Part shown: in pieces, positions 1 through 64,000 of the stretch | Position numbering within the stretch: the first letter of the stretch is position 1 | How the letters are laid out: each line of letters starts with the position of its first letter | Virus record (IMG/VR): IMGVR_UViG_3300031993_000010 | Location: 32,001-96,000 of that record | Length of the DNA stretch: 64,000 nt | Source: a virus | Lineage: Duplodnaviria; Caudoviricetes | Strand: one strand, 5' to 3' | The notes under the pieces: model-generated | What the model was told of the DNA's origin: nothing | Seen by the model: the letters and a program-made list of their open reading frames with translations, nothing else | Database searches by the model: none | Position numbers and translations under genes: made by a program

Positions 1-1989
1 TATCAAAAGGTCACCACATACAACTATTTCATGAAAGACTGTATGTTGAAAGAGGGTGGGACCTACACATACCGTACCTTAATAACTCTTTATTACAGAT
101 ATAAGGATGTTCTTGGTTCCGACCATCCGTTCATAATGTTCATGGATAAGGGTATTGGAAAAGAATACACTGACAAACATAGGTTAGGATTGGATAATGA
201 GGAAAAATATCCTGCCGTACCCGATTATATCTATCTCGGACAGGTGAGACAGGTACTTGAAACTTATCATAACTATCAGAAACTGAACAACTACTATATT
301 ACCCATTATCTCAACATGGGTCAGGAAAACAATTCCTTGAAACGTAAATCGAATGAATATGAACTGATGGGTGGTGATAAATTCACACGTTATTTAGAGA
401 AATTGGTTGAAAAGAGTGACAGGATTGCTAATGAATATCTGTGTTATTCGAACAACCGTGCATTTGACCTGTCGGTTGACTACTCTATCCCACTTTTCCA
501 ATCCCATAACGACTTGGGGTATCTGTCGTGTTATGTTAACGAGTTTGTTGCAGGCAACCAATACTATCATGGCGAATTGGTTACCTATAACGGCAGGACA
601 TACATCTGTATCCTTAACAGGTATGTTGAAGGCGGCAATAATTACGAATATGTAAAATGTAACAACAAATTCTATCGTTTGTTCAATAACACATATATTT
701 TGTTTGATGTCGGTTATCCGAATCTTGCTGACATAGAGCAGATGAGTGGCACGGAAGGAATATACGACCACAGGTATATGGATTATGACTATGTTTCTAT
801 TGGCGGTCTTTACTACAAGTGGAACGGTGCCATATATGATATTGTTAATGTAGTCGAATACACGACAGGTAAATGGAATAACGAGTTGGAACTAAATGAA
901 TTTGATTCACAGCATTTGGTACTTTTGTCTGAATATGCCAACGGTGAAAGCCAATGGTATTCGCAGGATAACACATACGGTAACAAATTTAAGATTTTTG
1001 TCGATGTTCAATCCATACCCGTTGAGTTTGTGCACAAATATATAAGGAAGAACGGAATTTTCTATATATGGGATGAGAGTCAGAACTGCTACATTCCTGA
1101 TGAAAACTTTTGTGAAAGATACACAATAAGCGGTATCGCTGACAGTCAGTTATCGTCTTTGAGGGTGTATGAGAACTATGTTGATGGTTCCAACGTGTAT
1201 GAGGAACCGAGTGACGGTGAAGATTGGCTATATTACTATAAAATAGGCAACACTGCGGCAGTAAGACTGTTGACCGACGAGCACAACAATATAAGGCGCA
1301 CAACGGATGTGCCGTTGGCTGCAGGAGATTATGCCATGGATTTGATGGCTTACGGAACCTATCTTATGGACATTACCTGTGACATAACCAATAAGAAACT
1401 CACATTCACATATGTGGTTAACGGTCATTTGAAGGCAAAGGTTGCCCAAGACAGTCCATTTGTCGATGAAGACGGAAACACGATTTACCATTATGAGGAT
1501 TTTGAGTTTGACTCTGAAGACACTCACGGAGTAGTATATACCGAAACCTATGATTATGACGACCTTGATATAGATACATTATATTTTAACCACACAATGG
1601 TTGACGGTGTGATGGTCAGTGATTTTAACCTTTATGTCAGTGGAAGAACCAACTTGATAGAAAACTATATGGTCAAGTATGGGTATAAGAAGTTCGTTTT
1701 CAAGACAAGCCCGCTTGTAGCAACAGCATCCTACTTCGACAATGATTTTGAATATAACTTTATATCGGGTCATTATACAGAAACCATTGAGAATGACCTC
1801 GATTATGTTTACTCACCGTTGTTCAAGAAGGATTATTTTGTGGGGTATTCGTATGAACCAACAGTGGAAAGCGACGTGCAGATTTCAAGGGGCAATGCAG
1901 GTGCGTTTGAACGCCATATCAAGTTATCTGAAGTCAAGACATTCGAAGATTTGAGTGACTATCCTTTTTTTATTTTGACTGAAGCATAG
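1..1989 (+). CDS. Virion structural protein (baseplate/tail region), 5'-truncated by the window edge
   Basis: Frame is open from base 1 to TAG at 1987-1989. The protein is Tyr/Asp/Asn-rich with repeated Y(I/V)xxxGxxYxW beta-hairpin motifs, and it is first in a run of large structural-type ORFs. Confidence 0.55.
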   Translation, partial: YQKVTTYNYFMKDCMLKEGGTYTYRTLITLYYRYKDVLGSDHPFIMFMDKGIGKEYTDKHRLGLDNEEKYPAVPDYIYLGQVRQVLETYHNYQKLNNYYITHYLNMGQENNSLKRKSNEYELMGGDKFTRYLEKLVEKSDRIANEYLCYSNNRAFDLSVDYSIPLFQSHNDLGYLSCYVNEFVAGNQYYHGELVTYNGRTYICILNRYVEGGNNYEYVKCNNKFYRLFNNTYILFDVGYPNLADIEQMSGTEGIYDHRYMDYDYVSIGGLYYKWNGAIYDIVNVVEYTTGKWNNELELNEFDSQHLVLLSEYANGESQWYSQDNTYGNKFKIFVDVQSIPVEFVHKYIRKNGIFYIWDESQNCYIPDENFCERYTISGIADSQLSSLRVYENYVDGSNVYEEPSDGEDWLYYYKIGNTAAVRLLTDEHNNIRRTTDVPLAAGDYAMDLMAYGTYLMDITCDITNKKLTFTYVVNGHLKAKVAQDSPFVDEDGNTIYHYEDFEFDSEDTHGVVYTETYDYDDLDIDTLYFNHTMVDGVMVSDFNLYVSGRTNLIENYMVKYGYKKFVFKTSPLVATASYFDNDFEYNFISGHYTETIENDLDYVYSPLFKKDYFVGYSYEPTVESDVQISRGNAGAFERHIKLSEVKTFEDLSDYPFFILTEA

Positions 1990-2046
1990 ACATTGTATTC
2001 AAAAACAGAAAAAGTTATATTTATCTATAAGATAATACGACTTTCA

Positions 2047-2961
2047 ATGGCAAATAATACATATGGTATAGTAAGGGCGGCTTTGGTGACGCCAGACGAT
2101 GTTGAGATTTTCTATTCGTACAGACCAACAAGAAACAGTGAAGACGATTCTTTCAAGGATTGGCGAAAGATTGAGGATGTTTCATCCATTTTCTCCAATA
2201 GCAAGTTGGAGAATTCGGAAGTGGCGGATTTACGCCTTCCTGGTATGTATAACCTAAACCTCCCCGTATCCCTTTTTGGAAAAAGCGGGTATTATACCAT
2301 ATATATCCGCCCCAAGGAGTATATGTTCACAATAAAGGATGTAGGCTCATTGGCAGCATTTCCTGAAATCAGGGGTATTGTCCTTGACATGAACGAAATC
2401 GTTGAGAACAGGGGTATTTTTGCTGATGATAACCTTGTGGGTTACAGGGTTGAATATTTCAACTATGAAAGTTCGGGGCTTATGCGTCAGGATTATTACC
2501 GTATTGTGACAAGCAACAATTTCTGTGAACCCGTCTCACAAAACCTCACAACCGCAAACACTAACTCAAACGGCTACAGGTACAATACAAGCGGCACACT
2601 GTGCTTTATAACGCTCACCCCTTCAACAAGCCCTTCGTTTAAACCGAATGCAACACCTTATATCGGTGTACCGAACCAAAGGATTCTTTTAATAAACACA
2701 AAGTTCGACCCTGTGGCAATTGAGGTGAATATGGTTGACCATGACATTGAGACGCTGAGTTACATGATTGAGGGTGAACAGGTCAGAAACCTTGACAACG
2801 GCAGGCTTACCCATTATAACTTTGACGGTGAGATATACAAGCAGTTCGAGTTCAGCACTGTTAAGGATAACTATACACAACGTTCTGTTGCCGAGGTTAA
2901 ACAGGATGTCAGTGACGCTGTGGACAACAGCCTTGATTTAAATACCCTTAAAAACGTCTAA
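2047..2961 (+). CDS. Conserved jumbo-phage structural (baseplate-like) protein
   Basis: ATG at 2047 (MANNTYG) follows the ATATTTAT motif at 2017-2024; beta-rich; the ORF-track TTG start at 1993 is probably too long. Confidence 0.5.
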   Translation: MANNTYGIVRAALVTPDDVEIFYSYRPTRNSEDDSFKDWRKIEDVSSIFSNSKLENSEVADLRLPGMYNLNLPVSLFGKSGYYTIYIRPKEYMFTIKDVGSLAAFPEIRGIVLDMNEIVENRGIFADDNLVGYRVEYFNYESSGLMRQDYYRIVTSNNFCEPVSQNLTTANTNSNGYRYNTSGTLCFITLTPSTSPSFKPNATPYIGVPNQRILLINTKFDPVAIEVNMVDHDIETLSYMIEGEQVRNLDNGRLTHYNFDGEIYKQFEFSTVKDNYTQRSVAEVKQDVSDAVDNSLDLNTLKNV

Positions 2962-2969
2962 TAGCCATT

Positions 2970-5900
2970 ATGCCTAGATACAGCAAAACACATAGTAATT
3001 ACGTAAAGCAGAAGAAACATCAGGATGTAACCGACGGATATATTTTCTCAAGGGATTGGGTAACGTTTGGAAATCTACACAGGTTGGAGCCTGGTAAGAA
3101 ACCGTTTTTCGGTGATTCCAATTTCATTTTCACCGACAACAGCACACCTGTATATGAGAAGAAGAGGGGTTATGGAAAATGGGTTGCCCGTTTTGTGTAT
3201 GATGATGTCAAGGATGCTGTAGGTGACGTAAATGAGGTCAGGGTAAACACAAACAGCAACGACCTGCGTTCATATGCGTATTACGGTTCAATGGTTGACC
3301 TGATACGTGTGACGATTGAGGACATTATAATGAATTTCCCTGCAAGGCTGTATTCAATAAACGAAAACCTCTTCCTGATAGATGGCGGTAATGAGTGGGT
3401 TGATACAGGTAGAAAGAAACTGTCCAACCAATTTTCAATAGACCTGCACAGTGAGGGGATATTGCTTGAGAATAATGAAAACGAACTGCGTTATCTGAGT
3501 GTTTCTTGGGACAAATACAATATTGTCAGGTACGACGGTGACGAAAGACTGTCCGAGGAAAATATAGTTTCATACGACATACTTCCACCTGACGTCGAGG
3601 TGTATAACGCTTACAAATACCATGAACAGGGATATAATTTCCTTGTGTATCAGAATCATCTTTTGAAATGGGACAATGGGACACACAGGTATATCGAAAT
3701 CGAGTATGTGACCGAGTGTCACAACTATTTTGAAAGTTGTGGTGACTATCTTCGTTATGACGGTGTCTTCTACAGGTGGGATGCGGAGAACGGTGAATAC
3801 GTGAAACTGCATTACTATGAAATCTGCGACGACAACTACCAAAAGATAGCGACCATCAGGATTGCTACCGAGGAAAACGTGTATTTCGTGTATGCGTACC
3901 GTATAAACGGCATTGTATATTATGCCTGCGCATATGAAGGTTTCTCAATCGAACCGAAACAGGAACTGATTGAGTCTTACTTCAACAACATTGACGGGTT
4001 AGCCAAGAAACTTCTCAGCAGAAACAGGATACCGTTGTACACGGCAAGGCTGTCCACACCATATGAGACCATGAGTGGCATGTACCTGTTCACGGACAGG
4101 GATTACACATGGCCTTCAGACGGATACTGCATCGACATTGGAAGCCCGAGTTACCTGTCATATCTCGACAGGCTTATGGACATGGCTGAGAAGTATGACA
4201 AGGTGTACAGCGACTGCATATGGCGTTGCATGACACACGAGACCATCAAGAATTTCGATTGGACATACAGACGTGAATACAGTGAGAACGACGCCTTGGA
4301 GAATATTGAGGGTGGACAGAGGATGGAGGAACTGCTTCATTTCTACGGTTACGTCTATGATACCGCCAAACGTTATGTTGACGGCATAAAGATGACCAAC
4401 AAGATTTCCTATGACGGTTACGACAACTGTGCCGATGCTGAGATTTCAGACAAGAACAACGCCAAAGGTTGGGATATTGTGTCAACAATATGGGAACCGT
4501 GCTACTACGAGCCGTATGACTGCAGCGGGGTTGAGACGGGAATTGACTATGTTTTCACACCGAAGTGCTTCGAAAGCAAATTTACGTTTGAGAATGACGA
4601 TTGCCTGTCCGTGGCATATGAAGGAAAAGATATAATATGCATTTCTCCAATTAGGAAGGGTGATGGCAATGAATATGAGATTTATGGGGGTAAACTTCCA
4701 ATTGTGTGGAATCCTAATTGTGCTACTGATATTGTGTTTGGTTGGATTGAAACACCCGATGGGAAAAGATATGTGACACATTACCGCATAGTAGATAAGA
4801 AAACAGGTGATATTATTGCTGAAGGTGATGTCAATGGGGTGGATGTATTCACTTTTGATATGTCAGGAATTCCATCGGGCGACTATGTAGTTTATTTGAC
4901 GTTTAGTGGCGGTGAGTCTGATTCATGGGTGATTGTTAAACAAGAATCCCAAAAATCCTGTGATGAATGCGATGATATATGGAAAGCAATGACAGAGGTG
5001 TGCGAGAAGAATAAGACATTACCTTTGATTATACAGAATAACTGTAATGACAAATACTATAAATTAGGCACGAAAAAATGGGTTGACGAAGAGTATGTAA
5101 ACGAGTTTCCGATGGCAGGTAACTGTTATGAAATAAACGCTATGATGCCGCACCCGTGTATTTGCGATGAGGTTTCATTCAAAATCGGTTGTGGTGTATT
5201 TATGCTTGACTGTAATGGTGTTGGCAAAGATATTGAAACACCAAAAATGTGTGAGACAACCAAATTTGACTATTACAGTGAAACTGACACAATTCTTGTG
5301 GCATGGGACAGTTATCACTACACTCCTCCGCAAACATGTAAATTAACACATAATAACGAGGTTGTAATAAACAACATTCCCATAAACACATGGCAGGAAA
5401 ACAACGATTATTGGGGTAGAATAACACTGAATACCGAATTATTGACTGAAAGTGAGTATGTGATTGAGGTTGAATATAATAGCACTTGCAAATTGTATTT
5501 TCAGATTTTCAACGTTGGACCGTTGTCTGTTGTTGTAAGACGTGAAGAATCCTTACAGGATTGTTCGATACATCCTATAGCGGTGGGGTTAAGGCACCAA
5601 TATGATTCGGAAACAAATACACTGTCGATATGGTTTGAAGAGGGAAGTGTGCATGTTTCAGGCATTAAGTTTGCCATTTTTGATTCAAATGATATTTGTG
5701 TCTATCCTACAACCTCTCTTACAAGCGAACCCGTGGTTTTGGAGATGAACGAGTATCCCGACGACGAGTATTACATGGTGTTTTATGAGAAAGAGGGTAT
5801 GTATAACATTTGCGTCACAATCACAAAGGACAACTATTCACATATAATACCCGACTACTGCATAACAGAAGGCGGAATGACGTTTACACCTTATCCGTGC

Positions 5901-8900
5901 CTGCCCGCCGAGGCAAACAAACTCGACGACCAATATATCAGTGTCGGATGCGGTCCTGATGCGCTTTACTATGAGAAAAAATGCAACGACCCCTCAAAGG
6001 AAATGTTGACATACGACTTCTTTGACGGAAAATGTACCGAAAAGGAAACAAGTTATGTGATAGAGACAGGTGAGTGTGTCGCCTTTGATGAGGATGAAGA
6101 TGAAATACACTTGATACCTTCATGCAACAGTGTATATGGCAGTGGTTTTTACACATATACCGTAGCTCAAGATTGGGGAAGCGGTATAGGCATAGAATTT
6201 AATTATGATTGTGTAAATGGTACAGTAACTTTTAATTTTAATTTGAAAGACCCTAACACCGACCCGTTACCAATATCTTATACCATTGAAACCAAGGATG
6301 GAACTACTCTTGTTATGTCAGGTGACATTGAGAACAATCCCGTGACAATCGATTTGTCAAGCCTGCAGGTGGGTGGATATACTATCCGTTTTTGCGGAGA
6401 TGTTAATTGTAAAAAATATGTTGATATACAGTATCTTGGAAAATATGAAGAGGAATGTCAAGGTTGTCAAGACTATTGGAACAAAATTAAAAAAGAGTGT
6501 GGTGGGGACGAAAAAATTCCTTATATCATACAGGATGCCGACAATCCATCCCGTTTCTATAACGTAGATAACAGTGAATGGGGTAATGAAAAGTTTGTTT
6601 TTGATTTTTGGAACGGTGGCAGTGGTATTTACGTTGGGAAGGAAGATTTGTTCGGTGATGGGTGTACAAAGAACGTTGTTGTGAAACTTGACTGTGGCGG
6701 TTGCTTCGAGATTGTCAATTGTACCGCAATAGGTGTTGATGACCCTGACGAAATAAATGAAATGTGTAAAAAACTTTTCAATTTCAAGGTTTTTGTTAAG
6801 GGTAATTTGCTTATAATTGATTGGGCTGCAAATACATCGTGTGTGCATTATATCATTAAGAATAATAATGACGAAGTTATTGTTGAAGAATATGGGCATT
6901 TTACTAAACCTTTGGGGATTGATTTGACTATACTTACTGAAAATGGGTATACTATAGAGATGGACTTTGACCGATTATCCATGACAATGGCAATAGACAT
7001 TGAAAAATGCCATGCCAACGAAACCTTCATAAGTCTTGTTGAAACGACACATGATTCAACTCCCATGATAGTCAAGGAGACTCCTTGGATAAACTACAGT
7101 CAGAGAAGCACAAGACACCTTGCATATGTCGAGTTAAGCGGCAATCCATCTTGTGACCTTGGAGATGACGAGTGGGATGAAAGCAACACGTTTTCAAGTG
7201 TGCCATATGTAATCAGTGAGGCAAGCCCACGTTTCATAAGGGTGGTGAACAACTACACAACGAGGTACTATATGCTGTCCGATGCGGGAATAGACCATAG
7301 ACCGTATACCCACGACAGGTGGTATTCGGCAATCAACCCGAACTCTGTGACACCTCTCAGTTGCGACATTGACTATCAGAGAAGACTTAACCTTTCCACC
7401 AACAGGATATTCAAGACAAAGGGTACGAAACATGCAATTGACATGGTGATGGGTCTCTTTGGTTATGGAAGGAACAACAAATCTGAACTGCATTGCAACA
7501 GTGACTATGCGCTTTGGGAAATGTGTACCTTCTCAACCATGAAGGGATATGACGACGCCTTCTATTTCTATGAACTGTTGGATGATGCGCCCGACCATGA
7601 GTTCACTGAAAATGAAACTTACCAATCACTTCCGTTGTGGAACGGTGAGTGGAGTTCCGAATACATACGTGTCGGCAGTAACGATATATACACATATTTC
7701 AGGCTTAACAGTGAATATACAGTCAGCGAGGCAATAAGGCAACTCTACCTTCACAGGACAAGCGAGAAGATGTACAACGATTGGTACACAGGTGTTCCGA
7801 TTGGTGACTATTATGAGGGTAATACACATTACGTGATACCGTATTACGATAAGAAGCGGGTGTATGAAGGCAACCTCTATTTCCAACAGAAGGGTGGATG
7901 GGGTAGGATGCCTGAAATATTCGGAATGAGCGACGACAGTCAGGTTGAATGGATGGAAACCGTACCTTACCTGCACGTTCTTCCGTCAGTTGAAGACCTG
8001 TTGTCGGTACTCTCCATTGACTTGCGTCAGGATGACATCTATTATGTTGCTGATTTGATGGATTATGTCAATTTTGACGAGGATGTACCTTACAACCTTT
8101 CACATTTTTTCAAGATAAACGACAGATACAATCCACAGAGATTTTCATCGTGGCTGAACGTGCCTATGACGGGTGAGATTGTTTACAACAAGAACTACAA
8201 TGTGGACGGTGTAACACATGACGACTATGTTCATGCGAAATATCTTGCTGATATAGTTTCAACATCACTGTTCAACAATCCTCACATTGGTTACGGCGAC
8301 TATGACATGGGTAGGGATTACCTCAACTATATGTTCACACCATATAAGTACAGTGTCGACAATTACTATTTCGACAACATGAAGTACAATTATATGGCGC
8401 AGCAAATGGTATTCGATATGGAATCAATACCGTTCAGGGACGGTTTGGCGGGGTATATGATGACACCTGACCCTGGTATTGATGATATTCCTGTATTTGA
8501 TGATGTTCCGTCACGGTATGACACAACATGGGATATGCCTGAATATATCAAAGTGTGGTGGGGTTACGGCTACAACTACTTCAAGAGGGTTGAGTTTGAC
8601 AAGGTTGAGAACAGGGTTAACGGCAACCTGATACCGAATGATTTATATATCTTGAACGACAAGGTATTGGTGCTTCAGAACTTGAACAATAATGTCTATC
8701 ATAGGCAATATATGAAGGATGTTGTCTTAAAATATGTGTTGCAGGTCATACCGTCGACCACAATTTTGATGTTAACAGGTTTTGATTCTAATGCAAACTG
8801 CTGTCTCACATACTATAATTTGTCTGTTGAGCCATCCAACCCAGAGTATGGAAACGTGTACGGTGGAGGTAGGTATCTGACAACAACATATGCTGTGCTT

Positions 8901-9197
8901 GTGGCTGAGGAAAATGAGGGATACCATTTTGTCAGATGGGAAAAGGTGGGTGAAGATAAAAATACTGTTGTCGTGTCAGAGAATAGCACAGTACAGGTCT
9001 TAGTTTGTGAGAACGATACGTACATTGCGGTGTTCGAGGAAGACTGTATCATAACCGCAGGCTGCAAGACAACGTGTAAGATGACGTTTGAATGTGAGAC
9101 ACAGGAACCGTGCGCCACTGTATTCCTGTGTGAGACCGAGGAACAGTGTGATGTCAATTTTACCTGCACATTGCCTGACAGTACAGGTTCAATATAA
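2970..9197 (+). CDS. Giant baseplate/tail protein (2075 aa) with internally duplicated DUF3244/Ig-like modules and a C-terminal divergent InlB-B (Flg_new_2-like) repeat
   Basis: IFKTKGTKHAIDMVMGLFG resembles the baseplate-wedge/tail-sheath-adjacent motif; C-terminal YGNVYGGG...EGYHFVRW repeat; about five Ig-like modules in the middle. Confidence 0.6.
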   Translation: MPRYSKTHSNYVKQKKHQDVTDGYIFSRDWVTFGNLHRLEPGKKPFFGDSNFIFTDNSTPVYEKKRGYGKWVARFVYDDVKDAVGDVNEVRVNTNSNDLRSYAYYGSMVDLIRVTIEDIIMNFPARLYSINENLFLIDGGNEWVDTGRKKLSNQFSIDLHSEGILLENNENELRYLSVSWDKYNIVRYDGDERLSEENIVSYDILPPDVEVYNAYKYHEQGYNFLVYQNHLLKWDNGTHRYIEIEYVTECHNYFESCGDYLRYDGVFYRWDAENGEYVKLHYYEICDDNYQKIATIRIATEENVYFVYAYRINGIVYYACAYEGFSIEPKQELIESYFNNIDGLAKKLLSRNRIPLYTARLSTPYETMSGMYLFTDRDYTWPSDGYCIDIGSPSYLSYLDRLMDMAEKYDKVYSDCIWRCMTHETIKNFDWTYRREYSENDALENIEGGQRMEELLHFYGYVYDTAKRYVDGIKMTNKISYDGYDNCADAEISDKNNAKGWDIVSTIWEPCYYEPYDCSGVETGIDYVFTPKCFESKFTFENDDCLSVAYEGKDIICISPIRKGDGNEYEIYGGKLPIVWNPNCATDIVFGWIETPDGKRYVTHYRIVDKKTGDIIAEGDVNGVDVFTFDMSGIPSGDYVVYLTFSGGESDSWVIVKQESQKSCDECDDIWKAMTEVCEKNKTLPLIIQNNCNDKYYKLGTKKWVDEEYVNEFPMAGNCYEINAMMPHPCICDEVSFKIGCGVFMLDCNGVGKDIETPKMCETTKFDYYSETDTILVAWDSYHYTPPQTCKLTHNNEVVINNIPINTWQENNDYWGRITLNTELLTESEYVIEVEYNSTCKLYFQIFNVGPLSVVVRREESLQDCSIHPIAVGLRHQYDSETNTLSIWFEEGSVHVSGIKFAIFDSNDICVYPTTSLTSEPVVLEMNEYPDDEYYMVFYEKEGMYNICVTITKDNYSHIIPDYCITEGGMTFTPYPCLPAEANKLDDQYISVGCGPDALYYEKKCNDPSKEMLTYDFFDGKCTEKETSYVIETGECVAFDEDEDEIHLIPSCNSVYGSGFYTYTVAQDWGSGIGIEFNYDCVNGTVTFNFNLKDPNTDPLPISYTIETKDGTTLVMSGDIENNPVTIDLSSLQVGGYTIRFCGDVNCKKYVDIQYLGKYEEECQGCQDYWNKIKKECGGDEKIPYIIQDADNPSRFYNVDNSEWGNEKFVFDFWNGGSGIYVGKEDLFGDGCTKNVVVKLDCGGCFEIVNCTAIGVDDPDEINEMCKKLFNFKVFVKGNLLIIDWAANTSCVHYIIKNNNDEVIVEEYGHFTKPLGIDLTILTENGYTIEMDFDRLSMTMAIDIEKCHANETFISLVETTHDSTPMIVKETPWINYSQRSTRHLAYVELSGNPSCDLGDDEWDESNTFSSVPYVISEASPRFIRVVNNYTTRYYMLSDAGIDHRPYTHDRWYSAINPNSVTPLSCDIDYQRRLNLSTNRIFKTKGTKHAIDMVMGLFGYGRNNKSELHCNSDYALWEMCTFSTMKGYDDAFYFYELLDDAPDHEFTENETYQSLPLWNGEWSSEYIRVGSNDIYTYFRLNSEYTVSEAIRQLYLHRTSEKMYNDWYTGVPIGDYYEGNTHYVIPYYDKKRVYEGNLYFQQKGGWGRMPEIFGMSDDSQVEWMETVPYLHVLPSVEDLLSVLSIDLRQDDIYYVADLMDYVNFDEDVPYNLSHFFKINDRYNPQRFSSWLNVPMTGEIVYNKNYNVDGVTHDDYVHAKYLADIVSTSLFNNPHIGYGDYDMGRDYLNYMFTPYKYSVDNYYFDNMKYNYMAQQMVFDMESIPFRDGLAGYMMTPDPGIDDIPVFDDVPSRYDTTWDMPEYIKVWWGYGYNYFKRVEFDKVENRVNGNLIPNDLYILNDKVLVLQNLNNNVYHRQYMKDVVLKYVLQVIPSTTILMLTGFDSNANCCLTYYNLSVEPSNPEYGNVYGGGRYLTTTYAVLVAEENEGYHFVRWEKVGEDKNTVVVSENSTVQVLVCENDTYIAVFEEDCIITAGCKTTCKMTFECETQEPCATVFLCETEEQCDVNFTCTLPDSTGSI

Positions 9198-9219
9198 ATT
9201 ATAAAACAAAAATCCGATA

Positions 9220-11724
9220 ATGGCTAACTGCTTGGACAAATACATATGCGACTCATCCGACAACTGTACCGTTGTTATAACCGATGAAAATGGTGTGGAG
9301 ATAGACACAAGGTTTCTCCATGACGGCGATATAATATATTTGAACTATGAGGAACGGGAAGGGTATACATTTGAGGGTTTCACCGATGAAGAGGGTAACC
9401 CTGTCGGTGAGTATTATGCACCTGGTATGTATGAGGTGGAGGTTGTCTGTGGAGGTTCATACATAGCCAATTACAGCACAAATCTTTATGAAATTGATGC
9501 TACCCCATGTGACGGTATAGGCGGTACGGTGACAGGTAGTGGTGAATATCCGTATGGTTCTGAGGTGGAGTTGGTCGCTACCGAGGAGGAGGGATACCAT
9601 TTTTCGGGTTGGTATATTGACGGAGAAATGGTATCGGGTGACATCAACTACTCTTTTACCGTAAGGGATGACGTTGAGATATGTGCACGTTTCGAGGGTG
9701 ACGAGTATTACATATTAGCCAAGCCAAACGACCCCAACCTTGGAAATGCCACAGGAACGGGTGTGTATCATAGGGGTGAAGTGGCGGTTCTTTCTGCGGT
9801 GCCGTTTGAAGGCTCCAATTTCATAGATTGGGACAATGGAATAGTCAACAGCCAATGGAACCTGACCGTGATGGGTAACGGTATCTACATAGCGAATTTT
9901 GACCGTCCGTTGTACACGGTTACAATTAACATAATCAATGAATCTCCGACAAGGGGTGATATGGTTCCTGGGTTTGCCACAGGTGGCGGTACATTCAGTT
10001 ACGGAACTTCTGTAACATTGGGGGCAACCGCATATTCAACATTCTCGTTTGTCAGATGGGAAATAGACGGGGTTGTGGTCGGCACCGACAACACATACTC
10101 ATTAACAGTGACCAACAACATCGTGGTCAACGCTTATTTCACTGACGCATTGTTCAGATTGACATTACATGCTTCACCTGAGAACGGCGGCTACATCGTG
10201 GATTCGAACAACAACCAATATACAGGTGGTGAATATACATATGGTACTGTCGTGAATGTTACGGCAACACCGAATCCTTCATATGATTTTGTCGGATGGG
10301 GTGACAATGTGGCAACACCGTCACGTTCCTTCACCATGACACGTGACATAGACGAGACAGCCTATTTCAGGACAACACCTACAGGGCGTCTGGTTACATT
10401 GAGAATAAACTACAACCAACAACAGGGTATTGTGAGGATATACAAAAACGCAAACAATGAGGATGTGTCGCAATACGGCAACAACGTTGTGACATCACCT
10501 GCGGTTATGATAGGGACAAGCCTGAGGGTGGAATGCGAAGGTATTAACGGATATGTGTTCGACAGATACCTTGTGGATAACTCCACGTTGTCAATACGCA
10601 ATTTCTACATGAACAGTGATATTGAGAAAACGGTGGTGTTCAGACCCGACGGTGTATGTTCCGACCCGATTAATCTGAAGGTGGATGATACCGACTATAC
10701 GTATTTTGAATACAATGGTCAGGAATACAGCAGTGAACAGGGTGTAACGATAATTCCGACATACTCAACACCGTTCACGGTCAAGGCGAGAACGGGTTAT
10801 TATCTTGACAAACTGCTTGACGTTACGGATGAGAACAACCCGATTGACATAACCGCCAACTGTACCAAGTCATATTGCTACGACTACTATTTCCTGTCGG
10901 ATGTTAATGGTTATGTGACATTCTATTTTTCAAACGAGTATAATTATTACAACTTTATAGGGAACAACTATTATTATAGACAGATAACAAGTGCACCGCA
11001 GGGATTTGTACCTCAGGACGGTATTAACAGGTTTTATGGAAATACATCTTATGAGACAATATCACAGATAAATCCCGATACCAATAACGAACAGTATATT
11101 TGTATCGTATTTACCGATTTTTATACAACAGAATCTATTGAAAACTACTATTTTGAGAGAATACCAATACCAAGTAGCGTACCGACAGTAAATGAGTTCC
11201 CATATGTGATAGATTCATCATACCCTGATTTAATACAATGGAACGGTTTATATTGGGTGAAATTACGATTTGGGGTACATTTTTGTCAATTCCATACCAA
11301 TTGGATTACTTTGTGTATATTCGAAATGTATGAAGGTGTCATAAATCCCGTGGATGAAAATTCGCCCGAGTTTGTCTGTGCCAAAAATACTAACGACAAT
11401 GCGTCTTACAGAAAAAAAGTATGTGGCATTATGTGTGTCCCTGAATGTGGGCACAAATATCTTGCAAGTGTAAAGAAGAATTATAACAATACATCTGCAC
11501 AGAAAAGACCGATTGACAGGAGTTGCATATATTGGGGTGCCAGTGCAACGACGGCTGACGCCAATACAATCACAGACCCTAATCGTAGTAATGGAGGATT
11601 CATTTCAATATTTGAAGTGGATTACGATGTTCCACAGTCGGCTACGGCTAACAACATAACATGGAAATCAACACATACAACAGAGGCTGCTACATTGGGT
11701 GATATAATAGAACTCGGTTGTTAA
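9220..11724 (+). CDS. Virion protein with tandem InlB-B/Flg_new_2-like (bacterial repeat) Ig domains
   Basis: Five or six repeats of GxVxGxGxYxxGxxVxLxA..GYxFxGW (e.g. GTVTGSGEYPYGSEVELVATEEEGYHFSGW). Confidence 0.75.
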   Translation: MANCLDKYICDSSDNCTVVITDENGVEIDTRFLHDGDIIYLNYEEREGYTFEGFTDEEGNPVGEYYAPGMYEVEVVCGGSYIANYSTNLYEIDATPCDGIGGTVTGSGEYPYGSEVELVATEEEGYHFSGWYIDGEMVSGDINYSFTVRDDVEICARFEGDEYYILAKPNDPNLGNATGTGVYHRGEVAVLSAVPFEGSNFIDWDNGIVNSQWNLTVMGNGIYIANFDRPLYTVTINIINESPTRGDMVPGFATGGGTFSYGTSVTLGATAYSTFSFVRWEIDGVVVGTDNTYSLTVTNNIVVNAYFTDALFRLTLHASPENGGYIVDSNNNQYTGGEYTYGTVVNVTATPNPSYDFVGWGDNVATPSRSFTMTRDIDETAYFRTTPTGRLVTLRINYNQQQGIVRIYKNANNEDVSQYGNNVVTSPAVMIGTSLRVECEGINGYVFDRYLVDNSTLSIRNFYMNSDIEKTVVFRPDGVCSDPINLKVDDTDYTYFEYNGQEYSSEQGVTIIPTYSTPFTVKARTGYYLDKLLDVTDENNPIDITANCTKSYCYDYYFLSDVNGYVTFYFSNEYNYYNFIGNNYYYRQITSAPQGFVPQDGINRFYGNTSYETISQINPDTNNEQYICIVFTDFYTTESIENYYFERIPIPSSVPTVNEFPYVIDSSYPDLIQWNGLYWVKLRFGVHFCQFHTNWITLCIFEMYEGVINPVDENSPEFVCAKNTNDNASYRKKVCGIMCVPECGHKYLASVKKNYNNTSAQKRPIDRSCIYWGASATTADANTITDPNRSNGGFISIFEVDYDVPQSATANNITWKSTHTTEAATLGDIIELGC

Positions 11725-11749
11725 ATATTTATAGAAAAACATAATACTA

Positions 11750-14086
11750 ATGGCTTGTAATAACATAACACTGTATAACTTGAACTTGGAGGAGGTCGAT
11801 GCGGGCATCCTTGATGTGCATGAAGAATATATAATCGAACTTTCAGTTCCCCAAGACCAAGAGTTTGTCGGTTGGGTTGATTCAAATGGAAACGACATAA
11901 GTGTCTATTTAACTATAATACCCACACCCGAGGGAATGGATGAGGACAATCGTTACTACCAATTCTCACCGAAGTGCGGTTTGGTCTACAAGGCTGTGTT
12001 CAAGACGCCTACGCAATACATATGCAATGTGATTGTTGTGTCGAACAACGAGCGTCAGGGTTCTGCATCGATTACGCAGGATATACCCGAGGGAGAGAGT
12101 TATTTGGGGCAGATAATCACCATGGAGGCGTTTCCCGAATGCTGCTACAGGTTTGACAAGTGGGTTGACAGGAACGGTTCTGACATAACAGAAAATCCGC
12201 ATACAACAACGTCATCCGAACTTGGATATGGTACAAATACATATGTCGCTTTCTTTGAGTTGGAGTCCTTCAATTTTACTGTGGATTGGCAGAACGACGA
12301 GGGTGGTGTCAGCATATATGTGAACGGGCAAAGGATGGAGAACAAGACGTTTCAGGTCTTTTGCGGAGATGTGGTGCATCTTGAGGCAACGGAAAATCCA
12401 ACACACAGGTTTGTACGGTGGGTTAATGGAAACAATGAGACTGTAGACACAGAAAGAATAATAGACTATGTTGTGAAATGCGAGGACATCGGTTCTTCAA
12501 TACGTGCCGAATTTACATCAGCGGAAACCGTCATTGTCAATTATCATAACGGCGCCGACGAAGATATAACAGATGCACAGGTTTATCCTGTAGGCTCACC
12601 CTTTATCACGTTCCCTGATGAGATTGACAGACCTGGTTTCCAAATAGAGGGAATGTGGATACAGCAATGGGCAACATCGCTTGATTCGTCCGAGGCTGTG
12701 TATTATGCAGTGAACACCGAATATCCCACACCTGCAACAGACGTATTGGATTTATATGCTGTGTGGGGTGCAATATATGAAATAGACATACCGTTCAATC
12801 CTGGAATCTCAACACCCATATCACCTATCAGAGGTTTTCCTGGAGATATTGTACAACTGCCCGACATTAGTCCGTTGGCACCTTCTCACCAAAAGTTTTT
12901 GGGGTGGAGCACAATGATTTATTCACAGAATGACCTGTTGAATGCGCAGGGTATAACAGGCGCATTCGTTATACCTGATGAAAGCATAACATTGAACGCT
13001 GTTTGGATTCCTGACAATATGGTGTATTATTCGGCTAACTACATTTTTGACAACGGGACAACATCCATGCCAAGGACAACAGAATGTTTTGTGAACAATT
13101 TATATACTGTAAAGGGAACTGACTTTTTGGGATGGGAACGTGCACACTATCAATTTTCTGAGTGGGAAATAACCAACTCACAACAGTTTGTTTCTCCCGG
13201 ACAGCAGATTTATATAACCGACAACATACAATGGACTACATATGGAATCTCCCTACAAAGTTGTTGGGATGAGGAATCCAAATGGTCGGTGACATATCAT
13301 TTTGATAGCAACACATCGGAAACAATCGAGGTGTATGACAGCACCGTAATCACCCTTAATGACGGTTCAACCCTTTCAAGGGAGGGATATGTGGCTGTCG
13401 GTTGGAAAGACGCCGATGATGAGACTAACTATAACACATATCTATTTGATGGTGAGATAGTTGTGAGAAGTGACATGGAATTCTGGCCGATATGGTCATC
13501 AGAGAACTGTTTCATATATTTGTCATCTCCAGACCCTCAAGGTGTTATTGTGATAAATGAACAGGCGATGGTTGGGACAGGTCCGTTTGAAGTCGACCTG
13601 TATACCACAAACGATATCGGTGGATATTGGGTAGGTGGTACAAAGGAATTCAGTGGATGGTTCACAGATTTGGAGACCCATCAACTTGTACACGGCATAT
13701 TGCCCTTAAACTATTCCGTTATTTTTAATTTAGAATGCGGTAAAAGTTATGAGATGTACTTTGAGGATGTTGAGCCTGAAGAGTGTATTGTACATTTGGA
13801 TTGGGATACACAAAAATTGAGTGTTAAGGTGGATAATTTGGCTGTTGTACCACCATATGACTTGGATTTGAATGGGTCTTCGACAGTAAAGGTTGTTTAT
13901 ACCGGTCTTGGCTTGGATAGTTATAACGGCAGGTATTATGATTCCACGACACAGACTGAATCATATGTGGTATACTCACCATCTACCCATTTTATAGGAC
14001 TTCCAGATTGTGAAGAATGGGGTGGGCATAATATCACACTCTTATCTGAAAGCAGCCCTGTACCAGTAATCCAACCTCATCCCTAA
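11750..14086 (+). CDS. Virion protein with InlB-B/Listeria-Bacteroides repeat (Flg_new) domains
   Basis: Repeats with xFxGW and LYAVW/LNAVW/FWPIW endings; ATATTTAT at 11725-11732 upstream. Confidence 0.7.
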   Translation: MACNNITLYNLNLEEVDAGILDVHEEYIIELSVPQDQEFVGWVDSNGNDISVYLTIIPTPEGMDEDNRYYQFSPKCGLVYKAVFKTPTQYICNVIVVSNNERQGSASITQDIPEGESYLGQIITMEAFPECCYRFDKWVDRNGSDITENPHTTTSSELGYGTNTYVAFFELESFNFTVDWQNDEGGVSIYVNGQRMENKTFQVFCGDVVHLEATENPTHRFVRWVNGNNETVDTERIIDYVVKCEDIGSSIRAEFTSAETVIVNYHNGADEDITDAQVYPVGSPFITFPDEIDRPGFQIEGMWIQQWATSLDSSEAVYYAVNTEYPTPATDVLDLYAVWGAIYEIDIPFNPGISTPISPIRGFPGDIVQLPDISPLAPSHQKFLGWSTMIYSQNDLLNAQGITGAFVIPDESITLNAVWIPDNMVYYSANYIFDNGTTSMPRTTECFVNNLYTVKGTDFLGWERAHYQFSEWEITNSQQFVSPGQQIYITDNIQWTTYGISLQSCWDEESKWSVTYHFDSNTSETIEVYDSTVITLNDGSTLSREGYVAVGWKDADDETNYNTYLFDGEIVVRSDMEFWPIWSSENCFIYLSSPDPQGVIVINEQAMVGTGPFEVDLYTTNDIGGYWVGGTKEFSGWFTDLETHQLVHGILPLNYSVIFNLECGKSYEMYFEDVEPEECIVHLDWDTQKLSVKVDNLAVVPPYDLDLNGSSTVKVVYTGLGLDSYNGRYYDSTTQTESYVVYSPSTHFIGLPDCEEWGGHNITLLSESSPVPVIQPHP

Positions 14087-14103
14087 CAATAACATAGAAT
14101 AAT

Positions 14104-15087
14104 ATGGTTCACAGTATAGAGTACATAATAAAGACCAATAGCGACAGCGTTCACTTGGAGTATAGACAAACCGACTATACTCCAAGTGAGTCTGATGTTT
14201 GGGTTGGGGGATATAATTCCTTTACTGACATTAGTGAGGCTGACCCCGACAACTTGGATTCACCTTTGATTGTCAGGGTTGTCGATGGCGGGATTATAAC
14301 CTATTACAGAAGGACACTGATGGTTGGTGAAGGTGTGAACAATTTCACTGTTTCTGTGCTGATAGACGGAATTGAAGGAAGGACAACATTTATTGTTGAG
14401 GAATATACCATGTTTCTCAACCACCGTGTTGTCGGGTCTGACATCTATGTAAGTGTATCCGCCAACAGGACTGAGTTTGAACGCACGGGTATGATAACAA
14501 TCAAGTACACCCCAAATGAAAACATCAAGACTGTCTTGTATATAGAACAGGAAAAGTGCGAGGTAGGCATGATGTTTGGGAACTGTATCATAGAAAGAAA
14601 CGGGGAGTCGTCTGTTGATATTATTAATAGTGGGGAATTTGAGTACACGTTTGACACGCTGACAGACCAAACCGACGGCAATATGGAGAAGTTGACTTTG
14701 GATGTGGCTGCGATAGGACCGCATAGAAAGTATTTTGTCAAAACAATAAGGCAGTATGTACAAATCGGTCCACTTGATGACACATACAGGCTTATGGGTG
14801 GCGAGTGGTACAGACGCAAGACGAAATACGTTGAGGGCAGGTTTGTCTACTATTATGCCAAGGTGTCGGTCATAGACGGTCAGGTTTATGACGTGCAGAA
14901 GTATGACAAGGGATTGAAGATTGAGACAATGCCCGACAAAATCAGTATAACCAACTATGGTAGGGTGTTTATGGCACCAAATTCATATTATGTGGTCACG
15001 TTAGCCAATTATGACAACGTAAAAAAAGAATGCGTTGCCACATTGAGATATTCGGGCAACGCATCTTCCAATATAAACAATCAGTAG
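14104..15087 (+). CDS. Virion protein with BACON-like Ig domain
   Basis: VSVSANRTEFERTGMITI...IEQ matches the BACON signature (V.AN....R.G.I.....Q). Confidence 0.55.
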   Translation: MVHSIEYIIKTNSDSVHLEYRQTDYTPSESDVWVGGYNSFTDISEADPDNLDSPLIVRVVDGGIITYYRRTLMVGEGVNNFTVSVLIDGIEGRTTFIVEEYTMFLNHRVVGSDIYVSVSANRTEFERTGMITIKYTPNENIKTVLYIEQEKCEVGMMFGNCIIERNGESSVDIINSGEFEYTFDTLTDQTDGNMEKLTLDVAAIGPHRKYFVKTIRQYVQIGPLDDTYRLMGGEWYRRKTKYVEGRFVYYYAKVSVIDGQVYDVQKYDKGLKIETMPDKISITNYGRVFMAPNSYYVVTLANYDNVKKECVATLRYSGNASSNINNQ

Positions 15088-15093
15088 GGTTCG

Positions 15094-15921
15094 TTATTGG
15101 TTAAGTAGGCGCTCGACGTCGTTCTTCACGTCATCGTAATCCTCTATTTCAAACTTGTAGTACTTGTAGTCGTTCTCGACTTCGACAAGTCTATATTCCA
15201 TTGTTTCCAAATTCCACACAACGAAACCATGCCCTGTTGTATTCTCACCGAAATCTTTCTGGAACACAGACCCCGAATATACCAACGGGACACCGTTATT
15301 TCTTATTTCCTGAAATTTATGGATATGCCCCGCCATGACGCAGTCGCATTCCTTGAACAACGAACTGTCGATACCGCTGTCCGACATGTATCCAAGGTCG
15401 GTTACAGACCCCACGCTGTCCCCGTGATATAGTGCCACGATGCGTTTATCGGGTGATTTTTGTTTCAACCCGTTGATATTCGGGTCTTTGAAATCGTCGA
15501 ACATTGAGAACAGGGCGAATATTACATTTTCATCTTCAACATAACCGCTTTTATAGTTCAGCAGACTGTCAATGAAGAAAACGTTTTTGTATGCGTTTTT
15601 TATCTTGAATGTGGGGGAGAGGGAGTCGAGTCTGTCCTTGTTACCCTGCAGCATGTCATGGTTGCCCGCCACGATGTATGTTGTCGCCATTTTGTCAAGG
15701 GCGTTAAGCAGGGAATGGAACAGCGAACGTGCCTCGTTGCTTATTCTTATCTTGGACTCGTAGATGTCACCTACAATTACAATTCTCACCTCATCTTTCT
15801 TGTAGGGTTTGATTGTGTCGGCCAACTGTTTGATGAGATTTGTCATTTTCTCTTTCATGTGGCTTTCATTGACATCGTTCTTGATGTGGAGGTCAGCCAA
15901 ATGGATACAATACTTTATCAT
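15094..15921 (-). CDS. sbcD: Mre11/SbcD (gp47-like) recombination nuclease, calcineurin-like phosphoesterase
   Basis: Motifs HLADLH, VGD, GNHD, YHG, GHIHK, YSGS. Confidence 0.85.
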   Translation of the reverse strand: MIKYCIHLADLHIKNDVNESHMKEKMTNLIKQLADTIKPYKKDEVRIVIVGDIYESKIRISNEARSLFHSLLNALDKMATTYIVAGNHDMLQGNKDRLDSLSPTFKIKNAYKNVFFIDSLLNYKSGYVEDENVIFALFSMFDDFKDPNINGLKQKSPDKRIVALYHGDSVGSVTDLGYMSDSGIDSSLFKECDCVMAGHIHKFQEIRNNGVPLVYSGSVFQKDFGENTTGHGFVVWNLETMEYRLVEVENDYKYYKFEIEDYDDVKNDVERLLNQ

Positions 15922-15948
15922 TCTTAAAAGATTTTATGTTGAACAAGG

Positions 15949-15959
15949 CAAATATACTA
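15949..15959 (-). promoter_or_regulatory. Class B promoter TAGTATATTTG (contains Bacteroidota -7 element TAnnTTTG)
   Basis: Reverse complement of caaatatacta, upstream of sbcD; the same 11-mer occurs at five other gene starts. Confidence 0.7.
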
Positions 15960-16021
15960 TTTTTGTTGTTATTTTTTGGGAAATGTCATATATTAGGTAA
16001 AGATTTAAACATTATTAACAT

Positions 16022-16816
16022 ATGACAAAAAAAGTAGAAGAAGTTGTTGAACAAGAACCGAAGGTGATACTTGGCTTGGATGTCAGTACCGCCACAATCG
16101 GTATTAGTTTGGTTGCAATTGACAATGGTGAAATCGTGCCTGTGGACGTGAAACACCTGCGTCTGAACGTTCCATCCAAGATAACGGGAACAAGGGCACT
16201 CCTAATGAAAACCCAAATGTTTGTCGACAAAATCAAGGAATATAATGAAAAATACATAATCGACAAAATTGTCATTGAGGAACCTCTGATGCTGTCGAAC
16301 AATGCGGTTACCGCAAGCACCTTGATGAAGTTTAACGGTATGGTCACTTTGGCGGTATATGACATTTTCGGCATTGTACCCGAGTACATATCGAGTTATG
16401 ATGCGAGAAAATACGGAATGCCCGAGTTGATGGGTGTCAGAAAATATGACAAGAAAGGCAACCTGTTACCGTTCAAGAAATTCAGGTCAGCAGTTAAGAA
16501 AAACGAGACCGTTTTGTTTGGCGACTATACTTTCGACGTTGCCAAAAAGGATGTAATATGGAATTATGTGTCCGAGACGTTCCCGAAGATAGAGTGGGTG
16601 TTTGACAAGAACGGTGACTTGAAAAAGGAAAATTTCGACGCAAGTGACAGCCTGATGTGTATCATGGGATACATCAACAAGCGCAAATACGAAAATGACG
16701 TTCCCGAGATTGTCGACTACGAAGAGAAAACCACCGAAGAAGGTATCGCTATCAAATATAATGTCAGGTTTTGCGGTCATATAACCCCACATTCTTACAT
16801 ATCAGCGGAAAAATAA
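16022..16816 (+). CDS. ruvC: RuvC-like Holliday junction resolvase
   Basis: ILGLDVST, VIEEP and DASDS carry the RNase H-fold acidic catalytic residues. Confidence 0.75.
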   Translation: MTKKVEEVVEQEPKVILGLDVSTATIGISLVAIDNGEIVPVDVKHLRLNVPSKITGTRALLMKTQMFVDKIKEYNEKYIIDKIVIEEPLMLSNNAVTASTLMKFNGMVTLAVYDIFGIVPEYISSYDARKYGMPELMGVRKYDKKGNLLPFKKFRSAVKKNETVLFGDYTFDVAKKDVIWNYVSETFPKIEWVFDKNGDLKKENFDASDSLMCIMGYINKRKYENDVPEIVDYEEKTTEEGIAIKYNVRFCGHITPHSYISAEK

Positions 16817-16895
16817 CAAGCCCACTGTTGACGATACCGACGACAATACACCTCCCTTATCTAAAAAAGATTGGGAACTATATACCGGTTGACAG

Positions 16896-16922
16896 AAAGC
16901 AGTCGTAAAAGACTGCTTTTTT
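16896..16922 (+). terminator. Rho-independent terminator
   Basis: aaagcagtc-gtaaaa-gactgcttt hairpin followed by a T run. Confidence 0.85.
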
Positions 16923-16932
16923 ATTTTTATGG

Positions 16933-16940
16933 ATATTTAT
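16933..16940 (+). promoter_or_regulatory. Class C (late) promoter motif ATATTTAT
   Basis: Lies right after a terminator and 7 nt before ATG 16948; the motif recurs about 15 times before structural/head-type genes. Confidence 0.65.
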
Positions 16941-16947
16941 ATTACAA

Positions 16948-17433
16948 ATGGGGGCAAGTATTGCAACTTATAACAATAATAACAAAACAAACGAGAGTAG
17001 AAGTATGAAACAAACAATCAGACTTACAGAAAGCGACCTTTACACTTTAATCAAAGAAGCCTTGAACGAACTTAGACCAGAAACATATGCCAATTATGCC
17101 AAAGGAAGGATGGAGCAGGCGAAAGGCAATAGAGAATTGTCGCCTGCGCAGCAAAGAGTTCAGCAAAACCCCTATGGTGGTCGTTCACTTGACTATAAAG
17201 CACGTCAAGGTAACCAACAAGCCGCCACAGCATGGAATCAAAAATACGGAACCCCCGAAGAAGGGTATGCTGAAATGAGTGTGCAGAATGGTAACGGTGG
17301 CTCGCGTCTGGTCATGGGTGGCACCCCTGAACAGGCAGGTAGGGAAACCGCAGCCCGAATGGGGGCGTATAATTATGCCGGGCAAAAACTCAACGAAGCC
17401 ATCACCCGTGCCATTCGCAAACTCCTGCGTTAA
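16948..17433 (+). CDS. Putative head internal protein with capsid-targeting-like motif
   Basis: MKQTIRLTESDLYTLIKEALNE and C-terminal LNEAITRAIRK; late motif upstream. Confidence 0.55.
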   Translation: MGASIATYNNNNKTNESRSMKQTIRLTESDLYTLIKEALNELRPETYANYAKGRMEQAKGNRELSPAQQRVQQNPYGGRSLDYKARQGNQQAATAWNQKYGTPEEGYAEMSVQNGNGGSRLVMGGTPEQAGRETAARMGAYNYAGQKLNEAITRAIRKLLR

Positions 17434-17454
17434 GCAACGTTTCTCATACAATAC

Positions 17455-17489
17455 ATAAGTGAATCTAATTCAATAGGTTCGCTTATTTT
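17455..17489 (+). terminator. Probable terminator hairpin
   Basis: ataagtgaatcta-attcaa-taggttcgcttat (with G-U pairs) followed by ttt. Confidence 0.6.
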
Positions 17490-17545
17490 GCATCATAGAT
17501 TTTCTGTCAGCGTGTATATAGTTTCCAAAAAACATTCCAAATTTG

Positions 17546-17556
17546 TAGTATATTTG
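17546..17556 (+). promoter_or_regulatory. Class B promoter TAGTATATTTG
   Basis: Ends 4 nt before the GTG start at 17561. Confidence 0.7.
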
Positions 17557-17560
17557 GGGT

Positions 17561-18592
17561 GTGAACATTGAAGATGACATAAAGGATTTGGTTGAGGAAA
17601 CTCTCGGTGCGCCAAAAAGGGACTATGCGGGCAGTGGCAGTTGGTATGAGTTCGACTGCCCTAACTGTGCTGAGGAAAATTGTGGTGTTCCCGATGGTAA
17701 GCATAATCTTGCTGTCAACGTAGCGGTTGGTGAGACGTACTACCATTGTTGGCGTTGTGAGATGGCGGGAAGACTCTCCAAATTGTTTAAACGGTATGGT
17801 TCGCCTTCTATATATAAAAAATATAAGGAATTAATAAGTGAGTATAAGAACAGTCACCTTTATGAAATCGGAACAGGTGACGTTGTTATATCTGACGACC
17901 CCGATAAGCAGGAATCCCTTAATTTTCCAGAAAACTGTTCAAGTGTCTTTGATAATACCGAAGACGGAAACAAAGCGTTGGAATATCTTCACGAAAGGGG
18001 TGTAGATGATTTTTTAATCAGGAAACACAACATAAAATATGTGGGAAATATCCGTTCCAATAAGTATCGGAATATGATAATAGTACCTTCATATGACATG
18101 TTCGGTAATTTGAATTATTTCAGCGGAAGGGATTTTACAGGTAGAAAAGACTACAACAAGAAAAATCCAGATATAAGCAAAACGGAGATTGTTTTTGATG
18201 AGGGTTTGATAAATTGGTACGAGCCGATAACACTTGTTGAAGGTCCGTTTGACCATATTGTGGTTCCAAACTCGATTCCATTATTGGGGAAACCGATAGA
18301 TGAGGAATATGCGGTATATAAGGTCTTGAAAGAAAAGGCTAAGAGCACTGTCAATATCATGCTTGACAGCGATGCTCGTGAAAGTGCGTTAAAGGACTAT
18401 GTTGTGTTAAATAAAGGGTTGCTGTTTAACAGGATACGCATAATCGACTGCCCTGACGGTTATGACCCGTCGGACATGTACAGGGATTTCGGAAAGGGTG
18501 CCATTCTAAAACTTCTTGCATCCGCCAAGAAGGTTGATGACTATGATTTGATGAACCTGTCATTCAAAAAGAATGTTAAAAAATTAAAATAG
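17561..18592 (+). CDS. DnaG-type phage DNA primase (Zn finger + TOPRIM)
   Basis: CPNC...HCWRC zinc finger; YLHERG; LVEGPFD; MLDSDA; YDPSD. Confidence 0.8.
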   Translation: MNIEDDIKDLVEETLGAPKRDYAGSGSWYEFDCPNCAEENCGVPDGKHNLAVNVAVGETYYHCWRCEMAGRLSKLFKRYGSPSIYKKYKELISEYKNSHLYEIGTGDVVISDDPDKQESLNFPENCSSVFDNTEDGNKALEYLHERGVDDFLIRKHNIKYVGNIRSNKYRNMIIVPSYDMFGNLNYFSGRDFTGRKDYNKKNPDISKTEIVFDEGLINWYEPITLVEGPFDHIVVPNSIPLLGKPIDEEYAVYKVLKEKAKSTVNIMLDSDARESALKDYVVLNKGLLFNRIRIIDCPDGYDPSDMYRDFGKGAILKLLASAKKVDDYDLMNLSFKKNVKKLK

Positions 18593-18614
18593 AATAATAT
18601 AACTTATAAAAAAG

Positions 18615-18625
18615 TAGTATATTTG
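18615..18625 (+). promoter_or_regulatory. Class B promoter TAGTATATTTG
   Basis: Ends 4 nt before ATG 18630. Confidence 0.7.
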
Positions 18626-18629
18626 CGTC

Positions 18630-18992
18630 ATGGTTGTAGAATTTGACATAACGAAACGTCTCTATGACGACCTGAAAGGTTGGTGTCAAGTCAATAATAT
18701 TGAACTCAATAAATACGTTTCATTAAAATTGAGGGAAGCCTTGACACTTGACAAATACGGTGACCTGAACGAAAAGGTGAAAAAAGTTCAGAAAAAACAG
18801 GAAAAGAAGAAAAAACCTGCAACTCCTGTGGCGGAAGAACTGATTCCTGTAGTACCAATGGCACCGCCAAATCCTGAGGTGACGTTTGCACCCGAGATAG
18901 AAAAAGTAACTGAATTAGAACCGAACACGGATAATAAGGAAGAAAAAGAAGTCAACACAGAAAAAAAACGTAGAACATTAAAAACAAAATAA
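18630..18992 (+). CDS. Hypothetical protein, possible N-terminal ribbon-helix-helix with a disordered tail
   Basis: N-terminal VEFDITKRLYDDLKGWC...LNKYVS pattern; K/E/P-rich C-terminus. Confidence 0.45.
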   Translation: MVVEFDITKRLYDDLKGWCQVNNIELNKYVSLKLREALTLDKYGDLNEKVKKVQKKQEKKKKPATPVAEELIPVVPMAPPNPEVTFAPEIEKVTELEPNTDNKEEKEVNTEKKRRTLKTK

Positions 18993-18993
18993 T

Positions 18994-21408
18994 ATGGTAG
19001 AAAACATCAAGCCCACCGACAAACTGCATTTTGTCCTCCACGCCAACCAAATTGACTATAACGAGGAAAAAATCAATTCACTGAAATCCGAAATAGCCCA
19101 AAAATACGGTGTTCCGTTGAGGAACGTCAAGGTTGAGTTCAAACCGTTGGTTTCGAACAATGACAAGGATGCGTCCATGACGGGGGATTTGATAGAGAAT
19201 CTGCAAGACCCTGCGTTCTTTTTGTTGCTATGTAAAGATTATCTTAACGCAAAGAAGATTGAGGATGTTGATTTCGAGTCAATAAAAACAATCGACCAAG
19301 AGGTCAATCAATATGTTGACTATAACCAATATTCCAAGCACAAAAGATACAAGTTCAAATATGTCAAATGGTCGAACTATCTTTCGTTCGGTCCTGACAA
19401 TTATTTCGATTTCACCAACCTGCATGGATTGGTGCTTTTGAACAGTAATCCCGGAAACCAAGGCGGCAAGACGACTTTCGCCATTAACCTTCTTCGTTTT
19501 GCGTTGTTCGGCAAGTCACCCAAATCCCCAAGTCTGAACTCGGTATTCAATAAGTTCACACCCGAGGCTACCAATGTCATTGTGGAGGTTGGTTTGGAAA
19601 TAGAGGGTGAGGATTATGTAATCAGGAGGACAGTCACAAGACCTGCATTGAACAGACGTACAGAAAAAAGCAAACCGAAACAGACTGTTGAGTATTTCAA
19701 GAAACTTAACGACGACAGTCTTGAACTGATTGAGAACTGTGAAGGTGAGAGTACACAGCAGACCAACAATATAATACGTGAGACTGTCGGCAATCCTGAC
19801 GACTTTGACTTGATTGTGTCGGCAACCAAGACAACGTTGGATGACCTTTTCCGTAAAGGAAAGACTGAGCAGGGGAGACTTTTTTCACGTTGGCTCGGGT
19901 TACTTTCGATTGAGGAGAAGGAGAGTGTGGCGAAAGACTTGTGGAAAAAGAACGTTTCACCGTCACTCCTTTCAAACAGGTACAACCGTGCAACCTTGGA
20001 GTTGGAGATAAAGGATTACGATACCTGTAACGACGACAATGAGAAATGTATCCTTGAAAACGAACGGAAAAAGGGTGAGATAAACGAAACGCTTGTCAAA
20101 CTTAACGGCAAGAAAGTTGACATATTGAAAAACCGAAAGGAGATAAAGGAAGAACTCCAAAAACTCGATGTCGCCACCATTGAGAATAATATTACAGCCA
20201 AAAACACCGAACTTGAACGTAAAAGAGGGGAATTCAAGGCACAGAAAGACGAATATGCCAAGGTCAAGGACGCAGTTTTTGATGAAAGCCTTTATAACGA
20301 GACACGTGCCAAAATAAAGGAATTGGAGGGCGAAAAACAGGAGTTTGAAAGGAAAAACGCCGTGCTGAAGGAAAAGATAAGGAACATTGACGCTGAAATC
20401 AAGAAAGTCCAAGACCTTATACAGAAAGGCATCTGTCCGAACTGTTCCCAAAAAATCGATGCGCAATTACAGAACGGAATAATAGACGAATATGTGCTTG
20501 AGAAAAATAGGCTCATCACCATTGGAGTTACCAACAAAGACAAAATCACTGAATTAACAAATAAAATAAGTGATTTGAATGAGAAAGTGAAGGAAATGGA
20601 GGAATCGCGTGAGAAGGTTCACAAGGAACACAATTTGAGAGCGACATTGTCGGCAATACATTCCAATATCGAGGTTTTGAAGATGGAAGTGGAGAAACTT
20701 GAGGGGCAGAAAAGGGATGTTGAAACCAATAAGGACAATATTGAATACAATAATCGGATAGACAATCAAATTCGTCTTGTTGATGACGAGATACGTGAGA
20801 ATGACAGGTTGAAGGAATCATATATAATGAACATACAGACTTGTAAGAACAACATACAGTCCAATAAGAAGTCGATTGACGAAAGAAGGGAGATAATAGC
20901 CAAACTCTTGGAAGAGGAAAAGACTATACGCAATTGGAATGTCTATCAGGAACTTGTTGGCAAGAACGGTGTCATAAAGGTTGTGTTAAAAAGAGCGTTG
21001 CCGTTGCTGAACAACGAGATAAAGAGGATACTTGACGGCATCTGTGATTTTGACATCGTCCTTGAAATTGACGACAAGAACGAAATATCAATAAACATGG
21101 TGACGGACGGCAACAGCATGCTTGTCGATGTGAGTTCTTCAGGGTTTGAGACTACATTTGCTGCCTTGGCAGTAAGAAGTGCGTTGGCGAATATCAGTTC
21201 TATAACAAAGGTAAATTGCTTAACGTTGGATGAAATTGACAGTACCGTTAACCCCGAAAACTATGACAACCTCAGGGAACTGTACAGCCGTATACTTGGT
21301 CAGTATCAGTACATTTTCCACATTTGCCATACAGCGGAACTTGAGGATATGCATGATATGGTTATCACAATAAGCAAGAAAGACCATATTTCTTCAATAG
21401 AAATTTAA
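18994..21408 (+). CDS. sbcC: Rad50/SbcC (gp46-like) SMC ATPase with about 115-aa N-terminal extension
   Basis: NYLSFG; Walker A GNQGGKTT; long coiled coil with CPNC zinc hook; signature SSGFE; Walker B LTLDE; H-loop ICH. Confidence 0.9.
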   Translation: MVENIKPTDKLHFVLHANQIDYNEEKINSLKSEIAQKYGVPLRNVKVEFKPLVSNNDKDASMTGDLIENLQDPAFFLLLCKDYLNAKKIEDVDFESIKTIDQEVNQYVDYNQYSKHKRYKFKYVKWSNYLSFGPDNYFDFTNLHGLVLLNSNPGNQGGKTTFAINLLRFALFGKSPKSPSLNSVFNKFTPEATNVIVEVGLEIEGEDYVIRRTVTRPALNRRTEKSKPKQTVEYFKKLNDDSLELIENCEGESTQQTNNIIRETVGNPDDFDLIVSATKTTLDDLFRKGKTEQGRLFSRWLGLLSIEEKESVAKDLWKKNVSPSLLSNRYNRATLELEIKDYDTCNDDNEKCILENERKKGEINETLVKLNGKKVDILKNRKEIKEELQKLDVATIENNITAKNTELERKRGEFKAQKDEYAKVKDAVFDESLYNETRAKIKELEGEKQEFERKNAVLKEKIRNIDAEIKKVQDLIQKGICPNCSQKIDAQLQNGIIDEYVLEKNRLITIGVTNKDKITELTNKISDLNEKVKEMEESREKVHKEHNLRATLSAIHSNIEVLKMEVEKLEGQKRDVETNKDNIEYNNRIDNQIRLVDDEIRENDRLKESYIMNIQTCKNNIQSNKKSIDERREIIAKLLEEEKTIRNWNVYQELVGKNGVIKVVLKRALPLLNNEIKRILDGICDFDIVLEIDDKNEISINMVTDGNSMLVDVSSSGFETTFAALAVRSALANISSITKVNCLTLDEIDSTVNPENYDNLRELYSRILGQYQYIFHICHTAELEDMHDMVITISKKDHISSIEI

Positions 21409-21511
21409 CATTTTTTTACAAAAAGTCGTTTTATTTCTTAAAAAATAGTATATTTATAATATCCAATGAGTACTACAACTCACTTAATATTAGATGTCTA
21501 ACTTTTAATAA

Positions 21512-22213
21512 ATGAAACGCAATGATTTTGAGAATGTTGATACAATCGGGCTTTATTTCAAAGACATAAAACACACTAAGAGTCTGTCTCGTGAGAAGGA
21601 AAAGGAATTAGCCCAAAAAATAAAAGAAGGTGATAAAGATGCACTAAACGCACTTGTTGAAGCAAATTTGAAATTTGTTGTCACGGTCGCCAAACAGTAT
21701 GCCAATTCAGGGGTTCCTATGTCTGAGTTAATCTCGGAAGGGAACCTTGCTTTATATAGGGCTGCGGAAAAGTTCGACCCTTCAATGAACAAAAAGTTCA
21801 TAACATATGCTGTTTGGTGGATACGCTCTTACATGAAGGATTGCATAAAGCAATATAATGGTAACGGTGAGGAGTTTGCCACTGACGATTACACAATGGC
21901 ACAAATCGAGGAAAACGATTCAAGTTTCAGGGGAGAGACCATCAATACTGATTTTGAGGAAAAAATCACTGATATACAGAGTAGGGGGATGGCGATAGAT
22001 GACCTGACTTCTTGCCTGCAGGAACGTGAACTGAAAATACTTTCATTATATTATGGGTTGTATGGCAACAAGGAAATGACATTGAAGGAGATAAGTGATG
22101 AAATGAACATGTCGAGCGAAAGGGTCAGACAAATAGTGAACACCTCGATTGTCAAACTCAAGGCCAACGTTTTGGCAAGTGATAATTTCGAGGAATACAA
22201 AGATTTGTGTTAA
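21512..22213 (+). CDS. Phage-encoded sigma70-family RNA polymerase sigma factor (no. 1)
   Basis: Region 1.2 LYFKDI; region 2 LVEANLKFVVTVAK...EGNLAL..AAEKFDP..KFITYAVWWIR; region 4 MTLKEI...SSERVRQI. Confidence 0.92.
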   Translation: MKRNDFENVDTIGLYFKDIKHTKSLSREKEKELAQKIKEGDKDALNALVEANLKFVVTVAKQYANSGVPMSELISEGNLALYRAAEKFDPSMNKKFITYAVWWIRSYMKDCIKQYNGNGEEFATDDYTMAQIEENDSSFRGETINTDFEEKITDIQSRGMAIDDLTSCLQERELKILSLYYGLYGNKEMTLKEISDEMNMSSERVRQIVNTSIVKLKANVLASDNFEEYKDLC

Positions 22214-22252
22214 GTGATATTTATAGATAATAAAAGAAAAAAATACATAGTT

Positions 22253-22669
22253 ATGGCAGAGAAAAAAACTACAACTGCAAAGAAGACGACAAAGAAAAGC
22301 ACAAGTAAGTCAAAGACAGCCAAAAAACCCAAGGTAACCGCTGCAATTGAAGAGACTGTAGCCCCCGTGGAAGAAGTTATCAATGAAACTGTAACAGTGG
22401 CAGACGAAAAGGTTATTGAAGAAGTTCCTGAAATGCAAGAAGAAACCCCTTCTATGGTAGAACAAGAAACTGTAGAGGTTAAGGAATCCGAGATTCCTAC
22501 CGTAGAACCTGTCAAGGAAGAAGTTGCCGAGGATGATGAGGATGATGGCATCGAGATTATAAAGGACAAAACCGACAAACCCGAGAAAAAGCCTATAACC
22601 CCCAAGCCGCAACCGAACAGAAAATACAGGACGACCAATCAAATAATGGGTATAATTTACGAATACTAA
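22253..22669 (+). CDS. Low-complexity protein (basic K/T-rich N-terminus, acidic middle)
   Basis: MAEKKTTTAKKTTKK...; ATATTTAT at 22217-22224 upstream. Confidence 0.6.
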   Translation: MAEKKTTTAKKTTKKSTSKSKTAKKPKVTAAIEETVAPVEEVINETVTVADEKVIEEVPEMQEETPSMVEQETVEVKESEIPTVEPVKEEVAEDDEDDGIEIIKDKTDKPEKKPITPKPQPNRKYRTTNQIMGIIYEY

Positions 22670-22673
22670 GACC

Positions 22674-23171
22674 ATGGCAAGAGATTATATAAGAGAAGGT
22701 CTTAACAGACTGCGTGACATTTATTCCTCTTCACTTAACGAGGAAGATAATATGGGCATGTCCGACACCAATGAGGTGTCCGATGAGGCTGTGCCATACA
22801 CCAAAAACGACGACATTCTCAATTCAAGTTTACAGACATGCACTGAGTTGTTCGGGGCAAGTTTCACCAAGACAAAGAACCCGATGCTGTATTATACAAA
22901 GTCGAAGGATGTGACGCTGACAGGCGAAATTCCTGACCTTGAAAATGCAAAGTTTGAGTTCAAGTTGCTTGACGGATGCTATCTGTGGGCTGACAAGTTG
23001 GAACTTAACGAAAAGCACATGAAGACACTCAACGTGATATGGGGTGCGTATCAGAATTGGCAGTCCGAATTGAGCAAGATGACCGATAAGGTGCCGATGT
23101 CCATAAGGGGCGACGGTTCAAATGAACAACTGAATGAAAGGGTCATTCACCGTGGTGATGATATTGATTGA
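22674..23171 (+). CDS. Hypothetical late/head-associated protein
   Basis: LNE motifs near both ends; co-transcribed with the preceding late gene. Confidence 0.55.
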   Translation: MARDYIREGLNRLRDIYSSSLNEEDNMGMSDTNEVSDEAVPYTKNDDILNSSLQTCTELFGASFTKTKNPMLYYTKSKDVTLTGEIPDLENAKFEFKLLDGCYLWADKLELNEKHMKTLNVIWGAYQNWQSELSKMTDKVPMSIRGDGSNEQLNERVIHRGDDID

Positions 23172-23199
23172 AATATTGGAATTTGTTTTACCCATATGT

Positions 23200-23224
23200 A
23201 GGCGGCGTTTTGCCGCCTTTTTTT
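23200..23224 (+). terminator. Rho-independent terminator
   Basis: aggcggc-gtttt-gccgcct followed by a T run. Confidence 0.85.
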
Positions 23225-23264
23225 ATGTTTGAAAACTATTTATATTATATATAAACACATTATT

Positions 23265-23660
23265 ATGGAAAGACACGATTCACCTTTTATAGAAGTTAAA
23301 TTGCCACAGAACATTGTTGATGACGAAGAGAAGTGCCAAGATGTTGTTTCGGCTATACGCAATGCAATGCGTGAGGTAGGATATGTATATTATAACAATG
23401 ATGGTGGAAAATTGTTCCGCTATGCGCCGATGACGCCACCTGTTGAGTATCATTTTGTCAATGAGGTGCGTAATGCCTTGAAAGAAGAACTCAGTAGGGG
23501 TGAGGTAAGGGCAATGATAAGCAGCGAATTGGACGACTATACGAAAAACGCAAAGTTAAAGAAAGCAGTCAAGAATATTGCTGCTGATGTATTGGAAGAA
23601 TTTCTTGACAGTCTGTGGAAAAGAAAGTCATTCTGGAAGGGCACAATAAACAGAAATTAA
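23265..23660 (+). CDS. Hypothetical late/head-associated protein
   Basis: ATG 23265 follows CTATTTAT (23236-23243); contains VNE and LKEE motifs. Confidence 0.55.
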   Translation: MERHDSPFIEVKLPQNIVDDEEKCQDVVSAIRNAMREVGYVYYNNDGGKLFRYAPMTPPVEYHFVNEVRNALKEELSRGEVRAMISSELDDYTKNAKLKKAVKNIAADVLEEFLDSLWKRKSFWKGTINRN

Positions 23661-23672
23661 ACCAATTTAGTT

Positions 23673-26600
23673 ATGAAATCGGAATCAAGTGCAACATATA
23701 TTTTCTCCAAGGGTAAAGACGGTGTTTGGGCTGTGCTTGCGGCACGTCGTAAGGATAAGGGTGACGATGACTTCGGCGGATTGTGGAATGTACCTATAGG
23801 GGGTCGGGAAAAGGATGAAACCACGCTTGACACTGCCGTTAGGGAAACAAAGGAAGAATCGGGGATTGAAATACCGAAATCCGATTTCATTTCCGTTGGC
23901 GATTCTTGTTATTTCGAGAATGGTGAGAAACATATGTTTTCCAATTTTGTTGTAATAATGAAGGAGAAAGTTAATCCTGGTAAGGGTGACGGCGAAAACA
24001 GCAAGTTCAAATGGATACCGATGGCAGAGATTGACAAGCATAAGTGGGCATTTGGAATGGACAACACTGTTGCCAATGTTTTTGACTTTGTTGTAAAGGC
24101 AATTGAAAAAAGTGGAAAGGAACAACTTAACGAATACCTTGACAAGAATTATATGATGCCGTTGAAACAGTTCATGAATATGACGGACGAGGAAAAGGCT
24201 TGGGAATGTGCGGGCAGGTGTCCATGGCTGCTTACAGATTTCATTGAATCGTCTGAAATGGGTGAAAAGGTGGATGAACTTATAGAGAAGGGGGAATTGC
24301 CTAATGACTTGTTTGATTTGGAGAGTTATGAAATAGCCGAATATATTGGTCCGTTATTCAAAACCACGTTTTCGAAATATGCCGAAGATTTTGTCCAATA
24401 TGTTTACCGATACGGGGACACCGATGTTCCATTGTTTTGTGCGGCGGACTTTGTGAAAGAAATACACAACGAATGGCTTGTCCACATGACGGATAATCTA
24501 AGGGGTGTGAACCATGAAGGGTTCAGTTATGGCGTTGAAATGGAAGACCTTGCATATACCCCTGGTAGAGGCACAATAAAATACAAGTACGGTCCGGGAT
24601 ACAATTTTGCATTTGAGGCTGATGATGCCGATACCGCTGAAGGAAGTGGCTATGGCAAATATTGCATTTTATTTCAGGCGAGTGGTGTTGAGATATACCA
24701 TTATGGAGACGAACAGCATCAAGTCATATTCTATGGTCCGTCAGCAAAGAACCTTATATTCATAGTTCGTGCCGATGATTATAGTGACTATTCAGGTATG
24801 TGGTGTGTATTGGATGAAAAGGCAAGCGGATATGACAAATACCTGTGTCATTTCGACCGTCTTCAAGATGCTGTTTATTGGGCAATTAAAAACTTCCCGC
24901 AATACATGAGTCGTTTTATTGGAAAATCACAACAGAAAAATTTTGAGAGGAACAGGAATAAACCAAAAGAACAGAGATGGTGGCTTTCTGAGAACAAGGG
25001 TAGGACAATTGTATTGACTGAGAGTCAATTAAAATTAATAAACGAGAAGATGGACGTGTCACCTGACAAGTTCAATTCAAATATACGCTATTTTCTTCAT
25101 CAGTTGATTTCAGACCCTGTCAACGCACAACCCCCGACAGCACTGAAAGCTGTGGGTATAACACGTTCCAAACTCATCAACCTTTTAATAAAAAGAGGAA
25201 TAATAGAGAAACACGAGAAATTGAACGACAAGGATAAAGACGGTAATTTCAAGACCGCAACCATGAAAGTGTCGTTCACTGTCAAGGACAAGGTACCCGA
25301 TGAACTTGAATATAGGGTTCCCAAGAATGACTTCGACAGGAAGATAGAGAAATTGAGAAGAGAGATATTTGAGAAGAATGTTCCGACCAAAGCTGCTGAG
25401 GTGTACAACCGACAGTTGAGCGAGGATGGTGAAGGAATGGGCGGCGCTACGTCAGCAGCATCATCAGGGGCGTTTATTCAGCCAATAGGCGTTGCCATCG
25501 GGAGAAAGATAGATGAAGAAGTTGACGAATTGGAAGCAAAACATTCTTCAGGTGCAGATTTTGATAAATTCGATTCTGAGTACATGGGCAAAGGATGTGG
25601 TTCACAAGTATATGGTTGGGGGTATTATGTGACAACCGATAAGGAAACTGCAAAAGGATATGAAGATTATTTCAAAGATAATCCAACATACAAGATAGGT
25701 AGTACAAAAAGTGGTTCTTACACATATACCGTTGAAATCCCCGATGATAACGACGGCAATTATATCCTGTGGGACGGAAAACCTTTGGACAAGATTCCGT
25801 TCAGTAAAAATTTTGAGACATTTGGTGAACAGTACCAAAAACTTGCAAGTCTGACTAGTCCTAAGGAAGTCAGCATGATGCTGTCGAACATGGGTTATAC
25901 AGGGATAAAAACCACCCCGTTCAGAAATCAGAAAAAAACGGACGACCATCTCAATTTCAGCAGTGGTGCAAATTATGTTGTGTTTAAGGATGACGATTTG
26001 AAGATTCTGAAAAAGAAAGCACACACCAAGAAAGCAGATAAATACGGAGACTGGTATGTAATAGAGGATAGAGGTGGAATAGGTAATTTGTATAACCCTT
26101 CAACGAACCATTATTTTTTCGGTACTGAAGATAAATCCACATGGCCGCACGTACACCGTTTTTCAGATGAACCGAACATAGTAGGTATAACATTCCAAAA
26201 CCCTGACGGAGTGGCAGCAAATTTCATAGATGTTAAATCGATGAAATTGTTTTATCCCGAAACTGATGTGGAAAAGTGGCCATCTATGGTGACACTTCCG
26301 TTTGCATCTAATGCTAAATTTTACATAGTAAGGGATGATAACACAGCAAAGGTAATTCCTCTTGAACGTTTTACAAAAACCCCATTGTTTGGTAATTTTA
26401 ATGATGTCTCAACATGGGCGGATGACTACGGTAGCACGTCTGATGGGAAATTTACGGATTTCGAGATGGAAGATGGGTCACATATACACATGGACAAGAA
26501 CGGAAAGATAATTAATGGTGCTACAGGAAAAGAGGAAATGTCCAAACCCTTGCTCGAAAAGAAAAAGACGATAATTGTTACAGAGGAACAGATGGAGAAA

Positions 26601-26735
26601 ATCAGAGAGGTAACAACAACCGTGTCAGTAGGTGATTATCAATACGATGTTCCGTTAGGTGTTGATAATGAGGATGAAACAATGCAACGTCATAACGGTG
26701 AGGGTGGTTCGGTGTCAATAAATCACGTAAAATAA
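23673..26735 (+). CDS. Polyvalent (multi-effector) internal head protein: Nudix hydrolase, ADP-ribosyltransferase-like domain(s) and unknown domains
   Basis: Nudix box GGREKDETTLDTAVRETKEESG; ART-PolyVal-like HSSGADFDKFD...GWGYYVT...GYTGIK...YVVF; linkers with LNE/LSE/INE/LLE. Confidence 0.7.
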   Translation: MKSESSATYIFSKGKDGVWAVLAARRKDKGDDDFGGLWNVPIGGREKDETTLDTAVRETKEESGIEIPKSDFISVGDSCYFENGEKHMFSNFVVIMKEKVNPGKGDGENSKFKWIPMAEIDKHKWAFGMDNTVANVFDFVVKAIEKSGKEQLNEYLDKNYMMPLKQFMNMTDEEKAWECAGRCPWLLTDFIESSEMGEKVDELIEKGELPNDLFDLESYEIAEYIGPLFKTTFSKYAEDFVQYVYRYGDTDVPLFCAADFVKEIHNEWLVHMTDNLRGVNHEGFSYGVEMEDLAYTPGRGTIKYKYGPGYNFAFEADDADTAEGSGYGKYCILFQASGVEIYHYGDEQHQVIFYGPSAKNLIFIVRADDYSDYSGMWCVLDEKASGYDKYLCHFDRLQDAVYWAIKNFPQYMSRFIGKSQQKNFERNRNKPKEQRWWLSENKGRTIVLTESQLKLINEKMDVSPDKFNSNIRYFLHQLISDPVNAQPPTALKAVGITRSKLINLLIKRGIIEKHEKLNDKDKDGNFKTATMKVSFTVKDKVPDELEYRVPKNDFDRKIEKLRREIFEKNVPTKAAEVYNRQLSEDGEGMGGATSAASSGAFIQPIGVAIGRKIDEEVDELEAKHSSGADFDKFDSEYMGKGCGSQVYGWGYYVTTDKETAKGYEDYFKDNPTYKIGSTKSGSYTYTVEIPDDNDGNYILWDGKPLDKIPFSKNFETFGEQYQKLASLTSPKEVSMMLSNMGYTGIKTTPFRNQKKTDDHLNFSSGANYVVFKDDDLKILKKKAHTKKADKYGDWYVIEDRGGIGNLYNPSTNHYFFGTEDKSTWPHVHRFSDEPNIVGITFQNPDGVAANFIDVKSMKLFYPETDVEKWPSMVTLPFASNAKFYIVRDDNTAKVIPLERFTKTPLFGNFNDVSTWADDYGSTSDGKFTDFEMEDGSHIHMDKNGKIINGATGKEEMSKPLLEKKKTIIVTEEQMEKIREVTTTVSVGDYQYDVPLGVDNEDETMQRHNGEGGSVSINHVK

Positions 26736-26759
26736 TTAAAATCAATTTACAATTTCATT

Positions 26760-26951
26760 ATGCAAGATATTTATATGTTAAAAGAGTTCGACCATAGCGA
26801 GATTTTGAACAATATCGACAAGTTGAAGGACGAGATAAACGAGGAAAGAGGCAAAGATGACAGTGAGTATGATGCCGAGAAGGAGTTCAAACTGATGTAC
26901 AGGCAGTTTATGGAAGGCTTGAAACTTAACACAGGAATAAGATTATTTTAA
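26760..26951 (+). CDS. Small hypothetical protein
   Basis: Fills the gap between adjacent + strand genes; an alternative ATG exists at 26775. Confidence 0.5.
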   Translation: MQDIYMLKEFDHSEILNNIDKLKDEINEERGKDDSEYDAEKEFKLMYRQFMEGLKLNTGIRLF

Positions 26952-26963
26952 ACATAAACAAAA

Positions 26964-27881
26964 ATGATTAAAGAAGGTAAATACACACTCAGCGAATTGA
27001 GAGTTGCCATTAAGGAAAGCACCAAAGACGAATTCAAACCAAAGTTCGGTGACAAGGTGGAAAGTGACAACGAGAAGAACAACAAAGAGGCTGTAAAGGA
27101 TATTACCAAAGAAGTTGAAAAATACAACCCTGACGGTATTAGACCCGAGATAGCATTGCCCGTTGACAGAAACAAGACCACTCTTGACCTTAAGTTCAAT
27201 GAAATGGAACCTGGTAAAGAATGGCGTGACCGTGTCGAGGCACAGGTGCACGGTTTCCCGTCTGTAGAGAACGAGAAATCAAGCGACGCTAAGGAAAACG
27301 GTGGACTTGACTATGAGGGTAACAAAAAGTTCTTCGACCATCGTGAGGAAATGGCAAAGGAACGTCAGAAAGCAACACAGGACAGCAAAGACGCAGGTCT
27401 TAGTGGCCGTGAGTTAAAACCATACAACACTGAACCCGGTTCATTGTTTGAAGGGAAGAAATGGAGAAACGAGAAAGAACGCAGAAGTATGATGTCCAGT
27501 GGTGTGATTAATGAGGATAGTAAATCCAACACAATGAAGCGACTCAACTTCAAGTTGAAGGTTTTCTTGAATGAAAACGAAATCAAGAGTTACATTCCCG
27601 AATCATATAAAACCGACGGCAACAAGTTCTATGTCAAGGATGCAAGTGGCACACAATATATGGTGGAGTGTGTCAGGGATAAACAGTTTGGCTTCATGAC
27701 TGTGAATATTGTCAACAGACTGAATGAGGACAAGGAGAAGGCGCAGATTGAAAGAATGAAGAGTCTTTTCAACTACAATAGTTCAGACTATTTCGGTGCG
27801 TCTGACAAGGGTGGCAACAATGTCGAACGTTTGCACGAAGGCATTGAAAAAATCAGGGGTATAGAAAAAACCAACAAATAA
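26964..27881 (+). CDS. Putative head/prohead-associated protein
   Basis: Highly charged; IKE, LFE, INE, LNE and LHE motifs. Confidence 0.5.
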   Translation: MIKEGKYTLSELRVAIKESTKDEFKPKFGDKVESDNEKNNKEAVKDITKEVEKYNPDGIRPEIALPVDRNKTTLDLKFNEMEPGKEWRDRVEAQVHGFPSVENEKSSDAKENGGLDYEGNKKFFDHREEMAKERQKATQDSKDAGLSGRELKPYNTEPGSLFEGKKWRNEKERRSMMSSGVINEDSKSNTMKRLNFKLKVFLNENEIKSYIPESYKTDGNKFYVKDASGTQYMVECVRDKQFGFMTVNIVNRLNEDKEKAQIERMKSLFNYNSSDYFGASDKGGNNVERLHEGIEKIRGIEKTNK

Positions 27882-27882
27882 A

Positions 27883-28596
27883 ATGGCAAAGAAACGTGAA
27901 ACATCACAGGATGAGAATTTCACAATTCTCACAAAAATGCTTAACCTTATACAGAAGCATGGCGTGTGGAACATAATCAAGGCACTGTTGCTATTGGTGA
28001 CGTTTGCAGTAGTGATGTATTCAGTCACTCATATAGATGATTTGGTACAGAAGGCATTCAAAGAACAGACCGAGGAAGCAGCATCAAAACACAATGCTGT
28101 TATGCAGCACAGGTCGAATATCAAACCAAAGATTGACCTGTTGCTTAAGGAGACCCTGAACGAGTTGAACGCCGACCGTGTATTTGTCATCGAGATGCAC
28201 AATGGAACCAACAACCTTTCAGGATTACCCTTTGTATATTGCGAAATGACTTATGAGGTATGCCGTCCTGGTGTTGACAGGGTTGATGACGAATACGGTG
28301 CGGTTGTTCTTTCAAGGTACACATTGCCTTATTACATGTCAGAACACAGGTATTTTGTCGGCAGCGTCGATACCCTTGAAAAAACGGATTCCAAACTTGC
28401 CCATAGAATGAAGGCTAACGGAAGCGCTTACTTGTGTGTAACTAACATGTATGGCGTGAACAACTATCTCGGGTATGTCGGCATAGGATTTGCTGAAGGC
28501 AGCGAAACACCTGCAGACGAACAACTGATAGACGCTGTGTATAAACTTTCGCAAAAAATATCAACATTACTTGATGTGGATGTGATAGAGCAATAA
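27883..28596 (+). CDS. Putative holin (one TM helix plus a GAF-like domain, T4 gpT-like architecture)
   Basis: TM IIKALLLLVTFAVVMYSV followed by LNADRVFVIEMHNG...LGYVGIGF (GAF-like). Confidence 0.55.
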   Translation: MAKKRETSQDENFTILTKMLNLIQKHGVWNIIKALLLLVTFAVVMYSVTHIDDLVQKAFKEQTEEAASKHNAVMQHRSNIKPKIDLLLKETLNELNADRVFVIEMHNGTNNLSGLPFVYCEMTYEVCRPGVDRVDDEYGAVVLSRYTLPYYMSEHRYFVGSVDTLEKTDSKLAHRMKANGSAYLCVTNMYGVNNYLGYVGIGFAEGSETPADEQLIDAVYKLSQKISTLLDVDVIEQ

Positions 28597-28619
28597 CCAA
28601 GTTAAGCAACGGTCGTGAT

Positions 28620-28865
28620 ATGAAGGATTCCAAAAAGATTAGGGTAATAATAGAAGTGGCGCAATGGCTTCTGATAATCGGATTGTTGACGGCATATCTA
28701 TCCATTTTTTTCAAGTTCAAGAACTACACTAACGATAGTGTCAATATGGACAAGTATAACACGATACACCGTGACAGGAAAATAGACGAATTACAGCAGC
28801 GCAACCAAATGTTGGAGGATTCCATAAAAGTGCTGAACAATGAAGATGTTACAAAGGAGTTGTAG
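28620..28865 (+). CDS. Membrane-anchored coiled-coil protein (possible i-spanin-like)
   Basis: N-terminal TM followed by coiled coil KIDELQQRNQMLEDSIK; directly after the holin-like gene. Confidence 0.4.
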   Translation: MKDSKKIRVIIEVAQWLLIIGLLTAYLSIFFKFKNYTNDSVNMDKYNTIHRDRKIDELQQRNQMLEDSIKVLNNEDVTKEL

Positions 28866-28893
28866 CCAAAAAATAGAATTTTTTAATTTTTGT

Positions 28894-28925
28894 AGCCGAT
28901 TAACGTTGTTTTAATCGGCTTTTTT
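28894..28925 (+). terminator. Rho-independent terminator
   Basis: agccgattaa-cgttgtt-ttaatcggct followed by a T run. Confidence 0.85.
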
Positions 28926-28951
28926 CTTTATATTCTAATAAAGATAAAACG

Positions 28952-29131
28952 ATGTCACAAATTCTAACATTTTTCCTGATAATGTCCATCCTTTGGCTTT
29001 GCAAGGAAACTTTCGGTATAGTCAAATGGTTTCTATCCAAAGATGAGGAGTACAAACAATCTTGGGTCAAGACACTTTTGTCGTTCGCTTCCATTTCGTA
29101 CATAATAACGATAATAATATTCGGTGTCTGA
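28952..29131 (+). CDS. Small two-TM membrane protein (59 aa, below the ORF-track cutoff)
   Basis: MSQILTFFLIMSILWLCKETFGIVKWFLSKDEEYKQSWVKTLLSFASISYIITIIIFGV*; its stop abuts the next ATG at 29133. Confidence 0.7.
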   Translation: MSQILTFFLIMSILWLCKETFGIVKWFLSKDEEYKQSWVKTLLSFASISYIITIIIFGV

Positions 29132-29132
29132 T

Positions 29133-29702
29133 ATGATAAGTTTTGAGAAAAGAATGCTTGAATATGCCAAGTACGGTATTTCAATGAGAACCACAAGTGA
29201 TGCAAGCGGTGTTGAATACTATGTTGTCACAATAGCCTTCAGCCCCAAATGGGATGTTGTGGAGTCTCAGGATGAAAAGGTGCGTTGTGTCAGTCAATCC
29301 AACAATGGTGAATATGTATATTTCACGGAGGTGACCAACGGTCTTGAGTGTATATTCAGTTCAATTGAAGAGACAATAGAATATAATGAAGATGTTGAGA
29401 AGAAGATTCAACTCCTGAGAGAAAAAATCGGTGAATTACAGGAACTTTTCGCAAATGAAACTTATGAAAAACTTCAGTACCTGACATTTGCCATAAGTGA
29501 ACCAACAAAAAAGAGAGGAAGAAAACCCCAATCGAAGAACGAGCCGGTAGAACCTAAAGACGAAGAAAAGAAAGAGGAGGAATTGCAGTCTCAGGAAGAA
29601 CAGAAAGAAAATACCACAACGGGCGAAAACAAAGAGGAAGCCAATGACATTGACGCCAAGATAGCGGCTGCCATGAAGAACAATAAAAGAGGCAAGAAAT
29701 GA
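29133..29702 (+). CDS. Hypothetical protein with coiled coil and disordered acidic tail
   Basis: Open ORF; stop overlaps the next start (ATGA). Confidence 0.6.
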   Translation: MISFEKRMLEYAKYGISMRTTSDASGVEYYVVTIAFSPKWDVVESQDEKVRCVSQSNNGEYVYFTEVTNGLECIFSSIEETIEYNEDVEKKIQLLREKIGELQELFANETYEKLQYLTFAISEPTKKRGRKPQSKNEPVEPKDEEKKEEELQSQEEQKENTTTGENKEEANDIDAKIAAAMKNNKRGKK

Positions 29703-29986
29703 AAGACACAGAAGACTACACCATACAGGTTGTTTCACCAAACGTGGTGATTCTGGTGGGCGGATTGCATACACAAACACCTAACTCATATATGAAGAAG
29801 GTGGTGAGGAAAATTACCAAGATGGTTGGTACTGACAGATATACCGAGTATATTGACAGCCATTTGGACAATCCGTGGGTTAGAGTGCTTGTTTTTGACA
29901 TAGACTCCTTGCCATTTGATGATAGTTTAGAAAGTATAAAAGAAAAAATAAAAATAAAGAATACCGAAGATGATGATTGCGCTTAA
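29699..29986 (+). CDS. Hypothetical protein
   Basis: Translationally coupled with both neighbours. Confidence 0.55.
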   Translation: MKDTEDYTIQVVSPNVVILVGGLHTQTPNSYMKKVVRKITKMVGTDRYTEYIDSHLDNPWVRVLVFDIDSLPFDDSLESIKEKIKIKNTEDDDCA

Positions 29987-30380
29987 GATATTTGCTTACA
30001 TATTCTTTGCGTATGGGCTAACCAACATTGTGGTGTTTGGCAGGGGACCATTTGGAATATGTGATTTGATAAGAAATTTGGCTGACAGGATTTCCGACGG
30101 CTTGGGTAAACTGTTCCATTGTCCAATGTGTTTTTCGACGTGGGTTGGGGCAGGTACATCACTGTTGGATTTGCTTTTCATCAAGAACTTTGCATTCACA
30201 CCCTTCAATCTCGTATTCTCGTGTATGGGTGGTTTTTGGATTGGGTTGCTGACAGTATTGATGGACGCCTTCCTTACATCAGGTATAGTGTGGATTCTTC
30301 ATCAGTTTGAGGAGGCACTTGAAAGACATGGATATATGACAGAAACAGAAGAGGAGATAATAGACGATGAGCAAGAATAG
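29970..30380 (+). CDS. DUF1360-like membrane protein
   Basis: Hydrophobic, with LFHCPMCFSTWVG (CPxC-W motif). Confidence 0.6.
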   Translation: MMIALKIFAYIFFAYGLTNIVVFGRGPFGICDLIRNLADRISDGLGKLFHCPMCFSTWVGAGTSLLDLLFIKNFAFTPFNLVFSCMGGFWIGLLTVLMDAFLTSGIVWILHQFEEALERHGYMTETEEEIIDDEQE

Positions 30381-30606
30381 ATTAGAGAACGAAATAGAGA
30401 AAAGTAAGGTTGAGAAAACTGCAATCGAGGCGCAGACTGAAATGAACCGTGACAAATACGCCGCATTCGTCAATGATAATTTGCATTATATCATTAACAC
30501 TACCAATGTCATGTCAAAAAGGTATAAACTTCCCTCAAGTATAAGGCGTAAGAAAAACTGTACCAAGTTTTTAATAAAATTAAAAAAGTTTTTAGGGTTA
30601 TCATGA
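30367..30606 (+). CDS. Hypothetical protein
   Basis: Overlapping gene run. Confidence 0.5.
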   Translation: MSKNRLENEIEKSKVEKTAIEAQTEMNRDKYAAFVNDNLHYIINTTNVMSKRYKLPSSIRRKKNCTKFLIKLKKFLGLS

Positions 30607-30854
30607 CATATAAAGACATATTCAAGATTGCCGAGAGTATTGAAAAAACAATACCCGAGATTGCAAAAGATAACAACGGTGTTGATGTACGCCAAAAATT
30701 GACTATGGTTATCAGTGTGTCAAGGGATGAGATTGATGACATTAATGAAAGCATGTACCTTATGGAACATCGGGATTTGCGTGGTATTGAATACACCGAC
30801 GAAATCGACATAAATGTCTATGGAATGCTTTTCAAGGTTGTGTTCAATGGTTAG
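30603..30854 (+). CDS. Hypothetical protein
   Basis: ATGA overlap with the previous gene. Confidence 0.55.
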   Translation: MTYKDIFKIAESIEKTIPEIAKDNNGVDVRQKLTMVISVSRDEIDDINESMYLMEHRDLRGIEYTDEIDINVYGMLFKVVFNG

Positions 30855-31840
30855 ATGTTTTCGTCACGGCTGATTTTAATGTCAGACCAACCTGTCTTTT
30901 CCTTTAGTTTCTCTCTCCATTTATCACACAGATTTGGATTAAGAACACCTGTGAAGAAAAGGTATTTTGACGAAGAAAACATATCAAAGAGTGTGTTGTA
31001 CAGCAAGGATGATTCCCTGCTGTTTTTGCATTGAACAAAATCGAAGTCAAAGTCGTTTTCTATTATAAGGTATTGGTTCCATATAAAGATTTGCTTGGTG
31101 TTTTCACGGGACAAATCTTTAAGTATTATGTTGTCAATCAGCCACGGACAGGTTTTCTTGTCATATACAGGATGATAGCCGTATACAACAATGTCTTTTT
31201 CTACTCTCCACGGATGTCGTTCCAATATGATTTGACTCGGGTTGTCGGTGACAGTGGTAATGACCGTGCCGTCATCTCTTTTGAAAACCGATTCGTTGCT
31301 TTCAACGGTAGGGTCTATGGTTTTTACCAGAATAATCTCATATTCCACATCGGCAAGGGTGTCGTTCTTTCCGCTTCTGAACATAACGGGAAAAACAATC
31401 TTCTTGTTTTCCTCTATCAATTCGTGATAGCGTTTGTAGGCGCTGCTCATCCACAGGAACCGACCTTTGTTAAGTTTTCTTTTTTTGTTGCGGACAACCA
31501 TTATCTTGTACTCACCCTTAACGTCGCCGTTCTTCTCTCTTTCCCGTTCCCTCGGTGTTTTGGTTCTCATGACATAATCATAATGCCATTTTCCCTTCAT
31601 CTGTCTGTTTTTCCTCTTTCTGCGAAGCCTGGTCTGCCTCCGTTTTTCCGTGGCAGCCGCCATCAGTTGACGGCGCCTCTCCTTCATTTTATCCCTCTTT
31701 TCGGATTTCCGTTCAAATTCCGCTTGTTTTTGTGCATCAGTCTTCTTTTTCCTTTTGGGTTTGGGATTGTCAGACTTCCTACGCGCCACCATCCTTTGGT
31801 AACGCCTGATTAACCGTTTGACATATTTTTTATCCGACAT
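30851..31840 (-). CDS. Hypothetical protein with extremely basic (K/R) N-terminal 100 aa
   Basis: 329-aa ORF; ATATTTAT on the minus strand at 31868-31875 upstream. Confidence 0.65.
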   Translation of the reverse strand: MSDKKYVKRLIRRYQRMVARRKSDNPKPKRKKKTDAQKQAEFERKSEKRDKMKERRRQLMAAATEKRRQTRLRRKRKNRQMKGKWHYDYVMRTKTPREREREKNGDVKGEYKIMVVRNKKRKLNKGRFLWMSSAYKRYHELIEENKKIVFPVMFRSGKNDTLADVEYEIILVKTIDPTVESNESVFKRDDGTVITTVTDNPSQIILERHPWRVEKDIVVYGYHPVYDKKTCPWLIDNIILKDLSRENTKQIFIWNQYLIIENDFDFDFVQCKNSRESSLLYNTLFDMFSSSKYLFFTGVLNPNLCDKWREKLKEKTGWSDIKISRDENI

Positions 31841-31864
31841 TTTTTAGCGAAAAAGAAGATTATT

Positions 31865-31885
31865 CAAATAAATATAGTATATTTG
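31865..31885. promoter_or_regulatory. Overlapping divergent promoters (class C on minus, class B on plus)
   Basis: caaataaatatagtatatttg contains minus-strand ATATTTAT (31868-31875) and plus-strand TAGTATATTTG (31875-31885). Confidence 0.6.
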
Positions 31886-31924
31886 CATTGTTAAAACAAT
31901 TTTTTCTATAAAACAAATAATACT

Positions 31925-32398
31925 ATGGCTAAGTTAGAGCAAGCGTCTGAAGACGTAATCAAATTCATCGAAGACATCATTGTCGAAGGTGACTACGACG
32001 GTTTCGCATCATTCCGTTTCTTCAATTGTGAAAGACAGAAAGAGTTGGTGAAAGTCACCAAGGCAAGCGCGACCACTGAGTATTTCGCAAAGACCACTGA
32101 CCTGTGTACAATCTTCGTTAACGAGAAGATTTGGGACAAACTTGAGGACAGACAGCGTGAACTTCTTGTCAAGAACGCCCTGAACGGACTTTATTATGAT
32201 GACGAGAAGGGAAAACTCGTTCTTGAACAGCCCAACCTCTCCATTTCTTCGGAGTGTTATATGAAATTCGGTTCCGAACTCGTAGATGCCGCCACAATGG
32301 TGACAATGGTCTTGAAGCAAATCAAGGACGATGAAAAGAAACTGAAAGAGGAAAAACAGGCAAAAAAGAAAAGATGGACTCCAGACCAACAGGCATGA
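31925..32398 (+). CDS. Phage metallopeptidase-like fold protein lacking HExxH (probably inactive)
   Basis: IFVNEKIWDKLEDRQRELLV resembles the putative phage metallopeptidase family, but HELxH is replaced by KNALN. Confidence 0.4.
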   Translation: MAKLEQASEDVIKFIEDIIVEGDYDGFASFRFFNCERQKELVKVTKASATTEYFAKTTDLCTIFVNEKIWDKLEDRQRELLVKNALNGLYYDDEKGKLVLEQPNLSISSECYMKFGSELVDAATMVTMVLKQIKDDEKKLKEEKQAKKKRWTPDQQA

Positions 32399-32592
32399 CC
32401 GACGAAGAACTCCTGAAGCAATTCATGGAAAACGCCATCGAAATGACGGATAGCGTTTCAGAGGAAGTTGTTGAAAGGGCGAAACAAAGTTGGGCTAAGG
32501 CTTGGAAAGATGCTGTTGAATGGCATAAAAAACATCCGAACGAAGGCAATGATGCTATCGTTCAGAATGAAACAGACAGTAGGGCGACTTAA
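32395..32592 (+). CDS. Hypothetical protein
   Basis: ATGA overlap at 32395. Confidence 0.5.
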   Translation: MTDEELLKQFMENAIEMTDSVSEEVVERAKQSWAKAWKDAVEWHKKHPNEGNDAIVQNETDSRAT

Positions 32593-32738
32593 CGGGCCGC
32601 CCTTCTTATTATACGTCTGATGGTTTTTGTCGCAGGTTTCGAGCCACCGCTTTTGTTCACCGAACCATTGGATGACTTTACGACACGGTTCACTGAACCG
32701 CCACCCGCAACTTTCTTTTTGCCACAACTACATCCCAT
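32589..32738 (-). CDS. Basic micropeptide MGCSCGKKK... (49 aa, not in ORF track)
   Basis: MGCSCGKKKVAGGGSVNRVVKSSNGSVNKSGGSKPATKTIRRIIRRAAR*; late motif at 32755-32762 and A-rich leader. Confidence 0.7.
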   Translation of the reverse strand: MGCSCGKKKVAGGGSVNRVVKSSNGSVNKSGGSKPATKTIRRIIRRAAR

Positions 32739-32761
32739 AATTTTGTCTTTTATTATAAATA

Positions 32762-32875
32762 TTATTCGTTATAGTAAAATTTGGTGACAATATCCTTAGA
32801 CACCGTTTTAGACTTACTTTTTTGTATAACCTTTTTTGCAGGTTGCTTTATTTTGTTGGGCTTACAGGAACACAT
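32762..32875 (-). CDS. Basic micropeptide MCSCKPNK... (37 aa, not in ORF track)
   Basis: MCSCKPNKIKQPAKKVIQKSKSKTVSKDIVTKFYYNE*; late motif at 32887-32894. Confidence 0.65.
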   Translation of the reverse strand: MCSCKPNKIKQPAKKVIQKSKSKTVSKDIVTKFYYNE

Positions 32876-32918
32876 TGTTTTTATTAATAAATATCTTAAC
32901 ATTTTTTAATAAAAAAGA

Positions 32919-32957
32919 TTTGGACATACAAAAACTTTATTTTACTTTTGCAAACGT
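32919..32957 (+). promoter_or_regulatory. Class A (early, host primary sigma) promoter TTTG-N20-TACTTTTG-CAAACGT
   Basis: Matches the Bacteroides -33/-7 consensus; five copies share the CAAACGT extension. Confidence 0.8.
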
Positions 32958-32981
32958 TATTCAAAATAAGCATTGATTACC

Positions 32982-33584
32982 ATGAAAGAAAATTTAAGGT
33001 TCCTTGTGGATGTGGACGATGTCCTGAGAGGCCTATGCCAAACCATGCTTAATGTCTACAACAAGGAGTTCGATGACAACAAGAAGGATGAGGACGTGAA
33101 GGTGTACTTCGTCAATGTCTCATATCCAAAGGTGGTTGAAAGATACGGCGACGCCACGAAGTGGTTTTTCCAGACACATGGACATGAACTCTTCTATGGC
33201 AGTGATGCTCTGAAGGGTGCGGCTGAAGCGATTAAGATATTGCGTGAGTATGGAACGGTACAGATAGTCACCAAACAGAGAAGCATTGAGAATAAGATAG
33301 ACACCCTTAAATGGTTCGACAAGGTTGGAATTGAATATGACAGCATTTCGTTTGTCAAGGACAAATCGGTTGTTTGCTGTGACTTCTTCATTGACGATTA
33401 CCATGAAAACTTCATCAACTGCGGCGGAGACGGTGCCGTTGGCATCATTATCAACCGCCCGTATAATGAGAATGTGGACTTGGAGGAATTGAGGGCAAAA
33501 ACCAATTTTTCCAAGATAATAAGATATGACAGTATCTTGGATTTTGCGAACGATTTGAAAAACGGTAACTTTAAAATAAACTAA
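32982..33584 (+). CDS. 5'(3')-deoxyribonucleotidase (NT5C, HAD superfamily)
   Basis: VDVDDVL, IVT, DKSVVCCDFFIDD, RPYN. Confidence 0.85.
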   Translation: MKENLRFLVDVDDVLRGLCQTMLNVYNKEFDDNKKDEDVKVYFVNVSYPKVVERYGDATKWFFQTHGHELFYGSDALKGAAEAIKILREYGTVQIVTKQRSIENKIDTLKWFDKVGIEYDSISFVKDKSVVCCDFFIDDYHENFINCGGDGAVGIIINRPYNENVDLEELRAKTNFSKIIRYDSILDFANDLKNGNFKIN

Positions 33585-33595
33585 AAATATTACAT

Positions 33596-35734
33596 ATGAA
33601 CGAATTGATTAATGAAACCGAAGAAATTAAACAAAAAAAACTGTTACTAAAAAACGCTGAACAAATCCTTAAACAGGAATTTGTCGGTATTGACAACGTG
33701 ATAGAGGGAACCCTCCTTAACATGCGCCCCTGGTTTCTATATCCTGAGTTACAGGACAAACCGCTTGTCATTTCGCTTTTTGGTATGACAGGTTCGGGAA
33801 AAACATCACTTGTCAGGCGCATTCTCCAATTGCTCGATATTGAGACCGATATGGTCTATTTCAACTTTGCCGAAATTGGTGAAATGAAATCGTGGGAGAT
33901 TGAGGATACCCTTGATGAACAGATTTCAAGTGAGAAAACCAACAGGGTTTTTGTCTACGACGAATTTCAATATGCTGCAACCCTCGACTCCCACGGTGAG
34001 GAGAAGGACAACAAGAGTGGCTTGAAACCGTTTTGGGAACTTCTCGACACGGGTATCATACACAAAAGGACATCACGCTTTGATATACAGGTTGTCAAAC
34101 GCATGATAGACTATATGACAAGAATTGACAGGCGCCACCCAATTGAATTGAAGAATGGTGTTTGGCAGAATGCTATAGATTGTCTGAATGGAGTGTCTTT
34201 GTATGACATGGGTCGTTTTCAAACATATTTTGAACTCAACCTTCCGCAAGACATAAAAGATGAAATGAATGGTCATCGGAACGGTGAAGGGGAATTCCCA
34301 TGCATAGACGATTATAACGAATCATCCGCAAAACCCACCAAGTGTAATGTGGTTGACGATGGACCGTTCTTCATCAGGGACAGTTACATGAACCGTATCC
34401 ATGAACTGTACGAGAGAATCAAACCCGGTATTGACAGAATTGACCTCCACAACGAGATGACGAAAATGAATTTCCCTGAGTTGTGTTCCTTCCTGCAGGG
34501 TATAATCAAGGAATCCGAAAAGGGGTATGACATGAACTTCAACGATTCAATCGTCTTTGTTCTTGCAAACATAGACGAAGCCTATCAGATAAGTTTCAAC
34601 GTGAACCCCGATATGCTTCCCGACCAATTCCACAAGATAACCGAAAAACTCACGATTGTCGATATCAAGGAGGCATTGAGACACAGGTTCAGAAATGAAC
34701 AGATTGCACGTCTCGGAAACCTGTTCATGATTTATCCATCCTTTTCGGAGGAATCCTTCAGAAAAATCATCGACCTGCAACTCAACAAGTACAGAAACGA
34801 TGTCCTTGAGAAGTGGGGTTTGAACATTGAGTTCGACCAAACAATAAAAGACTTTATATATACCGACTCTGTCTTTCCGACACACGGCACACGCCCAATT
34901 ATATCGGCAGTCCATGAAATCGTGAAGACAAAGTTGCCTTTAATTGTCGACAACCTCAATGAGAACGATATACACTGTGCTGAAAAGATTGTGTATTCAT
35001 ATGAAGACAATTCGGTGGTGATAAAGACATACTGTGGCGGTGAAGAGGTTAACTCGTTTCCAACAAAGACCATTTCCCGTTTGAACAGTCACAGGGGGCT
35101 GAAAGGTAAGAACGAGCAGACCTTGATTGCGACGCACGAAAGCGGGCATTTTATAATGTATGTCAAACTTTTCGGCAGGTTGCCTGAAAAAGTGTGTTCA
35201 TCCACCGTATCGAAAGACGCTGCAGGCTTTATGTTGGAGGATAGCGATGAAAGCGACAAACTCCACACCAAGGAAGACCTTCTTAACGTGATAAAGGTTT
35301 GTTTGGGTGGTTATGTAGCCGAAGGACTTGTATTCGGTGAGAACAAACGCTCGTCGGGTGCGTCACAAGACTTGAAGTCGGCTACAATAACAGCGTCGGA
35401 TATTGTAAGGAAATTCGGAATGACGGATTACGCCTTTGTTTCAACATATCTTGTCACAAGCGAAGCTACATCAGCGGGGTCTTATGTTCGTGAAGACAGT
35501 CAAATCCATTATAATGAGCTTATAAAGAACATTATCAAAGACTGTTTGGATGACGTGAAACACACCCTCATGGATGAGGATTGGAAAAAGATGTTCAAGG
35601 GTTCAGCAAAATATCTGTCAGAGAACGTCAATATGCCAAAGGAAAAGATGGCTGAACTCTACGACTTGGTACCTGATGAAAAGAAAGTTGTATACAATGA
35701 GAACTACTATAGCGAAAAACTTGAGTCATTCTGA
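33596..35734 (+). CDS. Soluble AAA+ ATPase (ClpB/ClpX-D2-like) fused to an FtsH-type M41 zinc protease
   Basis: FVGIDNV; Walker A GMTGSGKT; Walker B VFVYDE; RFRNEQIARLG; sensor HGTRPI; M41 motifs HESGH, LGGYVAE, SSGASQDL; no TM segment. Confidence 0.8.
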   Translation: MNELINETEEIKQKKLLLKNAEQILKQEFVGIDNVIEGTLLNMRPWFLYPELQDKPLVISLFGMTGSGKTSLVRRILQLLDIETDMVYFNFAEIGEMKSWEIEDTLDEQISSEKTNRVFVYDEFQYAATLDSHGEEKDNKSGLKPFWELLDTGIIHKRTSRFDIQVVKRMIDYMTRIDRRHPIELKNGVWQNAIDCLNGVSLYDMGRFQTYFELNLPQDIKDEMNGHRNGEGEFPCIDDYNESSAKPTKCNVVDDGPFFIRDSYMNRIHELYERIKPGIDRIDLHNEMTKMNFPELCSFLQGIIKESEKGYDMNFNDSIVFVLANIDEAYQISFNVNPDMLPDQFHKITEKLTIVDIKEALRHRFRNEQIARLGNLFMIYPSFSEESFRKIIDLQLNKYRNDVLEKWGLNIEFDQTIKDFIYTDSVFPTHGTRPIISAVHEIVKTKLPLIVDNLNENDIHCAEKIVYSYEDNSVVIKTYCGGEEVNSFPTKTISRLNSHRGLKGKNEQTLIATHESGHFIMYVKLFGRLPEKVCSSTVSKDAAGFMLEDSDESDKLHTKEDLLNVIKVCLGGYVAEGLVFGENKRSSGASQDLKSATITASDIVRKFGMTDYAFVSTYLVTSEATSAGSYVREDSQIHYNELIKNIIKDCLDDVKHTLMDEDWKKMFKGSAKYLSENVNMPKEKMAELYDLVPDEKKVVYNENYYSEKLESF

Positions 35735-35796
35735 CACAGGAAAGGTGTCATACTGACAAAATGTCATGAAAAAAATGACATGGTATGAAAGTTGCA
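35732..35796 (+). promoter_or_regulatory. Putative sigma54 (-24/-12) promoter with upstream TGACA/TGTCA inverted repeats, in front of dnaK
   Basis: TGGTATGAAAGTTGCA (GG 35782-83, N10, GC 35794-95); TGACAC-N7-GTGTCA, TGACA-N3-TGTCA and TGTCAT-N7-ATGACA upstream. Confidence 0.6.
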
Positions 35797-35841
35797 ATAC
35801 TAATGATGTAAAAATAATGTAAAATTAAAAACAAATAAGTT

Positions 35842-37764
35842 ATGAGCAAAAAAGCAATTGGAATTGACCTTGGGAGCACTGCGTCAGAAGTCGCTGTGTT
35901 TGAACACACTAAACCCGTTGTAATCTTCAATGAAGAGGGGTCGAACATGACACCGTCAGTTGTATCATTCAAGGACGGTGAAAGAAAAGTTGGTGCAACC
36001 GCCAAACGACAGATGATTGTTTACCCGAAGGAGACCGTCAACCTTATCAAACGTTTTATGGGTGCGACATATGCCGAATCGAAAGAGGCTATTAGTCATG
36101 TACTCTATGACGTTGTTGACAAAGATGGACAGCCCCGTGTTAAAATTGGTGACAAACTTTATTCACCTGAAGAAATCTCCGCCATCATTTTGGGCGCGCT
36201 CAAAAAGAACGCCGAGTCATATCTTGGTGAGGAGGTGACGGATGCGGTTATAACCGTACCTGCATTCTTCTCGGACAACGCAAGGGCGGCAACCAAGAAA
36301 GCGGGTGAGATGGCAGGTCTTAATGTTCTCCGTGTGATTGCCGAGCCGACCGCAGCCATACTTTCCTCAAACATTGACATGAAGAAAGGCGGAAAATATA
36401 TGGTTACTGACTTTGGTGGTTCAACTCTTGACAATTCCGTTGCGGATATTTGTGACGGTGTGGTTGAAATACTTGCCACTAACGGAGATGTTTATCTTGG
36501 TGGTTCCGATATAGACAAAGAGGTGGCAAAATGGATTGTCGACGAATACCGCAAGCAAAGCAGTATAGACCTCAATGGTGACTCACAGGCAATGTCACGT
36601 GTTATTGAGGCTGCCGAAAAGGCCAAGATAGAACTCAGTTCTTCCGCCACGGCTGAAATAAGCATCCCTTATATTACAGTGAAGGGCAACGTTCCCCAAC
36701 ACCTTACGATGCAGTTGACAAAGAGTAACTTTGAACGTCTTATCACACCCATTGTCGACAAACTCATCAATTGTGCAAAGAAAGCGGTTGAGAGTGCAGC
36801 CATTAAAAGTTCCGACCTCGACGGTATTCTGCTTGTTGGCGGTTCGTGCCGTATCCCACTCGTTCAGGAACGTCTGACCAAGGAGTTCGGTGTTCAACTG
36901 ATTAAGTCGAGCAACCTTGACCTCGCTGTTGCTGAAGGCGCTGCAATTCAAGCCAACACCCTTATTGGCGGTGAAGGGGCAAACGAAATACTTCTGCTCG
37001 ATGTTACTCCTATGAACTACAGTATTGAAACCGAAGGTGGTGTTGCGACAACACTTATCGAGTCCAATACCACAATACCATGCAAGAAGTCACAGATATT
37101 CAGCACTGCTGTAGACAATCAGCCCGCTGTTACAATCCACGTCTTGAATGGCTTGCGCCCAATGGCAAAGGATAACAAGACCGTCGGAATGTTCACATTG
37201 GACGGTATCATGCCCGCCCGTCGTGGAGTGCCGCAGATTGAGGTGACATTCGACATTGATGCCAACAGTATCCTGACCGTTACAGCGAAAGACCTTGGAA
37301 CCAACAAGGAACAGCATATCACGATAGAGAACAAGGGTAAACTCTCCGACGAGGAAGTGGAGAGATACAAAGCCGAGGCAAAAGCCTATGAAGAGGAGGA
37401 CAAAAAGAAGAAAGAGGCTGCTGAGAGGGCAAACAAGGCAGAATCCCTTGCATATCAGACAGAACAGCAACTCGACAACTTCAAGGACAACGAGAAGTTC
37501 ACCCAAGAAGACAAAGACTTCTTCAACGGTAAGGTTGAGGAGTTGAAGAAGATGAAGGAGGATGGAAACTATGACCGTCTTGACGACATTGAGAAGGAAA
37601 TGCAGACACGTTGGTTTGAGATAAGTTCCAAGTTGTATGGGAAACAGGAGAACGGAGGTGCAGGGGTTGACCCGAACATGTTTAAGGACATGTTTAATGG
37701 GGGGGCGCCGAATGGAACTGCCCAACCAACCGAGGAAGACCTGGATAATCAGGAAGTGAGTTAA
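35842..37764 (+). CDS. dnaK: Hsp70 chaperone DnaK
   Basis: IGIDLG, TPSVV, AVITVPAFF, EPTAA, LVGGS.RIP, LLLDVTP, GVPQIEVTFDIDAN. Confidence 0.97.
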   Translation: MSKKAIGIDLGSTASEVAVFEHTKPVVIFNEEGSNMTPSVVSFKDGERKVGATAKRQMIVYPKETVNLIKRFMGATYAESKEAISHVLYDVVDKDGQPRVKIGDKLYSPEEISAIILGALKKNAESYLGEEVTDAVITVPAFFSDNARAATKKAGEMAGLNVLRVIAEPTAAILSSNIDMKKGGKYMVTDFGGSTLDNSVADICDGVVEILATNGDVYLGGSDIDKEVAKWIVDEYRKQSSIDLNGDSQAMSRVIEAAEKAKIELSSSATAEISIPYITVKGNVPQHLTMQLTKSNFERLITPIVDKLINCAKKAVESAAIKSSDLDGILLVGGSCRIPLVQERLTKEFGVQLIKSSNLDLAVAEGAAIQANTLIGGEGANEILLLDVTPMNYSIETEGGVATTLIESNTTIPCKKSQIFSTAVDNQPAVTIHVLNGLRPMAKDNKTVGMFTLDGIMPARRGVPQIEVTFDIDANSILTVTAKDLGTNKEQHITIENKGKLSDEEVERYKAEAKAYEEEDKKKKEAAERANKAESLAYQTEQQLDNFKDNEKFTQEDKDFFNGKVEELKKMKEDGNYDRLDDIEKEMQTRWFEISSKLYGKQENGGAGVDPNMFKDMFNGGAPNGTAQPTEEDLDNQEVS

Positions 37765-37784
37765 TCTTTCAAGATAAGAGACTG

Positions 37785-37827
37785 ATGACAGCCGAGTTCA
37801 AATATTCGGCTGTCATTAAGTTTTTTT
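37785..37827 (+). terminator. Terminator after dnaK
   Basis: atgacagccga...tcggctgtcat hairpin with a downstream T run. Confidence 0.75.
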
Positions 37828-37839
37828 AAGAAAAGAAAT

Positions 37840-37877
37840 TTTGGCGAAACAAAAAAGGTTCTTACCTTTGCAAACGT
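37840..37877 (+). promoter_or_regulatory. Class A promoter TTTG-N19-TACCTTTG-CAAACGT
   Basis: Bacteroides consensus, upstream of dnaJ. Confidence 0.8.
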
Positions 37878-37907
37878 AATCAAACGTAAAATTGAAAAGT
37901 ATAGAAT

Positions 37908-39035
37908 ATGCCTAACAAAGACTACTATCAAATTTTGGGGTTAACCGAGGAAGACAAAAAACTTCAGGGTGACGAGTTTGCGAAAAAATTGAAGACAAAC
38001 TATAGAAATTTATGTAAGCAATTTCATCCTGATAAATTTGCCAATGCAAGCGAAGAAGAGAGAAAGAAAGCCGAGGAGAAGTTCAAGGAAATTTCGGAGG
38101 CTTACGATGTACTCTCCAACCCTGAGAAGAAAGCAAGATATGAACAGACGGGTTCTTACGACGGGTTCTCGTTTGAGGGATTCGGTAATACAGGTATGGC
38201 TGACATAGACGAGATGTTGAACCGTTTCCGTCACGGTTTTAATCCTTTTGGAGGTGGCTTCAGTGGTTTTGGTGGAGGTTTTCAAAGAACTGTACAGAAA
38301 CCTAACCCCATGAAGATAAAACTCTCCATTACAGTGGAGGAGGCGTACAGCAAAGCCACGAAACGTGTAAGATACAAACGTTTCAAACCCTGCAGTTCCT
38401 GTGAGGGTAAGGGTTATGGCGAGAACGGCAAGACCGAGGTTTGCCCTGTGTGTGGCGGCACGGGTAATGAGATTAAGACAAGTACCAACGGGTGGATGAC
38501 ACGGCAGAAGATAAGCCCCTGTCATAACTGCCACGGCAGCGGTCAGATATTGTCCAATCCGTGCCACAAGTGTAATGGAAGCGGTCGTGTGGTTGATATG
38601 GAGGAGTTATCCATTGACATACCCGACGGTGCAAATAACGGCACATATATTGTAGTGGAGGGCAAGGGTCATTGTGCGGAGAGAAATCCTTCAGTATACG
38701 GTGATTTGCTCGTGTTTTTCGAAATCAACGGTAATGGCAAGTATGAGATAACCGAAAACGGTGGTTTGGTGGTGAAGACCAAGATTCCGATTTTGGACTG
38801 TATAACAGGTTGTGACACAGACATAACTTTACCTAACAATGAGAATGTTAAAGTTAAGATACCAATGGGGTCACAGACAGGAGACTATGTTGAGGTGAGG
38901 GGCAAGGGAATGCCGATACCGAACGGACGTGGCACCTTGTATGTTGTGGTTGAACAGACGTTTCCAAAATCACTGTCCTCTACAGAGGAAAAGACAATAA
39001 AGGAACTTAAAAACAGTAAAAACTTTAAAAAATAA
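37908..39035 (+). CDS. dnaJ: Hsp40 co-chaperone DnaJ (class A)
   Basis: KDYYQILG, HPD, G/F region, four CxxCxGxG repeats, C-terminal domain. Confidence 0.95.
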   Translation: MPNKDYYQILGLTEEDKKLQGDEFAKKLKTNYRNLCKQFHPDKFANASEEERKKAEEKFKEISEAYDVLSNPEKKARYEQTGSYDGFSFEGFGNTGMADIDEMLNRFRHGFNPFGGGFSGFGGGFQRTVQKPNPMKIKLSITVEEAYSKATKRVRYKRFKPCSSCEGKGYGENGKTEVCPVCGGTGNEIKTSTNGWMTRQKISPCHNCHGSGQILSNPCHKCNGSGRVVDMEELSIDIPDGANNGTYIVVEGKGHCAERNPSVYGDLLVFFEINGNGKYEITENGGLVVKTKIPILDCITGCDTDITLPNNENVKVKIPMGSQTGDYVEVRGKGMPIPNGRGTLYVVVEQTFPKSLSSTEEKTIKELKNSKNFKK

Positions 39036-39039
39036 GGAA

Positions 39040-39519
39040 ATGAGTCACAGTGCAGGTTTAATACCGTTCAGGGTAGTTAACGGTAACTACGAATTTTTTG
39101 TCGGACATCCCGGTGGACCGTGTTGGGAAGGTGTTGACTATTGGGCGTTACTGAAAGGTCGCATTGAAAAAGGCGAGGACATCAAGGACACCGCTGTCCG
39201 TGAGTTCATGGAAGAATCGGGTGCCAAGTTGGATTATGCCAAAATCAAGCAGAACATGCGTTTTGTCGACACTGTCAGACAGCGTTCGGGAAAGTTGGTT
39301 ACCGCCTACGCCTTCAAAATGGAACCAACCGACGACGAGTCAATCAATCCATCGAAATGTTTCTCAAACATGGTGTACCAATGCGATTGGCCTGAGGTTG
39401 ACGAATACAGATGGATTGTGCTTGATGAAATCGTGAAATGTACCAACAAGGCAAATATACCGTTCTACAACAAGATAGTCGAGATGGATAAGAACGGTGA
39501 ATTCGGTGGAGAAGCATGA
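39040..39519 (+). CDS. Nudix hydrolase
   Basis: SAGLI, HPGGP, KGRIEKGEDIKDTAVREFMEESG, PEVD. Confidence 0.88.
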   Translation: MSHSAGLIPFRVVNGNYEFFVGHPGGPCWEGVDYWALLKGRIEKGEDIKDTAVREFMEESGAKLDYAKIKQNMRFVDTVRQRSGKLVTAYAFKMEPTDDESINPSKCFSNMVYQCDWPEVDEYRWIVLDEIVKCTNKANIPFYNKIVEMDKNGEFGGEA

Positions 39520-40016
39520 AGGTTATTAAAGGTATAGACGCAATATCTGAAACTGACAAATACGATGTAGTGTTGGTTGGCACGTCAATCTACGGCATGC
39601 TCACCAACGGGTTTCAGAGGGAGATAAGGATGAAATACCCCTATGTCCATGACGAGAACATAAAACAGCCGTATGCCGACCTCAGGCGTTTGGGCACAAG
39701 GCTGACCTTGAGGAAGGAAGGCAATCCGACAATATCACTTCTCTACGTGTGCAAGTATCCGATGTCCACCATGGAATATCTTGACAGGGACGCCTTGAAG
39801 CATGCGCTCCTTACAGCCGATGCCGAGTTTGCGGGAAAGAGAGTCATGACAACGGTGATAGGTACAAGCAAATATGACGGCAACTGCGACAAGGAGGAAA
39901 TGTTAAGGATAATTGACGAGAATGTTGAAAAGATGGATTTGTATGTTTATGACTATGAACAGAAACAATATACATTGAAAAGAAAAAAAGTTGAAAAAAC
40001 ACAAGTGAAAGATTAA
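39516..40016 (+). CDS. Divergent macrodomain-like protein (Poa1p/TARG1-like fold)
   Basis: Spacing follows the macro fold (DVVLVG, GFQREIRMKYP, LGT, DRDALKHAL, IGT), but the Gly-rich ligand loops are degenerate. Confidence 0.5.
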   Translation: MKVIKGIDAISETDKYDVVLVGTSIYGMLTNGFQREIRMKYPYVHDENIKQPYADLRRLGTRLTLRKEGNPTISLLYVCKYPMSTMEYLDRDALKHALLTADAEFAGKRVMTTVIGTSKYDGNCDKEEMLRIIDENVEKMDLYVYDYEQKQYTLKRKKVEKTQVKD

Positions 40017-40027
40017 TTTAATATTAA

Positions 40028-40570
40028 ATGGCAAAAAACAAGAACAAGAACAACGGAATCAAAGAACCTCGTGTAAACGATGAATTGAAAGGCGACTATT
40101 CAGTACGTCTGATATACACGAATGAAAATGGAGAAAATGTCAATGAGATTTGCCCTCTATGGAAGGCAAAAAACAAGGCACGGGCACTTGAATTGGATTT
40201 GATTGAAATATCGCCTACCGCACAACCACCCGTGCTGAAAATCGGTGACTACTCAAAACACCTTTATGAGTTGAAGAAACAAGCGAAGGCAAAGAAACAG
40301 AACAGGACTGAGTTGAAGGAGATACCGCTTTCGGTGAACATATCAACCCACGACCTTGAGATAAAGGCTAAGAAGGCCAGGGAGTTCATAGAAAAAGGTG
40401 ATAAGGTGAAAGTTACCTTGATGATGAAACGACGTGAAATGGAAAGACGTGAAATGTCAAAGAAACCGTTGTTGGAGTTTATAGTGATGCTGAACGACGT
40501 TGCCGTTCCCGAATCAATGCCAAAGGATGAAGGAAACAAATCCATAGTAATACTTAAAAGAAAGTCATGA
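40028..40570 (+). CDS. infC: Translation initiation factor IF-3
   Basis: PRVND, VRLI, LDLIEISPTAQPPVLKIGDYSK, ISTHDLEIK, GDKVKVT. Confidence 0.93.
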   Translation: MAKNKNKNNGIKEPRVNDELKGDYSVRLIYTNENGENVNEICPLWKAKNKARALELDLIEISPTAQPPVLKIGDYSKHLYELKKQAKAKKQNRTELKEIPLSVNISTHDLEIKAKKAREFIEKGDKVKVTLMMKRREMERREMSKKPLLEFIVMLNDVAVPESMPKDEGNKSIVILKRKS

Positions 40571-41463
40571 AGAATAAGTTTTACACCGACTGCAATTCTA
40601 CCAAGTCCCTTTACCTGACTGACGACGAATTCGCCACACAATATTTTGAAGGGGTCAGAAGGACAAGGGTTTTATCCCCAAAGGAACAAAGGGATTTAAT
40701 CTACATTTCACGTCACGCTTGCAAGGAAGAGGCTGACAGGGCTAAAAGCATCCTTATTGAGTCAAACCAACGCTTTGTCGCCTCGATAGCCAAGCATGTT
40801 GGCAGGAAGGAGAATTTCACCGACCTTGTAAGTGAGGGCAACATAGGGTTGCTGAAGGCGATTGAGAACTACAACCTGTCTTTCAATCAGACTTTCATCA
40901 CATATGCCCAATTTTGGATTAGAAAATACATGATGGACTATATGGTGTCTGTTGAACCCACCATAAAACCGAAAAACGCAAACAAGGTCAACGCATATGT
41001 GGACAAGGCGGTAAACGAGTTTTTCCTCAAGAACGGAAGAAACCCGTCACCCGAGGAACTGCAGGATTTCCTGAAAGAGAAGGGTATTGTCTTTTCCAAG
41101 ACCGACGACCTGCGACAGATAACGGTGTCCTTCATTGACGAGTTTGACAATGACGACGATGAGAAATACAACGCAGGGCTGTCTTCCAACTACAACATGC
41201 AGACAAGCACGAATAACGTGGAGGAGATGATAGAGACAAGCCATATACAGGATTGGGTGAAAAGTATTTTCAGCATACTTGATGATGATGAGATTAGAAT
41301 CCTGAAACTGCTGTACGGATTCAATGGTGAGACGGAGAGTGTGGAACGTGTGGCGTTTCTGACAGGTAAAAAAGAGAAGGAAATCAAAAAGATAAAAGAT
41401 AACGCAATAAAGAAAATAAAGAAAAAATTATTAAAAGATGGCAAGGACGAAACTTACTTTTAA
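40567..41463 (+). CDS. Phage-encoded sigma70-family sigma factor (no. 2)
   Basis: LIESNQRFVASIAK, DLVSEGNIGLLKAIE, FITYAQFWIR, region 3 GRNPSPEEL; degenerate region 4 HTH. Confidence 0.88.
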   Translation: MKNKFYTDCNSTKSLYLTDDEFATQYFEGVRRTRVLSPKEQRDLIYISRHACKEEADRAKSILIESNQRFVASIAKHVGRKENFTDLVSEGNIGLLKAIENYNLSFNQTFITYAQFWIRKYMMDYMVSVEPTIKPKNANKVNAYVDKAVNEFFLKNGRNPSPEELQDFLKEKGIVFSKTDDLRQITVSFIDEFDNDDDEKYNAGLSSNYNMQTSTNNVEEMIETSHIQDWVKSIFSILDDDEIRILKLLYGFNGETESVERVAFLTGKKEKEIKKIKDNAIKKIKKKLLKDGKDETYF

Positions 41464-41959
41464 TGAAGACCATATCAAACTGATAAAGGCTCTTCGCTTT
41501 GGTAAAATAGACCCCTCTTTCTTTGTGGAGGCAATGGACTATGGCACTGAGGTCACTAAAATAACCGATAACAAATACAAAGTCGGACATCTGCTCAAGT
41601 CGGCAAACGGCGAGTTTGTCAAAATCGACTCGTCAATAAAGATAAGTCTACCCCAGGAGGGTAACGACAATCTATATGGTATAGATACCCTCAACCTATG
41701 GGGTGGAACCTATCTCTATGAGGATATGGCACTGATACTTGGCAAGATGGACAAAATCATTGAGGGTACTGAGGAAGACCCGACAGGTGCAAAATTCGAT
41801 GATGAGACAATGGATTATTTCAATGACCTTGTCACCTTTATCATCGAGAACCTTGTAAATATTGAAAGCATACTCCATCAGTTCTGCACGGAGGGTATAA
41901 AGGCGGGCGTCACCTATGTCTGCAAGCCTAACGAGAATATTTGGTGGAAGGAGGAATAG
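41438..41959 (+). CDS. Hypothetical protein
   Basis: 173-aa ORF ending at the bidirectional terminator. Confidence 0.6.
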   Translation: MARTKLTFNEDHIKLIKALRFGKIDPSFFVEAMDYGTEVTKITDNKYKVGHLLKSANGEFVKIDSSIKISLPQEGNDNLYGIDTLNLWGGTYLYEDMALILGKMDKIIEGTEEDPTGAKFDDETMDYFNDLVTFIIENLVNIESILHQFCTEGIKAGVTYVCKPNENIWWKEE

Positions 41960-41979
41960 TTGTTGTTATGATTATAAAG

Positions 41980-42012
41980 AAAAAAGGACTGTATTGGTTT
42001 ACAGTCCTTTTT
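41980..42012. terminator. Bidirectional terminator between convergent genes
   Basis: aaaaaaggactgta-ttggtt-tacagtccttttt. Confidence 0.85.
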
Positions 42013-42034
42013 GTGTATATGGAACGTTCAAAAA

Positions 42035-42418
42035 TCAACCCAAGCCTTGGTTTTGTAAATAAGAAATACCTATAGTTGCTTGTTTTGTGGACATATCATC
42101 TTCTCCATCCAACATATCGTTAAAGATATGTCTTGCAGAATCGTGAGCCACACCGGGAAGCACATGGTATGCAACAGCGGCTTTATTCACGGCGGGATTA
42201 TCACACATATCAGACAATTGGGCACGTGCCGCATCAGCCTTTTCTTTTTCACCCTTACTTTCGCCTTTGTCTTTCTCATCATCGTCTTTTTCAAAAAGGG
42301 ACTCATTGAGTTCACCGTTTCTCCACATTCTGTGAAGTTCCTCGGAAACGATATTTCTTACAGCGTTTCTCATCATTTCCTCTTGTACACATTCTTTTAT
42401 GTATTGCTTAACGTTCAT
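42035..42418 (-). CDS. Putative head internal protein
   Basis: YIKECVQEE...IVSEE...LNESLFE; minus-strand ATATTTAT at 42441-42448. Confidence 0.55.
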   Translation of the reverse strand: MNVKQYIKECVQEEMMRNAVRNIVSEELHRMWRNGELNESLFEKDDDEKDKGESKGEKEKADAARAQLSDMCDNPAVNKAAVAYHVLPGVAHDSARHIFNDMLDGEDDMSTKQATIGISYLQNQGLG

Positions 42419-42466
42419 GTTATTATCTGTTTTATATTAAATAAATATCTACAAGTTGAGAAAAAA

Positions 42467-42477
42467 TAGTATATTTG
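42467..42477 (+). promoter_or_regulatory. Class B promoter TAGTATATTTG
   Basis: Upstream of 42507. Confidence 0.7.
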
Positions 42478-42506
42478 CGTTATCAATAATCAATTGTTGT
42501 TAAATT

Positions 42507-42962
42507 ATGGAATATAGAATGTACTGTTTGGCAGAATGCCACCTGTCATCAATTCAAAAGGCAATTCAATCGGCACACGCCATCGTGGAGTATTCATCCC
42601 AATATGGCGATACTGAGGAATACAAACAATGGGCAAAAAAGGATAAAACCATTATAATCCTCAATGGAGGGGCACTACCCGAAATGCAATCTGTGGATGG
42701 ATTTCTTCTGCAGAACAATATTAAGTATGCAACATTTGCCGAACCTGACATGGGGCATATGCTGACATCTATTTGTTTCCTTGCTGACGAGCGGGTGTGG
42801 GACTATGATAAATTCGGGCATAGTTATGCTGAGTACAATTTTCGTACAACAGCAGATAAAATGTTACCAAAGTTAACGCCGGATGAATGGACCGAATGGA
42901 TTGGCGGCGAAATAAACAAACTAAAAAAGGATATTGTTTCATCGTTAAAAATAGCATTATGA
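42507..42962 (+). CDS. Peptidyl-tRNA hydrolase PTH2-like protein
   Basis: LSSIQKAIQSAHA, W...KTIIILNG, FAEPD...LTSIC pattern of phage PTH2-like proteins. Confidence 0.65.
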   Translation: MEYRMYCLAECHLSSIQKAIQSAHAIVEYSSQYGDTEEYKQWAKKDKTIIILNGGALPEMQSVDGFLLQNNIKYATFAEPDMGHMLTSICFLADERVWDYDKFGHSYAEYNFRTTADKMLPKLTPDEWTEWIGGEINKLKKDIVSSLKIAL

Positions 42963-43222
42963 GCAAAGAATTTTTAGACTATTTGGCTGAATGTTATCCA
43001 GATTCAATAATACTTGAAGGCTTGGATGACGGGATTATCGGAATAGATGTTGACGGACATATTGTCTATTCCTACGAGAAGTGCTGTCAGGCGTTAATGA
43101 AGAACGACAACATGACAGACGAAGAGGCTCGTGAATGGATTGACTACAACACAATCAGGGCAATACCCTACATGGGTGAAAACAAGCCCATAATGATGTA
43201 TGACGCACAGGATTTTGTATAA
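42959..43222 (+). CDS. Conserved phage hypothetical protein
   Basis: GLDDGIIG...VYSYEK...EAREWIDYN..A.PYMGE..P; ATGA overlap at 42959. Confidence 0.65.
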   Translation: MSKEFLDYLAECYPDSIILEGLDDGIIGIDVDGHIVYSYEKCCQALMKNDNMTDEEAREWIDYNTIRAIPYMGENKPIMMYDAQDFV

Positions 43223-43231
43223 ACAAAAACA

Positions 43232-43600
43232 ATGAAAAACATGGAAACAGTTTACAGAAAAGTCAAAAGCAAAAACGGTCGTGTAACTTATGTACCATGC
43301 GGAACTGATGTGGATGTACTCGGTGACGGTATATGGTATGTACGTACAAGACCCGGTGTCCGTTCAACCACAAGCGTGGAATATATCAGCGAATTGTTGA
43401 AAATCGGCATGCCTGAAAAGATGACCGTACCTGAAATGTGTGGACTTTACGATGTTGCGGAGGCGGTCATGCGGAACGAGGAATTCCAGAAAATGATGAG
43501 TAAAAGTTTCTCAACGCACGATTTGACGGTGAAGGTTGTTTCAATTGCGCTTGACTACATAAAAGAGAACAATAAGAAGAAAAAAGTTACAAACAAATGA
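43232..43600 (+). CDS. Hypothetical protein
   Basis: Part of a coupled gene run. Confidence 0.55.
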   Translation: MKNMETVYRKVKSKNGRVTYVPCGTDVDVLGDGIWYVRTRPGVRSTTSVEYISELLKIGMPEKMTVPEMCGLYDVAEAVMRNEEFQKMMSKSFSTHDLTVKVVSIALDYIKENNKKKKVTNK

Positions 43601-44133
43601 GCACAAATTGCATAAGGGTTGTGGAATATCGTACCCGTCAAGGTGAATGGGTGAGATGCAACAAGACAAATGACAATTTCCACGGTTTCGACACGTGGAG
43701 AAACGAGGAATATAGCGACCGTGGGTTTCCACAAGGTTGTACCATTGACAAATCGGAGTACACCGATATGCTCGACGGCATGAAAAGGGATTTGTCTTGG
43801 GGTAAGTCTTACATCACATTGGAAGAACTTGAGAAATGGATAGAAAAAGAGTGTAACAATGCTGCCGATTTCCTTTACCGTGAAATGACAAATAGCCAAT
43901 TCGCCTACATAATCAAAAAAATGGAAGGAAAGGAAACTGTTACTGAGAACGAAATCATTACCAACGAGGGTTTTAGGGAAACTTTTGAGGAATGCCTTGG
44001 TTGGTTCAGTGGATTGCAGTCGGAATACATAGCAGCATATACGGCGGCTCAGATGAAATATAAAGACGGCAATGATGGTGATGCATATTGTCTTCCACTT
44101 GACAGGGTAAGAATAGTTTATTGGTTTGAATAG
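43597..44133 (+). CDS. Hypothetical phage protein
   Basis: DRGFP, SYITLEEL, RIVYWFE motifs common in phage hypotheticals. Confidence 0.6.
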   Translation: MSTNCIRVVEYRTRQGEWVRCNKTNDNFHGFDTWRNEEYSDRGFPQGCTIDKSEYTDMLDGMKRDLSWGKSYITLEELEKWIEKECNNAADFLYREMTNSQFAYIIKKMEGKETVTENEIITNEGFRETFEECLGWFSGLQSEYIAAYTAAQMKYKDGNDGDAYCLPLDRVRIVYWFE

Positions 44134-44180
44134 TTTTAAACATATTGTTTAATTATGAAAAGCATGAAAAATTAAAAACA

Positions 44181-44882
44181 ATGAAAGCATACAAGGGATT
44201 TGAACGGCATAAAGACGGTACGTTGTGGTGTCGTGACTTCCAATACGAGGTCGGTAAGACATACACATTTGATGGTAAACCTGTACCATGTAAACAAGGT
44301 TTCCACGCTTGCCATGAGCCGTGGCAGTGTTGGCCGTTTTATCCGAATAACGGGGAGAATGTGTACTACGAAGTTGAATGTGGTGGGAAGATAATCGAAA
44401 GTAATGATGATGGTGACGGCAAGTTCGTATGCACCGAGATAACCTTATTGAGAGAGATACCTGAACCTGAAAATAAGGTTGATGATTGTTGGTATTTCCG
44501 AGACGGCTATGCAATGGTGGAGTTGAATGATAAATATAACCACATCAATACAGAAGGAGAATATCTATCCGAGCAGTGGTGGGATTGGTGTGATAATTTC
44601 CGCAATGGTTATGCAATGGTGGTGTTGAATGGTAAATGTAATTTCATCGGTACAGATGGAAAATACCTATCCGAACAATGGTTTAATTGGTGTCGGAATT
44701 TCGAAGATGACTATGGAATAGTGGAGTTGAATGGTAAATGTAACCACATTAACACAGAAGGAAAGATATTGTCCGAGCAGTGGTGGGATTGGTGTGGTAA
44801 TTTCAAAGACGGATATGCAATGGTGGAGTTAAATGGTAAATGGTACAGAATAGATAAAAATGGAAAAATAACACAACTATGA
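44181..44882 (+). CDS. MKAYKGF-type N-terminal domain plus WG (KWG-like) repeat protein, copy 1
   Basis: MKAYKGF...CRDFQYEVGKTY...GFHAC, then 34-aa repeats SEQWWDWCxNFxxGYAxVxLNGK. Confidence 0.8.
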   Translation: MKAYKGFERHKDGTLWCRDFQYEVGKTYTFDGKPVPCKQGFHACHEPWQCWPFYPNNGENVYYEVECGGKIIESNDDGDGKFVCTEITLLREIPEPENKVDDCWYFRDGYAMVELNDKYNHINTEGEYLSEQWWDWCDNFRNGYAMVVLNGKCNFIGTDGKYLSEQWFNWCRNFEDDYGIVELNGKCNHINTEGKILSEQWWDWCGNFKDGYAMVELNGKWYRIDKNGKITQL

Positions 44883-46030
44883 CACAAGAGGAAAAATCCC
44901 TATTACTCCAAGACCTCTGTGCGAGGTTGCTTTACGAAACGAGAGTAAGGTACTTCTTTGAGTTTGCCGGAGTAGCAGGTATTACCGGATATTCAGACGA
45001 AGGAACACTTTCCTATAATAAATTACAAGACTTTTCATTGCCAGATATAGGATTAGAAAGACGTAGGGTGGTTAATATATTTCCATATCTCCGTCCAATA
45101 TCGAGCATGACTGAGGAAGAATATAACGAATACTCGTTATACGACTGTTATACAATCTACGACGATGGGAAACAGATAAGCAATGGTGGTGGAATGGATT
45201 GGCTAAACGCCCATCACTTTGATTATCGTGGATTGATTGAGAAAGGTCTCGCACTTGAAGCACCTGAGGGAATGTATAATTAAATGAAAGGAGAGTAAAA
45301 CAATGAAAGCATACAAAGGATTTAGAAAACTCGAAGATGGTAGGCTGATGTGTCGTTACTTCCAATACGAAGTCGGCAAGACATACACATTTGATGGTAA
45401 ACCTGTAATATGTGAACAGGGGTTCCATGCATGCCATGAGCCATGGCAGTGTTGGCCGTTTTATCCAAACAACGGTGAGAACGTGTACTACGAGGTTGAG
45501 TGCGGTGGGAAAATAGTTGAAAGTAATGATGGCGACGGCAAGTTCGTCTGCACCGAGATAACCTTGGTAAGAGAGATACCTGAACCTGAAAATAAGGTTG
45601 ATGATTGTTGGTATTTCCGAGACGGCTATGCAATGGTGGAGTTGAAAGGTAAATGGAACTTTATTGACACGGATGGACGGTTGTTATCCGAGCAGTGGTG
45701 GGATGATTGTGGTTGTTTCAGTGATGGATATGCAAAGGTGGAGTTGAACGGCAAATTTAACTATATCAATACAGAAGGAAAATACCTATCCGAGCAGTGG
45801 TGGGATGATTGTTGGAATTTCAGTAATGGCTATGCGAGTGTGAAATTGGATGGTAAATGGAACTTTATTGACACGAAAGGAAAATACCTATCGGAGCAGT
45901 GGTGGGATTGGTGTGGTGATTTCCGCAATGGTTATGCAGTGGTGAAATTGGATGGTAAATGGAACTGTATCAATACAGAAGGAAGCCTGATATCGGAGCA
46001 GTGGTGGGATTGTTGTTTGAATTTCCGTTT
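44500..46030 (+). repeat. 102-bp tandem WG-repeat units in two paralogues, plus a 77-bp identical block (44451-44527 = 45570-45646)
   Basis: Unit anchors (ga(g/a)ca) at 44571/44673/44775 and 45690/45792/45894/45996. Confidence 0.9.
44879..45283 (+). CDS. Conserved Bacteroidota-phage hypothetical protein
   Basis: MTQEEKSLLLQDLCARL...PYLRPISSMTEEE...HFDYRGLIEKGLALEAPEGMY. Confidence 0.65.
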   Translation: MTQEEKSLLLQDLCARLLYETRVRYFFEFAGVAGITGYSDEGTLSYNKLQDFSLPDIGLERRRVVNIFPYLRPISSMTEEEYNEYSLYDCYTIYDDGKQISNGGGMDWLNAHHFDYRGLIEKGLALEAPEGMYN

Positions 46031-46040
46031 GGAATGGTAA
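45303..46040 (+). CDS. MKAYKGF-type domain plus WG repeat protein, copy 2 (last repeat truncated)
   Basis: Paralogue of 44181..44882; ends mid-repeat (NFRLEW*). Confidence 0.8.
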   Translation: MKAYKGFRKLEDGRLMCRYFQYEVGKTYTFDGKPVICEQGFHACHEPWQCWPFYPNNGENVYYEVECGGKIVESNDGDGKFVCTEITLVREIPEPENKVDDCWYFRDGYAMVELKGKWNFIDTDGRLLSEQWWDDCGCFSDGYAKVELNGKFNYINTEGKYLSEQWWDDCWNFSNGYASVKLDGKWNFIDTKGKYLSEQWWDWCGDFRNGYAVVKLDGKWNCINTEGSLISEQWWDCCLNFRLEW

Positions 46041-46121
46041 CAAAAATAGTATATTTAAGATGCATGGTTCTGGTTTGAGAAAGGTTATGTTGGTGATACA
46101 ATTATAAAGTGGATTTAGGTT

Positions 46122-46880
46122 ATGTTAGAAATCAATAAGATATATAACGAAGACTGCCTTGAAGGGATGAAACGCATTCCTGACGGGAGTGTGGACTTTA
46201 TGGTCACATCTCCTCCGTACAATGCGGGCATGGACTACGGCGAATGCTACAATGACAACAAGCCGTTAAACGAGTATCTTGCATTTATCGGAAATGTGAT
46301 GGTTGAGGTTTACCGTGTCCTGAAAGACGGTGGCCGTGCAGCGATAAACATCGCCAACACAGGCAGAAAACCATACATACCTCTGTCCTCATACATTAAT
46401 GTTATAATGATTCAGATTGGATTTCAATGCCGTGGGGAAATCATTTGGGACAAAGGCGCAAGCGTTGGCTCGAGTTGTGCATGGGGAAGTTGGAAATCGG
46501 CTTCCAACCCAAGTTTAAGGGATGTGCATGAGTATATTTTGGTGTACAGTAAGGGTGACTACAAGCATAAGAGTGAAGGAGATTCAACCATTGAAGGGGA
46601 AGAATTTACCGAATACACCAAATCGATTTGGCGAATGAGCACGGCAAGCGCCAAAAAGATTGGCCATCCTGCGCCATATCCAATTGAACTACCGACGAGG
46701 TTGATAAAACTGTACACGTTTTCCAACGATATAGTACTTGACCCGTTCATGGGTAGCGGTACGACAGCGATTGCTTGCATCAACGAAAACCGCAGGTATA
46801 TCGGTTTTGAACTTAATAAGGATTTTTATACCAATTCATTAAAAAGAATAGAGGAAACAACAGACAATGGCAAAGATTAA
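46122..46880 (+). CDS. DNA N4-cytosine/N6-adenine methyltransferase (beta class)
   Basis: VTSPPY, HPAPYP, VLDPFMGSGTT. Confidence 0.92.
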   Translation: MLEINKIYNEDCLEGMKRIPDGSVDFMVTSPPYNAGMDYGECYNDNKPLNEYLAFIGNVMVEVYRVLKDGGRAAINIANTGRKPYIPLSSYINVIMIQIGFQCRGEIIWDKGASVGSSCAWGSWKSASNPSLRDVHEYILVYSKGDYKHKSEGDSTIEGEEFTEYTKSIWRMSTASAKKIGHPAPYPIELPTRLIKLYTFSNDIVLDPFMGSGTTAIACINENRRYIGFELNKDFYTNSLKRIEETTDNGKD

Positions 46881-47715
46881 ATCACCGTTAAGATATCCAG
46901 GTGGGAAGTCGAGGGCAGCCGAATGGCTTGTATCCTTCTTTCCTGAGTTTGAGGAATACAGGGAACCGTTTCTTGGTGGTGGTTCGGTGTTTATAAAGGC
47001 AAAACAGACATATCCCCCCATCGGAATAATAAACAACAAAGCCTTCTACAGAAAGTATTGGATTAATGACCTGTACTATGATTTGTATTGTTTCTGGTGC
47101 GCCGTCCAATGCCAGCCTGCATTTCTGAAGCATTATATTGAAATATGGAGGGAACAATATCCCAACGGAAAGGAACTGTACAAATACCTCACCGAGAATC
47201 TGTTTATGTTCAGTGGGATAGAACGTGCGGCTGCCTTTTTCATATTGAACAGGATAACATTTTCAGGCACAAGCCTGAGTGGTGGCTACAGCCAACAGGC
47301 ATTCGAGAAACGTTTCACCGAGTCAAGCATCAAGCGATTTACGGATATTGTGCCTTTGATGAACATGACGAACATCACCAACTTGGACTATTCCAAACTG
47401 TTGGAAGAGGATGGTGAGAATGTTTTCATATTTATGGACCCACCGTATCACAGTGCGACAAAGTCAGCCCTCTATGGAAAAAACGGTGAACTGCACATAG
47501 GTTTCGACCATGAGCGTTTCGCCGAGGAGGTGAAGAAGTGCAAGCACAAGTGGATGATAACGTATGACGACTGCGAGTACACAAGGGAACTGTTCAAGGA
47601 CTATCAGATAACACCGTTTGAACTCATGTATGGAATGCGCAATGTCACCAAGGGAAACGAGATGAAAGGAAAAGAAATATTGATAACAAACTATAAAATA
47701 GAAGAAAAGTGTTAG
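46867..47715 (+). CDS. Dam-family (D12) DNA adenine methyltransferase
   Basis: LRYPGGKS, EPFLGGGSV, INDL, DPPY. Confidence 0.92.
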   Translation: MAKIKSPLRYPGGKSRAAEWLVSFFPEFEEYREPFLGGGSVFIKAKQTYPPIGIINNKAFYRKYWINDLYYDLYCFWCAVQCQPAFLKHYIEIWREQYPNGKELYKYLTENLFMFSGIERAAAFFILNRITFSGTSLSGGYSQQAFEKRFTESSIKRFTDIVPLMNMTNITNLDYSKLLEEDGENVFIFMDPPYHSATKSALYGKNGELHIGFDHERFAEEVKKCKHKWMITYDDCEYTRELFKDYQITPFELMYGMRNVTKGNEMKGKEILITNYKIEEKC

Positions 47716-48500
47716 AAATAAACAAGATATATAACAAAGACTGTGTGGTCGGATTAAAAGAAGTTGATAGCAATTCGGTTGATTTGGTTGTCACTTCTCC
47801 GCCCTATGACGACATGAGGCAGTACAACGGTGCAATCTCCAATTGGAATGAAGATGCATTCAAAAACACAGCAAAGGAACTGTACAAGGTGATGAAGGTG
47901 GGTGGTGTTGTTGTATGGGTTGTCGGTGACAAAACCAAGAACGGTAGTGAGACAGGGACATCGTTCAGACAGGCTTTGTATTTCATGGAGTGCGGGTTTC
48001 TTCTCAATGACACCATGATTTTTGCTAAAAAGAATCCCATGCCTGAGGTACGGCAACCGAGATATGCACAGGAGTTTGAATACATGTTTGTTTTTTCAAA
48101 AGGCAAACCGAAAACCTTCAACCCTATTATGGTGCCGACCAAATGCGGTGGACAGGTGTACAATTCCACCTGTAAGAACATTGACGGTGAAAGCGGAAGA
48201 ACAAAGAAAAACTTTGTAATCAATTCAGAGAAAGTTCACGGCAACATATTTGAGATTGCGGTGGCAAGGAACCAAGGTGAAAAGAAACACCCTGCCGTCT
48301 TTCCCGAGGAGTTGGCTGACATACATGTGAAGACTTGGAGTAACGAGGGGGATTTGGTGCTTGACCCGTTCATGGGCAGTGGAACCACAGCGGTTTCGGC
48401 AATAAAAAACAAGCGGAACTATATCGGTTTCGATGTAAATGGGGAATATTGTGAGATGGCGAGGGATAGAATTGAACAGACTGTCAAAATGCAACGTTAG
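47709..48500 (+). CDS. DNA N4-cytosine/N6-adenine methyltransferase (beta class), GTG start
   Basis: VTSPPY, HPAVFP, VLDPFMGSGTT; N-terminus nearly identical to 46122. Confidence 0.92.
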   Translation: MLEINKIYNKDCVVGLKEVDSNSVDLVVTSPPYDDMRQYNGAISNWNEDAFKNTAKELYKVMKVGGVVVWVVGDKTKNGSETGTSFRQALYFMECGFLLNDTMIFAKKNPMPEVRQPRYAQEFEYMFVFSKGKPKTFNPIMVPTKCGGQVYNSTCKNIDGESGRTKKNFVINSEKVHGNIFEIAVARNQGEKKHPAVFPEELADIHVKTWSNEGDLVLDPFMGSGTTAVSAIKNKRNYIGFDVNGEYCEMARDRIEQTVKMQR

Positions 48501-48511
48501 CATATTTATTA

Positions 48512-49351
48512 ATGATGGTCTGCGAATATATAACAATAAAAAAGAACGGTGTTGAACTTTTTACCCTTGACGGTGTGAAAAGCGGTGACATATTGACAGT
48601 GACCGTAAGGGAGTCACTGACCCCTGGTTATGAATTTGACGAGTGGCAGGATGAAAACGGGGTTCGGATAGAACCGCAGCCACAGAGAATTGAAGGTGAG
48701 GGTGACCCGACTTTTAATATTATCATTCATTGTGGATGGACATACAATGCGGCATTCCGTGTCAAGCCGATTGAATATTACAGCGTTGTCCTACACAGCA
48801 GCGACACAGACCTTGGACGTGTTGAGGGTGGTGGATTGTATGAGGAAGGCGACACCGTTGTTATCAGGGCGATAGCAAATAACAGTTGCTGTACCGAATT
48901 TTTGGGTTGGTACGAGAACGATGTCTTGTTGTCGTCGGAAGCGACATATGTGTTCAACTCATTGGATTCCTACCACAACTGTGAGGCAAGGTTTGAACAG
49001 ATTGTCATTACATACAATGTCGGCATTGTTGGATGTTCCCCTGAACTTGTTGAGATAACGGCAAACCAAGACGATTATGTGTGTGGTGATACAGCCGTTT
49101 TCACAATAACGGACTATGACGACGAACATCTTATATTCGACGGATGGTACGTGAACGGTGAACCCGTGGTTCCACCCAACAGCGGTTCGGGAAGTGAACC
49201 CCTTGAGTACAGTTTTGTCGTAGACTGCGACACCAAGGATGATGCCATCGAAGCGCATTTCACCCCGATAGTGCCACCTCAGCAGTATAATATAAACCTG
49301 TATTTCGACCTTGGTGAAATTAACCCGTTTAACGTTGAAATATTTGAATAA
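48512..49351 (+). CDS. InlB-B/Flg_new_2-like repeat virion protein, paralogue of 9220 and 11750
   Basis: GYEFDEW, LGRVEGGGLYEEGDTV, CCTEFLGW; ATATTTAT at 48502-48509. Confidence 0.7.
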   Translation: MMVCEYITIKKNGVELFTLDGVKSGDILTVTVRESLTPGYEFDEWQDENGVRIEPQPQRIEGEGDPTFNIIIHCGWTYNAAFRVKPIEYYSVVLHSSDTDLGRVEGGGLYEEGDTVVIRAIANNSCCTEFLGWYENDVLLSSEATYVFNSLDSYHNCEARFEQIVITYNVGIVGCSPELVEITANQDDYVCGDTAVFTITDYDDEHLIFDGWYVNGEPVVPPNSGSGSEPLEYSFVVDCDTKDDAIEAHFTPIVPPQQYNINLYFDLGEINPFNVEIFE

Positions 49352-49372
49352 CAGTCTTAAGCAAGAGTCCCC

Positions 49373-50212
49373 ATGTCAATAATATATTACAACAACCCTG
49401 CCGTAACGTTCAGTGAACCTGATGGAGAATACCAAATCCGTATAGAAGCCAACAGGCATTACCTTATTTCGGGTGTTGAGACGACAGATGACTATCCGTC
49501 CGCATCGGCTGAATGGACCGCAGTGGAGACAACGGGGGAAGGTGAAGGTGTGGGAGTTCTTAACGAGGGCAAATACAGTATGGTTGATGTGCCTGTTGAG
49601 GTTAGTGGCGGTAATTTGAACTACAGGGTGATATCGTCACCCGAATCATTTGCTGTCATATTGTATCGGAACTATTCCGACAGTGACTACACAAATATCA
49701 ACAAGTACACCGACCATGACGTGAACCACATTTCCAAACCCAATATAACGGTTCAAACGCACACATTTGTTTATATGTTTGACGATGTTACGATACAATA
49801 CCCATCCGAAAGCGGATGGGCAATCCCGTCAGGGTACAATACGTTCCTTGGGTGGAATAGACAGTGTGACGGTTCAGGGGAATGGATGACTAATTTGACA
49901 AATGTGACTCAAGACATAGAATTGTACGCAATATACAGTCTAACAATTAACCCGCCGTCAATAAGATATAAGCCGGATGATACCCACAAGTATTTTGAAA
50001 TGAGACCAAATAATGATGATTTGCAAGGAGTATTAATTTATTATAGATGGGATGTGGATGCACAGGATTCAAGATATGAAGGCCCGACACTGATACCGGC
50101 GGGGGCAAACAAGGTTACAATGTGGTGTGCATATAATGACGTTAATAGCAATTCCTTAACAGTCTACATAGATGGTAATCCTCAGTTGTCCGAACAATGG
50201 TATCCCTTATGA
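49373..50212 (+). CDS. Ig-like protein (InlB-B repeat plus chitobiase/Fn3-associated-like C-terminal domain)
   Basis: TFLGWN...ELYAIY; PPSI...IYYRWD...YEGP. Confidence 0.6.
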   Translation: MSIIYYNNPAVTFSEPDGEYQIRIEANRHYLISGVETTDDYPSASAEWTAVETTGEGEGVGVLNEGKYSMVDVPVEVSGGNLNYRVISSPESFAVILYRNYSDSDYTNINKYTDHDVNHISKPNITVQTHTFVYMFDDVTIQYPSESGWAIPSGYNTFLGWNRQCDGSGEWMTNLTNVTQDIELYAIYSLTINPPSIRYKPDDTHKYFEMRPNNDDLQGVLIYYRWDVDAQDSRYEGPTLIPAGANKVTMWCAYNDVNSNSLTVYIDGNPQLSEQWYPL

Positions 50213-50237
50213 CATTAACAATATTTAACAAAAAAAA

Positions 50238-50276
50238 TTTGACTGACCGTAAAACAAGTGTTATCTTTGCAAACGT
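50238..50276 (+). promoter_or_regulatory. Class A promoter TTTG-N20-TATCTTTG-CAAACGT
   Basis: Bacteroides consensus. Confidence 0.8.
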
Positions 50277-50298
50277 TAATCAATATAATGTCTGCAAA

Positions 50299-51072
50299 AT
50301 GAGATACCAAGGAAGCAAGGCAAGACTTGCCAATAGCATTATCCCGATTATTACCAAGAACCTCTATAGTACGGACAAACTGTTCGTTGACCTGTTCGCA
50401 GGTGGAATGAACCTTGTTGACAAGGTTGACCATCCGTACAAGGCAGCTTGTGACATCAACAAATACGTCATAGAACTGTGGCGTGAACTGAAGGAGAACG
50501 GTGATAAAAATATACCCCAATATGTAACGTTTGAGGACTATCAGAAAGCCAAACAGCAGGTTCTGTATGAGGGTGAGGCTGTTTTCTCGAATGCAGAGTT
50601 GGGTTTTATAGGTCCGTGCTGTTCATACGGCGGCGGTTGGTTCAACGGGTATGCAAGATTTAACCCGAAGAAGAATGAAGACCACGTAAAGGAAGCACGT
50701 TCTGCCCTGCATAAGCAGGTGGAGAACTTCAAGCATCTTTCCGATACACGTTTCTATATAATGGACTATCAGAATCTTGAGATGAATTTCGACAAGGAAC
50801 AGATTGACAACATGGTCATATACTGTGACCCTCCATACAGCGAGACAAAGAAATACATTTCCGACTTTGACAACCAAGCGTTTTGGGATTGGGTACGGCG
50901 GATGTGCAAGACCTATAAGTGCGAGATATATGTCTCGGAATACAATGCGCCACCTGATTTTAAGTGCGTTTGGGAGAAAAAGCGGCCCGACGGCATGGGC
51001 ACATCCAAGACAGGTGAAAGGCAAAAGGTAAAAACGGAAAAACTATTTGTATATGATGAAGACATACAGTAA
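50299..51072 (+). CDS. Dam-family DNA adenine methyltransferase
   Basis: MRYQGSK, DLFAGG, YCDPPY, VSEY; ATG 50299 lies downstream of the class A promoter. Confidence 0.9.
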   Translation: MRYQGSKARLANSIIPIITKNLYSTDKLFVDLFAGGMNLVDKVDHPYKAACDINKYVIELWRELKENGDKNIPQYVTFEDYQKAKQQVLYEGEAVFSNAELGFIGPCCSYGGGWFNGYARFNPKKNEDHVKEARSALHKQVENFKHLSDTRFYIMDYQNLEMNFDKEQIDNMVIYCDPPYSETKKYISDFDNQAFWDWVRRMCKTYKCEIYVSEYNAPPDFKCVWEKKRPDGMGTSKTGERQKVKTEKLFVYDEDIQ

Positions 51073-51736
51073 AATTTTGGCGCATATTCCTCATTCATCC
51101 ATACAGGACTACGGTTACGGATGGGTTAGTTTGGCATTGATGTTTCCTCAGGTCAAGCAGTTAACCGATTGGCATACTGAGTTACTTTTCAACTCAAGCA
51201 ACCCCAAGGTTGAGGCAATGGTTTTTCCACATTCACGCTTCTATCTTGACGTGGAGCGCCTTGAAAATGACCCAATGGAGAATATCGGACAGGGAAAGGT
51301 ATACACGGAATACGACGGTTTCAAACGCAGTAACCTCACCCCTGAAGACATTGATAAATTAAACAATCTCTATCACGAATGGAAACAACTGTGTGCAGAC
51401 AAGGTCTCAGAGGACACCCTTGTCATTGACTGTCATTCGTTCGCTTCTTCAGTGTCTCCGAACATTGACGTGTGTATCGGGTTCAATGAGGATAATTCCA
51501 AGCCAAGTGACGAGGTCATAGACTTCATCATAAACGAATTCAAAATGCGTGGGCTTCGGGTGGGGGTGAATGAACCTTATTCCAATTCAATAGTTTTTGG
51601 AAAGGGACACCATTCAATAATGATTGAGTTGAACAAATCCATATATATGAATGAAGATACTCTTTTAATGCACCCAAATTCCTATAAGTTAGGTAATACA
51701 ATCCAAGGAATATACAACAGACTTTTGGGTGAATAG
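51053..51736 (+). CDS. N-formylglutamate amidohydrolase-like protein
   Basis: HIPHSS, TDWHT, SRFYLDVER, IDCHSF, NEPYS, IMIELNK. Confidence 0.85.
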   Translation: MMKTYSKILAHIPHSSIQDYGYGWVSLALMFPQVKQLTDWHTELLFNSSNPKVEAMVFPHSRFYLDVERLENDPMENIGQGKVYTEYDGFKRSNLTPEDIDKLNNLYHEWKQLCADKVSEDTLVIDCHSFASSVSPNIDVCIGFNEDNSKPSDEVIDFIINEFKMRGLRVGVNEPYSNSIVFGKGHHSIMIELNKSIYMNEDTLLMHPNSYKLGNTIQGIYNRLLGE

Positions 51737-51767
51737 ACTATTTATTGTAAAAGAATCAATTAAAACA

Positions 51768-52379
51768 ATGGATATAAAGCCTATATATGAAAATGCAGTC
51801 AGTTTTCATGACTTGTTTGAAAACAATATTGTATCGGAAGATGATGACAATAAAAGCCAAGAGGTGCACAATCTGATGACCGACCCTAAGAATTGGATTG
51901 TGAATGATTACGATGGATTTGTGGACAGTCTCAATAAGAGTACCCGAAGTGGGTTCCTCACACATTATACTCCTGAAAAATTGAAAGAATTAGGTGCAAC
52001 AACCTATCAGCTTAACGGATACAATATAGGATATGCGTTGATACCGACGAAAGAAGGTGAGGTGGATATAGTCTCTGTCCATAACAACGAACCCGACATA
52101 CATAATGTGGGTGATGTCATGCTCAAAAATGCAGTCAAGAACGGCGGTACACAGTTGGACCATTTCGACGGCAAACTGTCTGATTTTTATTCCAGAAACG
52201 GATTTGTTGAACATGACCGCCTGAAGTGGGACGATAAATACGCCCCTGAAGATTGGGATTACGAAAAATACGGTCGTCCTGACGTTATAGTGAGAAGGAA
52301 CTATCAGGCACAAGTGAATGAATGGGTATCTAAACAGAAATCCGTAACCGAGATGATAGAGAAATTCTATCAGAAATAA
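51768..52379 (+). CDS. GNAT-fold acetyltransferase (polyvalent-protein type) with cleavable-looking termini
   Basis: DIVSVHNN...GGTQLDHFDG.LSDFYSRNGF; CTATTTAT at 51738-51745; LFE/VSE at the N-terminus and VNE at the C-terminus. Confidence 0.65.
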   Translation: MDIKPIYENAVSFHDLFENNIVSEDDDNKSQEVHNLMTDPKNWIVNDYDGFVDSLNKSTRSGFLTHYTPEKLKELGATTYQLNGYNIGYALIPTKEGEVDIVSVHNNEPDIHNVGDVMLKNAVKNGGTQLDHFDGKLSDFYSRNGFVEHDRLKWDDKYAPEDWDYEKYGRPDVIVRRNYQAQVNEWVSKQKSVTEMIEKFYQK

Positions 52380-52389
52380 AATAAATTAT

Positions 52390-52782
52390 ATGGCAAAAGC
52401 AACAAGAGTCTGCAAGACTGTCACCCCAATGAGTGGTGACAATGTCTTCGATGTTTCCAGACCAAACATACTTTCCAACCCCTTCACCCACATCAAGGAT
52501 AAGAAGACGCTTGCAAAGCGTGTCGTCAAGGACAGGGAGACTGCAATAGCGCTTTATGAGAAGTACTTTGACGAGATGGTGTCCAAGGAAGGTGGTTTCA
52601 AGAAGGAGTTCGACAGGATGTACGAGGCGTTCAAGTCGAACGACGAGATATTTGTCATGTGCTACTGTAAGTTGGATGAAGCCTGCCATGGAGACATAAT
52701 CATCAAAAAACTGCAGAACAGGTTGGTGAAGGAGAAACTTGATGAAATAACTAAAAGAAAGGATTGCCCGCAAGAGCCTTGA
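52390..52782 (+). CDS. DUF4326-family protein
   Basis: RPNILSNPF...RETAIALYEKY...CYCK..ACHGDII. Confidence 0.8.
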   Translation: MAKATRVCKTVTPMSGDNVFDVSRPNILSNPFTHIKDKKTLAKRVVKDRETAIALYEKYFDEMVSKEGGFKKEFDRMYEAFKSNDEIFVMCYCKLDEACHGDIIIKKLQNRLVKEKLDEITKRKDCPQEP

Positions 52783-53059
52783 TAGTTTCTTCAACCTCAG
52801 TACAGGTGTCTTGGAATGAAAACACCTCCTCGGGTGAAAGTTCAAACCATTCGTTCAGGACACGTCTGTTGGCGAACCTTGTATGCAGCATTTTCTCCAT
52901 CTTGAACGGTCTCTTTGAGGGAAAGTATGAGACAACATGCAACTCGTTTCCGTTCCCCGTTTGGAGTTTCTTGATACGCTTTTCAATACTACCCCTTGTT
53001 ACACCTATCTTGTAGTACTCGGTTGCCGCATCACAAATCAGATAGACATATCCTCCCAT
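52751..53059 (-). CDS. GIY-YIG superfamily (T5orf172/MUG113-like) nuclease domain protein
   Basis: GYVYLI...YKIGVT...RIKKLQTGN...EKMLH...EWF. Confidence 0.85.
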   Translation of the reverse strand: MGGYVYLICDAATEYYKIGVTRGSIEKRIKKLQTGNGNELHVVSYFPSKRPFKMEKMLHTRFANRRVLNEWFELSPEEVFSFQDTCTEVEETIKALAGNPFF

Positions 53060-53083
53060 TTAAGATTTTTTTAGTATATTTAT

Positions 53084-53121
53084 TTTGTCTATTCGGAAAA
53101 AGTTCTTATCTTTGCAAACGT
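53084..53121 (+). promoter_or_regulatory. Class A promoter TTTG-N19-TATCTTTG-CAAACGT
   Basis: Bacteroides consensus. Confidence 0.8.
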
Positions 53122-53148
53122 AACATATAAATATAGTTTCTAAACACT

Positions 53149-53352
53149 ATGGTTTACAAGCAGATTTGTCCAATTCACCATTTCAGGTACAGCGGAAGCA
53201 GGTGCCCCGTATGCGAAAGCGAACGCATCAAGAACATGGAACGCCGTCTCATGAAAAAGAAAGAAAACGAAAGTGAACCGACAGAAGAAACAGTGGACGA
53301 GGAACTTGATTGGTCTGCACTGTCGGACAAGTTTAACATAAAGACAAAATAG
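53149..53352 (+). CDS. Small zinc-finger protein
   Basis: CPIH...CPVC. Confidence 0.6.
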   Translation: MVYKQICPIHHFRYSGSRCPVCESERIKNMERRLMKKKENESEPTEETVDEELDWSALSDKFNIKTK

Positions 53353-53355
53353 GAT

Positions 53356-53712
53356 ATGAACAAGGAAACATTTGTAAAACTGATGAACGTGCTCGAGAAG
53401 CATTACAAGAAGGACACAGAACTTATCAACCTTCTCGAACGGGATATGAAGAAATGCGACAGGGGTGACGAACTGTTTCCCTTCAACGGTGAATTTCTCA
53501 GGAACGGAAAACTTTATGATGACCTCATCAAAACCATACAGGAAGCGGTTGGCGACACCTCTGAATGGATAACATATTACATATGGGAACTTGATTGGGG
53601 TGTCAAAAACAGGATGGACACGCCTGACAGATACTGTGTCACCGATAAGGACGGCAAGGATGTGCCCATTTCAACTCCCGAGGAACTGTATGACTGCATA
53701 AAGAATGTTTAA
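53356..53712 (+). CDS. Hypothetical phage protein
   Basis: WITYYIWELDWG...ISTPEELYD motif common in phages. Confidence 0.6.
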   Translation: MNKETFVKLMNVLEKHYKKDTELINLLERDMKKCDRGDELFPFNGEFLRNGKLYDDLIKTIQEAVGDTSEWITYYIWELDWGVKNRMDTPDRYCVTDKDGKDVPISTPEELYDCIKNV

Positions 53713-53731
53713 TGTAAAACAAAGAAAGAAT

Positions 53732-54001
53732 ATGAAAAAACTTCACATTTTCTTGATTTTAATTTGCATAGCTTTGGTAATAACAATGGTGGTGACATGT
53801 ATAATAAGCATCAACAAACAAGCAAAATCCCAAGATAACCAATCGGCAGACCATATCCAAAGCATGATATTGGTTGAAACGTTCAACAATGGATATACCA
53901 AGATATACGAGGAACCCGTCACGGGCACAAGGTACTTGGTGAACTATCACGGCGGTATCTGCCCCATATACAACCCCGATGGTACAATACATAAATTCTA
54001 A
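53732..54001 (+). CDS. Membrane-anchored DUF6440-like protein
   Basis: N-terminal TM; TGTRYL...GGICPIYNPDG. Confidence 0.6.
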   Translation: MKKLHIFLILICIALVITMVVTCIISINKQAKSQDNQSADHIQSMILVETFNNGYTKIYEEPVTGTRYLVNYHGGICPIYNPDGTIHKF

Positions 54002-54006
54002 ACGAT

Positions 54007-54258
54007 ATGTTGATACAGTTAGAGGATGACGAGTCTTATTATTTCAACCCGAAGTATGTGTCTGACATGTATTCATATACACATAAAGACAATAACCGTG
54101 GCACAACATTTTTCCGAATCGAGTTGAGAACGGCACAAGACAGGAGTTATACCTTCTCTTGGACGAATAAAAAGGAAAGAGATGCGGAATATGCCAAAAT
54201 GGTAAGGGCTGTCGAGGAATACAACACTGAAAACAAAGAAAACAACGATTGTGATTAA
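54007..54258 (+). CDS. Hypothetical protein
   Basis: ORF in the gene run. Confidence 0.5.
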   Translation: MLIQLEDDESYYFNPKYVSDMYSYTHKDNNRGTTFFRIELRTAQDRSYTFSWTNKKERDAEYAKMVRAVEEYNTENKENNDCD

Positions 54259-54270
54259 ATTAAATAGAAT

Positions 54271-54342
54271 ATGAAAAAATACACATTTGAAGATATAGAG
54301 AAAGAAGGATTGGTACTGTATCGATTCTATCGTGAGTTATAA
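54271..54342 (+). pseudogene. Orphaned 5' end of the nucleotidyltransferase gene (23 codons)
   Basis: MKKYTFEDIEKEGLVLYRFYREL* aligns residue for residue with MKKYGFKEIEDLGLLLYRYVRGS at 55803. Confidence 0.8.
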
Positions 54343-54418
54343 AAGGGGTATTAAATTTTATGGAATTTGAAGTTGCATATATTTATATTAATAATAAGGG
54401 ATAAAAATAATATAATAT

Positions 54419-55822
54419 ATGCTAAAAAGAAAAAAAGGTTATTGGACAATAGAACGTGCAATTGAAGAATCTAAGAAGTATCAGCATCGTTCAGATTTTA
54501 AAAAGGGTTCTAATCGAGCATATGAAGTTTTGAAAAAAAATGGGTTGCTGGATAAATTCTGTTCGCACATGTCCAAAAAAGATGTCATAAAAAAATGGAA
54601 TAAAGAAGCGTGTATCGAAGCCGCCAAACAATGTAAGACCAAAAGTGAATTTAGTAAGCGTTTTAATGGTGCTTATGTAATATCCAAACGAAAGGGGTGG
54701 TTTGATGAGTTGGTACAATATTTTACACCTGTCGGTTCCAGATACAAAAGATGTATTTATGCTTGTGAGTTTCCAGATAAACATGCTTATATCGGTTTAA
54801 CTTATGACATAAATAAAAGAATAAAACAGCATTTCAAGAATAAGGATAGCGCGATATATCAGTATATACAAACGACCAAATTAACCCCAATATTCAAGCA
54901 AATAACTGAATATATTGATTATGGCGATGCTGCTATAAGAGAGGGTGAGATTTTGGATGAATATAAGAATAATGGATGGGTAATGTTAAATAGATGCCCA
55001 ACAGGTGGGCTTGGCTCAACAGATGAAGAAATAATAAGAAAGTGGACAAGAGAAAGGTGTATTGAAACGGCGAAACAATGCAGTTCTTATACCGAATTTA
55101 ATGAAAAGTATGCCGGTGCTGTGAATTATATGGTGCGTCATAACCTTTTAGATGAAATTAAAGAAATACTTCCACCGTGTCGTGCTACACGTCACAAATG
55201 GACAGAAGAAACTGCGTTAGATGAATGTAGGAAATATGAAACGTTGGCTGAATTTCAGAATCAATCTCCGGGCGCTTATGTTTTTTTATTAAAACACGGA
55301 CTTCATGAAAAAATGCGTGAAGGGAAAAAAATTTTACAAAGAGATAAATGGACATTTGAAGAAGCGAGAGTGGAAGCGTTAAAATATAAAACAAAAAAGG
55401 AATTTAAAGAACATGCAAGTGGATGTTATCAGGTTTCGGATAGACACGGGTGGTTAAAGGAAATCACCAAACATATGGAACCATCGGTTAAACCTAAATA
55501 CACAGAAGAAATTGTTATAAATACATTACATAAGTTTTCAAGAATGGGGGAGTTAAAAAATAATAAAGACCCTTTAGTAAGAGGAGTGTATTGGTGGTTA
55601 AAAACAAAAAGAAAATTAATTGAATACAAAAAATATTTACATGGAGACCCATTACTTTCTAAAAGGGTTTCGTGGACAAATGAACTCATTCTAGATGATG
55701 TTAAAAAACACAAAACATACACTGATTATTATTATAATGGGCGAAGTTATCAGTATTCAAAATCACATGGATTAATAGAATTAATTAAAAAATACTATAA
55801 AGATGAAGAAGTATGGTTTTAA
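54419..55822 (+). mobile_element. Free-standing GIY-YIG homing endonuclease with seven ~45-aa helical repeats
   Basis: CIYACEF...AYIGLT...RIKQH...E...LN; visibly AT-richer than flanks; ATATTTAT at 54379-54386; flanked by the duplicated start of its target gene. Confidence 0.85.
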
Positions 55823-57047
55823 AGAAATTGAAGATTTAGGTTTATTGTTATATCGATATGTACGTGGGTCACATGCATACGGAACACAGTTACCTGGTGG
55901 TGTATCAGATATTGATGAGGGAGGTGTCTTTTTGGAACCCGCCAACCAAGTCATAGGTCTCGGTCTTGACTTTCAAGACCAAATACAGGATGAGAAACAT
56001 GACAAGGTGTGGTACTCCCTGAAGAAATACCTCAACCTGCTTTGTACATCCAACCCGAACATGTTGGAGAGTCTTTTTGTGGATGACGAGTTCGTAATAT
56101 ATGAACATCCAATCATAACCGAAATAAAGAAACATCGGCAGGAGTTTGTGACGAAGGAGTGCTTCAATGCTTTTATAGGTTATTCAATAACGCAGATACA
56201 ACGGGCACGTGGTCTCAACAAGAAAATTGTCAATCCGATAGAGAAACGGCTTTGGCCGCTTGACTTCTGTTTCGTTCCGTATAAGCAGGGCAGTTCCAAC
56301 ATAAGGGAATGGCTGAAGCACCGTGGGTTGGAACAGAAGTACTGTGGTCTTGTGTCTATCAACAACATGCCTGGGTGTTACGGTATCTATTACGATTGGG
56401 GTGCACATAACAGTGAAAAATACAAGGATTACAGTGAGTTTGAAACTGATGAGGTGTACTATCGTTTCGTTGAGTCAACCTTCGACGACCCGTATATCGG
56501 TGACATCGAGACGTTCATGATGAGTTGGTGGTTTGAGAAAAACCAAAAACCGATAGGGTATAGAGGTATTGTGCGTGAGGATGGTAACAGTGACGATGTA
56601 AGGTGCAGTTCGGTGGAAAGGGACATTAGTCCGATAGTGACAATGTGTTATAACCAAAACGGATTCGAGTCACACTGCAGAAAGTGGAAAGAATATCAGG
56701 ATTGGGTGAAGAAACGCAACCCTGTGCGTTATGAGAGCAACCTTGGTCACAATTACGACAGCAAAAACGTCATGCATTGTTTCCGCCTCATGAACATGGG
56801 ATTGGAAATCGCCAAGACGGGAGAGGTGCATGTCAACCGCAAGGGAATTGACGCAGATTTTCTGCTTGACGTGCGGAACCACAAGTTCGAGTACGACTAC
56901 CTCATAGACCTGCTTGAGGGTCGCAAGGCGGAACTTGACGAGGCAATAGCCAATTCGACATTGCCCGATACAATATCCCGTGAGTTTGTAAACGACTTGC
57001 TTGTGGATATCAGGCGAAAGACACTCTCGGATGCATTGTTGAAATAG
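55803..57047 (+). CDS. RlaP-like (DNA pol beta superfamily) nucleotidyltransferase
   Basis: RGSHAYG...SDIDEGGVF, SNPNMLE, YDSKNVMHCFRL. Confidence 0.85.
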   Translation: MKKYGFKEIEDLGLLLYRYVRGSHAYGTQLPGGVSDIDEGGVFLEPANQVIGLGLDFQDQIQDEKHDKVWYSLKKYLNLLCTSNPNMLESLFVDDEFVIYEHPIITEIKKHRQEFVTKECFNAFIGYSITQIQRARGLNKKIVNPIEKRLWPLDFCFVPYKQGSSNIREWLKHRGLEQKYCGLVSINNMPGCYGIYYDWGAHNSEKYKDYSEFETDEVYYRFVESTFDDPYIGDIETFMMSWWFEKNQKPIGYRGIVREDGNSDDVRCSSVERDISPIVTMCYNQNGFESHCRKWKEYQDWVKKRNPVRYESNLGHNYDSKNVMHCFRLMNMGLEIAKTGEVHVNRKGIDADFLLDVRNHKFEYDYLIDLLEGRKAELDEAIANSTLPDTISREFVNDLLVDIRRKTLSDALLK

Positions 57048-57056
57048 TAACTTGGG

Positions 57057-57085
57057 AAAACGCAGCCGACAAAGGTTGCGTTTTT
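57057..57085 (+). terminator. Rho-independent terminator
   Basis: aaaacgcagcc-gacaaa-ggttgcgttttt. Confidence 0.8.
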
Positions 57086-57138
57086 CATTTTATATGATAT
57101 TTATTAATATAATAAGAAAAAAAATATTGGAATATCAT

Positions 57139-57906
57139 ATGAAACGTACAGTCAGATTGACAGAATCCGAATTGAAACAATTGGTCAAGGAAAGCGTTAT
57201 TACAATCCTTAACGAAAATGTTGATGAATTTTCCTTTGGCGGTGTTATGAACAAGGCGAAAAAGGGATTTAAGAACACATTTGGTCAGAAAGACACCATC
57301 CGTGGCATAAACGACCTGAAAAGTGGTGTCAGCAAATACCTTGAAGGCACCAACTACAGAATAGGTACAAACCAAAAATATCCGTATTCTGTGTTCATTA
57401 TCGATGCCGAGGCTCAGAAGACAGTTGGTAAGATAACCTATTCGTTCAACGACGACCTTTTCACATATAACATGCCTGGGCATAACGGTGAGGTGAATTC
57501 ATCCAACACAATAGAAGATGCTGTCAACAACATATTGAGCAACGCAAAACGTTTGGTGAATGAGAAGACGTACAAAGGTGATAGAAAACGTGGTAACCCC
57601 AACTATTCCGATGATGCGATGGACAAATTCGAAAGAAAAGCCAAGAAAGGTATGCCGCAAAAGAAAGTTCAGAAGCGTGTGAATCCGTATGACTACATGG
57701 ATGAATCCCTCAATGTAAACGAAAAAACAAACAAGGGTAGCAGAAACGGTGAGAATGCAAACTACTCTGACAATGGTGACAGAAAGAGGAAACAGCCTTA
57801 TAAGAAAATGCCGAAACATGTAAGCCCATATGATTTCGAAGACAATGAGGTTTTGCGCAGTCAGGTGAGGGAGTGTATCAAAAGCATGCTGACCGACAGA
57901 AAATAA
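57139..57906 (+). CDS. Putative head internal polyprotein with capsid-targeting-like leader and duplicated basic peptide
   Basis: MKRTVRLTESELKQLVKESVITILNE; two VNEKT.KG...NYSD...V.PYD units; ATATTTAT at 57097-57104. Confidence 0.6.
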   Translation: MKRTVRLTESELKQLVKESVITILNENVDEFSFGGVMNKAKKGFKNTFGQKDTIRGINDLKSGVSKYLEGTNYRIGTNQKYPYSVFIIDAEAQKTVGKITYSFNDDLFTYNMPGHNGEVNSSNTIEDAVNNILSNAKRLVNEKTYKGDRKRGNPNYSDDAMDKFERKAKKGMPQKKVQKRVNPYDYMDESLNVNEKTNKGSRNGENANYSDNGDRKRKQPYKKMPKHVSPYDFEDNEVLRSQVRECIKSMLTDRK

Positions 57907-57933
57907 TTGAATTGTATATTAACGTTTTTTAAG

Positions 57934-57964
57934 AAAAAACCTCATTGTTATGTGAGGTTTTTTT
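57934..57964 (+). terminator. Rho-independent terminator overlapping the next promoter
   Basis: aaaaaacctca...tgaggttttttt. Confidence 0.8.
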
Positions 57965-57966
57965 GT

Positions 57967-57981
57967 TATCTTTGCAAACGT
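57967..57981 (+). promoter_or_regulatory. Class A promoter TATCTTTG-CAAACGT
   Basis: Fifth copy of the motif. Confidence 0.75.
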
Positions 57982-58004
57982 AAAACAAAAACATTTAACG
58001 GACA

Positions 58005-58538
58005 ATGGTAGTTATACACATAGATGCAGCATATGACACAAAGGTACTGTCGAAGGTTTACGACGGGGTGGACTGCACACTGTTCTATAACCCGTCGGAC
58101 AATGACGTTGATACAATAATCGACGCAATTGAAACCGACGACGGTCCTGTGGTACTGATGGGGCACGGTTCCCCGTTGGGGCTTCTCAACTCCACAATGT
58201 CCGATTACCTGATTGATTTCAGGTGGGGCAATATACTGATGAAAAAGGTGGTGATTGGGATATGGTGCTATGCCGCCGAGTTTGCCGACACCTATTGTCT
58301 GCACGGATTCTTTACCTCAATGTTCGTCTCAAACCTCAACGAGGCAGTAGACCACGGGGTCGGGAACACCACAGATGAGACAATACAGTCCGAAATGGAT
58401 TGGTTCTGCACAGAGGTGAATTCGTACATCAAGAACGAGGTTCCGTTGTCACAGTGGGTTGACAGGCTTCAGTCATCTTGCCACAAGGAACATGATTTTG
58501 TGAAATATAACTATGAGGCACTTTCTTATTTTGAATAA
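58005..58538 (+). CDS. Hypothetical protein, possible caspase/gingipain-fold (His-Cys) peptidase
   Basis: VVLMGHGS and VIGIWCYA resemble clan CD catalytic His and Cys motifs. Confidence 0.4.
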   Translation: MVVIHIDAAYDTKVLSKVYDGVDCTLFYNPSDNDVDTIIDAIETDDGPVVLMGHGSPLGLLNSTMSDYLIDFRWGNILMKKVVIGIWCYAAEFADTYCLHGFFTSMFVSNLNEAVDHGVGNTTDETIQSEMDWFCTEVNSYIKNEVPLSQWVDRLQSSCHKEHDFVKYNYEALSYFE

Positions 58539-58550
58539 AACAACAACAGC

Positions 58551-59975
58551 ATGACAATAACAGAATATAAGGAAATAATAACATATCTAAAAGGTTGCAT
58601 ACAGGGTAGCGACTTTGAAAACCACACGTTTGTTGTGGGAGGTGCGGTACGTGATTTTTTAATGTACAACCCTATCAAGGATATTGACCTTGTGATTGAC
58701 ATTCCTGACGGAGGTTTGAAGTTCGCCGAATGGATGAAGGAACAGGGATATACGGTCGGAAGTGTGGTTACATACCCGACATACGGCACGGCAATGTTCA
58801 AACTTGCTGCATACCCCGACATTGAATTGGAATGTGTGCAGACGAGGGGAGAACAGTACCACGACAAGAACAGCAGAAACCCTGAAACCTGTTTCGCAAC
58901 CATCAAGGAAGATGCTTTCAGGAGAGACTTGACAATCAATGCAGTGTACCACAATGTAAGCACAGGTGAAATTCTTGACATCACAGGCAAAAGCCTTGAC
59001 GACATCAAGAATCACGTGATACGGTGCGCAAACGACAACCCAGACGTGGTGTTTATGGACGACCCTTTGAGAAATATGAGGGTGTGCAGGTTTTCAGCCC
59101 GTTATGGTTGGAAGATAGAGAAAGAGACGTACATGTCCATGATACGTAATGTTGCCCGTCTCGAGATAATCACCAAGGAACGCATACAAGACGAACTGAT
59201 GAAAATACTCACCTGTAAGAATCCTGTGATGGGACTTGAGGAATTGGAGGATATGGGTGCGTTGGAGTATGTGATTCCAGAACTTGAGGAAACGGTTGGA
59301 ATGGAACAGAACAAATACCATTTTGGCGATGTGTGGGAACACACTCTCAGGGTTGTGGAGAACGCAAGCAAGATGGCGGTTGAGAACGATTATGACAAAC
59401 AAGTGCTGATGATGGCAGCGTTACTGCATGACATTGGAAAGATAAAGACCCGTTCCGAGAAAGACGGAAAAGTACATTTCCTGTTCCACGAAGTCGAGGG
59501 GGCGAAACTTGCCGAGGGGATAATGAGAAGGCTGAAATTCAGCAACGATTTCATTTCCAAGGTTTCATTCCTTGTAAGGGAACACATGAGATTCAAAAGT
59601 TTTGGTGATGAAGTACCGTCTGACAAGGCATTGAGGAAATTCCAGTATCTCTGCAAGGACAAGGAACTTTTCAAACTCTGTGTCTATCTGATACATGCCG
59701 ACAATACAGCACATGCCGAGGAATACTGTCTACCAAACCAATGCAGGAAAATACTCGAGCGTTCGGAGGAACTTGAGAAATACGGTGAATCCATGTTCGG
59801 GTACAAACTACCTATAAACGGATTTGACATCATGAAAATCAGGGGAATAGACAGTGGACCTGATATAAAGAAGTGTCAGGATTATCTGATAAAGTTGGCA
59901 TACAACGGAGTCGGCAAACTTGACAAGACAAGGTGCATACAGATGGTAAAAAGTTTCAACCCGCAAAAAAGTTAG
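58551..59975 (+). CDS. cca: CCA-adding tRNA nucleotidyltransferase with HD domain
   Basis: VGGAVRD, DIDL, DAFRRDLTIN, DDPLR, ERIQDEL, HTL...LLHDIGK. Confidence 0.92.
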   Translation: MTITEYKEIITYLKGCIQGSDFENHTFVVGGAVRDFLMYNPIKDIDLVIDIPDGGLKFAEWMKEQGYTVGSVVTYPTYGTAMFKLAAYPDIELECVQTRGEQYHDKNSRNPETCFATIKEDAFRRDLTINAVYHNVSTGEILDITGKSLDDIKNHVIRCANDNPDVVFMDDPLRNMRVCRFSARYGWKIEKETYMSMIRNVARLEIITKERIQDELMKILTCKNPVMGLEELEDMGALEYVIPELEETVGMEQNKYHFGDVWEHTLRVVENASKMAVENDYDKQVLMMAALLHDIGKIKTRSEKDGKVHFLFHEVEGAKLAEGIMRRLKFSNDFISKVSFLVREHMRFKSFGDEVPSDKALRKFQYLCKDKELFKLCVYLIHADNTAHAEEYCLPNQCRKILERSEELEKYGESMFGYKLPINGFDIMKIRGIDSGPDIKKCQDYLIKLAYNGVGKLDKTRCIQMVKSFNPQKS

Positions 59976-59994
59976 ACCTTTTGCGGGTTTTTTT
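59958..59994 (+). terminator. Rho-independent terminator
   Basis: aacccgcaaaa...ttttgcgggtt followed by a T run. Confidence 0.8.
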
Positions 59995-60003
59995 GTTATA
60001 AAA

Positions 60004-60014
60004 TAGTATATTTG
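60004..60014 (+). promoter_or_regulatory. Class B promoter TAGTATATTTG
   Basis: Upstream of yqeY. Confidence 0.7.
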
Positions 60015-60042
60015 TCTGTGAACATTAAAATGCAAGACGAAT

Positions 60043-60477
60043 ATGCTGAAAGAACAAATTGACAAACTCATTGCAAATGCAATGATTGCTAAAGATGAAA
60101 AGCGTCTTGGCGTACTGCGTATGACCAAGAGTGCAATGTTGGTACTTGAGAAGTCGGGCGCCGAGTACAACGAGGCTTCGGAGTTGAAAATTCTTTTGAA
60201 GATGAAGGCTGCCATGGAGGATTCCATAACACAGTTCACCGCATGCGGAAGAACCGACCTTGCCGACAACGAGAAGGCGGATTTGGATATTCTCAACGAG
60301 TTTCTTCCAAAAGAAGCGTCGGAAGACGACATAAAGGCCTATACCAACGAGGTGATAGACGGATTGGGACATGATGTTTCCATGAGGGACATGAAAACAT
60401 TGCTCTCGGCGGTGCAGGCTAAATATCCCACAGCCAACGGAAATATTGTTTCCGAGGTGGTTAAAAGCAGAATGTAA
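60043..60477 (+). CDS. yqeY: GatB/YqeY domain protein
   Basis: AMIAKDEKRLGVLRM, SITQF..GRTDLA..E, FLPK, RDM. Confidence 0.88.
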   Translation: MLKEQIDKLIANAMIAKDEKRLGVLRMTKSAMLVLEKSGAEYNEASELKILLKMKAAMEDSITQFTACGRTDLADNEKADLDILNEFLPKEASEDDIKAYTNEVIDGLGHDVSMRDMKTLLSAVQAKYPTANGNIVSEVVKSRM

Positions 60478-60506
60478 TAAAATAATAAAACAAACAAATA
60501 AAAATT

Positions 60507-60722
60507 ATGAAATATCCTTATTTAGGCTACAAATTGGATGAACAAGACAGAATGAACGTTGTCTTTTTCACAAGTGAGGATGAGGGCGTTGTTGTCCTCG
60601 ACCAAACCCATGAGGAAGGACAGACCTTCGGCACAAACAGTACGTTCAATGAAGACGATTACGATTTTCTCCCCGACAAAGACAGCAACGGTCAGGAAGT
60701 ATGCGTAAGACTTGCCAATTAA
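60507..60722 (+). CDS. Hypothetical protein
   Basis: A-rich leader and clean ORF. Confidence 0.55.
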   Translation: MKYPYLGYKLDEQDRMNVVFFTSEDEGVVVLDQTHEEGQTFGTNSTFNEDDYDFLPDKDSNGQEVCVRLAN

Positions 60723-60745
60723 TAATCATTTAAAACCATTTAATT

Positions 60746-61066
60746 ATGACGTTAGACGAATTTAAAAGCATTATTGCAGAGAAACCTATGGTAGTGATGA
60801 AATGCTCTGCGGAATGGTGCCAACCTTGTAAGGTTCTTGAAAAGACACTGTTGGGTATTGAACCCGATTATCCATCAATTGAATTCATCCACTGTGACGT
60901 TGAGGAGTCAGACGAAATCGCCGCAGCATACCGCATCAGAAGCGTACCGACGATGTTCTATATCGTCAACGGTGAGATAGTCGACAAGACTGTCGGTTCT
61001 GTTTCCGAGACAACATTGAAAGAGAAACTTGACGCAATGTCCACCAAAACAGAAAACAATGGATAA
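60746..61066 (+). CDS. trxA: Thioredoxin
   Basis: SAEWCQPCK, IRSVPT. Confidence 0.9.
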   Translation: MTLDEFKSIIAEKPMVVMKCSAEWCQPCKVLEKTLLGIEPDYPSIEFIHCDVEESDEIAAAYRIRSVPTMFYIVNGEIVDKTVGSVSETTLKEKLDAMSTKTENNG

Positions 61067-61826
61067 GGAAGAACTGAACAACAGCACAATCATCCGCAAC
61101 GTTTCGGTTGACCAAAGCGAGATATTGCACAACATAATGGTTTTGTACAACGACAACAAACCATTTGACTGCGACATGACAGCAAGCACCCTTGCGTTCT
61201 ACAGGAAAACCAAGGGTGATGCCTATGAGATACCCACTCCCAAAACTCTGTTCGACGTATGCCCACAGGTTGAAGGCTGCCAAAAGATAGAACCGTATAA
61301 ACCTTTGCCTTTGGAGGACAACAGTGTCGGAAGCCTTGTCATTGACTTGCCGTTCATAATATCGAGTATGGAAGCACCTTCAAAGGACAAAGACGGGGCA
61401 AACATGATAATGAACAGGTTTGCTTCCTTCTATCCTGTGGATTTGCTGTATTACAACTACGCATATTGGATAAAGGAAGCCTACAGGGTGGTGAAACCCG
61501 ATGGCATAGTTGTGTTCAAGACGCAGAGTGTGATAAGTGGAGGCATTCGTATCAATACCGAGGCATACAGTTTCATGTGTGCAATGTACAATGGTTTCAC
61601 AATTGAAGACCAATTCACGCTTATTGCGAACAACAGAATCATTTCTCCGAGCAAGTACAAGAAACAGGTGCATGCAAGGAGTTACACAAGTCAGTTCTTC
61701 GTGTTCAAGAAAACCTTGAAGAAGAAGAGCAAGGATTTCAACTATTGGACAGCGATACCGCTGATATACGAAAATATGGACAAATTGTCCAATGACGTGT
61801 TAATAAAGGATTTAGCAAAAAAGTAA
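61059..61826 (+). CDS. Putative DNA methyltransferase (DxPF type)
   Basis: DCDMT, VIDLPF, EAYRVVKPDGIVVFK, QVHAR. Confidence 0.65.
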   Translation: MDKEELNNSTIIRNVSVDQSEILHNIMVLYNDNKPFDCDMTASTLAFYRKTKGDAYEIPTPKTLFDVCPQVEGCQKIEPYKPLPLEDNSVGSLVIDLPFIISSMEAPSKDKDGANMIMNRFASFYPVDLLYYNYAYWIKEAYRVVKPDGIVVFKTQSVISGGIRINTEAYSFMCAMYNGFTIEDQFTLIANNRIISPSKYKKQVHARSYTSQFFVFKKTLKKKSKDFNYWTAIPLIYENMDKLSNDVLIKDLAKK

Positions 61827-61827
61827 T

Positions 61828-62043
61828 ATGCAATACAGAAGATTTATATTAAAGAGAGACTATGAATGCGAGTTCGGCACATTGCCCGTCAACTCACAGA
61901 TTGACATCTACGGTGACAGAATAATGTTCAACGGCGGCATGATTGAACCGCAGTATTACAGTGTCCTTGAAAGCCTAATCAACACCCCCGAACTATTTGA
62001 CAAATACCTGAGGGAAGTTGTCATACCTGTAAACAAGATTTGA
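61828..62043 (+). CDS. Hypothetical protein
   Basis: ORF in the gene run. Confidence 0.55.
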   Translation: MQYRRFILKRDYECEFGTLPVNSQIDIYGDRIMFNGGMIEPQYYSVLESLINTPELFDKYLREVVIPVNKI

Positions 62044-62044
62044 A

Positions 62045-62785
62045 ATGGATGAAATGGTTTTAACAAACTACTACAACAGGGAACCGATTTCTCACATTGT
62101 TGCAGGTCCACCTGTCCTTCGTTTCAGTATTGAGGAGATTCCATATATACTGTTTACAAGCGATATGCATCTGCAACACAATAATATCATATCCTTTACC
62201 CACCGTCCGTATACAACTGTCGAGGAAATGAACATTGACTTGGTGCGGAATTGGAACAAGGAAGTGGAAAGTGTTGGTAGGAATAAGGCTATTGTCATTC
62301 ATTGCGGAGACTTTATCTTTGGAACCAAACGTGCCTACAATTTCTATATCAACAGGCTTCTCGGTTCCAAGATATACATGGTTATCGGCAACCACGACAT
62401 CAAGAATGTTATAAATCAATACAAGTTCGAAATAGATGGCAATGAGCGCATCGTGTGGAACGGTGAATATCTTGTGGAAATTTTCGATGAGGACAAGAAG
62501 AAAGTGACCACCTTTACGGTCAGTCACCATCCATACATGTCTTTCAACGGGGCATTCAACTTGCATGGTCATCTCCATACACCTCCTGACTTACAATATT
62601 ATACGGGTAGTGATAAGGTTATTGGCGAAAAACTGCGTGAGATGGGTAACTACTATGACGTGGGTGTTGACGGAAACGGATACAAACCAGTCCGATTGTC
62701 GGACATATTGACAGGTAACACCATTTCACCCAAAATGAAATGCGTGGATTACGAATTTTGGCAGAATAAACTGATTAAAAAATAG
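62045..62785 (+). CDS. Calcineurin-like metallophosphoesterase
   Basis: FTSDMHLQH, HCGD, GNHD, SHHP, LHGHLH, DVGVD. Confidence 0.88.
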   Translation: MDEMVLTNYYNREPISHIVAGPPVLRFSIEEIPYILFTSDMHLQHNNIISFTHRPYTTVEEMNIDLVRNWNKEVESVGRNKAIVIHCGDFIFGTKRAYNFYINRLLGSKIYMVIGNHDIKNVINQYKFEIDGNERIVWNGEYLVEIFDEDKKKVTTFTVSHHPYMSFNGAFNLHGHLHTPPDLQYYTGSDKVIGEKLREMGNYYDVGVDGNGYKPVRLSDILTGNTISPKMKCVDYEFWQNKLIKK

Positions 62786-62788
62786 ATT

Positions 62789-63529
62789 ATGACAGACAAA
62801 GAACTTTGGGAAAAAAGATGCATTCCCGCACTGAATGAAATGTATCTGATGTCAGATACGGTCTTTGGCAAGAGTGAATTTCCTTCGGACTTCGAATACA
62901 CGTTTGAAAACATAATGAAATACTCTCCAAAGATGGAAGACGGGCGGTGTGAGTTTCCGCTTTACGCATTCTTTTCAGACAAGGAGAAAAACGAGGAAAT
63001 AATGAAAAAGGCTACAGCACGTCTTCGGTCGTGGTATGTTTTCCCTTATCGGAGTGAGATTATATATGATGATGAACAGATTGCCGAGATGAAGGAAAAA
63101 ATAAAGAAACTGTCCGAAGATAAGGAGAAGAACAGTTTTGAAATTGCACTCCTTGAGGAGAAAATCATATACAATGACATCTACAAGGAACGCCATCAAC
63201 TGTGGCTTGAATACAAAGCCAAGTACGATGAAATCGAACAGTCATTTCAAAACAAGGAAATCGACAGGAAAGCCTACAACCAAAAGAAAAAGGATTTGTA
63301 CAAAGAATACAAATGCACCAAGCGTGGCGAGAGCGAAAGGGTAAGATGGACAGTGTTCAACTATGAACCCAACAACAATGAAGAAATCTTCAATTCACTG
63401 AAGAAAGCCTATAATGGTGAAGATTACGATTGGCATAACAAGGATTTCATCGACACGACGGTCAAATCCATCCGTGAATTTGTAAATAATGTAAAGACCA
63501 ATACAATTACAGTGACGAAATATGAGTAG
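62789..63529 (+). CDS. Hypothetical coiled-coil protein
   Basis: 246-aa ORF. Confidence 0.55.
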   Translation: MTDKELWEKRCIPALNEMYLMSDTVFGKSEFPSDFEYTFENIMKYSPKMEDGRCEFPLYAFFSDKEKNEEIMKKATARLRSWYVFPYRSEIIYDDEQIAEMKEKIKKLSEDKEKNSFEIALLEEKIIYNDIYKERHQLWLEYKAKYDEIEQSFQNKEIDRKAYNQKKKDLYKEYKCTKRGESERVRWTVFNYEPNNNEEIFNSLKKAYNGEDYDWHNKDFIDTTVKSIREFVNNVKTNTITVTKYE

Positions 63530-63593
63530 GAAATTAATTAAAAATGCATCATAAAATGAAGAAATTTTAATTTTATGTGATATTTATTAATAT

Positions 63594-64000
63594 ATGAAGA
63601 CAAAACAGGTATTAAAAATATTAAAAGTAACAAGACCGACATTGACCAAATACGTCAAAAACGGACGTATAAAGGTCAAAGAGATGCCAAACGGTTTCTA
63701 TGAATACAATGACGATGACGTGTTCAAAGCCGCAAATATTTCGCCGTCTCGCAAATGTGTCATTTATGCACGTGTCTCAACACAGAAACAGAAACGGGAT
63801 TTACAAAACCAGATTGACGTGATACGCGAATATGCAAACAAAAACGGTTATACGGTCGAGAGAGTATATTCTGACGTCGCAAGCGGATTAAACTATGACC
63901 GTGGTGAGTTTCAGGAAATGCTCAACGAAATATTGGCGTACAAAATCAAAACAGTCATTGTTTCAAACAAAGACAGGCTAACAAGAGTTTCGTTTGGCAT
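63594..64000 (+). mobile_element. tnpA: IS607-family TnpA serine recombinase (3'-truncated by the window edge)
   Basis: Not in the ORF track. MKTKQVLKILKVTRPTLTKYVKNG (MerR-like HTH), IYARVSTQKQKRDLQNQ, DVASGLNYDR, KDRLTR. Confidence 0.9.

Follow-up and report, generated by a model that had tools for sequence, protein, structure and literature searches.

The window, the whole 64,000-nucleotide stretch of DNA that was analysed, belongs to a 227-kb viral contig that is 62% complete. It contains a gene that joins a ClpB-D2-type ATPase to an M41 peptidase, preceded by a nucleotidase gene and followed by dnaK and dnaJ. The features of this region, together with those referred to later, are as follows.

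32919..32950, + strand: predicted Bacteroidota sigma-A-type promoter (-33 TTTG / -7 TAnnTTTG), a consensus match
32973..33584, + strand: 5'-nucleotidase (NT5C) gene, stopping 11 nt before the protease start
33596..35734, + strand: ClpB-D2/M41 fusion protease gene, 712 aa
33617..34066, + strand: AAA+ large domain, first half (aa 8-157), with Walker A K69 and Walker B D122/E123
33875..33904, + strand: putative position (aa 94-103) at which pore loop 1 has been lost, with 13 residues fewer than ClpB/C D2
aa 126-140 of the fusion: lengthened pore-2 hairpin, partly conserved (T129 86%, E136 91%)
34067..34519, + strand: helical insertion domain of about 150 aa (158-308), at the tip of the pre-sensor-1 hairpin
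34520..34738, + strand: AAA+ large domain, second half (aa 309-381), with sensor-1 N325 and Arg finger R372
34739..35080, + strand: ClpB-D2-type small domain (aa 382-495), with sensor-2 R433 and a C-terminal beta sheet
35093..35695, + strand: M41 zinc peptidase (aa 500-700), with H514, E515, H518 and third ligand D592
35732..35796, + strand: predicted dnaK control region, TGACA/TGTCA inverted repeats and a sigma-54-like GG-N10-GC
35842..37764, + strand: dnaK, 108 nt after the protease gene
37783-37818: terminator after dnaK
37840-37870: predicted sigma-A-type promoter of dnaJ
37908..39035, + strand: dnaJ
40028-40570: IF3 gene
40567-41463: sigma-70 factor gene
58551-59975: CCA/poly(A)-polymerase-family gene

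All the motifs quoted in the initial annotation (FVGIDNV, GMTGSGKT, HESGH and the others) were found in the 712-aa reading frame. Pfam assigned M41 to aa 505-660 (68.3 bits, cut-off 29.9) and ClpB_D2-small to aa 384-447 (30.8 bits, cut-off 21.9). In NCBIfam, the ClpB model covered aa 310-475 and the FtsH model just aa 504-661; the TIGR01241 (FtsH) score was 61.8 bits, from the peptidase part only, against a family cut-off of 600. Matches to solved structures were divided likewise between the ATPase part and the M41 part. The N-domain, D1 and M-domain are absent, the single ATPase domain beginning near residue 8. The 68 residues preceding the Walker A lysine contain no hydrophobic segment, and the hydropathy scan revealed no transmembrane anchor (the top 19-residue value, 1.59, was at aa 562 within the M41 domain). 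The protein is thus predicted to be soluble, as first described.

An assembly chimera was ruled out, since a goat-gut contig about 88% identical carries the fusion gene and dnaK unbroken. We found 816 homologs, and among the matches listed the top ones were all full-length. No longer full-length fusions were detected (matches at 16-26% coverage only). K69, D122/E123, N325, R372, R433, H514/E515/H518, E576 and D592 were invariant in 93 of 93 homologs, and the catalytic residues were kept in 48-49 of 49 dereplicated phage members; family-wide, twelve catalytic residues are near-invariant. The M41 zinc site, reported as intact in the initial annotation, is therefore so by both residue conservation and Pfam score. 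The conservation of the catalytic residues makes it very probable that the zinc protease is active and is coupled to an ATPase that is active too. Activity as a protease and ATPase is far better supported than any particular role.

The AlphaFold model of the fusion had a pLDDT of 75.9. Its residues 8-376 superposed on the D2 domains of ClpA/ClpB/ClpC with an rmsd of about 3 A (Z 13-14), and residues 502-702 on the FtsH/AFG3L2 peptidase with an rmsd of 2.4-2.9 A; for the FtsH protease domain 2di4, the value was 2.4 A over 167 residues. Rigid structural matches separate into M41 and Clp D2. Searching with the whole protein (Foldseek/VIA) put FtsH first, a ranking that we rejected because the two domains sum, at an rmsd of 10-21 A. 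Prediction of a two-copy ATPase complex scored 0.00 and carries no evidential weight.

The origin of the ATPase was assayed with a family profile made with the insertion removed and compared to reference AAA+ domains. It aligned end to end with ClpB/ClpC D2 (44-62 bits), partially with Lon (17-25 bits, first half only), and scored 7-10 bits against ClpX/HslU and at most 0.5 bits against five FtsH ATPase domains. In a tree with references from five Bacteroidota genomes only, the family was sister to ClpB/C D2 (UFBoot 97), within a Clp/HslU/Lon clade (98). The pre-sensor-1 hairpin, Arg finger, sensor-2 Arg and D2-small domain, all D2-type features, are kept. Profile scores and tree both indicate that the ATPase is derived from ClpB/ClpC D2 and is not that of FtsH. 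The Clp-D2-type assignment of the initial annotation thus holds, the ATPase not clustering with ordinary FtsH, and the same two results rule out an ordinary FtsH devoid of its anchor.

Two loops of Clp ATPases are altered in the family. The distance from Walker A to Walker B is 53 residues, compared to 66 in ClpB/C D2, and the gap spans the GYVG segment. In two counts, 3 of 155 members and 4 of 129 members had the aromatic-x-Gly motif, which was present in all Clp/HslU/Lon/FtsH controls. Alignments thus indicate that pore loop 1 (GYVG) is deleted family-wide, which calls ordinary Clp-style unfolding into question. The initial annotation mentions neither this deletion nor how common the family is in bacterial chromosomes. 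The IGF/IGL docking motif was present in 1 of 164 family members, compared to all ClpC and 4/5 ClpX controls; at the ClpX/ClpC IGF-loop position lies an acidic segment (aa 327-345) in which D327, D339 and D343 are conserved at 95-99%. The phage encodes its own ClpP (G000:C1:161643-162170, - strand, 266 bits), outside the window and distant from the fusion gene. The fusion is unlikely to be its partner, since it has no IGF loop.

The insertion lies in the pre-sensor-1 hairpin, starting some 35 positions beyond Walker B, and aligns with the position of the ClpX RKH loop. In ClpX, this loop faces substrate entry. Folded alone, the insertion gave a pLDDT of 88.6 and a pTM of 0.81. It is the least conserved region of the protein (0.20), with a length of 73-168 aa across the family. 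No clear match was found in the PDB (best VIA Z 5.2, none with Foldseek at E <=0.001), and the sole good match in the Atlas was the fusion family itself; this lack of fold matches is no proof of a new fold. The insertion had been placed after Walker B with a length of about 170 aa, and proposed as a substrate or adaptor domain. Its presence there is verified, its length is closer to 150 aa, and its placement at the substrate-entry loop position of ClpX would suit the proposed role. A short-insert subfamily (L117, L210, L214, L223) from deep-branching phages and a few bacteria has an insert of 73-100 aa, with an acidic/basic linker and no beta hairpin.

A protein identical to the fusion is also encoded on a 364,702-bp contig. 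Using the Bacteroidota sigma-A-type promoter consensus from PMC6847099, we detected 59 sites in the phage genome, compared to 2-8 in shuffles. Among sequencing runs, the best match, possibly the source, was a bovine gut metagenome. The 227-kb contig is accordingly taken to be from a jumbo phage, most likely with a Bacteroidota host. It carries an array of 28 tRNA calls and a permuted tmRNA (G000:C1:107351-120904). Neither a WYL gene nor GrpE was found in the 62%-complete contig. At window positions 23673-26735, a 1020-aa protein has an N-terminal NUDIX domain and about 880 residues without assignment.

The promoter at 32919..32950 likely drives both the nucleotidase and the protease genes, which are probably co-transcribed. 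Early expression, as originally suggested, is plausible through this candidate promoter. The gene does lie upstream of dnaK-dnaJ, as had been stated, but the predicted signals suggest that here protease, dnaK and dnaJ belong to three separate transcription units. The inverted-repeat/sigma-54-like element before dnaK is also present in the related phages L158, L159 and L163, and is absent in L160-L162 and L166, where another gene precedes dnaK. Neighbourhood conservation was found within the rumen clade of this phage, with dnaK no more than 8 kb from the gene in 7 of 12 IMG/VR loci, and in L001 and L002, which carry the dnaK-dnaJ block; it was not found outside, dnaK being beside the fusion gene in 0 of 66 other viral loci and 0 of 77 bacterial loci. 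Phage neighbours of the gene vary by lineage. In one phage group of 360-400 kb, about 25 contigs (L177-L203, L211, L215, L231) have the family gene in constant surroundings, with an IMPDH/GMP-reductase gene nearby and no dnaK.

A profile search of clusters built at 50% identity gave 985 representatives with E <=1e-30. IMG/VR contributed 158 matches, many on contigs of 200-550 kb and from several phage lineages, and GTDB 229, of which those fetched were mostly from Bacteroidota and related phyla. A phage-only invention is ruled out by this bacterial distribution. Cultured carriers include Mongoliitalea (M. lutea, WP_189585259.1), Aquiflexum, Chryseolinea and Mangrovibacterium. At least 9 of 400 sampled Bacteroidota genomes have the gene (about 2%; two candidates scored per genome), as do 5 of 40 relatives of one carrier. 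Canonical FtsH, ClpB, ClpX and Lon were all present in 5/5 tested carriers, so that the fusion gene is accessory in bacteria. Phage and bacterial labels on the family tree require at least 2 changes. Three trees place the bacteria nested within phage lineages; the AU test fails to reject a phage clade (p 0.14), the outgroup is long, the 77 GTDB loci were picked by similarity to the query, and the root is insecure. Contigs of this phage clade have been binned in bacterial MAGs, including Prevotella sp. CAG:1092 (L001, L002, L003). Some 2.5 kb separate a distant phage-like homolog (P0155, L156:1499-1987) from a 2H phosphoesterase that weakly matches Acb1 (anti-CBASS).

Bacterial neighbourhoods were analysed in these 77 GTDB loci. 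A WYL-WCX regulator is near the fusion gene in 39 of them, and in 25 of these 39 it is one or two genes upstream on the same strand. The palindrome CGACA-N5-TGKCG was found just upstream in 30/39 WYL-linked loci, compared to 4/38 other loci and 2/77 downstream controls. WYL regulators are known to co-localise with defence islands (PMC9122601) and to sense ssDNA (PMC11662680). This operator was not found upstream of phage fusion genes; two intergenic matches to its consensus elsewhere on the phage contig (G000:C1:122822 and 121278), one of them about 80 nt before an ORF, may be due to chance. Other recurring bacterial neighbours are DUF2779/Cas4-like, GmrSD, McrBC and DEDDh exonuclease genes. 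RtcB is next to the fusion gene, which follows it, in 8 loci that all belong to a single bacterial subclade; an RF-1-domain (PrfH-like) gene lies between the two in L059 and probably in L074. With PADLOC (2023 model set), the family itself gave weak N-terminal P-loop matches only (DolB, 17-26 bits). Scans of the bacterial neighbours gave scattered matches that had no control and were not counted as enrichment.

We tentatively favour, at a little under even chances, a ring-forming, ATP-dependent, substrate-selective soluble protease in which the insert selects, feeding through pore-2 is weak, and which the phage uses against chosen host proteins. The enzyme is a single chain, predicted to be cytosolic, in which the second ATPase domain of ClpB/ClpC is fused to an FtsH-type M41 peptidase. 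Formation of YME1L hexamers is driven by the membrane anchor (PMC5095350), so that a soluble M41 needs another assembly unit. The subunits would form a ring, since the fusion keeps the Arg finger and sensor-2, which work between neighbouring subunits, and this ring would take over from the anchor that holds FtsH together. The acidic segment at the IGF-loop position may dock the ATPase on its own M41 ring, and the insert would cap the entry face and pick substrates. ATP hydrolysis would then pass these through the lengthened pore-2 hairpin to the zinc sites. Unfolding power would probably be weak, so that only selected or already loosened proteins would be degraded. In the phage, expression from the host-type promoter would probably be early, and the targets may be particular host proteins (regulators, defence or stress-response proteins), as proposed from distribution and genomic context. 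DnaK/DnaJ would not be required partners: many unrelated large phages keep the family without dnaK. The main point against a translocating protease is the absence of pore loop 1, on which threading by Clp ATPases depends; Torsins, which also lack it, were judged unlikely to thread (PMC4999309).

That deletion could instead mean that the protein does not translocate substrates at all. It might be a nucleotide-gated switch protease: once a trigger, be it damaged nucleic acid or a protein of phage or host, is bound by the insert, ATP-driven assembly would activate M41 to make limited cuts in one or a few targets. Such an enzyme could be a WYL-controlled defence or stress effector in bacteria and a repurposed counter-measure in phages. 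The similarity to non-threading Torsins, which also gave a weak match in the domain search, is consistent with this, as are the fast-evolving, sensor-like insert and the bacterial context of WYL, operator and defence nucleases. However, the fusion retains the Arg finger, sensor-1, sensor-2 and the Walker B glutamate, unlike Torsins, which are not known to have an Arg finger. Moreover, its pore-2 hairpin is lengthened and partly conserved at T129 and E136, PADLOC models gave the family only weak P-loop matches, and the WYL gene is missing from about half of the bacterial loci. We consider a switch of this kind unlikely.

If the motor does thread but pulls weakly, help might come from chaperones, DnaK/DnaJ unfolding or delivering substrates as part of a phage proteostasis module. 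The initial annotation had put forward such a machine. A motor devoid of pore loop 1 could use this help, dnaK is close to the gene in the rumen clade and in L001 and L002, and L161, L162 and L166 have no evident intergenic promoter before dnaK, which would allow co-transcription. Nevertheless, dnaK adjoins the gene in none of the other viral or bacterial loci, and the three genes seem to be separately transcribed in this genome. The fusion also has no ClpB M-domain, the element of ClpB that binds DnaK. An obligate DnaK module is ruled out by distribution; supply by DnaK/DnaJ as the defining function is not borne out, the link being limited to the rumen clade and dnaK and dnaJ having their own predicted promoters, and we regard the proteostasis module as distinctly improbable. 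Weak pulling would also suffice for clearing truncated nascent chains from damaged or stalled ribosomes, as these are unfolded and require little force. The RtcB and PrfH-like neighbours in bacteria fit such a translation-rescue protease, as do the tmRNA, 28 tRNA calls, IF3 and CCA-type nucleotidyltransferase of the phage. Nonetheless, the RtcB link is limited to one subclade, and the phage also encodes ClpP, a usual route for tmRNA-tagged chains; this role seems very unlikely.

On the features tested, the fusion fails membership of FtsH, ClpB/C, ClpX/HslU and Lon. FtsH/YME1/AFG3L2 (MEROPS M41) share with it the M41 peptidase with HEXXH and third-ligand Asp and the ATPase-then-peptidase order in one chain, but the membrane anchor, classic-clade AAA and FVG pore motif of FtsH are all missing from the fusion. 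NBD2 of ClpB/ClpC/ClpA is the closest source of the motor, with D2-small, sensor-2 Arg and pre-sensor-1 hairpin in common; the fusion differs in having no N-domain, D1, M-domain, GYVG loop or IGF loop, and in adding the hairpin domain of about 150 aa and its own peptidase. The best analogue in layout is Lon, a soluble single chain with a same-clade ATPase fused to a peptidase, but Lon has a Ser-Lys peptidase and the Lon N-domain whereas the fusion has a zinc M41 and neither of these. HslU and ClpX resemble it by their single ATPase ring, inserted substrate-side element (I-domain, RKH loop) and long pore-2 loop. Their peptidases, however, are separate proteins, and in HslU the Walker A and B motifs flank the I-domain (distance 147-209, compared to 53) whereas the fusion insert comes after Walker B. 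Torsins are likewise ClpB-D2-like ATPases without pore loop 1 (PMC4999309); the fusion differs in keeping the Arg finger and in being cytosolic and fused to a protease.

The family is a variant of ATP-dependent protease not described in the literature searched, from which subscription papers were mostly outside the scope. Searching with both Pfam names retrieved no paper; this architecture does not appear in publications on jumbo phages and the mobilome, which mention unnamed ATPase-protease fusions as well as ClpP, ClpA, ClpX and DnaK/DnaJ. Members are at present hidden in databases behind FtsH or hypothetical labels. The family shows that a Clp-clade motor can be recombined with the FtsH peptidase in a single soluble enzyme, which hundreds of sequence clusters retain. 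Since the gripping loop is gone and every catalytic residue is retained, the fusion allows a direct test of whether the peptidase of a AAA+ protease can still be fed when pore loop 1 is missing. Expression should be easy for a soluble single chain with homologs in cultured Bacteroidota, and its substrates could reveal host proteins removed by uncultured jumbo phages. A broader reading, possible though rather doubtful, is that of a separate ATP-dependent protease family beside Clp, HslUV, Lon, FtsH and the proteasome: devoid of pore loop 1, with a new-fold cap as swappable sensor or selector, it may have been assembled in large phages as a host-takeover protease and later become a WYL-controlled stress or defence effector in Bacteroidota.

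The ESM Atlas contains further fusions of M41 and Clp-type domains, 787-874 aa long in Campylobacterota and 1292 aa long in Bdellovibrionota, a sign that recombination between Clp and M41 may have happened repeatedly.

Follow-up and report, generated by a model that had tools for sequence, protein, structure and literature searches.

Our comparison of alleles points to a route by which a nuclease with no intron or intein could enter a conserved phage gene and leave that gene working. The gene is rlaP, which encodes a nucleotidyltransferase, and it lies in a stretch of 64,000 nt (the window, meaning the whole of the DNA analyzed here) from a 227-kb virus record, 62% complete, of an uncultured jumbo phage. 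The alleles show that the nuclease has its usual home just 5' of rlaP and indicate, at the level of sequence, that the nuclease gene and the first ~37 rlaP codons travel as one cassette. We consider it likely that the nuclease is a free-standing GIY-YIG homing endonuclease resembling SegG, which would cut near the codons of the catalytic SDxD motif and enter non-syntenic phages through one-sided repair.

Organization of the interrupted gene

Features given here are on the plus strand unless stated otherwise. The operon that ends with rlaP is headed by a putative bipartite promoter (TTTG ... TAnnTTTG, 53084..53114), a pattern match that we take to be the Bacteroidetes-type promoter consensus and from which we infer a Bacteroidetes host. 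A search for a capsid match in the phage's own record gave none, an uninformative negative. Beside an 83-aa host gene (54007..54258; 90% nucleotide identity to the empty locus L012, where it adjoins rlaP across an 11-nt gap) lies an orphaned native rlaP 5' end (54271..54332), here called the stub. It begins with an ATG at 54271 and runs for 21 homologous codons, the last of which encodes the Arg of the RGS motif, followed by two extra codons and a TAA at 54340-54342. The left end of the insert (54333..54418) comprises this stop codon and an AT-rich spacer; it is without homology to the empty allele and, at 86 nt, accounts for all of the insert's non-coding sequence. Similar spacers lie 5' of the nuclease in L004, L017 and L102. 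The spacer holds a phage promoter-like motif, TATTTAT (54380..54392), which nearly all occupied loci have 5' of the nuclease. The nuclease gene itself (54419..55822, 467 aa) matches PF01541 (E=3e-7) and shares 20 nt at its 3' end with a 414-aa nucleotidyltransferase ORF (55803-57047). This ORF is composite: a foreign replacement 5' end of 37 codons (55803..55913), holding RGS and the S-D-x of SDxD, precedes the native rlaP body, which starts at the second Asp of SDxD (55914..57047; PF10127, E=4e-18; phrog_388). A hairpin resembling an intrinsic terminator (57055..57086, consensus match only) lies 3' of rlaP.

A three-part layout of stub, AT-rich GIY-YIG gene and overlapping new start had been described in a sequence-only reading of this DNA, and it is confirmed by the ORFs, by composition and by the score of the stub. 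GC and GC3 are 0.33 and 0.26 in the nuclease gene and 0.45 and 0.55 in the rest of the host gene. The stub and the new start are identical at 13/21 aa and 38/63 nt; because their ungapped BLOSUM score is 68, and the runner-up of the 127,870 six-frame 21-mers in the window scores 28, the match is not a chance one.

The downstream ORF (66.6 bits against PF10127, cut-off 23) belongs to the RlaP family, whose Pseudomonas members add NMP to RNA 3'-OH ends and in which three conserved Asp residues are catalytic (PMC12776372). The RGS and SDxD motifs are invariant in our alignment A2. Phage members of the family are longer, and their putative RNA-repair role is assigned by homology only.

Three further features lie in the neighborhood. 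A 1.3-kb block (51058-52357) carrying genes for an N-formylglutamate amidohydrolase (PF05013) and for an unknown protein of 203-216 aa is missing from the same-species loci L012 and L014. A small T5orf172/MUG113 GIY-YIG-like gene on the minus strand (52751-53059) is conserved in L012, L014 and L214, and is a stable neighbor outside the cassette. A gene for a CCA-adding-type nucleotidyltransferase with an HD domain (58551-59975) is beside rlaP also in L007, L008, L012 and L214; this recurrence suggests a tRNA-repair cluster.

Empty and occupied alleles of one phage species

An empty allele was found through the 90% cluster of the nucleotidyltransferase, which contains a 412-aa member, P0241. 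Its loci, L012 and L013, come from the same phage species and have the same gene order, no nuclease, and 90-94% nucleotide identity to the window. Homology between the window and L012 breaks off at 54332, within the codon for the RGS Arg, and begins again abruptly at 55914, the second Asp of SDxD: an insert of 1581 bp (54333-55913) stands in place of 43 bp of the rlaP-like gene. The stub is 90.3% identical in nucleotides to the empty start (flanks 90-94%), whereas the new start is 61.3% identical over its first 62 nt; the stub is thus native, as the sequence-only reading had held, and the replacement foreign. Beyond the right junction, the rlaP body is identical to the empty allele at 369/377 aa and 93.7% of nucleotides.

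The replacement differs from the recoded copy of ~21 codons that had been proposed. It extends over 37 codons to 55913, with a two-codon insertion; the GS motif and the first catalytic Asp lie within it. The replacement is also a foreign allele: The new start is nearer to that of the occupied L004 (26/37 aa) than to that of its own empty allele (20/35 aa), although the body shares 98% identity with the empty allele and 58% with L004. It had further been expected that nuclease-free relatives would have the stub joined directly to the GS motif; the real empty allele departs from this across codons 22-35 and has two codons fewer. The comparison supports the idea of an element-borne replacement start that restores the gene.

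Junctions and the predicted cut site

The cognate empty/occupied pairs are L012/window, L098/L102, L002/L008 and L120/L067, and in every mappable pair the right junction is at the SDxD codons: homology resumes at the second Asp in window/L012 and L008/L002, and at the first Asp in L102/L098. The left junction is variable. Stubs are 28 (L021), 21 (window), 12 (L067), 9 (L008), 8 (L006) and ~5 (L065) codons long, those of 5-9 codons being individually weak calls; seven other occupied lineages have no stub, and in L102 the whole 97-aa upstream gene has also gone. An insertion fixed at the RGS codons, as originally claimed, does not fit this series, in which stub ends range over 0-28 codons and the right junction stays at SDxD. 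The L021 stub keeps the native GS motif and seven more codons, and ends one codon before the D-S-D-x-D of the related empty allele L149. Provided that the target is conserved in L021, whose nuclease is more distant (~46% identity), RGS is thus merely where the left end stopped in the window.

These junctions also bear on a precise cut and insertion at RGS with a purpose-built recoded copy, in which the segment from RGS to SDxD would have been lost as the right end was trimmed to the first good homology. Such an event would explain why the stub in the window stops precisely at the RGS Arg. A weak reading takes the bases after the stub for the native G-S codons minus 2 bp. In L006 there may be a decayed stub of 21 codons that ends in RG, and an RG-like word lies ~80 nt upstream of many nuclease genes. 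We nonetheless hold this account to be improbable, given that the L021 stub passes beyond GS, that other stubs are shorter or absent, and that the replacement is a 37-codon foreign allele with an indel, not a synonymous copy.

A word readable as Y-x-R-G was seen ~75-95 nt upstream of the nuclease ATG at most occupied loci (54340-54350 in the window); it marks the left end of the cassette and is possibly a relic of an older stub.

Taken alone, the window bounds the cut only to codons 21-36. Since SDxD opens the first long conserved block, crossovers would gather there even with a cut further upstream. From the junctions as a whole we lean towards a cut within a few codons of SDxD, and regard a cut at RGS, or one between the two motifs, as each rather unlikely. 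No sequence feature around SDxD was found that cleanly separates occupied from empty alleles. A GS-SDxD spacing of more than nine residues, present in 10/15 occupied and 4/19 empty alleles, is not diagnostic; occupied and empty loci were not told apart by how GC3 differs between N-terminus and body (p=0.13); and when pairwise identities of nuclease, N-terminus and body were correlated with one another, every combination gave a similar value, which was uninformative.

Two alleles without the nuclease carry short patches of donor type. In L123, a patch of ~60 nt that is near-identical to the nuclease-linked L067 allele ends at S-D, and the rest is L120-like; L215 has a similar patch of ~40 nt just 5' of SD. 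These patches could be products of marker exclusion or of excision. An apparent tiny stub in L215 was rejected, being the end of the upstream gene. The relatives L004, L017 and L101-L106 share a left junction, as would be expected of two-sided homing after entry.

The nuclease and its spread

The nuclease domain (31 bits against PF01541, cut-off 22.6, aa 112-185) retains the GIY-YIG catalytic Tyr, Tyr, Gly, Arg, Glu and Asn, and Y114, Y124, G126, R134, H138, E175 and N191 are invariant across 19 nuclease homologs (alignment A1). The top three fold matches of the predicted structure are I-TevI catalytic domains, with weak E values of 0.2-0.3. Most of the protein (54440-55820) consists of tandem three-helix repeats of ~51 aa, about seven in number, which flank a central catalytic domain (~aa 110-192): two precede it and five follow, plus a shorter terminal one. 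The repeat number varies among homologs, and rlaP-linked copies are 318-471 aa long. No solved structure matched the repeats or RlaP, and an Atlas search returned unnamed clusters only. The repeat array may serve as a modular reader of DNA that is tuned to the codons of SDxD. The same repeats, with no nuclease-domain match, recur in a second gene outside the window (G000:C1:165098-165415, minus strand).

Nuclease relatives were traced to their contigs, and linkage to rlaP was judged against homolog score. All relatives scoring at least 700 are directly upstream of rlaP, mostly with an overlap of 8-29 nt; below 600 none is beside rlaP, apart from two broken copies, and distant members precede other genes. 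About 13 host lineages, dispersed across the rlaP tree, carry the closest relatives. In a tree built from rlaP bodies, in which the empty alleles are a set that we selected and not a random sample, 13 occupied rows need 12 changes, and their clustering does not exceed that of shuffled labels (427/500). Nucleases of one tight clade (L009, L010, L065) are carried on distant rlaP bodies, and nuclease copies are 99.4-99.6% identical where neighboring genes of the host phages are only 70-87% identical. Patchy spread together with near-identical copies in diverged hosts is, in sequence terms, a homing pattern; with the linkage to rlaP, it lends support to the earlier suggestion of a mobile, homing-type nuclease.

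Relatives were found by alignment-based searches, whereas a single-sequence nuclease search of viral contigs gave no match. Metagenome contigs searched for the stub with a degenerate DNA pattern gave none either. Cultured phages have only distant relatives, with less than 35% identity among the 15 matches listed.

Alternatively, the nuclease could have no present activity and be a long-standing neighbor of rlaP moved by modular recombination, with crossovers favored in the SDxD block. Phage genomes are mosaic, the region also has an unrelated 1.3-kb indel, and some nuclease copies are frameshifted or truncated (L007, 4190-4390; L019; L038). Against this stand the invariance of the catalytic residues, the right junction shared by repeated independent gains, the near-identical copies in diverged hosts, and the strict linkage to one target gene; taking both sides together, we give modular recombination only a small chance.

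Several observations concern other loci. Distant relatives lie just 5' of a dCMP deaminase-like gene (assigned by eye) in L025, L026, L041, L042, L044, L069, L070, L077 and L078, and just 5' of a sigma-factor-like gene in L062, L063 and L091. These are probably sister clades with other targets; a crude scan found no stubs at either type of locus. A second putative nuclease gene (DUF723) was seen in L101 (L101:5148-6413, directly 3' of rlaP) and in L017, and the L101 rlaP is without an internal segment of ~56 aa that L102 has. The rlaP call in L103 is split (L103:3894-5244), which may be an assembly error.

Integrity and expression of rlaP

In L014, which is a third allele from this species, window positions 54054-55748 are gone, and with them the stub, the element promoter and nearly all of the nuclease; the foreign start and an intact rlaP gene remain. 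As judged from its reading frame, L014 shows that stub, promoter and nuclease are dispensable for the integrity of rlaP; splicing is thus not needed. The deletion leaves an in-frame fusion with the 20-nt overlap kept, which we rejected as evidence of translational coupling because one deletion in three would do so.

The splicing-free arrangement of the sequence-only reading, with no intron core and no intein, is borne out. Besides the intact gene without a stub in L014, the insert has only its 86 nt of non-coding space, an Rfam scan of the insert found no RNA family at E<=5, and the nuclease has its own start and stop and a frame different from that of the host gene. The insert contains neither the ribozyme core of a group I intron nor an in-frame fusion with splicing motifs as in an intein. 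The exon-like order of stub and downstream gene might still suggest that a degenerate or unrecognised self-splicing intron, or translational bypass, joins the two. We consider this very improbable: the non-coding spacer folds weakly (-5.2 kcal/mol), the three reading frames differ, and the downstream gene is complete without the stub, which most occupied loci, like L014, do not have. Scarcely credible is a gene in pieces like Aeh1 mobE in nrdA, with a 23-aa stub peptide acting with the downstream protein: the ATG and its native context are preserved in the stub, which is probably translated, but the downstream protein already has a full N-terminus, and stubs vary in length, decay or are missing.

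The motif read earlier as a late promoter, TATTTAT at 54380, sits on the coding strand as the reverse complement of the T4 late consensus. What holds is its promoter-like character: in its own genome it lies 20-39 nt upstream of genes more often than expected (16 observed vs 0.9 expected), and by this measure it is a real promoter-like signal in the window genome. The host gene may have come under the element's promoter but need not have done so: L014 lost this promoter and kept the gene. From the operon promoter to rlaP the analysis found no terminator, so that the element promoter would add to the old one.

Proposed mechanism

We propose the following series of events for the cassette. In a mixed infection, the nuclease would cut an rlaP that lacks the cassette, close to the conserved codons of the catalytic SDxD motif. 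Of the two broken ends, the right one would then pair with the donor rlaP and copy leftwards through the donor's 5' codons, the nuclease and the promoter. Where the two phages share no homology in the genes upstream of rlaP, the left end could not pair; it would undergo variable resection and illegitimate joining, and the stub would be the surviving remnant of the recipient 5' end. One-sided repair with illegitimate, microhomology junctions and long resection is established in T4 (PMC2988022). The product would be a chimeric full-length RlaP, its frame intact, presumably expressed from the new start without splicing, and the imported segment would probably resist recutting. Among close relatives, the cassette could spread by ordinary two-sided homing, and may decay, leaving the foreign start behind.

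A more far-reaching version, in which the nuclease clade is adapted to one-sided homing, RlaP N-terminal modules are shuffled and the repeats read SDxD, is tentative, and we doubt that all of its parts hold together. If it were true, homology would be needed only inside the target gene, allowing jumps between jumbo phages of unrelated gene order, and movement of the nuclease would shuffle the catalytic N-terminal module of RlaP among jumbo phages. Already on the main proposal, phage RNA-repair enzymes would exchange N-terminal catalytic segments by way of a selfish element, and hit-and-run events would leave chimeric genes that annotation misses.

Comparison with known systems

The seg genes of T4, of which segG lies between genes 59 and 32 and encodes a nuclease that cuts gene 32, resemble the window nuclease in being GIY-YIG genes outside introns that adjoin their target, overlap their neighbors and move with a piece of the target; the conversion patches without nuclease likewise resemble marker exclusion (PMC2988022, PMC535899). 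The position outside any intron or intein, the existence of empty and occupied alleles and the patchy horizontal spread agree with this type. In T4/T2 crosses, however, there is homology on both sides and no stub, whereas in the window entry into a new lineage would leave a dead 5' stub. The window nuclease also differs in that its domain is central within tandem helical repeats.

The mobA cassette in the topoisomerase gene of T4-like phages, as presented in a preprint (bioRxiv 10.1101/2022.08.31.505936), also enters coding sequence at a catalytic site with no intron or intein. According to the preprint, which reports Bonocora et al. 2011, 55-75 nt of the host gene are deleted and replaced by an element-borne homologous region spanning the nick site; insertions were repeated and independent, and the nuclease was later lost with the imported part kept. 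In the window, similarly, 43 nt are deleted and covered by the 37-codon replacement. By the same account, mobA, an HNH element, gives two functional polypeptides with added tails, and ribosomal bypass. In the window, in contrast, the whole N-terminus is replaced, a single polypeptide would be made and the upstream part is discarded: the stub is variable or absent, and the downstream ORF is complete.

In fungal mitochondrial mORFs, the nuclease travels with a foreign gene terminus, forming a hybrid gene and stranding the native terminus, without splicing (PMC3630166). Examples are Allomyces macrogynus atp6 and Glomus atp6/atp9/cox2/nad3 (PMC3630166), and duplications in Tremella (PMC7315562). 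The window has a foreign terminus in frame with a native body too, but at the other end of the gene and in a phage: fungal mORFs replace the 3' end, in the order foreign piece, nuclease, dead native end (PMC3630166), and the window is the 5' mirror image, in which replacement requires its own start signals.

The combination of one homologous and one illegitimate junction after variable resection has a parallel in T4 one-sided intron homing (Parker, Belisle and Belfort 1999, as summarized in PMC2988022). The T4 case, as that summary gives it, is a laboratory group I intron construct, whereas the window belongs to a natural intron-free series. In a literature limited to open texts, we found no paper on a phage 5' replacement with a dead stub. 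The window system is best filed as a variant within known homing-endonuclease biology, and its value lies in a complete natural series and a testable prediction on the junctions, the right one fixed and the left one variable: Empty, occupied, immune-patch and decayed alleles would open one-sided homing, a result of laboratory crosses with T4, to tests in nature, with a cut site predicted to about a dozen codons and real substrate pairs supplied.
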